A stretch of DNA of 61,186 nt, the filler included, from Basidiobolus ranarum (lineage: Eukaryota), in the NCBI GenBank assembly GCA_040143965.1. It is 20 parts of 20 records of this genome, joined end to end, with 100 filler letters (N's around TTAATTAATTAA, not from the genome) between each part and the next. Parts side by side here need not be neighbours in the genome. Positions count along the whole stretch, not along the records: positions 39,897 to 42,854 come from JASJQH010002828.1; 19 more parts are not named here. The stretch is one strand, 5' to 3'. The notes below the pieces were generated by a model, which worked only from the letters and a program-made list of their open reading frames with translations, had not been told where the DNA came from and ran no database searches. Positions within the stretch are counted from its first letter, which is position 1; each line of letters starts with the position of its first letter. Below, piece by piece: positions 1 to 61,186 of the stretch. Both the position numbers and the translations under genes were made by a program.

Positions 1-625
1 CGAGCTTACCTTGACTCACTTAAACTCGATATAACTAGTACACTCCAGGGTGTACAACACCAACTGTATATTCATATTGGGATTTAATAGTATTATTGTG
101 GAAGTGGTAAAAGGCTAATATGTTCTTGGTGTGATTATCAGTCAAAAATAGGTTATAAAAACTGCCTTTACATTCGCAGTTCAGTATACAAACATCCACT
201 ACGCTCTGGAACTATCATCCGACATCTCCGTTATCTAGTCTTCGGCTTGTTGGTACCTCGATGAAGGTTCTTCACTGGGGTAGTTGGTTCAAAGCTTACT
301 GTTCACCTTTTTGTCTCTGAAAATTGGTCACATGGTAGAAGCATGTAGCTTCAGGGGTAGGGAATTCTCAACCGTATCCCGAAGAAAGTTCTTCGATAAA
401 GCTTCCGGCTCTAAGTTTCCTGCTCACCTTGTTATGGATGGAAATTGCTCACGTTATGTAATCATATAGCTCCATGAGCAAGGAATTTTATTTTTGAACC
501 CTTCAGCACGAACCATTGGAGTATTCATGGGCCACCGTTTGATGTAACAGCAATCGATATTGAATAAAGGAATGTTGGATAAAAATCGGATTTCTACTAT
601 TATGTTTTTGTGTATGCTATGAATG
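1..625 (+). repeat. Tandem unit A: putative small transcription unit
   Basis: TGACTCA 12-18, TATAAAA 154-160, GTATACAAACATCCACTACGCTCT from 184, AATAAA 563-568. Alignable by eye with 2137-2635 and more weakly with 1160-1600. Confidence 0.6.
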
Positions 626-1159
626 ATTGCTCAAAATTTGGCGGAATCAAATTTACTAAGCTAACGAATATAAGTTAAACTGGTATTTCTGTCAGTACTT
701 TACCCACACCTTACTATGGAAGAAGTATCTTGCAAGCCATGATTGATTCCGTTGTTTTTTCAGATACGTTTAGTGTTCAACCTGAATATACTGGTAACGT
801 ATTGATGTTACCATGACTCGTAAAATACTGTTGTCACAGTTGCGGAGCGTAAAGTAACAGATTTCGCTTACCACAACAAGTAAATATTGAGTCTTTTCTT
901 ACATATCTAGCTATGATAGAATATCCTTCTCACTACTTCTAACTCTCTTTCTCATAATTGTGGAACATACCAATCTTAGTGTAACTAATATAAGAAGAAA
1001 TGCAAGTCGTGTTGAGATCGTTTCAGGAAGCATCATCATGCTTTTTATTTGCTGATTCAGAGTAAAACGACCTACATGAAGCCCTCAAAGCTCTCTACAC
1101 GCTTTAATGATGATCTTACATACGGCGACTACTCATCTAGAATAGTTAAAACCGGTAAT

Positions 1160-1600
1160 ATGACTCACCTTGTAACGAATCCCAATCTCTATCTACTAAT
1201 TATTATCCCGTTGTGTAGCTGGTGTTACTAACGAGAATATCAGCTGAACAAGCTCGATCCATATATAAAGACATCTTCTATTCTTTGAAGCGGTATACAA
1301 ACATCCTCTACGCTCTTCAAGCTTCATCAAGCGTCTCCATTACCAAATCTTAGGGTTCTTGGCTCTCCGTGGAAAGCTCTCCAACCAAAGACCTTCTATT
1401 CAGTTTGCTACCTGTGGAAATGCTACCCTCTCTGTAGCCAGTCTATCCTCGTGGAGTAGAGTGACGCCACTACTGAACCTTTTGGGCTCAACTAACGGAG
1501 TTTCCATAAATCACTAGTTAGTAATAGTTCTATTAAGAATAAAGGAACGCTTGATTAAGTTCGTATTTATTTTAAAGTGAATGTGAATATATGCTAGTAT
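1160..1600 (+). repeat. Tandem unit B (diverged paralog)
   Basis: TGACTCA 1161-1167, TATATAAA 1262-1269, GTATACAAACATCCTCTACGCTCT 1293-1316, and GAATAAAGGAA..TTGATTAA..TCGTATTTAT around 1537-1570. Confidence 0.55.
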
Positions 1601-2136
1601 TGTGACTCAATAGATACTGCAGAAAATTCCGCATCAAAAGCTTATTGGCGATGCATTCGAATAGATCATCTATCAAGTTACTACCATCACTAGTATAAAA
1701 TAATGGGTTTATAATTGATGCTGGTCTCAATGCGCAGGCAATCTAAATAGTACAATATACATGGCCTTTGTATCAATACTTCGATCGAAATAACATCTAA
1801 TATGTATTCAATAAAGCTGCTACCATCACCAACGAGAGGGTATATTGATAATAGCTGACATTTTTGCTACTGGTTCCAATACAATTTAATAGTGGAGTAT
1901 ACGTGGTATATATACATAGACTTTATTTTATGATGCACTACTTTGGGGTTAGATCAATCGAGAAAGCATTTGACAATGCTTAAAACATGGAGGGAATATT
2001 TTTCCTTTGAACTTGCGTTCAGCCCAATTCAGGCGAACCATGGAATTCTATTGTAGAACGTAACGTGTTTCAACAATATACTTTGTTATGTAGTATCAAT
2101 AGCTATTGGGGAGAATCCGGTTACTAATTTTTAAAC

Positions 2137-2635
2137 GGGCTTTCCTTGACTCACTTAAACTCGATACAATTTGTGCACCCCATTGTGGACGACGCCAGAT
2201 GGATCTAGATAGTAATCTTGATTTTATATAGTGATTCTATAGTTTCACTGTAGAAAATGGTAGAATGTAGGTGTATAAGATATCTTATAGAAGCTGCCTT
2301 TCAATTTGTACTTCAGTATACAAACATCCACTACGCTCTGGAACCATTATCCGATATCTCCGCTATCTAGTCTTTGACTTGCTGCTATTCCGAAGAAGGC
2401 TCTCTATTGGGGTACTGGGTTGAAAGTTCGCTGTTCCCCTTATTGTCTTTGAAAATTGGCCACATGGTGGACTCATGTAGCTTCATGAGCAGGGAACTCT
2501 ACCTTTGGATCATTCATCATCGACAGATAGAGTTTTCACGGACCATCATTCGATGTAGTAACAATCAATTCTGAATAAAGGAATATTTGATTAAACTCGT
2601 ATTTATATTCGTATTTGTGTGTATGTCATGAATAG
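2137..2635 (+). repeat. Tandem unit C (close paralog of unit A)
   Basis: CCTTGACTCACTTAAACTCGATA shared with unit A, TATAGAA 2286-2292, same 5' motif near 2314, AATAAA 2574-2579. Confidence 0.6.
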
Positions 2636-2980
2636 AAATAAACTTCTATGCTAATGAATTGGAGTTCAACTAGCATTTAGTTTACTATTCTACGGATTGA
2701 ATGGCTAGTAAGGTGCTTGAAGTGTTTCGTAATGGCTAGTAACGTTAATGTTTGAGTTATTTTCAGACATATTTTGTGTTTAACGCAAATAAATGTTGGC
2801 CCACGATCCTGGAGCAATTTAACTCATATAAGATAAATTTTCATGCTACTCCTAATATGGTAACAAGTTCAAGTCATGTTGAAATGGTTTCTGGTGACAC
2901 CATTAAAACTAAATACATTCCACACACAGCCCAACTTTAATAGATAACAATCTGGGCGCTTTAGTCCAACTTCCAGTGAT

Positions 2981-3080
2981 NNNNNNNNNNNNNNNNNNNN
3001 NNNNNNNNNNNNNNNNNNNNNNNNTTAATTAATTAANNNNNNNNNNNNNNNNNNNNNNNNNNNNNNNNNNNNNNNNNNNN
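2981..3080. other. Artificial scaffold spacer (N44-TTAATTAATTAA-N44), first of 19
   Basis: Identical 100-nt spacer with stops in all six frames, starting at 2981, 6060, 9137, 12212, 15285, 18355, 21423, 24488, 27553, 30617, 33678, 36738, 39797, 42855, 45912, 48968, 52024, 55080 and 58134. Intervening lengths fall from 2980 to 2953 bp. Confidence 0.98.
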
Positions 3081-3208
3081 GTTAGTTTTCTGTATTTCCA
3101 CCAAAAAGTATAAGTGCTTTATTTCTGGACAATAAACAATTATCTCACAAAGCTACTCACAACTCCACTTTTCTAAAGTTCCTCCAAACAGCCCATATTT
3201 TCCCAATA
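3081..3208 (+). mobile_element. Short Ty1/copia LTR (5' end cut by scaffold edge)
   Basis: Near-identical to 51855-51983, which is followed by a copia-type PBS. Confidence 0.7.
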
Positions 3209-3209
3209 A

Positions 3210-3669
3210 TACCAAGTCAAGACTGGACAAGGAAGATACTTAGGCAAGAATCTTTATTGATAAATGGCATTGATCAGACCTCAGTCTGATCAAGGAATAC
3301 ATGGGGCTTATAAAAGTATTGCAGGGTGAAACATAATATACTGAATATGCCATATACTGTGGCAAGTTAAAGTGTTGGGGTGTTGGGAACTACAGCAACC
3401 AATACAAAGAGGGTTGATGTAAGGATTATGTAAGGGCAAGCAGGTGACCTTCCATGGAAGGTCTTGGCGGAAATACACTTTGTGTGAGATGACATGAGTG
3501 GTTAGGTTTCATGGAATGTTCCAAAGAACATGACTCCCATATAAGGTAACCTGGATGAACTAATTCAAGATTGCCAAGAAGGGATGGCACAGCAGATATG
3601 ATGTCATAATCTAATAATAGAAGAGTTCTATTTGCAGTGGATTTGTGTGCCAAGATCAGAATCATGACA
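3210..3669 (-). mobile_element. Ty3/gypsy LTR remnant
   Basis: Reverse complement of the LTR at 37646-38514; starts TGTCATGA on the minus strand at 3669. Confidence 0.8.
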
Positions 3670-5165
3670 GAAAGTAGATGAGGAAAGAGAGAAGTGAGGG
3701 GCCAAATTTTGTTGTTGTTTTTCACATAACCAGTTGTCACATTTAACTGTCTGATGGATAGCATTGGTCAAGGTGACTGTGTCAGCCTTAGTGAGTATAA
3801 GATTTCTCATGTTTTCTCAAAGTCCATATTGAAACTAGTTGATCTAGGCAGATTCTGCCAAATTGAGATCACAGGCAAGAGGGCAAATTCTGCAGCATAA
3901 GTTGATGCAGGCTTTGACCCTTGTTTAAGTGCACAGTGCTTGGTAGCTGAAGCTTATTTCTTGTCTGCATTTCCAAATGTAGCTTCCAGTTTGGCAAGGA
4001 AATTTGAAAGAAGTTGATATTGTCTTACCATGCACACTGCAAACCATTATAGAGCTGTCTCTGATAATAGTGTTTCTACTAGGCCTTCTTGTTTTTGGTC
4101 AGAGGTATAACAATGGGGATGTAGCTAGATGATGATCTACACTTGGTTGATAAAGCCACAATACTTTTGGCAGCAGCTGTCAAATGTATTGGGTAAGGAG
4201 CTCTTTGGTTCAGGAGTTGTAATTGCATAATAGTAGGGTAGAGTTGCATTCTGTAATTGAGCAAGTAATGCACAAAGTTGTGATTTTCTTACCAAAGCTG
4301 AGCAACAGCTTGCTTGATATTTTCCATTGTGGGAGCTGGTGTAGACAAAATACTTGCTATGTTGGGAGGGGGAAGTTTCAAAACCACAAGTTTCTCTAGG
4401 AATAAAAATCACAATGCAATGTCCAACTTTCTGTTGAAGAAACAATGGGGGCCTTGACAAAACAATATGCTGGTATCTACCTCTTTTGATCTTGATCGAG
4501 TACTAAAGCTTCTTTGATCCTGGACTTTAAATTTTCCACAATTGGCTCAAATCAAGGTGATTTTGGGCAAGATGCCACTGAGTTTCCAAAATGTTAGATT
4601 ATTCATAATCAGAGCAAATAACACCAGCTCTGATATTGAGAGTCTCTTAATTTGCCAGTTTTCCCATGAGATGGCTACTCTCCTTTGCCAAAGTATTTTT
4701 TGCATTGTTGTATTAGATCTCAAACCAAGCATTACTGTTTCCTGCCTGAAGCTCCCTTGTAATGCATCTATCCAAATTTATATGGCAGGACATACAATAG
4801 TTGGTAAAGTAGGCTTCTTGGAAGTTGATGGCTTTGATGATGCTTCTATTGAACTTGGCTCAAATATATATCTACTCTATGATTGCAAGGGTCACAAAAA
4901 GAAACCGGACAAGTACTGGAAGCAGTGACAAGAGGCTAACAGGCATGAACATACTCTGGTGTAGACCACCAGGCAAGACAGGACAAGACTGAACATTGGT
5001 AAGACTAAGAGCTGATCAAGGAAAATAGGGAGCCTATATAGATATTACATAGTGAAACATAATATATATTCAATAGGGAATATATTGTGGCAAGTTTAAG
5101 TGCCAGGATATTGGACCAGGGCCAATACAAAGAGATATTATGTAAGGATGATCAGGTGACCTTCC
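3670..5165 (-). mobile_element. Degenerate Ty3/gypsy gag and LTR fragments
   Basis: Minus-strand remnants PEPKSSLPNTFD..KYCGFINQV and QGSKPASTYAAEF resemble retrotransposon gag; many stops. The stretch near 4990-5165 resembles the gypsy LTR. Boundaries approximate. Confidence 0.55.
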
Positions 5166-5429
5166 ATGGAATTTCTTGGTGGTCTAAACTCCCAGAGTCC
5201 ATTTTAGTTTCTCCTACTGAGTCCATTGGTTATGATTCACACCATATTTTGGCAACACTGTTGAAAGTGAAGATATTGCAGAGTTTTATGAGTCATATAT
5301 CCCAAATGATGTAGGTTCAAGTGCAAGTTTGGTCAAGCCTGTAAGTCCAGAAAGCTGTAAGGAATTGCTGCTTATAGCTGATCATAGTTATCCTTGTGCC
5401 AAGGGCAGTTTATCAGAACAAGATCAAGT

Positions 5430-6059
5430 CAAAGATGATGGTTTTGTTATAGTATTTTTGTTTTTGGCTGGCAGTAGTTCACTCTTAACATTGACAGTCA
5501 AGGAAGTAGCTTGTATAATGAAAGAGTGAAGAGTTGAATCTAATCTTAGCAACCAGGCATTTACTGGTTTCCTTACATGTCCATCATAGTTATTTGGCAA
5601 CTGTTGCTGGCAACAGACCTTGTACAAGTGCAAGAATGCGTGTCAAGCATATGGGTGGTAATCCTTCAGTAATCAAAGTATCTTCATGTACAAATGGTTG
5701 TTTGGCTTACACTGGTGAACAAATATGCCTGAAGTTATGTACTATTTGCACACAATTGGCAAGCACTAAATCAGGTAAATATCACTCATGTTAGGCATGC
5801 ATGCTTTTGACACCTTGTCTCAAGTATTAATGAAATCATACTAATATACATCCTTGATCTGGTACCAGAGTACCCACTATAGCAGATAGTTTTACCAATA
5901 CGTTTAATAGATATCACTATCAGAATCTAAAAAGTCCAGGTTTAAGTAGTATTGGAGTGTTGTTGAATAGTAAGTGCATGGTGCCTAATGGGAAGCTCTG
6001 GCTCCAGCTGATCCCCTTTAGCAATATAATCTTAGGCTTATGGCTAATACCAAGTTTGA
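5430..6059 (+). mobile_element. CACTA/En-Spm transposase remnant
   Basis: SCTNGCLAYTG..CTICTQLA motif, homologous to 27911-28396 (-) and 60699-61040 (+). Confidence 0.65.
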
Positions 6060-6639
6060 NNNNNNNNNNNNNNNNNNNNNNNNNNNNNNNNNNNNNNNNN
6101 NNNTTAATTAATTAANNNNNNNNNNNNNNNNNNNNNNNNNNNNNNNNNNNNNNNNNNNNTGGTCTGGTGTTGACTGTGCCAATTTAGGAAAAATTTAGTA
6201 CACAGTGTCACAATAATGCTGAGTATCTGGCAGATAGCTGTGAGAATTTTGATTTAGCAATGTTAATACAATTGTAGCCTTTGATACATATTTGTGTTGG
6301 ATATGAACATAATTTTGGGTATGAAAAACTCAATAAAAATATTTTGGAGAATATTTCCATAAAACTGGGATTTCAATGGCAACTAATGAGCAATCAAGTG
6401 GTGGATATGTAAAATTGGAGTTGAATTTTTTGCACACATGTTGATCCATGATTCTCCAATATTGTAGCCAATCATGTGCAAATGTTTTGGAAGATCTAAA
6501 GGTTAGTAATCTCATTCCTGAGACTGAAACAATTGATCAGAATCAAATCTAACTTGCAAATTTTATGATGGTAAGTCAATGGTGAATCAAAAATGGATTC
6601 AAATTTTGATTCCTTACTTATAATGACAATCCTCCAATG

Positions 6640-9136
6640 TGTTGAAATTAGGCAAATAGCAACTCATTAGTTAGTAGTAAGTTTATTCAAATTCTGATTA
6701 TTTAGCATTTAATTCTACCATTCAAAGTTGTGTGTTTATTGCTTGAATTGATAGAACTATGAATTGGATCACTTTTACCAATTTTCACTATTTTCTCAAA
6801 ACTTCTCCAAATCATCTCAAATTTTCACCCATGCTTAACAGGCATATTTGTTATAATCTAAGCGTGTCCATATATCCTGTTTCAAAATAAACTACACATA
6901 GGATATAATCAATTCAATAAAACTTAAGTGTCTAGTTCACAAATCTGAATCTTGTCCAAAACACTTCTAAATCCTCTAAGCACCTTTATCAGGATATGAG
7001 CCCCAAGCTAGCCACTAAAGAAATGTCTACCAACACTATAATCAATGTTTTGCTTACATAGCAAAGTTTGACGGTGAAGACTTTCACCTCTGGTAGTTCA
7101 AGATGCAAATGGTGCTAGAAGACAACAATCTGTGGGGATTTGTCATTGGAAAAGAAATAGAGCCAAAGGGACCACCAGAAGCTATCCTTACCTTTGAGAA
7201 AAAGCATAGGAAAGCACTCTCTACACTTTGTATACACCTCAGAAACTCTCAATTGAGGCACATGCACTCATCCAAAAACAACCAGACTACTTGGGAAATA
7301 CTTGAAGGACTATACAAAACTAAAAGTTCAGCTAAATGGCTATATCTTTGGCAAAAATTGCTCTCAATTCAGATGAATTCTGGTTAGTATATGGCTAAAT
7401 ATATAAATCAGATAAAAACTATGGCAGACTAGCTCTCATCCATTGGAGCTCCTCTGAGTAAAGATAATTTAGTCATGACACTACTTGGGAGCCCGCCAGG
7501 CAAGTTTGGTATTCTCATAACTGCCTTAGAATCAAAATTTCATCCATTAAGAGTGGAATATGTTGGTGCTAGGCTTTTGAATGATGTATTCAGGAGATCT
7601 TGATCTCAGCAAAATAATTCATATTAGTCATTTTTGGAGCTATAAATCATCAAACTGGCTGCAATAATAGTGCCCCTGATAGGAAACCAATTATATGCAT
7701 ATATTGCAAGAGACCAGGCCATTTAATCAAAGTTTGCAGAAGAAGGATTTTTGCCAAAAAGCTAAAATTGGAGCAAGCTAATCAAGCACTGATAGGGATC
7801 ATCTGTTTGTTTCTGCCCTTCAGCAACCACTAAATTAGACTCAGATGCATGATATAATTGTTCAGGAGCTTCCCAGCATATATCATACATGAAAGAATGG
7901 TTGAGCAGCTTGAAACCCATCCAAGCAAGCAAAGTCTACTTAGATGAAGACTAAGCACTAGAAGCAGTTGGTAAAGGCACAATTATGCTCAAATTAGATC
8001 AAAATATGGCTACACCATCTGCATAATGGATGATGTACTCTAAGTACCACATGTAACCAAGAATCTGCTCTCAGAAAGCCTAGCAACCACTCAAGGTACT
8101 TTCTGACCTTTATTGATGACAAAATAAGATATACTCTGGTATTCTTTCTCCAATGATAATCTGAAACATTAGCTATGTTCAAGCACTCCAAAGGTAGAGA
8201 ATGAATCAGCACAAAAAAGTAGGGTACTAGAGAGTCATAATAGTGGAGAATATTGCTCTAAAGACTTTGCTAGTTCTTTTTCTAAACAAGAAATTGTGCA
8301 ACAACATACTATACCATGTACTCCACAGCAAAATGGTGTTGAGGAATGTGCTAACAGGACCATAGTGGTGATGGCCAGATCAATGTTACAGGATCACAGT
8401 TAGATTAACAACATTGAGCTATATCTGTCTCCACTGCAGTCTGTATCAAGAAACAGAGGTCTAAAGAGATTGCTAAAACTTCTACTCCATTTGAAACCCT
8501 ATATGAATCAAATCAAGTGTGTATTATCTCAGCATCTTTGGTTGCATAGCTTGTTGCATAATTCCAGCTCCAAAATGTTCTAAATTGGAACCCAAAAGCA
8601 GAAAATGTATATATTTTGGTTGCTGTGATGGATCTAAGGCCTATAGACTGCTGGTTACCAATTATCAGAAGTTAATTAAGTGCAGAGATTTGATTTTTGA
8701 TTCAAAAGGAAGTTTTTTACCGCAAATCACAGTTTTTAATGAAGAAAAACAATTGGCACCAGTCAGTGAGTGTCTAAATTCCAGCTGTATCTGTTCCCAA
8801 TTCAACCAAAATTCCAGCTTCAATTACAGCACAGGATGAATCCAGACCTAGCAGTTTATCAAGAAGAAGGCATAAGCTTTGGAACTGGTGGAACACTCTT
8901 AATGATAGTGTCTATGCTTACACAGCATTCTTCAATGAGCCACAGACTCTGGATGAAGCTCTAGAGTGTACAGAAGCAAAATTATGGGAAACAGCAAAGT
9001 CTGGCAAGCTTCTGTCACTTCAGGACAATAAAGAATGGGTCATAAGTCATATACCACCAGGAATAAAGGCAATAGGCTCCTTATGAGTCTGCAAAGTTAA
9101 AGACTGAGCTGATGGAACCATAGAAAGATACAAAGC
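6640..9136 (+). mobile_element. Decayed Ty1/copia retrotransposon: 5' LTR 6640-6991, PBS 6992-7004, gag-protease-integrase-RT start
   Basis: LTR TGTTGAAA...TTTATCA matches 18865-19199; PBS GGATATGAGCCCC; gag MVLEDNNLWGFVIG; zinc knuckle near 7695; integrase TPQQNGV and SKLEPKSRKCI; RT ADGTIERYK. Stops and frameshifts throughout. Confidence 0.9.
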
Positions 9137-9236
9137 NNNNNNNNNNNNNNNNNNNNNNNNNNNNNNNNNNNNNNNNNNNNTTAATTAATTAANNNNNNNN
9201 NNNNNNNNNNNNNNNNNNNNNNNNNNNNNNNNNNNN

Positions 9237-10925
9237 AGGAAGTGTTGGAGTGTACTGTATGAAAGATACTCATCAGTCAGCCATTGAAGAGAAGTCACAG
9301 GAAATTCAGAATTGTCATTACCGATGCAAACTCATGGTACCAAGTCCCTGTACTCTAAAGTGGGGCACTCGAAATACGAAGGTTCTACACTCTTGATCAT
9401 AAACGAATAATCTTGACACAATCCCATTCACCAAGTTCAACAATGCCTATCATCAATCAACCGACGAGGTTAAATTCTTGTACGAAAAAGTAAAAACCGT
9501 ATGGCTTTACCTTCATAAATGCTGAAGTTTCAATGACAACGGAGCGGGATTTTTCCCAGTTCCCCCCTCGAAAGTATCTGAACAACAATCAATATCGAAA
9601 CATGAACACACGCATATACAAATACTCACTTTTGATAGACAACTTCGAATGTTCGAGTATCTGACTCAGATAAATAAGGTGGCCTCAAACCATTACTTTG
9701 TGTAAGTGCGGGGGTATCCCATGAGTTTGGTATCTATGTTATATCCAACGCCTGATGATCAGTAATGAAAACAAATATCTACTGAGAGTGCACCATACCA
9801 TTGTATCTCCTGCGCTAGCATCGACATTTTTCAAACTTTGTGGAAATATTTGCGCTAAAGATTCACTTGGCTCGTTGTGTTTGTGTGTAACTGGAAGTGT
9901 AGCTGCCTTTGGAAGTTTGTACGTGCGATCAGCTGGTTTAGAGCTCTCGTCAGGTATAGAGCCAAACACACTATAGGGCACTTCTGGTAGGCTTGGAATC
10001 TCAAAGTTGATATTAAACCCTGCACAATCATCTACTTGATTATCTAAAATAATTCAAACATCGCTGTAAGCAAGCAGTCAGATTATGCTAGAAAAAGTGC
10101 AGTAAATTGTACCAGATAGTGGTTTCAACCCCCCAAAGAAACTAGGTCTTGGAGTTGTGGATTCAGTTAACTTGCCGTACTTAAAAAACTCTAAAGATTA
10201 TATATGTTACATTACAAGCACAATTTTTCGCATTCAGTCGAACTGAAGAGGATGTATGATTTTTACCATTAAACTCTGAGTGCTCAAGCTCTGTAGGGAT
10301 AAAGTCCTCTTTAAGAGTCTGATTAGGCTCCTCTTGAAATAACTCCGCGGGATATTGGAAATAATCATTAGGGCTATCCATATTTACTCTTTGAGCATTT
10401 TCATAATTCGAAATTCTAGTCCCAAAAAACTCTTCAGTACTGGGCTGTTGTCGTTTATGAAACTCTTTCTTCGTAAGGGCTTTTTCTACTTCACTAAATG
10501 AAAATCATCATAAGGAAAAGCCAATATATTCATTGTAATTACAAATTCTAGAGGCACTATTTAAGCGATAGAATATATGCCTCTTTTTGCTCTACAAACC
10601 TTGAGAATTTAGGTAGCTTCGAGTCAACTGGACTTTGGTCAGCTAATTTGGTCAAAAAATAGAGGATGTGTGGTAATTCTGTGTACCCTTGAGTTTCTGC
10701 ATTCTCTACCTGCTCTTGCACAGTATCAACAATAATTTCTAGAGCATCGGCCTTGTCGTACAGTTGTCGACTCCTTAATAGATATTCATACCCAGCGTAT
10801 GTGTCATAAACCTTATCCCAGTCTATAGTTTCATCATTAGTCTTCTTCTGAAGTTTCAAAGCCTCGAAATATTGTGAGTAGTAATTAGACAAGCCTAATT
10901 TCCCAAAGGTATGTGCGAAAGACAT
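9237..10925 (-). CDS. Gamma-tubulin complex component (Spc97/Spc98 family, GCP6-like), multi-exon, 3' end cut by scaffold edge
   Basis: ATG at 10925. Manually spliced GT-AG exons give IPNSWDTP...PYLSESDTRTFEVVY and ALLNLVNGIVSRLFVYDQECRTFVF...RVQGLGTMSL, resembling the region leading into the GRIP1 domain of fungal GCP6/Alp16. Family call is from motif recall. Confidence 0.6.
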
Positions 10926-11301
10926 GAGATCAACTCAAATAGATCTACTGTTTACGAATTAACCAATAAGAGCTTTAAATATAAGCTAGAGAAAACGACC
11001 AACTACAACAAGGTTTTTGTTGTACCAGAGGATATACAAGTTTTGAAATAATGAAGTGCTTGATCGTCTTGACCTAGATGTTTATTTACTTTAGAAGTTC
11101 ACAAAATATCGAAACTGATCCAAATCGTTCAAGTTAGATTAAACATGAGTTATTTTACCTAGTTACCAGAAAAAAAATCAGTGTTAGTAGAATTTAGATT
11201 ATTTGACAAATTCGGGTGATTTTAGAGCATAAACGCGTACTTCACGCTATTTTAAAGTTAACCATTGATAATACCTTCTACATTTATTTTATTTCTTTGA
11301 A

Positions 11302-12184
11302 ATGAGCGATTCCAGAAATCCAGTTGTGTTTTTTGATATTTCTATCGGTGGCCAGCCAGCAGGTCGCATGAAGATGGAATTGTTCAAAGATGTAGTTCCT
11401 AAGACTGCTGAGAATTTCCGGTAAAGTTTTATTGTTAGAATGTAGTTACGATGTTTATATGCTTACATTCTCTTCTTTGAACTCTAGACAACTTTGTACT
11501 GGGGAATATAGGTAATTTCACCACGATCTTCATAAATAGTTTTCAAGTGTTCATTTATACACTCTATCTAGAAAGAATGGAGTTCCTCAAGGATACAAAA
11601 ACTGCTCCTTTCACAGGTATTAATAGGTGATATTGTCACGCCTAGTATTTCGACTAACAGATAACATAGAGTGATCAAGGATTTCATGGTTCAAGGTGGC
11701 GATTTCGTCAAAGTAATATAAAAAGACTATTCAGTACTTCTGCATATAGAAACACTCAGTTAACCTAGATTTTTACTTAGGGAGATGGAACTGGTATGAT
11801 GAGTATTTATGGGGATAACTTTGAAGATGAGAGCTTCACTTTGAAACATAGTGGACCAGGTCTCTTATCCATGGTAAAATCACAAGTCCACTTATAATCG
11901 CGACCTTTATGCTGATTATTTCTTTTATATTAGGCTAATAGCGGGCCCAATACCAATGGATGCCAGGTAGTGATAAAGTATTTATTGATATCGAGCGTTC
12001 ATTAATCTTTTCTCTACAGTTCTTCATCACATGTGCCAAATGTGATTTCTTGGATGGTAAACACGTAGTCTTCGGCAAACTAGTAGACGGATTATTGACG
12101 CTGAGAAAGATCGAGAACGTCATGACTGGCCCTAACAACAGACCTAAGCTTCCAGTTGTCGTGACCGAATGTGGCGAGATGTAG
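11302..12184 (+). CDS. PPIH: Cyclophilin H-type peptidyl-prolyl isomerase (U4/U6 snRNP-associated), 7 exons
   Basis: Introns 11421-11487, 11512-11571, 11617-11669, 11713-11780, 11874-11933 and 11967-12019, all GT-AG. Spliced protein [116 protein letters not shown]. Confidence 0.93.
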
Positions 12185-12311
12185 ATTTGGTTTGATCGAC
12201 ATATCACCTCANNNNNNNNNNNNNNNNNNNNNNNNNNNNNNNNNNNNNNNNNNNNTTAATTAATTAANNNNNNNNNNNNNNNNNNNNNNNNNNNNNNNNN
12301 NNNNNNNNNNN

Positions 12312-12908
12312 ACCGCGCTCGTACTCGTTATCATACTCATCTTGTTCATATTGACGGCCATAACGAGAGCGAGGATAGTTCTGCTGACCATTTCTGCGAG
12401 ACACACCACGTTCGTACTCGTTATCATACTCATCTTGCTCGTATTGACGGCCATAACGAGAGCGAGGATAGTTCTGTTGACCATTTCTGCGAGAGACACC
12501 ACGTTCGTACTCGTTGTTATACTCATCTTGCTCGTATTGACGGCCATAACGAGAGCGAGGATAGTTTTGTTGACCATTTCTGCGGGAGATACCACGTTCG
12601 TACTCGTTATCATACTCATCTTGCTCGTATTGACGGCCATAACGAGAGCGAGGATAGTTTTGTTGACCATTTCTGCGGGAGATACCACGTTCGTATTCGT
12701 TATCGTACTCGTCTTGTTCATATTGACGACCATAACGAGAGCGAGGATAGTTTTGTTGACCATTTCTGCGGGAGATACCACGTTCGTACTCGTTATCATA
12801 CTCATCATGCTCGTACTGACGACCATAGCGAGAGTTGTTTTGCTGATCACTTCTGCGAGTCAAACCTCTCTCGAAGCGGCTTTGTGATTGATGTTGTTTA
12901 GAGGGCAT
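12312..12908 (-). CDS. Tandem-repeat protein with 30-aa unit RG(I/V)SRRNGQQNYPRSRYGRQYEQDEYDNEYE, 3' truncated
   Basis: 90-nt unit repeated more than five times. Differences between units are mostly synonymous in this frame (CAA/CAG, TAC/TAT, GAG/GAA, TCC/TCT). ATG at 12908. Confidence 0.75.
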
Positions 12909-14951
12909 GTTAGAAAATGGTGTTAATGACTATCAAATGAATCGGTATTCAAGTGTAGTGATATAATTTCTCGCTGTTCCGTTTTATAATAAGAAGTGGC
13001 TTAGAAAATTGACTTGTGAAGGCTAAGCCACCATCTGGAGGAATTACTTCTCAGGCAATACGCAATAATTTCTAAAAATCACTTGTATATTCTGATATAG
13101 ATGATCCTATTCCTAATCTCTTCACATCGGTATATAGCTATATTGCCAGTATCACCTCATATCATACGAAGGATGTATGATTAACAATATCTCGATAATG
13201 ATCCATTTGTGCAGCCACATTTTATTTATCACTAAATAGTAACGATACAACTGAGACTCGTGTATTTAGAGATCTCTTGTAGTGTATTTTCGTTAACTTA
13301 TAGATATATGATTCAAGATATCGAGTCAGGTGAAGCTTGCGCTCGAAAGGGTCAATTTTAGGTTAAGATCTGAATCCTTTATTCTTTAAACAGCAACCGA
13401 ATTTTCTAACTACAAAATTCTTTTGCTTTATATCGTATTCTACATATTGAAAATAAATATTTATACTTATATCAGAAATAAAGAAGAGTAACAACAGTCA
13501 TATGTTCTTAGGATACTAAAGATGTTTGGGAGGAGGAAATTTTGGACAAGTTTGAAAATTCTATCTTTTCTCAATATTTCTGAGGTATACAAACTTTGTC
13601 AGTCGATTCATTGCAGAACCTACTAAAATTCACTCCAATATCGAGTTTTATTCCTGGGAGTTTGCTGACAAATGTGCAGTCCACACTAGAAGCAACATTT
13701 GGAAAATTACTTCCTAAGACATTTACATGTCCTTCTTCTTTAAGCGCTGCTTTGTAGACTGTATGTAGTTCTGCATCCTCTTTCTTGACCAACCATGGAT
13801 AGTACTCTAGAAAGTTTTTTAGTAAATACCTTTCTTACTACAAACTCGGATAGTAGTTCATGGATACTAGTTTCTTCTCTTACTAGTTATCATGTTCTCT
13901 CTGCTACTGATACTCGTAGCTCAAGCAAGAATGGTTTCCAGATTGGCGATTACAGGCGATATTGAGGATGTGGAGAGTTTAAATGTTATGTGTGTTCAGA
14001 AAATTAGTCGAACATACGTACATGGTGGTTTGTTTGAACCCTTTATAATAAAGATGTTATGTAGTGATATACTCGAAAGCCAAGCCACCCTCCTTGACAC
14101 AAAATGGATTAGAATTCGTCATAAATTCCCAAAATTTGCAAATAAATGATCTCGCAATAACACAATTAATTTCATCTATTTTATGGTGAAGATTACTAAT
14201 GTGCTAAATCCTCTGTATTGGAGTGTTCGAGAAAAGCCACTATTTCTTTATTACTAATAAAGGGATGTATCCAGGAACAATTTCAACCACATCTGTTAAT
14301 AAAATGACAAGACTCCCTAAACCTTGCCGTTGTATCTGATTGGCTCTCTCTAAATGAGCTTACTAAGATCTCTAATATCTGTACCAGGAATTGGGATTGA
14401 AATCTCTGACTTTGATTCTCAAAGCTTAACCATATCCAATACTAATGCATAACAAGGCTTATAAAAGTGATAAGCTGGAATTCCTGGTATTATCTACTAT
14501 TGATCGTAAAGATTTACCCTGTGGTCGAAATGTTCTCCGTGGACCAACAATTTGCTGTTAATTTAAAAATATGTGGGCTGAAATGACATAGTTCCATAAG
14601 AACAATTATTGCAGCCTCAAGAAGCTGCTCATTTATTGCTAACCCTACAATGCTAACTTCATAACTATTCACTTTCATATCCATGTGTTTGTAGCTACTC
14701 GTCTATTTGAAAAAAAAATTAGGACCAACTTGAAAACCTGGGGCTGTAACATTCAAGATAAGCAGAAATGCCTAATGCACAGAGATGATAAACAAACCAA
14801 AAAAAATCACAATCTTGCTTGAAGAGCATCAAGAACGAGGGATTGCATAAAAATCTTGATTTCCACTTCAACCCACATGGATTCACATTATTCTAATTAC
14901 GTTAAATAGTGGGCCGCTCCGAATCGAATTTCTCCAATAACTATCTCAACA

Positions 14952-15284
14952 ATGAAATACTCAATTGCTCAACTCTTACTTATCCTCTCTGCAGTTCTAG
15001 CTATAAATGCCAGCGTGACTGAACGGTCGTACGATCCAAGCTATAATGGAGTAGGATACGGTGGCTCAGGTGGAGGAAGAACAAAGAAATACGGAGGAGG
15101 TGGTGGACATGTAGATTACGATGAATACGATGGTAACGGTCATGGAAGAGGGAAAAAGTATGGCGGTAATGGTGATGGCGATGACTATGATGATGAATAT
15201 GATGGACATGGGGACGGAGGTGACTACAAGCATGGAGGTGGAAGAGGAAGAAAATACAGCAGCGGCGGTGGTGGTGATGACTAT
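14952..15284 (+). CDS. Secreted Gly/Tyr/Asp-rich repeat protein, 3' truncated
   Basis: Signal-peptide-like MKYSIAQLLLILSAVLAINA, followed by GR(T/G)(K/R)KY motifs alternating with DYDDEYD-type blocks. Confidence 0.8.
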
Positions 15285-17509
15285 NNNNNNNNNNNNNNNN
15301 NNNNNNNNNNNNNNNNNNNNNNNNNNNNTTAATTAATTAANNNNNNNNNNNNNNNNNNNNNNNNNNNNNNNNNNNNNNNNNNNNCAAAGTTGCTTGTAAA
15401 TGAACATATCAGCCATAAGCAGTCAACAATGTAAGAGTCAACATGATTGCCATATCTTTATTGCAGTCTTTGAAGCCATCCACAATGGTTGTTGAGATGT
15501 ATATGACAAAGATCATTGGCTGCAAAATTCTTAAACAAAAATGCTCACTCACTCTTCACCATTGGCTAAGGTAGCAACAATCCTAGACTTGATGAAATGG
15601 AATGTGAATTTTGAGCTAAGTGTTTGATTAAGTTGACTTGTTGATTCTTCATTAAAAGTTATGATTTCAGCAATCTACAACCAACATCTACATGATTTGA
15701 TATTTCTGTATGATGTCACATTTATATAAATTATGCTGAAAGATCTGAACTTCCATCATTGATGTGACTGGAATACTAGCTTGGTGTTAGTGTGGATAGT
15801 GTAATTGACCCATACATAACTTTGTTATTTTTTTGATAGTTCAGCCTGATCATCACATCATCCTTCCACTTCTTTGCAATGGTTGTGCTGCTTTGTAAAG
15901 TTGTCATTGCTTCTTCAACTGTGATACATCCACCATATTCTTTACACCAGCTTAACAATCATGTGCTACAATTAGCTACTCATAGCAGCTTAAGTGTTAG
16001 TTAGGTTATGCAATATTCAGTATTATCAGTATATCAGTATTATAAGTACCATCATTTATTCAGATATCAATCAGCATTAGTCAGTACTCATATGATATTC
16101 CAGTTGTTAGTAGTATTAGGTCACATGATAGTCTTATGATCATATTCCTTGAGAGGTCACTTGTTCATATCCCTTGCCTGCTAGTTGGTCACATGATCAT
16201 CTTGACTGTGCCTCCCTAATATATCAGCTGAATGCTATGCTGGCCTAGGATATTTTGGCTAAGGACTGTGCAACTCATTGTGATGTAGCTAAATCCTGAT
16301 ATAGTAATCAGTGGATGAGCCATTACTCATCTAGTCTATCAATCTGCATATAAATAAATGAGTCTCTCCATCAATAAACTGCAGTTCAGTCTTTGTGAAT
16401 ACAATACTAGCTCACTCAACCTCATATCATTCTTAGGTACTTAAGAATAATATAACTTGTGTTAGTTTTTGTCACTCAAATTATTGGTGCTAGATCAACT
16501 GAAAAAGACTGTCATTGTTGCAAACTAGAGCTAAGATGCATCAATCACAGACATTTTATATGGTGGGAACTACTTGAGCAACTACAGTACATATAAACAG
16601 TGATCACAATCATCAATGGCCACATCTTAAAACAATGTGGCACTAATCAAGATGAGTAAGTTTTTGTAACTCTAAGATCTAGACCAGTGTAAGAAATTTG
16701 CAATCTGTAGCTTAAGAAATAAACTCATAGTAACAATCAGATCAGAAGTGCTAGAAACAGCAACTAGTTGATACAAGTTCTATTATATGATATAGTCAAT
16801 TTCTCTTCTCTAGTTAATGGACATTAGGCTCAAACTGAAAGAAACTAAAGATTCTTGAGTGAATCTTACACACTTTGCCAGAGTTAGCAAGTGATTAAAG
16901 ACAAAAATAGATGTAAGTTAATAAGCCGCAGGATATGAAAAGGTGTTAAATAAGTATCTGGTCTGGTTTTAGTTAAACCTTTTTTATCAAGCATTCCCTA
17001 TGAGCAGGTTTTTTCATATATTGCAACCTCCATTTTGGCACAAATTTGAGGTCATAGCCAAAGTGTTATTTGCATGGAGTATCAGTTTTCTCTTTAAATT
17101 CAATGTTCTGGAGCTAAGATAACTATACAATATCATCTCATGCATCCAGTACCATAAGCAGTTATTGATGGTATGATAACTAAATCAAGCACTTGAAGAG
17201 ATAAACTTGTAACAATTGTTCCAGATTCAGATATGTGATCTAGATACATAATGTAGCAAGTTTCTGAGTTACAAGTTCGTTTGCAAGTTGAAGTTTGGCC
17301 CTCTAAAATGGAATATTTAAATGGCTTCTTGAAGTTTCCAATAAATCTAGCAACACTACATGGGTTTACAGAACCAACAAATGTTTTGCATAACAGTTCA
17401 ATGCAATACACCAACAACATTCCTGTTAGAAGTCACATAATGAAAAGCCAACTAATATACAATCATTCAAGTCATATAGGCTAAGCAATAAATACTTGTA
17501 GTGTGTAGT

Positions 17510-18354
17510 CACCACACCCTTTGTTATTTGTCAGTAAGCTCTAGTAGCGCATAGACTGTGTTTCAAGTGTTTCCCATACCAGTTGATTCTTACTGCTATA
17601 CCTTTGTTGTTTGTCACCAGTCTTTAGCACTACATACACTTTGCTTTTGATGTGTCACATAACACTTGTTTTTGGGCACCATACCTTGCATTGTTTGTCA
17701 GTATTTTTTAGCACTGCATAACCTCTACTTTTAGTGCTTTTCATATGGTGTGTTTCTTGGCACCATTCCCAGCATCATATGTAGGCAGTCTTTAGCAATC
17801 CAAAGACTCTCCTCTTGGTGCTTCTCACATGGTGTGTTTCTTGGCACCATACATTTCATTATTTGGCAGTATTCTTTAGCTCTGATTATATTCTCCTTTC
17901 AGTGCTTCCCATACGGCATGTTTCTTGGCATCAAATATTTTATCATTTGACAGTATTCTGTAGTTCTACGTAGACTTTCCTTTTAGTATGTCCCAAAAAG
18001 TTTGCCACTTGGCACAATTCCCACAGTCATATGTAGGCAGTCTTGAGCCCTACAAAGACTCTACTTTTAGTGCTTCCCATATGGTGTGCTTCTTGGCACC
18101 ATATATTTCTTTATTTGACAATATTCTTTAGCTCTGCGTATACTCTCCTTTCAGTGCTTCCCATATGGCGTGTTTCTTTGCACCATACCTTTTGCTATTG
18201 GACAGTACTCCTTAGCACTGATCAGCCTCTCCTTTTAGTGCTTCCATTACCGCCTATTTATGGACACCATACCTTGCGTCGTTTGTTGGTATTTTTTAGC
18301 ACTGCGTAGCCTCTCCTTTTAGTGCTTCCCATACAGCGTGTTTCTTGGCACCAT
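17510..18354. repeat. Degenerate tandem repeat with ~84-bp unit, about 10 copies
   Basis: TTGGCACCAT-like anchors recur about every 84 nt (near 17758, 17841, 17925, 18009, 18093, 18178, 18262, 18346); core TTTTAGTGCTTCCCATATGG. Confidence 0.8.
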
Positions 18355-18454
18355 NNNNNNNNNNNNNNNNNNNNNNNNNNNNNNNNNNNNNNNNNNNNTT
18401 AATTAATTAANNNNNNNNNNNNNNNNNNNNNNNNNNNNNNNNNNNNNNNNNNNN

Positions 18455-19199
18455 GGTAATGGAGCCATAACTTGGAATAGTAAGAAGCAACCAACCGTAG
18501 CACTTTCCACTACAGAAGCAGAGTATATGGCTGCCTCTGCTACTACACAAGAAGCTATGAGGTTAAGGAAGTTATTTACAGACTTAGGATACATGCAAAA
18601 ATGTGCTATTACTATTTTTGAAGATAATCAAAGTTGTATTTCATCAGCTAAAAACCCTACATTTCATGCTACAACAAAACATATAGATATTATGCATCAT
18701 TTTGTTAGAGAAGCAACAGAGAATGATATAATTGAACTTGTCTATTGCCCTACTGAAGAAATGATAGCAGATATCCTAACCAAACCCTCAGCTAAAGCAC
18801 AATTTAAACTATTAAGATATAAGTTAGGTTTAAGGGAAATACAAAGTCATATGTTGAGTGGGAATGTTGAAATTAGGTAAACAGCAACTCACTATTTAGT
18901 AGTTAATTTAATCATATTCTGATTATTTAGTGCCAAATTCTGTCATTTGAAAACATGTGTTTATTGCTCTAATTGATGGATATATCAATTAGATCACTTT
19001 TTCCAATTTTCACTATTCACTCAAATCTTCTCCAAATCACCTCAAATTTTCACCCATGATTAACAGGCATGTTTTTTATGATCTAAGCATGCCCAATAGT
19101 CCTATTTCACAGTAAACTATAAATAGGACATATTAAATTCTAATTCACAAATCCAAATCTTGTTGAAAACACTTCCAAATCCCCTAAACACTTTTATCA
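18455..19199 (+). mobile_element. Ty1/copia 3' end: RNase H, PPT and 3' LTR (18865-19199)
   Basis: SKKQPTVALSTTEAEYMA..EDNQSCI..TKHIDIMHHFVRE..MIADILTKP; PPT GAGTGGGAA 18856-18864; LTR of the same family as 6640-6991. Confidence 0.92.
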
Positions 19200-21026
19200 T
19201 ATTCATCTTTACCTAAGGCTGATAAACTAGGCTATTCCCATCTGGCTGAGCTTTGATACTATGCTTGGCACTACTCTTTTTGGATATGAATGTGTCTAAA
19301 AAAGCTTCCATCTTGCTATCCCACACTCTCAGAGATTGCTCCATGCTGTGAAGTGTTTTCAGAATATGCAAGCATGGTTGGGGTTTCTAAGTACACATGT
19401 CCATCCAGATGGTCCATTTAGCTCTGCTCAACAAACTCATGGCTCATAAAATGCCATTTAATGACACTCTTATTGTAACATAAGCTACTATTCAGCTAAT
19501 AATATTAAATTTATTACAACTGAATTAAACTTGCCTACTAGAATTAAAGCATTAATAAGTTCTCCTGGTGTTTGGAATAGCCTTTGACTACTATTCTAAT
19601 CTTATATCTTTCTATTTAGCTATCACAGATGTGTTTGACTTGCAAACCTATTGGCAACCAATTATTTTTCTATGATAAGACAAGTTGATTTTCTATCATC
19701 AGATAAGTTGTTCAAAATCCAAATTTGGCTATCAGTCATGGGCTAGCACTCATCAGCCATTGTGGATCTCCAAAATTCTGCATGAGGGCCATTCAAGGCC
19801 TCTTCTACAGTCTGGTGCTTATGTAGTTGAGCCATCAATGCATAAGCTTGATATTGAGACTCATAGATAGAGTAATTGGGTTTTTTCCAATTCAATTCAA
19901 CCTCCTGGTATGGGATAAGGGTGATACAGCATCTGGAAATTTGCATTTCTTACTATTTGGATCAATGTTAGGCCAGTTAAGGGTTTGATACAAACAATGC
20001 AGCCAAAGATTTTAAATGCTTTACTTTGGGTGTAACTACAAACCAAGCTTGATATGATATGGAGTTAGGCAGACATCCAGCAATATTCCTATTTTCCAGA
20101 TAGACCACTATAGCAGTGTATTCCATCTAAAAACATGGCAAAATATTTTACATATAGCATAGATCTTGTCATTTTGATTATTGCCCTGTTGCCTCTTGCA
20201 GGAACTTCATTTTGCAGAGGTGAATAGAATGCAGTGGTTTTGAGCTTAATTCTATGAACTTTGTAAAAATGATTAAATGGCTTTAAAGTGTGGTCTCCAC
20301 CCTTATCTGTAAGTGATTTGTGGCTGCAAATTGAGCTACAGTCAATGCAAAAGCTTTGATATTTCTAAAAATAGCCTCTTATTTCCTCTCCATAAAGTGG
20401 ACCCAGCTGTTTTGTGTATAATCATTAATAAATCTGGTGTAATATCTTTTTCTACCAAGACATAAATTATGCATATGTTCACACAAATTGAAATGCTTTA
20501 AATCCAACATTTTGACAAATTGGGTTTGCCCAAGCTCTTGAGCAGTTACCTGGCTTGTTTTTCCAATAAACTACCCTAACAAATTTTCATTTTGGTTGAG
20601 GCTCTTGATTTGAACTCCAGAAATCAAGTAATCAAATTAAATATTGCCAAATCTCCTGTGCCATGATTGAATAGTTTCCTGCTTGCAATAATCTATATTT
20701 ACACATATGCTTTTTTGATCATATGTAAGCTTATATAAGCTTTGATCAGGTGTCCTCAAAGCTGAATGATTCCAATATTGATCAGTGATGGTACATCCTA
20801 ACTTATTACACTTCAATTTGTGCCCTTCTGATAGGGTCTTACATATATATATTTAGTACTTCAGAATATTAGGAATATTTAGTCATCAGTAAAAGTATTT
20901 GCTTTATCTATGGAAGCAGAAGTTGCATTGACTTGATCTGTTCCTATTCCAATGGCATCCAATAATTATTCATCTCCAATAAAACATTTCTAATTGAGAT
21001 CTCTTCACAATACTCAAGACACTATT
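19200..21026 (-). mobile_element. Heavily decayed Ty1/copia pol remnant
   Basis: Fragment VEEALNGPHAEFWRSTMADE plus integrase and RT traces; interrupted by a CACTA end at 21027. Confidence 0.6.
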
Positions 21027-21422
21027 CCCTAACAAAAATAAAATCAATTTGATCCAGATCAGATCCACCCTTCAAAATATCAAAACCATCAGAGAACCAT
21101 CACAATATTGTTGGCTTGCATTCTGCCAGGGATTTTGATGGTGTGACAGTGGTTTCTAGACTGTGTCTTAATGGTATTCAAACATGTTAAAATGTTGATC
21201 CTCCAATTTGGCATGTGTTATTCAATATCCAGCAACTTTTACAAACATATGATTTTCTAACGGCAAATTACTGGGTTTATTGCTGTAGGAATTTGAATTA
21301 ATATGCATGCCTTTATTTAGATATTTTAGGCTTGGTATTCCAGTCATAATAGTATCAAAAAATACTAGAATCTTGTTGTGTTTAGCCTCTACATATGCAC
21401 ATATTTGACTGATTAGACAGAA
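21027..21422 (-). mobile_element. CACTA/CMC element terminus
   Basis: CCCTAACAAAAATAAAATCAATTTGATCC, homologous to the termini at 22623, 23227, 48214 and (inverted) 60510. Confidence 0.65.
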
Positions 21423-21522
21423 NNNNNNNNNNNNNNNNNNNNNNNNNNNNNNNNNNNNNNNNNNNNTTAATTAATTAANNNNNNNNNNNNNNNNNNNNNN
21501 NNNNNNNNNNNNNNNNNNNNNN

Positions 21523-22120
21523 CTAATTTAGCCTTTTCTGATGAGCCCAAATCAGTACAGGAGGCTATGGAGAGTCCCAACACAAAGTTTTGGAGTGCTG
21601 CAATGGCATAGGAGTAGCACACACTCCTTGATAAGCAAACTTTGGTTTAGTTACCAGATGACCAAAAATCAATTGGATTCAAATAGGTATTTAGAGTTAA
21701 ACAGCAAGCTGACAGATCTGCAGAAAGATATAAAGCCAGACCTGTGCCTAAAGGATACTCTCAAATGGAAGGAGTGGACAACAATGAAACATTTGCTCCT
21801 GTAGCAAAGTTTAAAACTATCAGAACCATAATAGCAGTGGCAGCAAAACACTGCCTAAAAATCCATCAAATGGATGTTGAAAATGCATTTTTCAATAGGG
21901 AGTTGGAAATGGATATATTCATTGATCAACCAGATGGTTTTGTGGATCCTGAGAACCCTGAGGATGTGTGTAAGCTACAAAAATCACCTTATGGACTTAA
22001 GCAATCACCCAGGGCCTGATACACTAAGATACACACACACTTGGAATCACTTGACTTCCAAAAGAGTATGGCAGATTATGGAATCTACTTTAAGACAGAT
22101 AAGGAGAGTAAGGTGATACT
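21523..22120 (+). mobile_element. Ty1/copia reverse transcriptase fragment
   Basis: KGYSQMEGVDNNETFAPVAKFKTIR..IHQMDVENAF..DQPDGF..YGLKQSPRA. Confidence 0.9.
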
Positions 22121-22622
22121 TGGAGTCACAGTTTGCATTGGGCCACAAAAGTCTGTATGAACAAGATCCAATAGGTCTCTGGCTCTGCTTGCTCCTTCAT
22201 TTGGAAATGGTTTGCTGGTGAATTACCCTTAAATATAGCTTTCAAATTTGTCATTATCTGAGTGCTTGAGATCCTTTCCAGTACATAGGCTATTTTTAAA
22301 TAGTAGTTTCACACTATTCTAGTTTAGAAGACCCAAGCACAGATGCCAAGTCCTCCTGTTTCCAGAAGTACTTGTTGCAAAGCCAAAACAGTCTCAGTTG
22401 TTGGTGCACTATCAAGCTGATATATATTCACAATTCCTGTTCCAGTTGTTGCTATCAAGTCCTTTGATTGGTATTGGGTTGCTTTTCCTTGATTGTATTT
22501 GACATCATAATGTTTCTTTTGAATTGCTCCATTTGAAAATATGTTTGTTATAAATGATGGAATATATGAGACATCTTTCAAGGTTACCATTACAATTTTG
22601 GTTTTACTTCCTTGCAAGTCAA
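22121..22622 (-). mobile_element. Ty1/copia protease/GAG-pre-integrase fragment
   Basis: TLKDVSYIPSFITNIFS...NIYQL and a DLVHTDFCGPMQT-like remnant near 22130-22170. Confidence 0.6.
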
Positions 22623-24487
22623 CCCTGACATAAGTAATTTTGATTTGATCCAGATTGGAACCACCACTCTGGATTGTAAAGCCATCAGAGAACACATCAC
22701 AAAATTGGTGGCTTGCATTCTGACAGGGATTTTGATGATGAGATGGCAGCTTCTTTATATTATTTTGACAGTATTTACACATGGTAAAATATTGATCATC
22801 ATATTTGCATGTGTTATTTAATCTTCAACAATTTTTGCAAAAAAATATTTCTCAAATGGCAAATTACTGGATTTACTGCTAAAAGATTTTGATATTAATA
22901 TGCATGCCTTTATTTAGTTATTTTAGGCTTTGTATTCCAGCTATAATGAGAATCAAAAGATACAACAATCTTGTTGTGTTTAGTCTCTACATATACACAT
23001 ACTTGACTGATCAGACATAACTCAACAATGACAATATGATTTACTAGCAAACTAATGGTGGAACAATTGCTAAATATCTGAATGTCTCAAATAGTATTCA
23101 CACTCAGCAAATAGCTGACTCTTGTTACTGCCTACAGTGAGAATAAGCTTTGAATTATGGCAAATTTCTGTAAAGAATTCAGCAAAAATATCCCTGACTT
23201 ACAGTCTACAAATATCCTGCCATAAGCCCCAACAAAAATAAAATTAATTCGATCCGGATTGGATTCACCCTTCTGAATTGCAAAACCATCAGAGAACCAT
23301 CACAATATCAGGCTTACATTCTGCCAGGGGTTTTGATTGTGTCATGGTGGCTTCTTCACAGTATCTTGATGGTATCCATACATGTTAAAATATTGATCCT
23401 CATATTGGGCATGCATGATTTAATAATCCAATATTCAAATAGCAAATTCTGGGCTTACTGCAATAGGAATTTACATTAATATGCATTCCTTTATTTAGAT
23501 ATTTTTAGCTTTGTATTCTAGCCATAATGAGAATCAATAAATACAAGAATCTAGTTGTGTTTAGTCCCTACTTATGCACATACATGACTGATCAGAAATA
23601 ACTCAACAACATCAATATGCTTTACCAGCAAACTAATGGTGGAAAAATTGCTAAACATCTTAAATTTTGAATAGCACTGACACTTGACAAATAGCTGACT
23701 CTTGCTACCATTCACAATGTGAATAAGCTCTTGGATTTTGGCAAATTTTTGTAATGAATTCAGCCAAAATATCTGCAACTTGCAATCAACAAATGTCCTG
23801 CCACAAATAGATGTGTCATTGCTTGAATAGATTACCACATGGCTAAAGCAGTAATACTGCATATCTCAATCTATCTCACCAAGAAGCATGTTTTGCAGCT
23901 TTCAGAGAAATACCATCAGATAATCACACAAACAAATCAGACCAAGTTATGGAGGTACTGACTCTGTGTCCTTTGAATGGGCTTTGTTGCTGTTATTGTG
24001 CTCAAATATTGCAAATGCCCATGAGCACATTGAAAAGAGCCCTTTGTTGGCAGGTTAATATACTCTGGAGTCTCCTTAACCCATTGCATTACATCCATTA
24101 CTGATTTTGCTGATACATTGTTAATCAGATTAGCATATGGTAATACTGACAATTTCACATGGAGCATCATTTCACCACAGGTGCACTCCATTGGGAACTC
24201 CCAGAATGTATAGCAAGGGCCTATAATCTCTAAGCATTGTGAAAGATGCAGCAGGGAATGTATTGAATACTGGCATAGAGTCAGTCTATCTACTTTTAAC
24301 CTGTTATAAAGTCTTTCATATCCAATTACAAAATCTTTGCACAATTGCTGTTTATGCCTGAGATCTGCCAATGAGAGTTGATGCCTTGAGAATATATTAA
24401 CAATATTGACAAACAACTCCCAATGTTGCCAATACTTTTCAGGCAGAAATCTTTTCAAAATTCCACTTAAATATATACAAATCCAAT
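22623..24487 (-). mobile_element. Two stacked CACTA/En-Spm 3' portions (termini at 22623 and 23227)
   Basis: ORF 23937-24458 (SIHSLLHLSQCLEIIGPCYTFWEFPMECTCG) resembles the DUF4218-like region of En/Spm transposases; shared subterminal sequence. Confidence 0.75.
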
Positions 24488-24587
24488 NNNNNNNNNNNNN
24501 NNNNNNNNNNNNNNNNNNNNNNNNNNNNNNNTTAATTAATTAANNNNNNNNNNNNNNNNNNNNNNNNNNNNNNNNNNNNNNNNNNNN

Positions 24588-36837: not shown

Positions 36838-38514
36838 ATCTGATGGCCAAACAGAAAGAGTCAATCAAGTTTTGGAACAATATTTGCAATGCACTATCAA
36901 CTATAATCAAGATAATTGGACACAACTCTTGCCTCTTGCTGAATTTGCTTACAACAACTCTTATCATACCTCAACAAAGCAAACTCCTTTCTTTGCAAAT
37001 TATGGATTCCATCCTTGTTTCACAATTCACCCACCATCCAATCTACCTTGCCCTGCTGCCTCAGACCATGCCACTTTCCTTAAGGACATCCATAAACAGT
37101 TAATATCCGAGTTGGAACATGCTCAATCCCAATAAAAGAACTTTGCTGATAAGAAAAGAATGCCAAGCCCAGATCTCAAGCCAGGAGATTATGTTTGGCT
37201 ACTCTGGAAAAGTATCAATACCACTAGACCTTGTGATAAACTTGATCATAAAAGACTAGCACCTTTTAATAATATTAAGCAATTCAATTCAGTAGCCTTC
37301 CACCTTGAACTACCAGACCATTTCAAAGTCCACAATGTATTCCATGGGTCTCTCTTAGAGCCACATGCCAGAAACATCTTCTAAGGCCAATCCATTGACC
37401 CGCCCCCAGCAATCCAAGTGGAAGAACATCCTGAATATGAAGTTAGTAAAGTCCTAGATTCCAGAATTTATCGACATAAGTTTCAGTATTTAGTGGATTG
37501 GAAAGGATACTCAACAAATGATCAATTATGGGAGCCAGCAACAAATCTTTCCAATTCCAAGGATCTTAGCCAGGAGTTTCATGAAGCCTACCCAGAAAAA
37601 CCTGGCCCTATGATGTCTAGAAGCCATCACTAAAGAGGGGGATACTGTCATGACTCTGATCTCGGCATACTGACCTACTACAAATAGAACTCCTTTATTA
37701 TTAGATTATGACATCATATCTGCTGTGCCATCCCTTCTTGGCACTCTGGTGTCAGTTCATCCACATTACTTTATATGGAAGTCATGTTCTTTGGAATATT
37801 CCATGAAACCTAACCAATCATGTCATCCCATACATAGTGTATTTCCACCAAGACCTTCCACGGAAGGTCACCTGATCATCTATACATCATCCCTCTTTGT
37901 ATTGGTCCTCATAGTCCCGAACACCCCAACTCTTGAACTTGCCACAGTATATTTCCTATTAAGTATATTATATCTCACCTTGCAATATCAATATAAGCCC
38001 CAAGTATTCCTTGATCAGACCTCAGTCTGATCAATGCCAGTTATCAATAAAGATTCTTGCCCTCTGGTGTCAGTTCATCCACATTACTTTATATGGAAGT
38101 CATGTTCTTTGGAACATTCCATGAAACCTAACCAATCATGTCAACCTGCACATAGTGTATTTCCACCAAGACCTTCCATGGAAGGTCACCTGATCACCCT
38201 TACATCATCCTTACATCATCCCACTTTGTATTGGTCCTTGTAGCCCCCAACACCCCAACTCTTGACCTTGCCACAGTATATTCTATATTGAGTATATTAT
38301 GTTTCACCTTGCAATATCTATATAAGCCCCATGTATTCCTTGATCAGACCTCAGTCTGATCAATGCCAGTTATCAATAAAGATTCTTGCCAAAGTATCTT
38401 CCTTGTCCAGTCTTTTCTTGTTTTGTTTTGTCTTGTGGTCTACACCCAAGTACTCTCCTGCCTTCTAGCCTCTTGTTGTTTTTTGCAGTCCTTGTCCAGT
38501 TCCTTATTGTGACA
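36838..38514 (+). mobile_element. Chromovirus (Ty3/gypsy) 3' end: integrase, chromodomain, PPT and 3' LTR (37646-38514)
   Basis: [45 protein letters not shown]; chromodomain YEVSKVLDSR..YLVDWKGY..WEP; PPT AAAGAGGGGG; LTR TGTCA...TGACA. Confidence 0.93.
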
Positions 38515-39796
38515 GATGGAGATCTCATCCAATTGGATCTCTTAAGTTGGGAAATTAGCACTACAACTTCTGGTACCAATTTAGGCAATGAAACCACCTC
38601 AGGCCTGGTTGAGGAGACTGCAGGTGAGTGATTTTCAATGTTTATCTCACTGATAAAGATCTGATGAGGGAAAGTAGAATTTTCATCAATTTTTGGATGT
38701 TTTTCTTGATCCTGGATTGTTTTGATTGAAAAATTTTCTTCTTCCGCAAGTTCCACATCCCTTGACCTGATTAGCCTTTTGTTTCAGTGTCATATACCCT
38801 GTACCCTTTTGTTCCATCACAATATCCCAAAAAAAGACATATCTGGCTTTTTTGGTCTAATTTTGATCTCTTCTGATCTGGAATCATTGCATATGTGGTA
38901 CTTCCAAAAACTCTGAGATTAGCCACATCAGGTTTACTTCCGAACCAAGTTTGATATGGTGTCATAGCTAATAAAGGCCTTGAAGGAGATCTATTCCTAA
39001 TATATACTGCAGTTGCAACTAATTCAGCCAGAACTGTTTTGGTAAATCCTGATCATGAACCATTGATCTTGCCCTTTCCATTATTGATCTGTTTGCATGT
39101 TCTCCTACTCCATTTGGCTGTGGAGAATACGGCACTGTAGTCTGCTGCTTTATTTCCTGTGTTGCGCAGAAGTTAGAGAAGAGTTTTGAGGTATATTCCC
39201 CTCTATTATGAGAACAGATAATCTTTATCTTTAGACCTGGTTCAGTCTCCACCATTGCTTGGAACTTCTTGAATAAATCAAGGGCTTCACCCATACTGGC
39301 CAGAAAGTACACCAAGTATACTTTGTCTTATCAGCAATAAAGGTCATAAAATACCTTTTTCCACCTAAGGATTTTGTCTGCATTGGGCCACACACATCTG
39401 AGTGTATCAGGCCCAATATTTGATACACTTTGCTCATTCTAAAGCCAACAAATGGCTGTCTGTGTTGCCTACCATATAGGCAACCTTTACATAACTCCAG
39501 ATCTGGTGGAATTACAAAATTTAGTCCCAAAACCATCTGTTCTTAATTAAATTTCTCATATTTTCAGCTCCTAGATGACCAAATCTCCTATGCCAGATTT
39601 TCAGTGTATCTCCTCAGCTGTGGCAGTATTAACTTGTTCATATATTGGCCTAATATAATGAAGTTTATACAAGTTATTTTGCTTAGCTCCAGAAGCTACG
39701 TAATTCCCTTTTTGATCCCTGATTGTACAGCCATTTTGATCAAAATTAAAGCAATATCCCTCAGATGTTGCTTTACTCACTGATAACAAATTTTTT
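38515..39796 (-). mobile_element. Decayed Ty1/copia integrase region (host of the gypsy insertion)
   Basis: LIHSDVCGPMQTKSLGGKRYF, PYSPQPNGVGEHANRSIME, TPYQTWFGSKPDVANLRVFG. Confidence 0.88.
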
Positions 39797-39896
39797 NNNN
39801 NNNNNNNNNNNNNNNNNNNNNNNNNNNNNNNNNNNNNNNNTTAATTAATTAANNNNNNNNNNNNNNNNNNNNNNNNNNNNNNNNNNNNNNNNNNNN

Positions 39897-42854
39897 AGAG
39901 CAATTTTTTGCTGTTTACAGACCATATCAGGATGTGTTGGGTCAATAAATCCATCTGGTTGCTCCATATAGATCTCTTATTCTAGATTTCCATTCAGAGA
40001 GGCTGTTTTTACATCCATATGATGTAGATCAGGTTATGGAGGGCTGAGAGTGCCAGGATTGATCTAATGGAGCTAAACCTAGCTACTGGAGCAAAAGCTT
40101 CATTTAAAGCAACTCCTGGGGTCTGGGAATAACCTTTTGGAACTAATCTTGCTTTGTACCTTTCTATGGTTCCATCAGCTTGGTTTCTGACTTTGTAGAC
40201 CCATTTGCAACATATTAGCTTTCTCCCTGATGGAAGCGGACTTAAAAACCATGTTTTATTGTCCTGAAGTGAAGAAAACTCATCTGACATTGCTTTTTCC
40301 CATAATTTTGATTCTGGACACTCCATAGCTTGATCTAGAGTCTGTGTCTTGTCACAGAATGCTGCATAAGTATATACATTATCATTGGAAGTGTTCCACC
40401 AGTTTCATGGCTTATATCTCCTTTTGGATGATCTTCTGGGTCCTGAATCATCATTTGATGTAATTGGGACTAAAATTTTGGTTGAACAGGGCTCAGATAC
40501 AGCTGGAAATTTGTCGGACACTTCCTGAATAGTTTTGATTGTGTTTTCTGGATCAACTACTATGATTTGAGGTGAAAAATATGCTTTTTCATCAAGAATC
40601 ACATCTCTGCACTTAATTAACTTCTGATTTTCAGTATTAAACAGTCTGTAGGCCTTGGATCCATCACAGTAACCATGAAATATGCATTTTCTGCTTTTGG
40701 GTTCCAATATTGAGTGTTTTTGAGCAGGAATCAGGCAATATGCTGAGCAACCAAAGATCCTGAGAAGAGCCACACTTGGTTTTATCAATATAGGGCTTCA
40801 AACAGAGTAGAATTTTTTGGCAATCTTGTTGTGCATCTATTTTGATATAGACTGCAGTGGAGACAGATTCAGCCTAATATTGGTAATCTAACTTTTGATC
40901 ATGTAATATTGATCTTGCCATCTCCACTATGGACCTATCAGCACATTCTGCAACTCCATTTTGCTGTGGAGTATAAGGTACAGTAGTTTGTTGCTTAATT
41001 CCATGTTTAGAGCAAAAACTAGTAAAGTCTTTAGAGCAGTATTCTGCACCATTATCCCTCCTTGGTACCCTTATTTTTTGTGCTGATTCTTTCTCTACCA
41101 CTGGTTTTTAGTGCTTGAATGTAGCTAGGGCTTCAGCTTTTGATTTGAGAAAGAATACTGAAGTATATCTTGTTTGTCATCAATAAAGGTCATAAGTACC
41201 TTTTCCCACCCAGTGAGAAGCTTTTCAAAGGCCCACATAGATCAGAATGAATCAGGGAAACATTCTGAGTGGATTTGATCTCTCCAGAGCTTGAAAATGG
41301 CTGTATGTGATGTTTTCCATATATGCAACCTTCACACAGATCCAATTCAGTGATACTTGCAATTTCCAAGCCTGAAAAAAGCTGATTTTGTATCTTTTGA
41401 GTCAGTTTTTGTTCCCCAATACGGCCTGATTTTCTATGCCATGTTTGACAACTTATTTCACCAGTTGTGGCCAAGTTTGCATGCTCAGATTGCAATTTGT
41501 TGATTTCAAGCTTGTATAAGTTTTGAGTTTTGATTGCAGTAGCTAATTTGGTAATGTTCTGATCTGTGATAGTGCATCCAGCATTACTGAACACAAAGTT
41601 TAATCCTTGATTTGTTGCTTGGCTTACTGAGAGTAGATTCTTGGCTATATTTGGAACATTGAGTACATCATCTGATTTTGCAGATGGTGTAGCTGAACTG
41701 TGGTCTAAATTGAGTACAACTGTGCCATTACCAACTGTATCTAGTACAAGTCATCACCCAAGTAGACTTTCCTTATTTGGATTGGGTTTAAGCTGGAAAA
41801 CCAATCTTTCCTGTTTGACATATGCTGCAAAGCTCCGGAATCAATGTACCACATTTCTGAGTCTTCTTTAGTGGTTACTGATGGGCCAGGCACAAATAGA
41901 TGATATCTATCAGTGCTTACTTCATTTGCTTGTTCCCATTTTAGCTTTTTGGCAAAAATCCTTTTTCTGCAACTTTGATTAAATGGCCTGGTTTCATGCA
42001 ATATTTGCAGATGATTAATATCCTAATAGGGGCACCATTATTGAAGCCTGTTGGATGTTTCACTGCTCCAAAAAATGCCTCTTCTGCATTATTTTGCTGA
42101 GAATTAGATCTCCTTAATTCTTCACTCAAAAGCCTAGCACAAACATATTTCATTGGTAATGGCTCTGAGCTTGATTCTAGGGCATTTATGAGGTTCCCAA
42201 ACTTGTCTGGCAGTTTCCCAAGTAGTGTCATGACTAAGTCATCTTCATTTAGAGGTTCTCCATTGGATGAGAGCTGATCTGCCAAAATTCTTTTCCAATT
42301 AATATAATTAAGCATAGAATGATCAGGATTCATCTGAATTGAGGACAATTTTCACCTAAGATATTGCCTATTAGCAAGACTTTTAGTCTCACATAGTCTC
42401 TCAAGTGTTTCCCAAGCATTTTGGATGTTTTTGGCTGATTGTATGTGCCTCAATTGAGAATCTCTAACAAGTAGACAAAGTGTAGAGAGTGCTTTCCTCT
42501 GCTTCTTGTGAAAGGCACAGATAGCTTCTGGTGGTCCCTTTGGCTCTATTTCTTCTCCTGTAATAAATCCCCAAAGGTCCTTGTCTTCTAGCACCATTTT
42601 CATCTTGAACTGACAAAGATGAGAGTTATCACCATCAAATTTCTCTGTGGATGCAAAAACATTAGTAATAGTACTGGAAGACATTCCTTTAATAGCTAGC
42701 TTGGGGCTCATTGACCTATTGAAATTATTTAGGGAGAAATATTGGTCTGGCCAGGATTTGAACCTGGGACCTCCTTCACTCTGGCAAGGTGCTCTAACCA
42801 CTGAGCTACCAGTGCTTGTATGCTATGCCTGTAATGCTAGAGAACCTTAACCTA
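39897..42854 (-). mobile_element. Decayed Ty1/copia element: partial 5' LTR (42717-42854), PBS (about 42703-42716), gag-PR-IN-RT
   Basis: Gag MKMVLEDKDLWGFITG, CKYCMKPGH knuckle, WYIDSGA protease, LIHSDLCGP, PYTPQQNGVAE, RT CKWVYKV..YKARLVPKGYSQ, all in copia order. Confidence 0.93.
42743..42815 (-). other. tRNA-like 73-nt cloverleaf with A and B boxes inside the copia LTR
   Basis: GCACTGG TA GCTC AGTGGTTA GAGC A CCTTG CCAGAGT GAAGG AGGTC CCAGG TTCAAAT CCTGG CCAGACC A. D stem 4/4, T stem 5/5, anticodon stem 4/5, acceptor stem 5/7; U33 is missing. Confidence 0.85.
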
Positions 42855-42954
42855 NNNNNNNNNNNNNNNNNNNNNNNNNNNNNNNNNNNNNNNNNNNNTT
42901 AATTAATTAANNNNNNNNNNNNNNNNNNNNNNNNNNNNNNNNNNNNNNNNNNNN

Positions 42955-44500
42955 AATATTTTATTAAAGCTAATATCATTGTATGTATTGGTGACACTCC
43001 CACCATCAGCATACTTGGAGGTTTTCATGGGCACAATGCACTATCTTGTGGTAAATTTTGTTAAATCAATGGAGTCTACTCTGTCATGCATACACATCAC
43101 TAGTATCCAAATATAAAGTAGAAACTCCATGAAGAGCCCAGTCAGATTTCAACATGAACACTGATATCCATTCACCAAATAGGCAGTCTAACATCAGACT
43201 GGGCATTAGCTGTATGCCTAAGATTTTATTGCAAAAGGGGATCAGCTGGAGCTACAGGTTCCAACTAGGCACTATGCACTTATTATTCCACAACTTTGCA
43301 ATACTGCTTACTCAGCTATAGAGTGGAAAAATCAATATGAATAAGCCATTTGAGATGGGATCAAAGCTTGAATTGATTGCAAAAATGCTTGAAATGTCAA
43401 GATACCTTCATATTAATCAGGACTCCCATCAATATCCACCTATCTAGGCACTTACTCAAATACAAGATTGGAAGTGTTGGGTTTGTACATATTCAAGCCA
43501 AATCATCAATAGATTTCTGCCTGATAGGTTTTGGCCTCATTGTGAGTTGTTTGTGGATATGGCTAATATATTCTAATAGCACCAACTTGCATTGGCAGAT
43601 CTCAGGCAGATATAGCAACTGTGCAAAGATTTTGTATTTGGATATAAAAACTTTATCACAGGATTAAAGAAGATAGACTGAATCTATGCCAATATTCAAT
43701 ACATTCCCTGCTGCATCTTTCACAATGCTTAGAGATTATAGGCCCTTGCTACACATTCTGAGAGTTCCTAATGGAGCACACCTATGGTACAATGAAGCTT
43801 TGTGTGAAATCATCAGTATTACCATATGATAATCTGATTAACAATGCATCAGCAAAATCTGTGATGGAGGTGATTCATTAGCTTAAGGAGACTTCAGAGT
43901 ATATTAACCATCCAGCAAAGAGCTCTTTTCAATATGCTCATGGGTTTATATTGTTGGAGCACACTAACAGCAACAAAGCCCACTCTATGGACACAGAGTC
44001 AGAACCTCCAAAATTTGGACTAATTGGTTTGTGATATTCTAACAGAATTTCTAGGAAAGCTGCAAGACAGACTTCTTGGTGGGATATGTTGAGATATGCA
44101 GTACTTTAGTTTTAGCCATTGGGTATTCTATTTAAGCAATGACACATCAACTTGTGGCAGGACATCTGTTGACTGTAAGTTGAGGATAGTTTGGCTGAAC
44201 TGTGAACGGAATTGGCCAAAATCCAAGAGCTTATACTTGTTGTAAAAGGTAACAAGAGTCATCTATTTGCTAAATGTCAGTGCTATTCAAAATTTCAGTT
44301 GTTTAGCAATTTTGCCACTGTTAGTTTGCTGATAAAGCACTTTGATGATGTTGAGTTATGTTTGATCAGTCAAGTATGTGCAGATATAGAGACTAAACAC
44401 AAGATTCTTGTATTTTTTGATTCTCATTATGGCTGGAATATAAAGCCTAAAATATCTAAATAAAGGCATGCATAATAATTCAAATTCCTACTGCAGTAAA
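42955..44500 (+). mobile_element. CACTA/En-Spm transposase pseudogene (middle and 3' part)
   Basis: CIGDTPTISILGGFHGHNA, GTMHLL, SIHSLLHLSQCLEIIGPC; collinear with 58715-60280. Confidence 0.8.
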
Positions 44501-44559
44501 CCTTCCATGGCTTTTTTGCCATATGTACGACCCTCACATATTGCTATTGTGCTTAAGGT

Positions 44560-45911
44560 TAATTAGCTTTCCAGAAATCAGATAATGTTTGATCATTTTG
44601 CCATAATTAGCAAATCTAAAATGGCCACACCTGATATAACATAATTAAATGGTTTCTTCGTTTGAATTACTTATTGTTACATTTAAACTTCTTGCATTGT
44701 ATGTAAGTATGTATTAGTTCTATTTTGTTTCTCCCAAAGCTAAGAAAATCCCATTGGATTACTAATAGTGCATCCTGACCAATTAGAATTAAACTTGAGC
44801 ACTTTCAAGATGGTCATGCATACATATTTTGAATTCTTGGTACAGTTTGGAATATGTAGTACAACCTTCAAAGTTTACTGTCTGTCTTCATAAGCATTAG
44901 TTCAATTGACTTGCTTTGTTCCCATTCTAACAGCATCAAATGCATGGTTATGTTGTATGAAAACCATTCTAGTGATGATTATTCTTAACTGATAAACCAA
45001 CATTTTTCATATGTAACTTGGTAGGAGTCTCCAAAATTAATGTTGCATCTCTGCAAATCCTTACTGGTAGTTCTAGCTGGAGCAGTTATGAACCAGTGAT
45101 CATCTGTCTCCACTGCATTTCCAGATTCAGTATATTTTTCCTCTTGGTGATTTTTTCCAAGCAATCTTTGCTTAAAGTGCTCTTGCTTTCACAGAAATAA
45201 CAGAATGTGTTACTTTTCTTTTCAAAGTTCTTTTGATCTCTATAGGAAGGTTCCCCATGGCCTATGATAGCATTTTCTTCATTCTTTTAGTTGGATCCTC
45301 ATTGGCATAAATCTTCATCCAGACATCTGCCATATACATAATTTAAGGTCAAATTTTCAGTTCTTTATTCCAAAGCCTTTGCTAGGCTCTGAGACTTGGG
45401 TGGCAGACTATTCAGGACTGTGACTATGATATCTTGATCAGTGATAGGCACTCCAATGCATTCCATTTCATCCACTAAAATAGTGACTCTATTAATTAGT
45501 GATTTGAGGTCTTCTCCTGGCTGCATCTTGAAGTTAAAGAATTGTCTTGTTATAAACATCTTGTTGGCAGCAAAACTTGTTTAGTAGGTGTCTTCCAAGA
45601 CTTTACATACCTTCTTGACAGTTTTAGCTCTTGAACATTGAATTAGTAATTTGTCTTTAACATTAAGACAAGTTGTGTTAAAGACACTTTGCTCTTGTTT
45701 GACTTGGAGTAAATTTTTGGTTTCAGATAGTTTTGCACTGTTTGCTTCACCTAGAGTAGTGTCCCAAAGTCCTTTTTCTTGCAGCAGCATTTTCATTTTA
45801 ATTTTCCAAACTTGATAATTGGTTCTATCCAATCTTTCAGAAGTGGGAAAAGTTCCATAAATAAGAGAAGTGGACATTACAGAATGTGCCCGCTTGGGGC
45901 TCACCACCTGT
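44560..45911 (-). mobile_element. Decayed Ty1/copia gag-protease with PBS remnant
   Basis: ERLDRTNYQVWKIKMKMLLQEKGLWD; minus-strand ACA-GGTGGTGAGCCCC at the scaffold edge. Confidence 0.8.
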
Positions 45912-46078
45912 NNNNNNNNNNNNNNNNNNNNNNNNNNNNNNNNNNNNNNNNNNNNTTAATTAATTAANNNNNNNNNNNNNNNNNNNNNNNNNNNNNNNNN
46001 NNNNNNNNNNNAAACACACTATCATAAGTTGCTTCTAATACCCAAAGTCTACCCCCATTATGTCAAGATCCTCCAACA

Positions 46079-47160
46079 CTTTTCCCTCTTATGAAAAATT
46101 GAATGGAGCCAAGTATCAAGTTTGGAAAGTTAAAATGAAAATGCTGCTACAAGAAAAAGAGCTTTGGGATACTGACATGGAAGAAAAAACAATACAAAAC
46201 TATCTGAAACTGAAGTATTACTCCAGATTAAAAAAGAACAAAGTATCTTTAATACAATTTGTCTTAATTTTAAAGACAAGCTGTTAATTCAATGTTCAAC
46301 AACCAAAACTGCTGAGAATGTATGGAAAGCCTTGAATGATACCTACCAAACATGTTCTGCTACCAGAATGATGTTTCTAAGAAGACAATTCTTGAACCCA
46401 CAGATGAAGCCAGGAGAAGACATCAAATCACTAATTAATAGAGTTACCATTTTAGTGGATGATATGAAATGCATTGGAATATCTACTACTGATTGGGATA
46501 TCTTAGTTACAGTCCTGAGTAGCCTGTCACACAAGTTTGAGAGCCTAGTAATGGCTCTAGAATCAAGACCTGAATATATGACCTTAAATTATATATTTGG
46601 CAGACTTCTGGATGAAGATTTATGTAAATTGGGATCTAACCAAAAGAATGAAGAAAATGCTTTAATAGGCTATGGGAAACCTTTTGATAGAGATCAAATA
46701 CACTTTGAGAAGAAGAGTAACCCATTTGGTGTTTACTGTAAAAGAACATGAAATTTAATTAAAGTTTGCTTTCTGAGAATTGCGAAAGGAGAAAAACATA
46801 CTGAATCTGGAAACGTGATTACAACAGAAGATCACTTGCTCATATCTGCTGCATCAATGACTACCAACAAGGATTCTCAGACATGCTATATTGATTCTGG
46901 AGCTTCCCAACTTCTCACAAATGAAAAACACTGGTGTGTGAATTATGAAAAAGTCCCTATTGGAAAGTTCTTAATGGAGATGACAATATATTGGATGCCA
47001 TTGGAATAAGAACAATTCAAGTCAATATAGCTGATCCTTCTGAAGAGAGACTGTATACTTTCAAGGATGCACTATATTTTCCAGCTATTGCCAAGAATTT
47101 AGCATCTGTATTCAAGGCCACTTCAGAAGGCCTAAAATTCAATTTTGATAGGTTAGGAAG
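46079..47160 (+). mobile_element. Decayed Ty1/copia gag-protease, preceded by an LTR end (46012-46078)
   Basis: EKLNGAKYQVWKVKMKMLLQEKELWD and CYIDSGASQ; 46013-46078 matches 49621-49685, ending CAACA. Confidence 0.85.
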
Positions 47161-47508
47161 TGTAAAAGTATTGGGGAGCCCATTGGAAGTGATTTTGAGA
47201 ATTAGAGAAATTCAAGATTTTCACTTATTGATTAATTGAGTGGAAAGTTGACATTTATAGTTTTTTCAAGATGTAAGCAAACCAACAAGTAGAATGTGTT
47301 AAAGAAAGTCCCAGAAGCATGTGTACAAAGTTTGGGGCTTCTAGTATAAGTTTGCAAAATACAAATATCTGAGAACTTCTAATTTGGTAAAAATGTTCTA
47401 AGTAAATTCCAATTGAGAATAATGGATATTATCTTGGTGAATTGTAAGATAACTAAGTACTAAGCTATATATGACTATAGAGGTGTTTGGGCAAAGCTAA
47501 TTTCAACA
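47161..47508 (-). mobile_element. Solo copia LTR (~350 bp)
   Basis: TGTAAAAG...TTCAACA flanked by GGAAG/GGAAA (degenerate 5-bp TSD); homologous to 47643-47990 and 48616-48964. Confidence 0.75.
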
Positions 47509-47642
47509 GGAAATACCATCACTGATCCAAACGGTAAATATTCAGCTTTGTGAGAAAAGGATCAGAACTTTGACAAAGTTTCATATAATCAATAGGGTGT
47601 AGGTCTATATATAAGTTATTCCAATTAGAAACTATTTGAATA

Positions 47643-48210
47643 TGCTCAAGTATTTGGGAGCCTGCTAGCAGTGATTTGGAGAATCAGAGAAATTCAAGGT
47701 TTTCACTTATAGATTATTTGAGTTGAAAGTTGACATATGTACTTTAGTCAAGATATAAACAAACCAATGTGCAGAATGTGCTCAGGAAGGTCCCAGGAAC
47801 ATGAGTACTAGGTTTAGGGCTTCAAGAACAAGTTTGAAAAATCAAATTATCTGAGAACTTATAGGTTGGTAAAAATATTCCAAGTAAATTCCAATTGAGA
47901 ATATTGGGTAATATCTTAATGAAATATAGGATAACTATATATTAAGCTATATAAGACTATATAGATGTTTAGGCAATGCTAACTTCAACACTCTCCCCCA
48001 GCTAAATTGTCATATAAACTAATCCTAAGAAAGGTCAAAATTTCTCAAATTTCTCTCTAGCAAATTGTTTAGTAAATGAAGCATCAATTATGTCTTTGGT
48101 ATAACAATAAGTTAAGTCAATAAGCTTATATTGTACAGTTTCTTTAATAAAATGCTGTCTAATATCTACAGGTTTGCTTATGGTATAAAATGTGGGATTT
48201 CTAGCTCATT
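47643..48210 (-). mobile_element. Copia 3' LTR (47643-47990), PPT and RNase H remnant
   Basis: Minus strand reads GGGGGAGAG-TGTTGAAG; upstream remnant resembles DIRQHFIKETVQ. Confidence 0.75.
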
Positions 48211-48213
48211 TGG

Positions 48214-48615
48214 CCTTGACAAAAATAAAATCAATTTGATCTGAATTGGATCCACCCTTCTGGATTGCAAAACCATCAGAGAACCATGACAGTATTGGTG
48301 GCTTGCATTCTGCCAAGGATTTTGATGGTGAGATAGTGGCTACTTGACAGAATTTTAATGGCATTCATACCTGTTAACACATTGATCCTGATATTTGGCA
48401 TGCATTATTTAATTTCCAGCAATTTTTGCCAAAATCTAATTTTTGAATGGCAAATTACTGGGTTTACTGCAGTAGGAATTTGAATCAATATCCATGCCTT
48501 TATTTAGATATCTTAGGCTTTGTATTCCAGCCATAATGAAAATCAAAAAAACAAGAATCTTGTTGTGTTTAGTCTCTACATATGCACATACTTGACTGAG
48601 CAGACATGACTCAAC
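48214..48615 (-). mobile_element. CACTA terminus fragment
   Basis: CCTTGACAAAAATAAAATCAATTTGATC terminus shared with other copies; interrupted by the LTR at 48616. Confidence 0.65.
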
Positions 48616-48964
48616 TGTTAAAGTATTTGGGAGCCTGTTGGAAATGGTTTTGGAGAATTAGAGGAATTGGTGGTTTTCACTTATTGATTTATTGAGTGGA
48701 AAGTTGACAGTTATAGTTTTGTCAAGATGTAGGCAAATTTATGTGTAGAATATGTTAAGAAAGGTCCCAGGAACATGTGTGCAAAGTTTGGGGCTTCTAG
48801 CACAAATTTGAAGAATCTATATATCTGAGAACTTCTAAGTTGGTAAAAATATTCTCAGTAAATTCCAATTGAGAATAATTGATAATATCTTAGTGAATTA
48901 TAAGATAACTAAGTACTAAGCTATATATGACTATATAGGTGTTTAGGCAATGCTAATTTCAACA
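48616..48964 (-). mobile_element. Copia LTR (third copy of this family)
   Basis: TGTTAAAG...TTCAACA followed by CTC, the start of the PPT complement. Confidence 0.75.
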
Positions 48965-51854
48965 CTCNNNNNNNNNNNNNNNNNNNNNNNNNNNNNNNNN
49001 NNNNNNNNNNNTTAATTAATTAANNNNNNNNNNNNNNNNNNNNNNNNNNNNNNNNNNNNNNNNNNNNCACTAGACTTTGACATTCAACATCTGTGGGAAA
49101 TAGCAAACTCTAAGGTTTTCAACTAATCTTAGAATATCCATACTTTGTTATTTTCTTTATATTTTAACTTCAACTCTTATTGTTAGCATATTATGCTACA
49201 TTAGCTTATTTGTTTAATAGTAGTTTATCTAATTATTAAATAAATATTACACCCTGTGGTGTTTATCTTCTCCTCACCCTCATGTTTGTAGTGCACATTG
49301 AGGAATGAGTGGTCTTTGTAACCCCTATAAAATCATAGGAGAAAATCAATGACATGGTATCAGTTGTTATTGGATAATTAATCTTTATTCAACATCATAG
49401 TTAACTTTAGTTATGATACATATATCAGAAACAGATAGCAATGTATCTATAGCCCCTATATTCTAAATAGGAATATCTCTATATCTATATAACAAGTATG
49501 TCTTATTAACCCCACTAATCTATTATATTTTATTACACAAGCTCCTGAATATCTCAAACAATTGGTTTACTTTTCTACTATATAAGTCACCATATACTCT
49601 TAAGAATAAACTAACTAAAAACACACTATCATAAGTTGCTTCTAATACTCAAAGTCTACCCCCATTATGTCAAGATCCCCCAACAGTTATATGCATGCCA
49701 AAAGTAAAAATGTTTTTAAAAAGAGGCTTTGTTGTGCACCAACATATAAAGTTGTTTAACTTACACCATATCTATACAACTTGCATGAATATCTGCTTAG
49801 TCCATCATTATCACTAACTAGTCACCTGACCTTATCCAGTGACATTATCATGTAACCTATCACCTGACTAACTATCAATTTGCTTATCTCTTCTATCAGA
49901 TCATACGACCCATCACATGATCATTATCCAATTAGTATTAACCTCTGAGTCATCTGCCCTGACACAAGTCAATTTGAGTCACAAGATTCACAACCAATGA
50001 TCTTTCACTGCCAAGACTTCAGCTGATGCATGACTCACTTATCCATCTATCTATCTATCCAATCACATTTTCTTTTATCAGAATTAGTCATCTAATATCT
50101 TGGTGCTGACTAATTCACTTTGCTATCAAAAAATACAAATAAAGCTAACTGAACCTTTTGTTTAGTGTGTGTCTCAATGAATATAGGATCCCAACACTTC
50201 TCAGTGTTTCTCAACAAATTCAATATTCCCCTCTCATTCCTATCCAAGCCTAGTATCCACTAGCACCTACAGAATACCAAGCCTAGCTGCCTAACAAACC
50301 TACTCTCTACCATATCATAGCAACCCACTGCTATTCCCAAGACATATATTAGTTAGATCTGCTCTGCTTATATATCCTGCTTAAACAGTTCTAAGATTCT
50401 GCACTTGACTGTTTCTTTGGTTCAGTAAAGTTCAAGACTTTTTATCCACTTTTCTCTTGGACACAACAGGCTTACATTTGTAGTGTGCATCAAGGGATGA
50501 GTGGTCTTCATGACTCCTTTAAAGTCAGAGACACAATATAATGATGTGGTAACAGTTATATGCACTATGGAAGTAAACAGGTTTTTCAAAAGAGACTCGT
50601 GTTTGTAGTGCAAGTTGACAGTCTACTACCAATGTAGCCCCTATAAAATCAGGGGCAATGCATAAAGGCATGTTTCCAGTACTGCGCAGCTTGTAAGTTA
50701 GTATGTTTTTGAAATTATAGAGGGTTCTGTTGTGCATGTTGCTTTTATTTACATTATTTGGAATACCTTAGTTTCAAATACATCACATTTTATACAACAT
50801 TTTAAGTTTGTAGCACCTTTGTGCTGCACAGGCTACATAGCCCAAAAGCTTATTTTAATGACTAGTTTATTGTTTTGTGGATAAATAAAGATATACAGAG
50901 CCTAGTGCTAGTGATATGTCAATATTTATATAACATGAGCAGAAAGCTTTTTATCAACAATTTCAATATTTCTAGATTTGTAATATAATGATGATATATC
51001 CAATATTCACTTTCTTCTTAATTTAATTTTGTAGTCTTCACAAAGTTCTTACAAATATTACTGATTCTTAATGTTAATCAAGTTTCCTGATTACTCTCAA
51101 TAGTATATAAAGGATATTCTCAATAAGTAATTTGGGAATTATTAATCTAAAAAGTAGATAGCCTACTTATGGTAAAATTAAAATACTTAAAAGCTTTCAG
51201 AGTCTGAAGGAAAACATCTGCACTTTTGTTTCTAAAGAGACTTGCAAATTAATAGAAATTAAAAAAATATTCAATATCTGAGAAATTTCTCTATATTCAT
51301 AAAAACTATGAAAGCTAAAATAGGCTGTGTTATAATGTTGGAAGCAGTGTCTGTTCCTCAGAGGTGTCAAAGGTCAGAGATCTGACCTTTGGAAAATTTG
51401 GGCAGGCCCAATTCTTCCCATATAATGGTGACTTGAGTATATTGTGACAGAAGGGTGTACATGAGGGATTGCATCCCCCAATCCCCCTGCTTTCTTTTTT
51501 ACATGGGGGATGGTATCCCCCAGACCCCCTCTTTTCATCCTTACCCTCCCTTACCCTTACCAGAGCATCTATACACTGGATTAATCAATCCTCTACCCTT
51601 GTCCATGTTGAAGTTTATTATCTATATCATATTTATTATCTCTATCTTTATACACCTAACTATTTCATATATCACATATGAGTTAGTTAACATTACTTAC
51701 TCAAATATCAGTTAGCTGAAAATTGGAACATATATTATATATATATGTGAATAATGTGAGAATTAGCAATTCCATAATGGAAATTTCAAACTCATCCAAA
51801 TTGCCCCAAAGATAGCTCATTTTACTCCCACAGATGTTCTGAACACAACTCCAG

Positions 51855-51996
51855 TGTTAGTTTTCTGTATTTCCACCAAAAAGTATAAATGCTTTATTTC
51901 TGGACAATAAATAATTATCTCACAAAGCTATTCACAACTCCACTTTTCTAAAGTTCCTCCAAACAGCCCATATTTTCCCAATAGGTTATGAGCCCC
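51855..51996 (+). mobile_element. Short (129-bp) copia 5' LTR plus PBS GGTTATGAGCCCC
   Basis: TGTTAG...CCCAATA (51855-51983) followed directly by a Ty5/copia-type PBS; second copy of the LTR at 3081-3208. Confidence 0.8.
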
Positions 51997-52123
51997 ATGT
52001 TCTAACCTTTACAGCATGACAGANNNNNNNNNNNNNNNNNNNNNNNNNNNNNNNNNNNNNNNNNNNNTTAATTAATTAANNNNNNNNNNNNNNNNNNNNN
52101 NNNNNNNNNNNNNNNNNNNNNNN

Positions 52124-53445
52124 AATGACGGAGACTTGCGCTGGTTGTATATATAACAAACAGTTTCCATTCAGTGATACTGGGAAGGAATTTGGTACGT
52201 TAGGGCATCCTTCCAGCGAAGTATGTTTGCGAATCGTCGATGATGATGATCAAATATTGCCAGCTGGCTCATGCGGGAATCTGCAAATATCGTGCCCTCA
52301 GCTATTCAAGGGCTATTATAACAATCCTGAGGCTAATGAACAAGCCTTCACTAAGGATGGCTGGTTCAGAACAGGGGATACAGCTAATCTTGCCAATGGG
52401 GCCCTGGAACTTGTTGGAAGAACCAAGGATAGTATTATTCTTCGTGGTGTCAACTATTACGGCAATGAACTCGAGGCTGCATTACAAAATATAGAAGGGA
52501 TTGTCCCTTCATTCGTCGCAGTTTGCCCTATTCGGCCAAAGGGCTCTCAAACCGAACAAGTTGCCGTTTTCTATCTTCCTTCATTTTCTCTATCTGATGA
52601 AGAAGCTCTTCTTCGTACTCATTCCAGTATTCAACAAAAACTGATTCAGTTTTGCTCTCAAGCACCTCACGTAATATTGCCACTCTCCAAAAACATCTTG
52701 ACTAAAAATTCATTGGGCAAGTTATCAAGAGGGAAACTACGTCAACGATATGAAAAAGGGGAATTTGATGAATTCTTGAAGATTGTTGAGCAAATTGTCC
52801 AAACAAGAAAGGCTTTGAAATATAAGAAGCCAACCTCCGATACTGAAATCGCTCTGGCTTCCTTCTTGTGTAAGATATTTGATGTACCTTCAGATGATAT
52901 GTGTGTAGAAGAGAACTTCTTCAGTATGGGAGGCTCGTCTCTAGAAGTCGTACAGTAAGTGTATTTTGTTTAACCGATGATTTTATGCATTTATTAAGTA
53001 GATTTCTATTGTATAGATACAAAGCGAGAATTATTGAACACTTCAATCTAGCCAAGGTAAGTTGAGAGTTGTACTACGGAATAGCCATGACTTTTGTACT
53101 AATCCATATTTTCCATTACAGAATTGGCCAGTCATCAGAATTATGCAACATCCAACTATTCGAGCACTTGCAACACATTTGGATGAATCCAAATCAAATG
53201 CCACTGGAGGTGCACTTGCAACACATTTAGATGAATCCAAGGTGAAGGCCACAACATGTTTTCGGACTAGCGTTATAGGATGGTTGCATGTTTTTGGACT
53301 AGCATTACAGGAGAATTACGTGTTTTTGAGCTGGGTTACCGGATATGCATTCCAGGATAATTTCACATTATCAAGCTGCCTTACAGGTCAATACTATGCT
53401 TACAAGTTGCACTATGGGACAATTACATGTTTACAAGCTGCGTAG
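52124..53445 (+). CDS. NRPS-like adenylation-thiolation enzyme of the alpha-keto-acid-dimerising (AtrA/TdiA/MelA-like) type; 5' truncated, TE domain absent (possible pseudogene)
   Basis: MTETCAGCIYN, GYYNNPEAN..DGWFRTGD, GRTKDSII, VFYLP, KNSLGKLSR, carrier motif FFSMGGSSL. Introns 52955-53016 and 53057-53121 complete the T domain (..HPTIRALA); the frame then ends at 53445 in unrelated sequence. Confidence 0.82.
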
Positions 53446-53544
53446 CAGGATAATACTATGTTTAATGGCTGTGTTACAGGACAATATCATGTTTTATTAT
53501 TATTCTCGACCTATTTGTTGTCATGGCTGAGGAAATGGTAGAGG

Positions 53545-53605
53545 ACACTGACAAAAGATGGATTTGAAATGCAATTTGGTACAAATCATTTGGGTTACTT
53601 TGCTC
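53545..53605 (+). pseudogene. Isolated short-chain dehydrogenase fragment
   Basis: Translates TLTKDGFEMQFGTNHLGYFA, close to the T.DGFE.QFGTNHLGHF motif of retinol-dehydrogenase-like SDRs; no flanking SDR sequence recognised. Confidence 0.65.
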
Positions 53606-54133
53606 CAAAGCCAATCGGACAAGTAGACAGATTAGAGTTAAGACAAAATGTCAGGTAAGAAATAATAAACCATAATTCATTTATTGTAGTCTATTGCCTA
53701 ACATAATTCATTACCTTTATTTTAGTCGATTGCCTAAATACAGCCAGCATTGAATATTTCGATACTAACCTAACTAGCATTAAGATACTAGAAGTCAGCC
53801 GCAGTAAGATTAGCTAGGAATATCCATGATTTGGTATCGATATACCTTATTTGTATGGTTTACTCAGTGGATCCTTTCCGAATCCTTTCCCCATGTTACC
53901 AAATTGTTAGGGTTAGGTTATTTTCCCCGTGTTACCAAATTGTTAGGGTTAGGTTATTTTCCCTTTATAGTTAGTTTCGGTGCAGTTGCTTTCTTAGTGC
54001 TTTACAACTATTTCTAAGTTGAATGTACAAAATTGAGTAAGCAAATTTATTGAGCGGGTCACATATATATATAGCATTAATTATTTTTATTGTTTATACA
54101 AGTTATATATACTATACTCTAATATACTACACT

Positions 54134-55057
54134 CTAATAATCAACTAAATATTGACTGAAATATTGTCCAAGCTTTTGAGTCACTGGGTCAACATACTTG
54201 AGGACATCGTAAAGATCGACATGTGATGCTCCAGAGACGAGGAAAAGTTCTTTAGGTTCTTTGGCTTTCTGAATAGCCTTTTCACTCAAATACTTGGTAT
54301 CAGCGTCGGTTCCAGCAATCAGCAAGATTGGACGAGGTGCAATCAAGTGCACAAAGTTGAATGCTGAGAATTGTACCAACTTATCCATGCTTCTGAAAAC
54401 ATACGCATTTGTACTGTTGGGGTGTTGAGCACGAGGGGTGCGATAGTAATCGTATGCCTCTCTGTAGAGACTACGAGGTGGCAATGCTTCTGCATCTGCA
54501 GCAGTCTTTGGAACCCAATTACTCAGGTAAGGCTGCTCACCTCTTGCCTCTCTTGTTCGTTGTCTTGCGCACTCTTGTAAGCCTTTTTGTAAATCTTCGA
54601 ACGAAAGGCTACCATTCATGCCCTCTCTCCATAACTCGCCAGTGTCTGCGGAACTGATTCCGGCTACAGCCTTAATGCGTACATCAGTTTGGGCCGCACA
54701 GGTAGCGTATCCTCCTGCAGCACAAATACCTAGAACACCAATCCTCTCTGGATCAACTTCTTTCAAGGTTGTGAGATAGGAGACGGCACTTTTGAAGTCC
54801 TCTACTCTCTGGGCGGGGTCCTCCAGATATCTTGGAAGACCTTCACTTTCACCTTGGTAAGCAGCATCAAAAGCTAAAGTAATAAACCCAAGGTTACATA
54901 ATTTCTCAGCGTAAAGACCAGCGGTCTGCTCCTTAACACCTCCACCAGGATGGCCAATGACAATAGTAGCGTGCTTTTTAGGTTGAGTATTTTCAGGAAG
55001 ATAAAGGTTTCCGGCAAGCTTGATACCTTGGCTTTGGAAAGTTACTTTGCTTGGCAT
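54134..55057 (-). CDS. Alpha/beta hydrolase, YcjY-like (bacterial-type), intronless
   Basis: GHPGGGVKEQTAGLYA, FDAAYQGESEGLPR..EDP..RVED, nucleophile elbow GICAAGG, IAPRPILLIAG, GASHVDLYD. Confidence 0.9.
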   Translation of the reverse strand: MPSKVTFQSQGIKLAGNLYLPENTQPKKHATIVIGHPGGGVKEQTAGLYAEKLCNLGFITLAFDAAYQGESEGLPRYLEDPAQRVEDFKSAVSYLTTLKEVDPERIGVLGICAAGGYATCAAQTDVRIKAVAGISSADTGELWREGMNGSLSFEDLQKGLQECARQRTREARGEQPYLSNWVPKTAADAEALPPRSLYREAYDYYRTPRAQHPNSTNAYVFRSMDKLVQFSAFNFVHLIAPRPILLIAGTDADTKYLSEKAIQKAKEPKELFLVSGASHVDLYDVLKYVDPVTQKLGQYFSQYLVDY

Positions 55058-55462
55058 GTTTAAATGTATATGTTAGTTCNNNNNNNNNNNNNNNNNNNNN
55101 NNNNNNNNNNNNNNNNNNNNNNNTTAATTAATTAANNNNNNNNNNNNNNNNNNNNNNNNNNNNNNNNNNNNNNNNNNNNTTCGGAACGGGAAATAGTGCG
55201 CCGGCCTTGAGGTTTGATTGGAATAATTTAGTTAGAGAAGGATCTACATTAGCTAAAGGAGTAAATTCTTACATGCACCCAGGATCCTCTCCCATTGGCC
55301 AACACACCTTGGATCATTAATCACGGCGTAATATTCACGATTAGTTTAATCTCGACCATTAAATACATCATTTTTGACTTAGACATGATCTTGTTCCTTC
55401 TTTTTCTCCCTTTCCTTTTTAATGACACTTGATGGCTACCATTGGTGGCTGGCCAGCGACAC

Positions 55463-55470
55463 TATATAAA
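55463..55470 (+). promoter_or_regulatory. TATA box upstream of the cyclin gene
   Basis: TATATAAA about 160 nt upstream of the ATG at 55625. Confidence 0.45.
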
Positions 55471-55624
55471 GGTTGGCCATTCCTTATTGAGTCTTCATCG
55501 CACTGAACTTGCATCTGCTTTTCTAGTGATCATCGCTTTCCCCACCCCTTTTCATTCATTACGCAGAGTCGTTAGATAGATAAGGGACTAATTCAACATA
55601 TACTTTCTTGAGTAGCTTCTGTTA

Positions 55625-56428
55625 ATGAGCACCTTGGACTCTCTTTTCTTTTGGTCTGGACACACTTCCAAAGCTAATGGCGTCTCGAATCGTTCGAATC
55701 TAGGTTACATCCCTTTCCCACCTCACTTAACTTCTCAACACCAACTGCCTGCTTTGCAGTGTTCTGGTATGGTCAAGCGTCAAGTTCCAATACAACATAC
55801 CAGTGGATCGTCAGTTCCGAGCCTAGAAGACCATCCTGACATCACTGGTCTGATTGCCGATGTTGTCTATAACACCATTCATGGGAGTAACACATGGGGC
55901 TCCTACTCTGCTAGTCCATCCTTTCGGAATTATGCTAAAGAGCTTATGCGCAAGCTGTACATTAGCTCTGCTTCTATCCTTCTCAGCGTGAAATATCTTC
56001 ACCAATACAGGATCATCAATCCAATGGTTAAATTCGAGGATGGTCATGAGTATCTGCTGTTTACCGTGGCTCTTATTACCGCTGCCAAATTTCATGACGA
56101 CCTAGTTTATACAAACAAGACTTGGTCTGAGACCTCTGGCTTTCCACTTCAAGTCCTGAACTTTGTAGAGATAGAATTCTTGGCCGCACTGCGATATGAT
56201 TTGTATGTCAGTTCCAAAAATTACAACCAGTGGTTAAATACTCTTCAACATAACTTGGGAAATGCTGCTCATGCTCGTGCCTGGGATGCTCAGCCTACAC
56301 AAGCTCCCTGTGGATGTCATTTAACGGCAAGAAACGAACTTGTTGCGTGTGGTAAGCATTCACACAGTAGAAATCGTCCCCATGAGCACTTCCCCCGTCA
56401 CCAACCTTTGCAGTCCTACCTTTTGTAA
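55625..56428 (+). CDS. Pho85-type (Pcl/Clg1-like) cyclin
   Basis: Cyclin box LFTVALITAAKFHDDLVYTNKTWSETSG..LNFVEIEFLAALRYDLYVS. Confidence 0.85.
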   Translation: MSTLDSLFFWSGHTSKANGVSNRSNLGYIPFPPHLTSQHQLPALQCSGMVKRQVPIQHTSGSSVPSLEDHPDITGLIADVVYNTIHGSNTWGSYSASPSFRNYAKELMRKLYISSASILLSVKYLHQYRIINPMVKFEDGHEYLLFTVALITAAKFHDDLVYTNKTWSETSGFPLQVLNFVEIEFLAALRYDLYVSSKNYNQWLNTLQHNLGNAAHARAWDAQPTQAPCGCHLTARNELVACGKHSHSRNRPHEHFPRHQPLQSYLL

Positions 56429-57766
56429 ATAGCACCCTCAACATACTCGCATTTCTTTAAAGCACAGTCGGCCTGATACAATTGCCTTCGTTGTTTCCAT
56501 TATACTTTTATTTTTTTAGCTCTAGTTTCTTTCTTATCCTTTCCTTTAATTAGCTAGTTTAGTCATAAGAATAGAAAAGACCCAAAAAAATTGTAAAAAC
56601 GCTTAGTCTTGAGCGATAATCAGTTGGCTCTAGATGACTTTAACTGTTACTCTTTCATGTTCATCTTTTTACCGATTAGCCAAATTGACGTAAGAAAGTC
56701 AGGAACCCCTTAAGATATATCACCCCGTATCTCCCATCCAGTTTTGAATTTAACATTTCTAACTTCTTCAGTTGTACTATCACATCTTTTAAACATGGCA
56801 TATTTTATTTTGTATTATAATAAATATTTTAACGAAAACACATGTATAGTGGTAATACAAACCATGCGATGCATTGTTAAGATCCGTACCTAGAGAAATC
56901 AACCACTAGCACAGCAAATAGTAACATTTGAGAAATCCAAACAAACTTCCAAATGGAACTTCGAATGATAAATTATAGGCAGCCTCCATATCCAACCTTG
57001 ATTCTGGCTGTCCCAACCCTATCTGTGAGTCCAACCCCTTACCACAATTTAGATAAGGATGTCGCATTCTGTGCAACCCACCCGATGAAACCATGCACTA
57101 ACCATAACCATTAGGATAAGAGTACTTGGATCAATTTGATATTCGTATAGATGAATTTACTTTGATGCTTGAAGGCCTCAGTTTAGCAATGTCAGAGGGA
57201 AGCATTCTCATACCTACCTGTTGTATGCATAGAATAGTACAGTGTACATGAGCAACAACCCATGGTACCGAAGTTCACTTCACCTGATGCCTCTTCCATG
57301 ACTCTCTCATAAAACAAGCTCTATTGTTGGACCAATATCCATCTAAACCCTCACTAACATGGAAAATGATGATCTAAGTATATTCCAGGTGGTTTATTTA
57401 AAGTGTATGGAAACACCGGAGATAATATCATTTTCTATTTGCTTTTTAATCAAATTAATCGAAGAATGAATTGGATAAAGCGATGGCTTCACTGATGTCT
57501 CAATGGGTCAACCGGTCTTCCTGGACTAAGATGAAGTACGTGTGGTACTTTTGGTTTTATGTGGGTCAAACCAGAGAGAAAATAGGGTGAGAGGGAGAGA
57601 GAGAGTGTGTGTGTGGGATGAAGGTACAAGTGAGGCTTTCACAAATTGGAATATAAATTTCTAATCATATTTGTAATATGATTTCCTACACTAATTTTGG
57701 GGGGATGTATGGGACCACACCCTCATTCTATAATTGTTGCGCTTTGGTCACGTGTAGAACAGAGAT

Positions 57767-58025
57767 CTAAGCAATATCTGGATAATAGAATGGAAGAACA
57801 CCAGCTACATTCACCAAGAGCTCCGGATACCTGATTCTGAGTTCATCTGGAAACCCTCTGGATAAGTTGATACAGCCCAAAGCGTTGATCAACTTTAACT
57901 GTTTACAACTTCGGGCCAGCTCCCATATCGCCACCTCGCCGACACATTGGCAGTATGAAACATTCAACACCTTCAGCTGCGTACAGTATACAGCTAGAGC
58001 CATGACTCCCGTATCACTAATCGTT
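57767..58025 (-). CDS. C-terminal exon of a cysteine-containing LRR (F-box/LRR-like) protein
   Basis: ISDTGVMALAVYCTQLKVLNVSYCQCVGEVAIWELARSCKQLKLINALGC fits the LRR_CC consensus. The upstream splice structure could not be resolved. Confidence 0.7.
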
Positions 58026-58233
58026 GATCATGATTGAGCAAACGACTTTACAATGGATTAATTTAATGTCTAACCAAAGATAATAATGGCATCCACACCT
58101 CAGACATACCAAAGCTAACTAGTATAAGTTTGTNNNNNNNNNNNNNNNNNNNNNNNNNNNNNNNNNNNNNNNNNNNNTTAATTAATTAANNNNNNNNNNN
58201 NNNNNNNNNNNNNNNNNNNNNNNNNNNNNNNNN

Positions 58234-60510
58234 CCTGAAGTGATGTACTGTTTGCACACAATTGGCAATCACCCAATAAGGCAAATTTTGTTCATATTTG
58301 GCTTACATGCTGTTGATTCCCCATCTTAAAGTTTTTATGAAATCACCCAAATACAGATCATGGATCCAATACCAAAGTACTCACCATTAAGCTGATGGTA
58401 TTACCAATATACTTGATGGATATCACTACCAGAATCTTAAAAGTCAAGGTTTCTTTGAAAATATGTATGATCATGCATTTTCATTGGCTCTGGATGGTTT
58501 CTTACTAAACAAACATATCATTGGAGAGGCTTGCTGGCCAATAATTTTAATTAACTTAAATCTTCCTCCTTCTGAATGGTTTAAGAGTCGTAATATTTTG
58601 ATACTATCCATCATATTTGAACCTAAATCACCAGTACTTATAGATAGCTTCTTGCAGCCTTTGATTGCAGAATTTGAATGGTTATCTAATGGGGTTCAGA
58701 TGGGTGAATATTTCTTTAAGGCTAATATTGATGTATGTATTGGTGACACTTCTGTCATCAGTATACTTGAAGGTTTTTGTGGGCACAATGCACTATCTTG
58801 CTGAGGATATTGTCAAATCATTAGAGTTTACTATATCCAGCATGCACATTACTATTATCCAAATACAAGACTAAACTCCATGATATTACTGTCAAGGGCC
58901 TTGTCAGATTTCAGCATGCTCAATGATATCAATTCACCAAATAGTCAGTCTAACATCAGACTTGGTATTAGCTGTAGCCTAAGATTATATTGCTAAGGGG
59001 ATCAGCTGAAGCCTGAGCTTCCAATTAGGCACTATGCACTTACTATACAACAACATTCCAATGCTACTTACTCAGCCATATAGTGGAATATTCTATATGA
59101 ATGAGCCATTCAAGATAGGAGCAAAGTTTGAATTAATTGGCAAAATGCTTGCAAATGTCAAGATACCACCATATTTTACCAGGACTCCCACGAATATCCA
59201 CTCATCTAAGCTTTTGTGCAAATGCAAAGACTGGAAGTATTTGCTTTGTATATGTTCAAGCAGAATCTTCAAAATATTTCTGCCTGATAAGTGCTGCAAC
59301 CTTGGGAGTTGTTTGTGTATATTGTTAATATATTCTTACAGCATTAACTCACATTGGCAGATCTCAGGCAGATACAGCCACTGTGAGAAGATTCTGTAAT
59401 TAGATATGAAAAACTTTATTTCAGGTTTAAGGAAGATAGATTGAATCTATGCCAGCATTTAATACATTCCCTGCTGCATCTTTCACAATGCATAGAGATT
59501 ATAGGCCCTTGCTAAACATTGTGGGAGTTCCTAATGGAGTGCACCTGTGGTGAAATAAATGCTCCATATAAACTTTCAGTATCACCACATACTAATTCAA
59601 TTAACAATGTGCCAGCAAAATCTGTGATGGATGTAATGCAATGGGTTAAGGAGACTACAGAGTACATTAGCCTTACAACAAAGGGCTCTTTTCAATGAGC
59701 TCATGAGTTTTTGCAGTGTTTGAGCATAATAATGGCAACAAAGCCCAATCCATGGATACCGTGTAAATACCTCTATAATTTTGACTAATTTGTTTGTGTA
59801 ATAATCTGATGGTATTGCTAGGAAAGCTGCAAGACAGACTTCTTGATGAGATAGATTAAGATATACAGTATTATTGTTTTAGCCATGGGGTAATCTATTC
59901 AAGCAATGACACATCAACTTGTGACAGGACATTTGTTGACTGCAAGTTGGGGATATTTTGGCTAAGTTCCATACCAAAACTTGCCAAAATCCAAGAGCTT
60001 ACTCTTGTTGGGAATGGTAGCAAGAGTAAGCTACTTGCCAAGTGTCAGTGCTATTCAAAATTTAAATGGTTTAGCAGTTTTTCCACCATTAGTTTGCTGG
60101 TGAAGCATATTGATGTTGTTGAGTTATGTCTCATTAGTCAAATATGTGCATATGTAGAGACTAAACACAACAAGATTCTTGTATTTTTTTATTCTCATTA
60201 TGACTGGAACACCAAGTCTAAGATATATAAATATAGGCATGCATATTAATTTGAATTCCTATAGCTGTAAACCCAGTAATTTGCCATTTAAAAAATGAAT
60301 TTTTGCAAAAATTGTTGGAAATGTTTTTTTTAGGAGCGTGAAAATTTTAACATGAATGAACACCATTAAAATACAATCAAGAAGCCACCATATTACCATC
60401 AAAATCCTTTGCAGAATGCAATCCACCAAAATTGCGATGGTTCTTGGATGGTTTTGTAATCCTGAAGGGTGGATCCAATCTGGATCAAATTGACTTTATT
60501 GTTGTTAGGG
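58234..60510 (+). mobile_element. CACTA/En-Spm (Transposase_21/tnp2-type) pseudogene with right terminus
   Basis: LALDGF..CWPIILINLNLPPSE..IIFEPKSPVLIDSFLQPLIAEF..NGV; ends ...TTGTTAGGG at 60510, the inverse of the CCCTAACAA terminus. Confidence 0.85.

Positions 60511-61186: not shown

Follow-up and report, generated by a model that had tools for sequence, protein, structure and literature searches.

A 61,186-nucleotide stretch of Basidiobolus ranarum DNA (hereafter, the window) contains a decayed Ty1/copia retrotransposon with a tRNA-like sequence just upstream of its primer-binding site (PBS), and this locus raises the question of whether the tRNA-like sequence belongs to the long terminal repeat (LTR) of the element or was acquired by a single copy. 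The window consists of 20 unplaced contigs of ~3 kb with linkers of the form N44-TTAATTAATTAA-N44 between them; the linkers, 19 identical and regularly spaced, are artificial, non-genomic, and separate unrelated contigs. According to the linker map, the contig of interest is 2958 bp long (39897-42854, minus strand), is bordered by the linker at 42855-42954, and contains a truncated, decayed copia copy and 138 nt of DNA 5' of the PBS. The initial annotation had described it as a protein-coding element with a tRNA-like gene inside its LTR.

Along the minus strand, Pfam matches were obtained in the order PF14223, PF22936, PF13976, PF00665, PF25597, and PF07727. The gag gene (41944-42684) matches Retrotran_gag_2 (PF14223, E 8.9e-15 and 5.4e-14) and contains one in-frame stop. 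It is followed, at 39897-41943, by frameshifted pol remnants in copia order (Pol_BBD, gag_pre-integrs, rve, SH3_retrovirus, and the start of RVT_2), which end with the contig; the rve match (PF00665, 31.4 bits) lies slightly below the cut-off of 32.6. The PBS, GGTCAATGAGCCCCAAGC (42699-42716, minus strand), is complementary to the anticodon stem-loop of initiator tRNA-Met, as in Ty5 and Drosophila copia, and PBSs of this type have been described (PMC10886601, PMC5371799). A leader of 14 nt (42685-42698, minus strand) separates it from the gag ATG.

The PBS motif is common to four copia 5' ends in the window, at an equal distance from the gag ATG, and the 12-mer TGAGCCCCAAGC occurs exactly three times, each time 14 nt upstream of a gag ATG. 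One of these PBSs (45892-45908, minus strand) belongs to a third copia 5' end, whose contig starts 3 nt upstream of it; another, GGTTATGAGCCCCATGT (51984-52000, plus strand), belongs to a fourth element, whose LTR ends in ...CCCAATA at 51983. The LTR end of the fourth element recurs at 3081-3208 (97.7% over 128 nt), with unrelated sequence after it. Exact sequence common to our copy and other copies around the PBS and leader amounts to about 17 nt, and the PBS at 42699-42716 carries private changes (GGTCAATGAG). The PBS call is upheld by the recurrence of the motif, equally spaced from gag, at three other copia 5' ends. The assignment to Ty1/copia is upheld by the gag, integrase, and RT domains, which follow the gag-PR-INT-RT order of copia. 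The element is protein-coding in the sense that its domains are recognizable, but its frame is not intact, being broken by stops and frameshifts.

The tRNA-derived sequence occupies 73 nt at 42743-42815, on the minus strand, and thus has the orientation of gag-pol, as first annotated. ARAGORN called it as tRNA-Ser(aga), the sole gene that the program found in the window, and it is likewise the sole tRNA match in the window at E<=10 to Rfam model RF00005 (47.2 bits, above the gathering threshold of 29; E 5.5e-07 when the whole window is searched). Both internal promoter boxes could be read from the sequence: the A box, TAGCTCAGTGG, at 42798-42808, and the B box, GGTTCAAATCC, at 42754-42764, both on the minus strand, the latter being the window's only match at no more than one mismatch. 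A 73-nt minus-strand cloverleaf with intact A and B boxes, as claimed initially, is therefore present. Three of its stem pairs are non-standard in the Rfam alignment (two in the acceptor stem and one in the anticodon stem), position 33 is C, not U, and the Ser anticodon is accompanied by a short variable loop of 5 nt. Such a loop combined with a Ser anticodon does not match real tRNA-Ser. The minimum-energy fold of the region is not a cloverleaf (z -1.4), and there is no CpG in the 73 nt. Because of the stem pairs, C33, the isotype mismatch, and the minimum-energy fold, the sequence does not qualify as a functional tRNA gene. Judged from these features, the cloverleaf is tRNA-derived and decayed, and is no working tRNA.

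Within the 59.5 kb of contigs, which are mostly repeats, the tRNA-like segment was seen only once, and a search of viral contigs with a 27-nt stretch of the cloverleaf revealed no relative. A degenerate 23-nt pattern covering the anticodon and variable region matched one locus in metagenome contigs (L001); it lies inside a transporter-like ORF on a high-GC bacterial contig without a tRNA, and was rejected as a chance match. The gag protein has a close relative (P0001, 67%), which starts inside gag, and another at 41%; an exhaustive search gave 4987 matches at E<=0.001, of which 27 reached E<=1e-30. No translated tRNA-like sequence was seen in the N-terminal extensions of 28 among 150 listed gag matches, which were read by eye, a weak test. 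Viral contigs contained no relative of the gag protein or of a 10-sequence gag alignment.

The DNA between the cloverleaf and the PBS is 26 nt long (42717-42742, minus strand) and ends, on the PBS side, in ...TTTCAATA. Its terminal CAATA is the verified terminus of another LTR family in the window. The contig ends 39 nt upstream of the cloverleaf, its other end lying inside RT, and these 39 nt (42816-42854, minus strand) contain no visible LTR TG start. The 5' border of this upstream DNA, the 3' LTR of our copy, and any target-site duplication thus fall beyond the contig. The annotated placement of the cloverleaf 26 nt before the LTR 3' end and the PBS was thus borne out for the 26 nt and the PBS; the LTR itself is not visible. 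The CpG observed/expected ratio of the contig is 0.04, compared with 0.5-0.95 in gene contigs.

A control for the LTR question is provided by a sister copy within the same window (6992-9136, plus strand), which consists of a PBS, a leader, and decayed gag-pol of the same copia family, and is 79.7% identical to our copy over 2136 aligned columns (BLAST: 79.5% over 1109 and 78.0% over 1056). Its PBS and 14-nt leader are the same as in our copy. Differences between the two copies fall on codon positions 1, 2, and 3 in 118/586, 109/583, and 130/585 cases, respectively (0.201, 0.187, and 0.222 per site), and this near-even distribution indicates neutral decay from near-identical progenitors of one family. 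Upstream of the sister copy lie 352 bp bounded by TG...CA (6640-6991, plus strand), which match a second sequence at 18865-19199 (plus strand) at 78.8% over 353 nt. The latter is a 3' LTR, preceded by a copia pol C-terminus and a purine run, and the upstream 352 bp of the sister copy are therefore a true 5' LTR. The two align with each other over their full extent; there is no overlap between the contig of our copy and that of the 3' LTR, whose element may be a close or a more distant relative of our copy. Neither LTR contains a tRNA-like sequence by Rfam search even at lax thresholds, a result by which a decayed tRNA-like sequence hidden in the family LTRs was ruled out. From this sequence comparison, the ordinary LTR of the family is shown to be about 335-352 bp long, with TG...CA ends and no tRNA-like sequence, "ordinary" and "exceptional" here referring to a very small sample of three LTRs, two without the cloverleaf and one with it.

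The 138 nt 5' of the PBS in our copy were compared with these LTRs. The local alignment score was 21, with a null of 18.6 +/- 2.1, and in shuffle tests 7% to 92% of shuffled sequences, depending on the comparison, scored as high. For the 39 nt at 42816-42854, no significant similarity was observed, either to the family LTRs (scores equalled in 22% and 92% of shuffled sequences) or to the remaining contigs of the window. The last 18 nt before the PBS (42717-42734) resemble the LTR 3' end of the family, with 13/18 matches to the LTR at 18865-19199 and 10/18 to that of the sister copy by hand count, and an end-anchored alignment of the spacer gave p about 0.001 to 0.02 at 18 nt, these short-sequence statistics having been chosen after looking at the data. 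The alignment gained nothing beyond 18 nt, and similarity of the T-arm region to the family LTRs was rejected on this ground. The match counts, which fall below the ~80% expected for an orthologous LTR end, and the CAATA terminus both fit a different but related LTR end. The 13/18 agreement with one of the family LTRs would, however, be equally expected had the insertion occurred within an LTR of the family itself. On alignment, then, the DNA 5' of the PBS in our copy is shown to be unrelated to the ordinary family LTR, except perhaps for its last 18 nt, and the cloverleaf, not being part of that LTR, looks like a later addition to one copy.

The claim that the tRNA-like sequence is part of the LTR of the gag-pol element is thus not supported by the sister copy LTR and the homologous 3' LTR, which lack it and cannot be aligned to the 138 nt. 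The initial annotation had itself named LTR copies without the cloverleaf as the observation that would speak against it; two were found, which comes close to a refutation without amounting to one, as a sublineage with this alternative LTR at both ends may exist.

Transcription by Pol III from the cloverleaf would meet its first possible terminator in the run TTTTT at 42655-42659 (minus strand), 26-30 nt into gag, which is the first run of at least four T's downstream. The predicted transcript length of 161 nt agrees with the ~160 nt given in the initial annotation, and the predicted RNA has no special fold (z +0.45). Since the stop lies inside gag, such a transcript could not supply genomic RNA for an element of roughly 5 kb. 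Self-priming by pairing of the PBS with the cloverleaf was considered and rejected (longest match 5 nt; mean of shuffles 4.8).

Elements with tRNA-like LTRs have been described in fungi. Helenus, named in the initial annotation as a TRIM with such LTRs, is confirmed as one in the literature (PMC10886601): the Helenus TRIMs (TRIMp3; Kojima 2024) are non-autonomous elements of 311-1263 bp that have a pair of LTRs but lack an ORF, and reports of them from fungi are confined to Pucciniales and a few Agaricomycetes. Their PBS type is shared with Copia, being in most fungal families the tRNA-iMet anticodon loop, the type of the partner Copia, and a Helenus can share its 5' internal portion with a Copia (PMC10886601).

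The reading that we favor, with about even confidence, is that a decayed tRNA-derived cloverleaf lies here on DNA foreign to the copia family, which stands where the 5' LTR should be in one dead copy or a small sublineage. Most likely, the cloverleaf arrived with foreign repeat DNA, through a Helenus-like LTR swap or a nested insertion. The segment would have been brought in by a copy-specific event, whose likeliest route may be replacement of the 5' LTR by a different, Helenus-type LTR whose tRNA-like module is close to the 3' end, through strand transfer or recombination in the common PBS and leader. Second in likelihood would be that another repeat inserted itself roughly 18-26 nt before the end of the LTR. 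The segment would afterwards have decayed along with the element under repeat-directed CpG loss, the cloverleaf presumably being carried along rather than serving as a promoter for the element. The tRNA-like segment was found only once, and a Helenus-like LTR or TRIM in this genome is accordingly hypothetical. A plain SINE insertion, which would have its tRNA head at the 5' end, was considered unlikely: the 39 nt that precede the head differ from the family LTR, and the 26 nt between the head and the PBS include no tail. A candidate target-site duplication, 13-14 nt flanking the cloverleaf on both sides, was discarded, since its downstream copy lies in the PBS-ATG leader common to the sister copy.

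Alternatively, the element could represent an autonomous copia lineage carrying the tRNA-like module in both LTRs, swapped or remodelled, and using it as a Pol III promoter, a TFIIIC site, or an R/U5 RNA structure. We regard this as unlikely. The segment does end in an LTR-type CAATA directly on a genuine PBS, in the orientation of the element, and quite a few Repbase LTRs contain tRNA-like parts (PMC10886601), but the LTR of the sister copy and the matching 3' LTR are free of them, the segment is single in the repeat-rich window, and the predicted Pol III transcript would end inside gag. That both boxes are intact despite the decay of the element favors such a lineage; however, with ~10% decay per copy, the 22 box positions would, by simple arithmetic, remain intact by chance about 1 in 10 times, and their survival is therefore weak evidence of selection.

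Joining of the two parts during assembly is an explanation to which we assign a smaller probability still: the LTR of another element, for instance of a Helenus-like TRIM with an internal part derived from the copia leader, could have been fused to our copy through PBS and leader sequence present in both. In favor of this, the ~3-kb contigs are unplaced remainders of the assembly with breaks at repeats, one of them beginning 3 nt upstream of a PBS; the PBS and leader are common to several copies; and a Helenus may have an internal portion identical to the initial ~200 bp of that of a Copia (PMC10886601). Against such a chimera stand the shortness of the exact shared sequence (about 17 nt) and the private changes in the PBS. 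Least probable, in our estimate, is a decayed genuine tRNA gene or retro-copy in flanking DNA, brought beside the PBS by deletion of most of the 5' LTR or by a reverse transcriptase that left copia RNA for a tRNA as template. In several microbes, according to a review, copia and gypsy elements integrate close to tRNA genes, the 39 nt upstream resemble nothing else in the window, and, if 3 nt are assumed to be lost, the 3' end reads, speculatively, as a perfect acceptor strand followed by ACCA. This explanation, however, requires a deletion ending exactly 18-26 nt from the LTR end; moreover, the lack of CpG in the cloverleaf is repeat-like and unlike the gene contigs, and the Ser anticodon with a short variable loop is unlike real tRNA-Ser.

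If the segment is a real multi-copy LTR, the known range of small-RNA-derived LTRs (TRIMp3) would grow to include an early-diverging phylum of fungi, LTR exchange with autonomous copia partners at a common PBS would be shown, and there would be reason for caution about tRNA gene numbers in such genomes, inflated as they are by repeats; a one-off insertion or an artefact of assembly would be ordinary repeat debris. Either way, linker-joined unplaced contigs should not be treated as one continuous sequence, and another copy of the family within the same window can be used as a control. In a literature search of limited coverage, no report was found of SINEs or Helenus in Basidiobolus, nor of an autonomous element with a tRNA-like LTR.

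Among known systems, Ty5 and Drosophila copia resemble our copy in the PBS only, which in them, too, is the complement of the initiator tRNA-Met anticodon stem-loop abutting the LTR end, whereas their LTRs contain no tRNA-like sequence. Cassandra and Ajax have a small-RNA Pol III promoter inside the LTR, but its source is 5S rRNA and not tRNA, and they are non-autonomous elements of plants and nemerteans. SINEs derived from tRNA (SINE2) share with the cloverleaf a non-working tRNA head with A and B boxes; here, in contrast, there is no body or tail, only 26 nt before the PBS, the 39 nt upstream are not host LTR, as they would be after a simple insertion, and one copy was seen in 59.5 kb. Several features are shared with Helenus. 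The cloverleaf carries TAGCT...TGG as box A, fitting the Helenus LTR pattern TRGCY...YGG, and GGTTC as box B (PMC10886601), its tRNA-like sequence is non-functional with anticodon and isotype mismatched, the sequence ends on a PBS of the partner-Copia type (tRNA-iMet anticodon loop), and the host is a fungus. Unlike in Helenus, which is short and non-coding, the module is here joined to more than 2.8 kb of gag-pol, and one partial upstream region is visible, in a single copy and in Basidiobolus; in addition, Kojima argues that the autonomous partner of Helenus should not share a Pol III LTR (PMC10886601). We tentatively suggest, while holding it to be doubtful, that Basidiobolus (Zoopagomycota) has a Helenus-type LTR, with a tRNA-like sequence in R/U5, 26 nt from the end, and an initiator-tRNA anticodon-loop PBS, here joined to a full copia gag-pol. 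If so, no LTR of this kind would have been known from beyond the Dikarya before, Helenus-like elements would be physically tied to the copia responsible for their movement, and the contig would be either a recombinant of a TRIM with its autonomous partner or a remnant of a short-lived autonomous lineage with a Pol III-type LTR.

ARAGORN predicted a single gene in the whole window, a tRNA-like cloverleaf at 42743-42815 on the minus strand, and the Rfam tRNA model matched this segment (score 47.2 bits, gathering score 29; E 5.5e-07, whole window) and no other in the window even at E<=10. An A box (42798-42808, minus strand) and a B box (42754-42764, minus strand) could be read from the sequence; the cloverleaf with both boxes described in the initial annotation was borne out. 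We conclude that the predicted cloverleaf is no working tRNA, because Rfam flagged non-standard pairs (two in the acceptor and one in the anticodon stem), position 33 carries C, a Ser-type anticodon is combined with a variable loop of 5 nt, and the minimum-energy fold (z -1.4) is not a cloverleaf. The 3' end (42743-42750) reads CCAGACCA. Speculatively, restoring 3 nt supposed to be lost after CCAG would make this end perfectly complementary to the 5' acceptor strand, with ACCA following; this, if true, would be a mark of copying from a mature tRNA. Viral contigs scanned with gag and cloverleaf queries revealed no relative. The sole metagenome match to a 23-nt pattern (3309-3331 of metagenome contig L001) lies inside a long transporter-like ORF on a high-GC bacterial contig and was rejected as a chance match.

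The cloverleaf is located on the contig at 39897-42854, upstream of a decayed gag-pol element. Downstream of it on the minus strand are 26 nt ending in ...TTTCAATA, then GGTCAATGAGCCCCAAGC, then 14 nt, and then the gag ATG at 42684; no LTR is visible, since the contig stops at a linker 39 nt upstream of the cloverleaf. Pfam matches on the minus strand run in the order gag (PF14223), Pol_BBD, gag_pre-integrs, rve (31.4 bits, slightly below the cut-off of 32.6), SH3_retrovirus, and the beginning of RVT_2, which is the order of Ty1/copia. Stops and frameshifts interrupt the frame, the contig end falls inside RT, and CpG observed/expected (o/e) is 0.04; the tRNA-like segment contains 0 CpG, in line with the rest of the dead element. 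Close relatives of its gag are rare in protein collections (one at 67%, P0001, and one at 41%), and P0001 begins inside gag and is therefore uninformative on the upstream region.

The 61,186 bases comprise 20 contigs of 2953-2980 bp each, ordered by length rather than as continuous genome, with 19 identical artificial linkers between them (44 N, TTAATTAATTAA, and 44 N; e.g., 2981-3080 and 42855-42954). Linker-crossing features are artefacts, and adjacent contigs are unrelated. CpG o/e is bimodal across the contigs: 11 rich in repeats lie at 0.02-0.13, eight, mostly gene-bearing, at 0.50-0.95, and one at 0.29. The pattern is indicative of CpG loss directed at repeats, whether through methylation or a RIP-like process, and is in keeping with the earlier remark that this genome appears to methylate its repeats.

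Several features were observed on other contigs. A dienelactone-hydrolase-like ORF at 54137-55054, intact and without introns, shares 91% identity with a Basidiobolus ranarum protein and 84% with a B. meristosporus protein, which makes a Basidiobolus species the most likely source of the window; outside Basidiobolus and Mucoromycota, the best among the matches listed are actinobacterial proteins with 54-58% identity (figures from the best 120 of the 7430 candidates, out of 8000 scored, at E<=0.001). The same contig carries the end of an AMP-binding (adenylation) domain (52125-52955), and a bacterial-origin gene cluster comprising the two is possible. A tandem repeat at 12312-12834 (93-bp unit, 5.6 copies, 93% match) has several open frames on both strands. 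Two paralogous ORFs in tandem on one contig (31531-32271 and 33049-33677; 88% identical over 794 nt) both have a signal-peptide-like start and an Arg/Gly-rich tail. A repeat family is present on four contigs (58391-58801, with related copies at 27653-28197, 5205-5943, and 60511-61054), and one of its ORFs matches Transposase_21 (tnp2 family; E 3e-11).

The primer-binding site (PBS) 12-mer, TGAGCCCCAAGC, has exactly three sites in the window, 42699-42710 (minus strand), 6997-7008 (plus strand), and 45892-45903 (minus strand), against a chance expectation of ~0.007 by our arithmetic, and a two-mismatch version is found at 51989; with up to two mismatches allowed, there were 7 matches versus 3.0 +/- 1.7 in shuffles. 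All four sites are 14-15 nt upstream of an ATG, which opens a copia gag at three of them; at the remaining one the contig ends 8 nt further on. One PBS is common to four copia-type 5' ends (6992-7008, 42699-42716, 45892-45908, and 51984-52000) with at least three different LTR types. Its least mutated version, GGTTATGAGCCCC, reads as the complement of the initiator tRNA-Met anticodon stem-loop. An oligonucleotide with the same 12 letters appears in the primer table of a yeast Met-tRNAi paper, where the entry states no purpose (PMC11230868). Ty5 is described as priming from the initiator tRNA-Met anticodon loop (PMC5371799), and Kojima gives the anticodon-loop PBS as the dominant type in fungal Helenus (a TRIM group with tRNA-like LTRs) and rust Copia families (PMC10886601). 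Because the PBS is shared by four 5' ends and is of this known type, the LTR/PBS boundary proposed at 42717/42716 is well placed.

A sister copy of the element (6992-9136, plus strand), on the contig at 6160-9136, is 79.7% identical to it over 2136 columns from the PBS onward (BLAST: 79.5% over 1109 and 78.0% over 1056). Counted by codon position, the differences are near-even (118/586, 109/583, and 130/585; a further 79/386 fall outside the frames used), and stops abound in both copies; the two are therefore one family, having decayed neutrally from near-identical progenitors. Between them, transitions only slightly outnumber transversions (225:211), so CpG decay explains only part of the divergence. 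Upstream of the sister PBS are 352 bp (6640-6991, LTR2) that start with TGTTG and end with TATCA. This sequence recurs, 78.8% identical over 353 nt, in the contig at 18455-21422 (LTR18, 18865-19199, plus strand), after a copia polyprotein C-terminus (55% identical to residues 1217-1343 of the 1351-residue collection protein P0002) and with a purine run before the repeat. We conclude that the 352-bp repeat is the family LTR, present once as a 5' LTR and once as a 3' LTR that have diverged at about the neutral rate. Nothing tRNA-like was found in LTR2 or LTR18, including with Rfam at E<=10 on the 371-nt stretches alone. The claim of a tRNA-like gene inside the element's own LTR is thus unsupported, the LTR of the one sister copy in the window and the matching 3' LTR both being without one.

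Local alignment of the 138 nt upstream of the PBS in question with the sister's upstream region scored 21 (null 18.6 +/- 2.1). Softer scoring against both family LTRs revealed nothing significant for the upstream 39 nt, the downstream 26 nt, both joined, or all 138 (fraction of shuffles scoring as high or higher, 0.07 to 0.92). When alignment was anchored at the LTR end, with real window segments as the null, similarity was confined to the last 18 nt (p 0.0007 for LTR18 and 0.019 for LTR2), and widening it past 18 nt brought no gain beyond the null's. By hand count, 13 of these 18 nt match LTR18 and 10 match LTR2, which is above chance and below the ~80% expected for an orthologous LTR end. 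The terminus is CAATA, versus TATCA in the family LTR; another LTR family of the window ends in CAATA (...CCCAATA), both beside a PBS (51983) and beside an unrelated flank (3208), 97.7% identical over 128 nt. On these comparisons, we conclude that the cloverleaf is outside the ordinary LTR of its copia family, and that the segment bearing it is foreign to that LTR, with its near edge either within 18 nt of the PBS or directly against it.

At one time the A and B boxes could have served to recruit TFIIIC and Pol III. The Pol III transcript of about 160 nt proposed earlier comes to 161 nt, as set by the first run of at least four T's (TTTTT, 42655-42659). A transcript stopping there, 26-30 nt into gag, could not be the element's genomic RNA. 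A primer role for the cloverleaf was rejected: its longest match to the PBS is 5 nt (null mean 4.8), complementarity as in the null. The fold of the 161-nt RNA is unremarkable (z +0.45), and both boxes would remain intact after ~10% decay by chance about 1 time in 10 (our arithmetic). Because a transcript would end in gag, there is no primer role, the fold is ordinary, CpG is lost, and the intact boxes may be due to chance, we read the tRNA-like segment as a passenger, now inert.

Explanations of its origin were weighed on a very small sample, two LTRs without the module and one with it. We give about an even chance to copy-specific acquisition of the segment by one copia copy. In the route we prefer, an LTR of a different type, with a tRNA-like module near its 3' end, would have taken the place of the 5' LTR through plus-strand transfer or through recombination where PBS and leader are shared. 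Such replacement would account for the foreign segment stopping at the PBS, the LTR-like terminus, and the kept orientation, and it has a precedent in Helenus, which Kojima describes as sharing the PBS and 5' internal sequence, but not the LTR, with Copia (PMC10886601). Acquisition might also have occurred by nested insertion ~18-26 nt from the LTR end. A simple insertion of a SINE is unlikely: the tRNA head is preceded by 39 nt that do not belong to the family LTR, and a body and tail would not fit.

We consider doubtful the reading of the initial annotation, a lineage carrying the tRNA-like LTR at both ends; LTR2 and LTR18 are without the module. An assembly chimera would have formed via the shared PBS and leader, and is more improbable still. 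Least likely, in our view, is that flanking DNA supplied the segment, as a decayed tRNA gene or a retro-copy of a tRNA.

In the literature searched, neither SINEs nor Helenus were reported from Basidiobolus, nor was an autonomous element with a tRNA-like LTR; Kojima does note tRNA-like parts in quite a number of Repbase LTRs (PMC10886601). The closest known system to this copia 5' end with its tRNA-like segment is the Helenus LTR, in which a tRNA-derived Pol III module adjoins an iMet anticodon-loop PBS, also in a fungus. Helenus, however, has two such LTRs and is short and non-coding, whereas the element described here is neither short nor non-coding.
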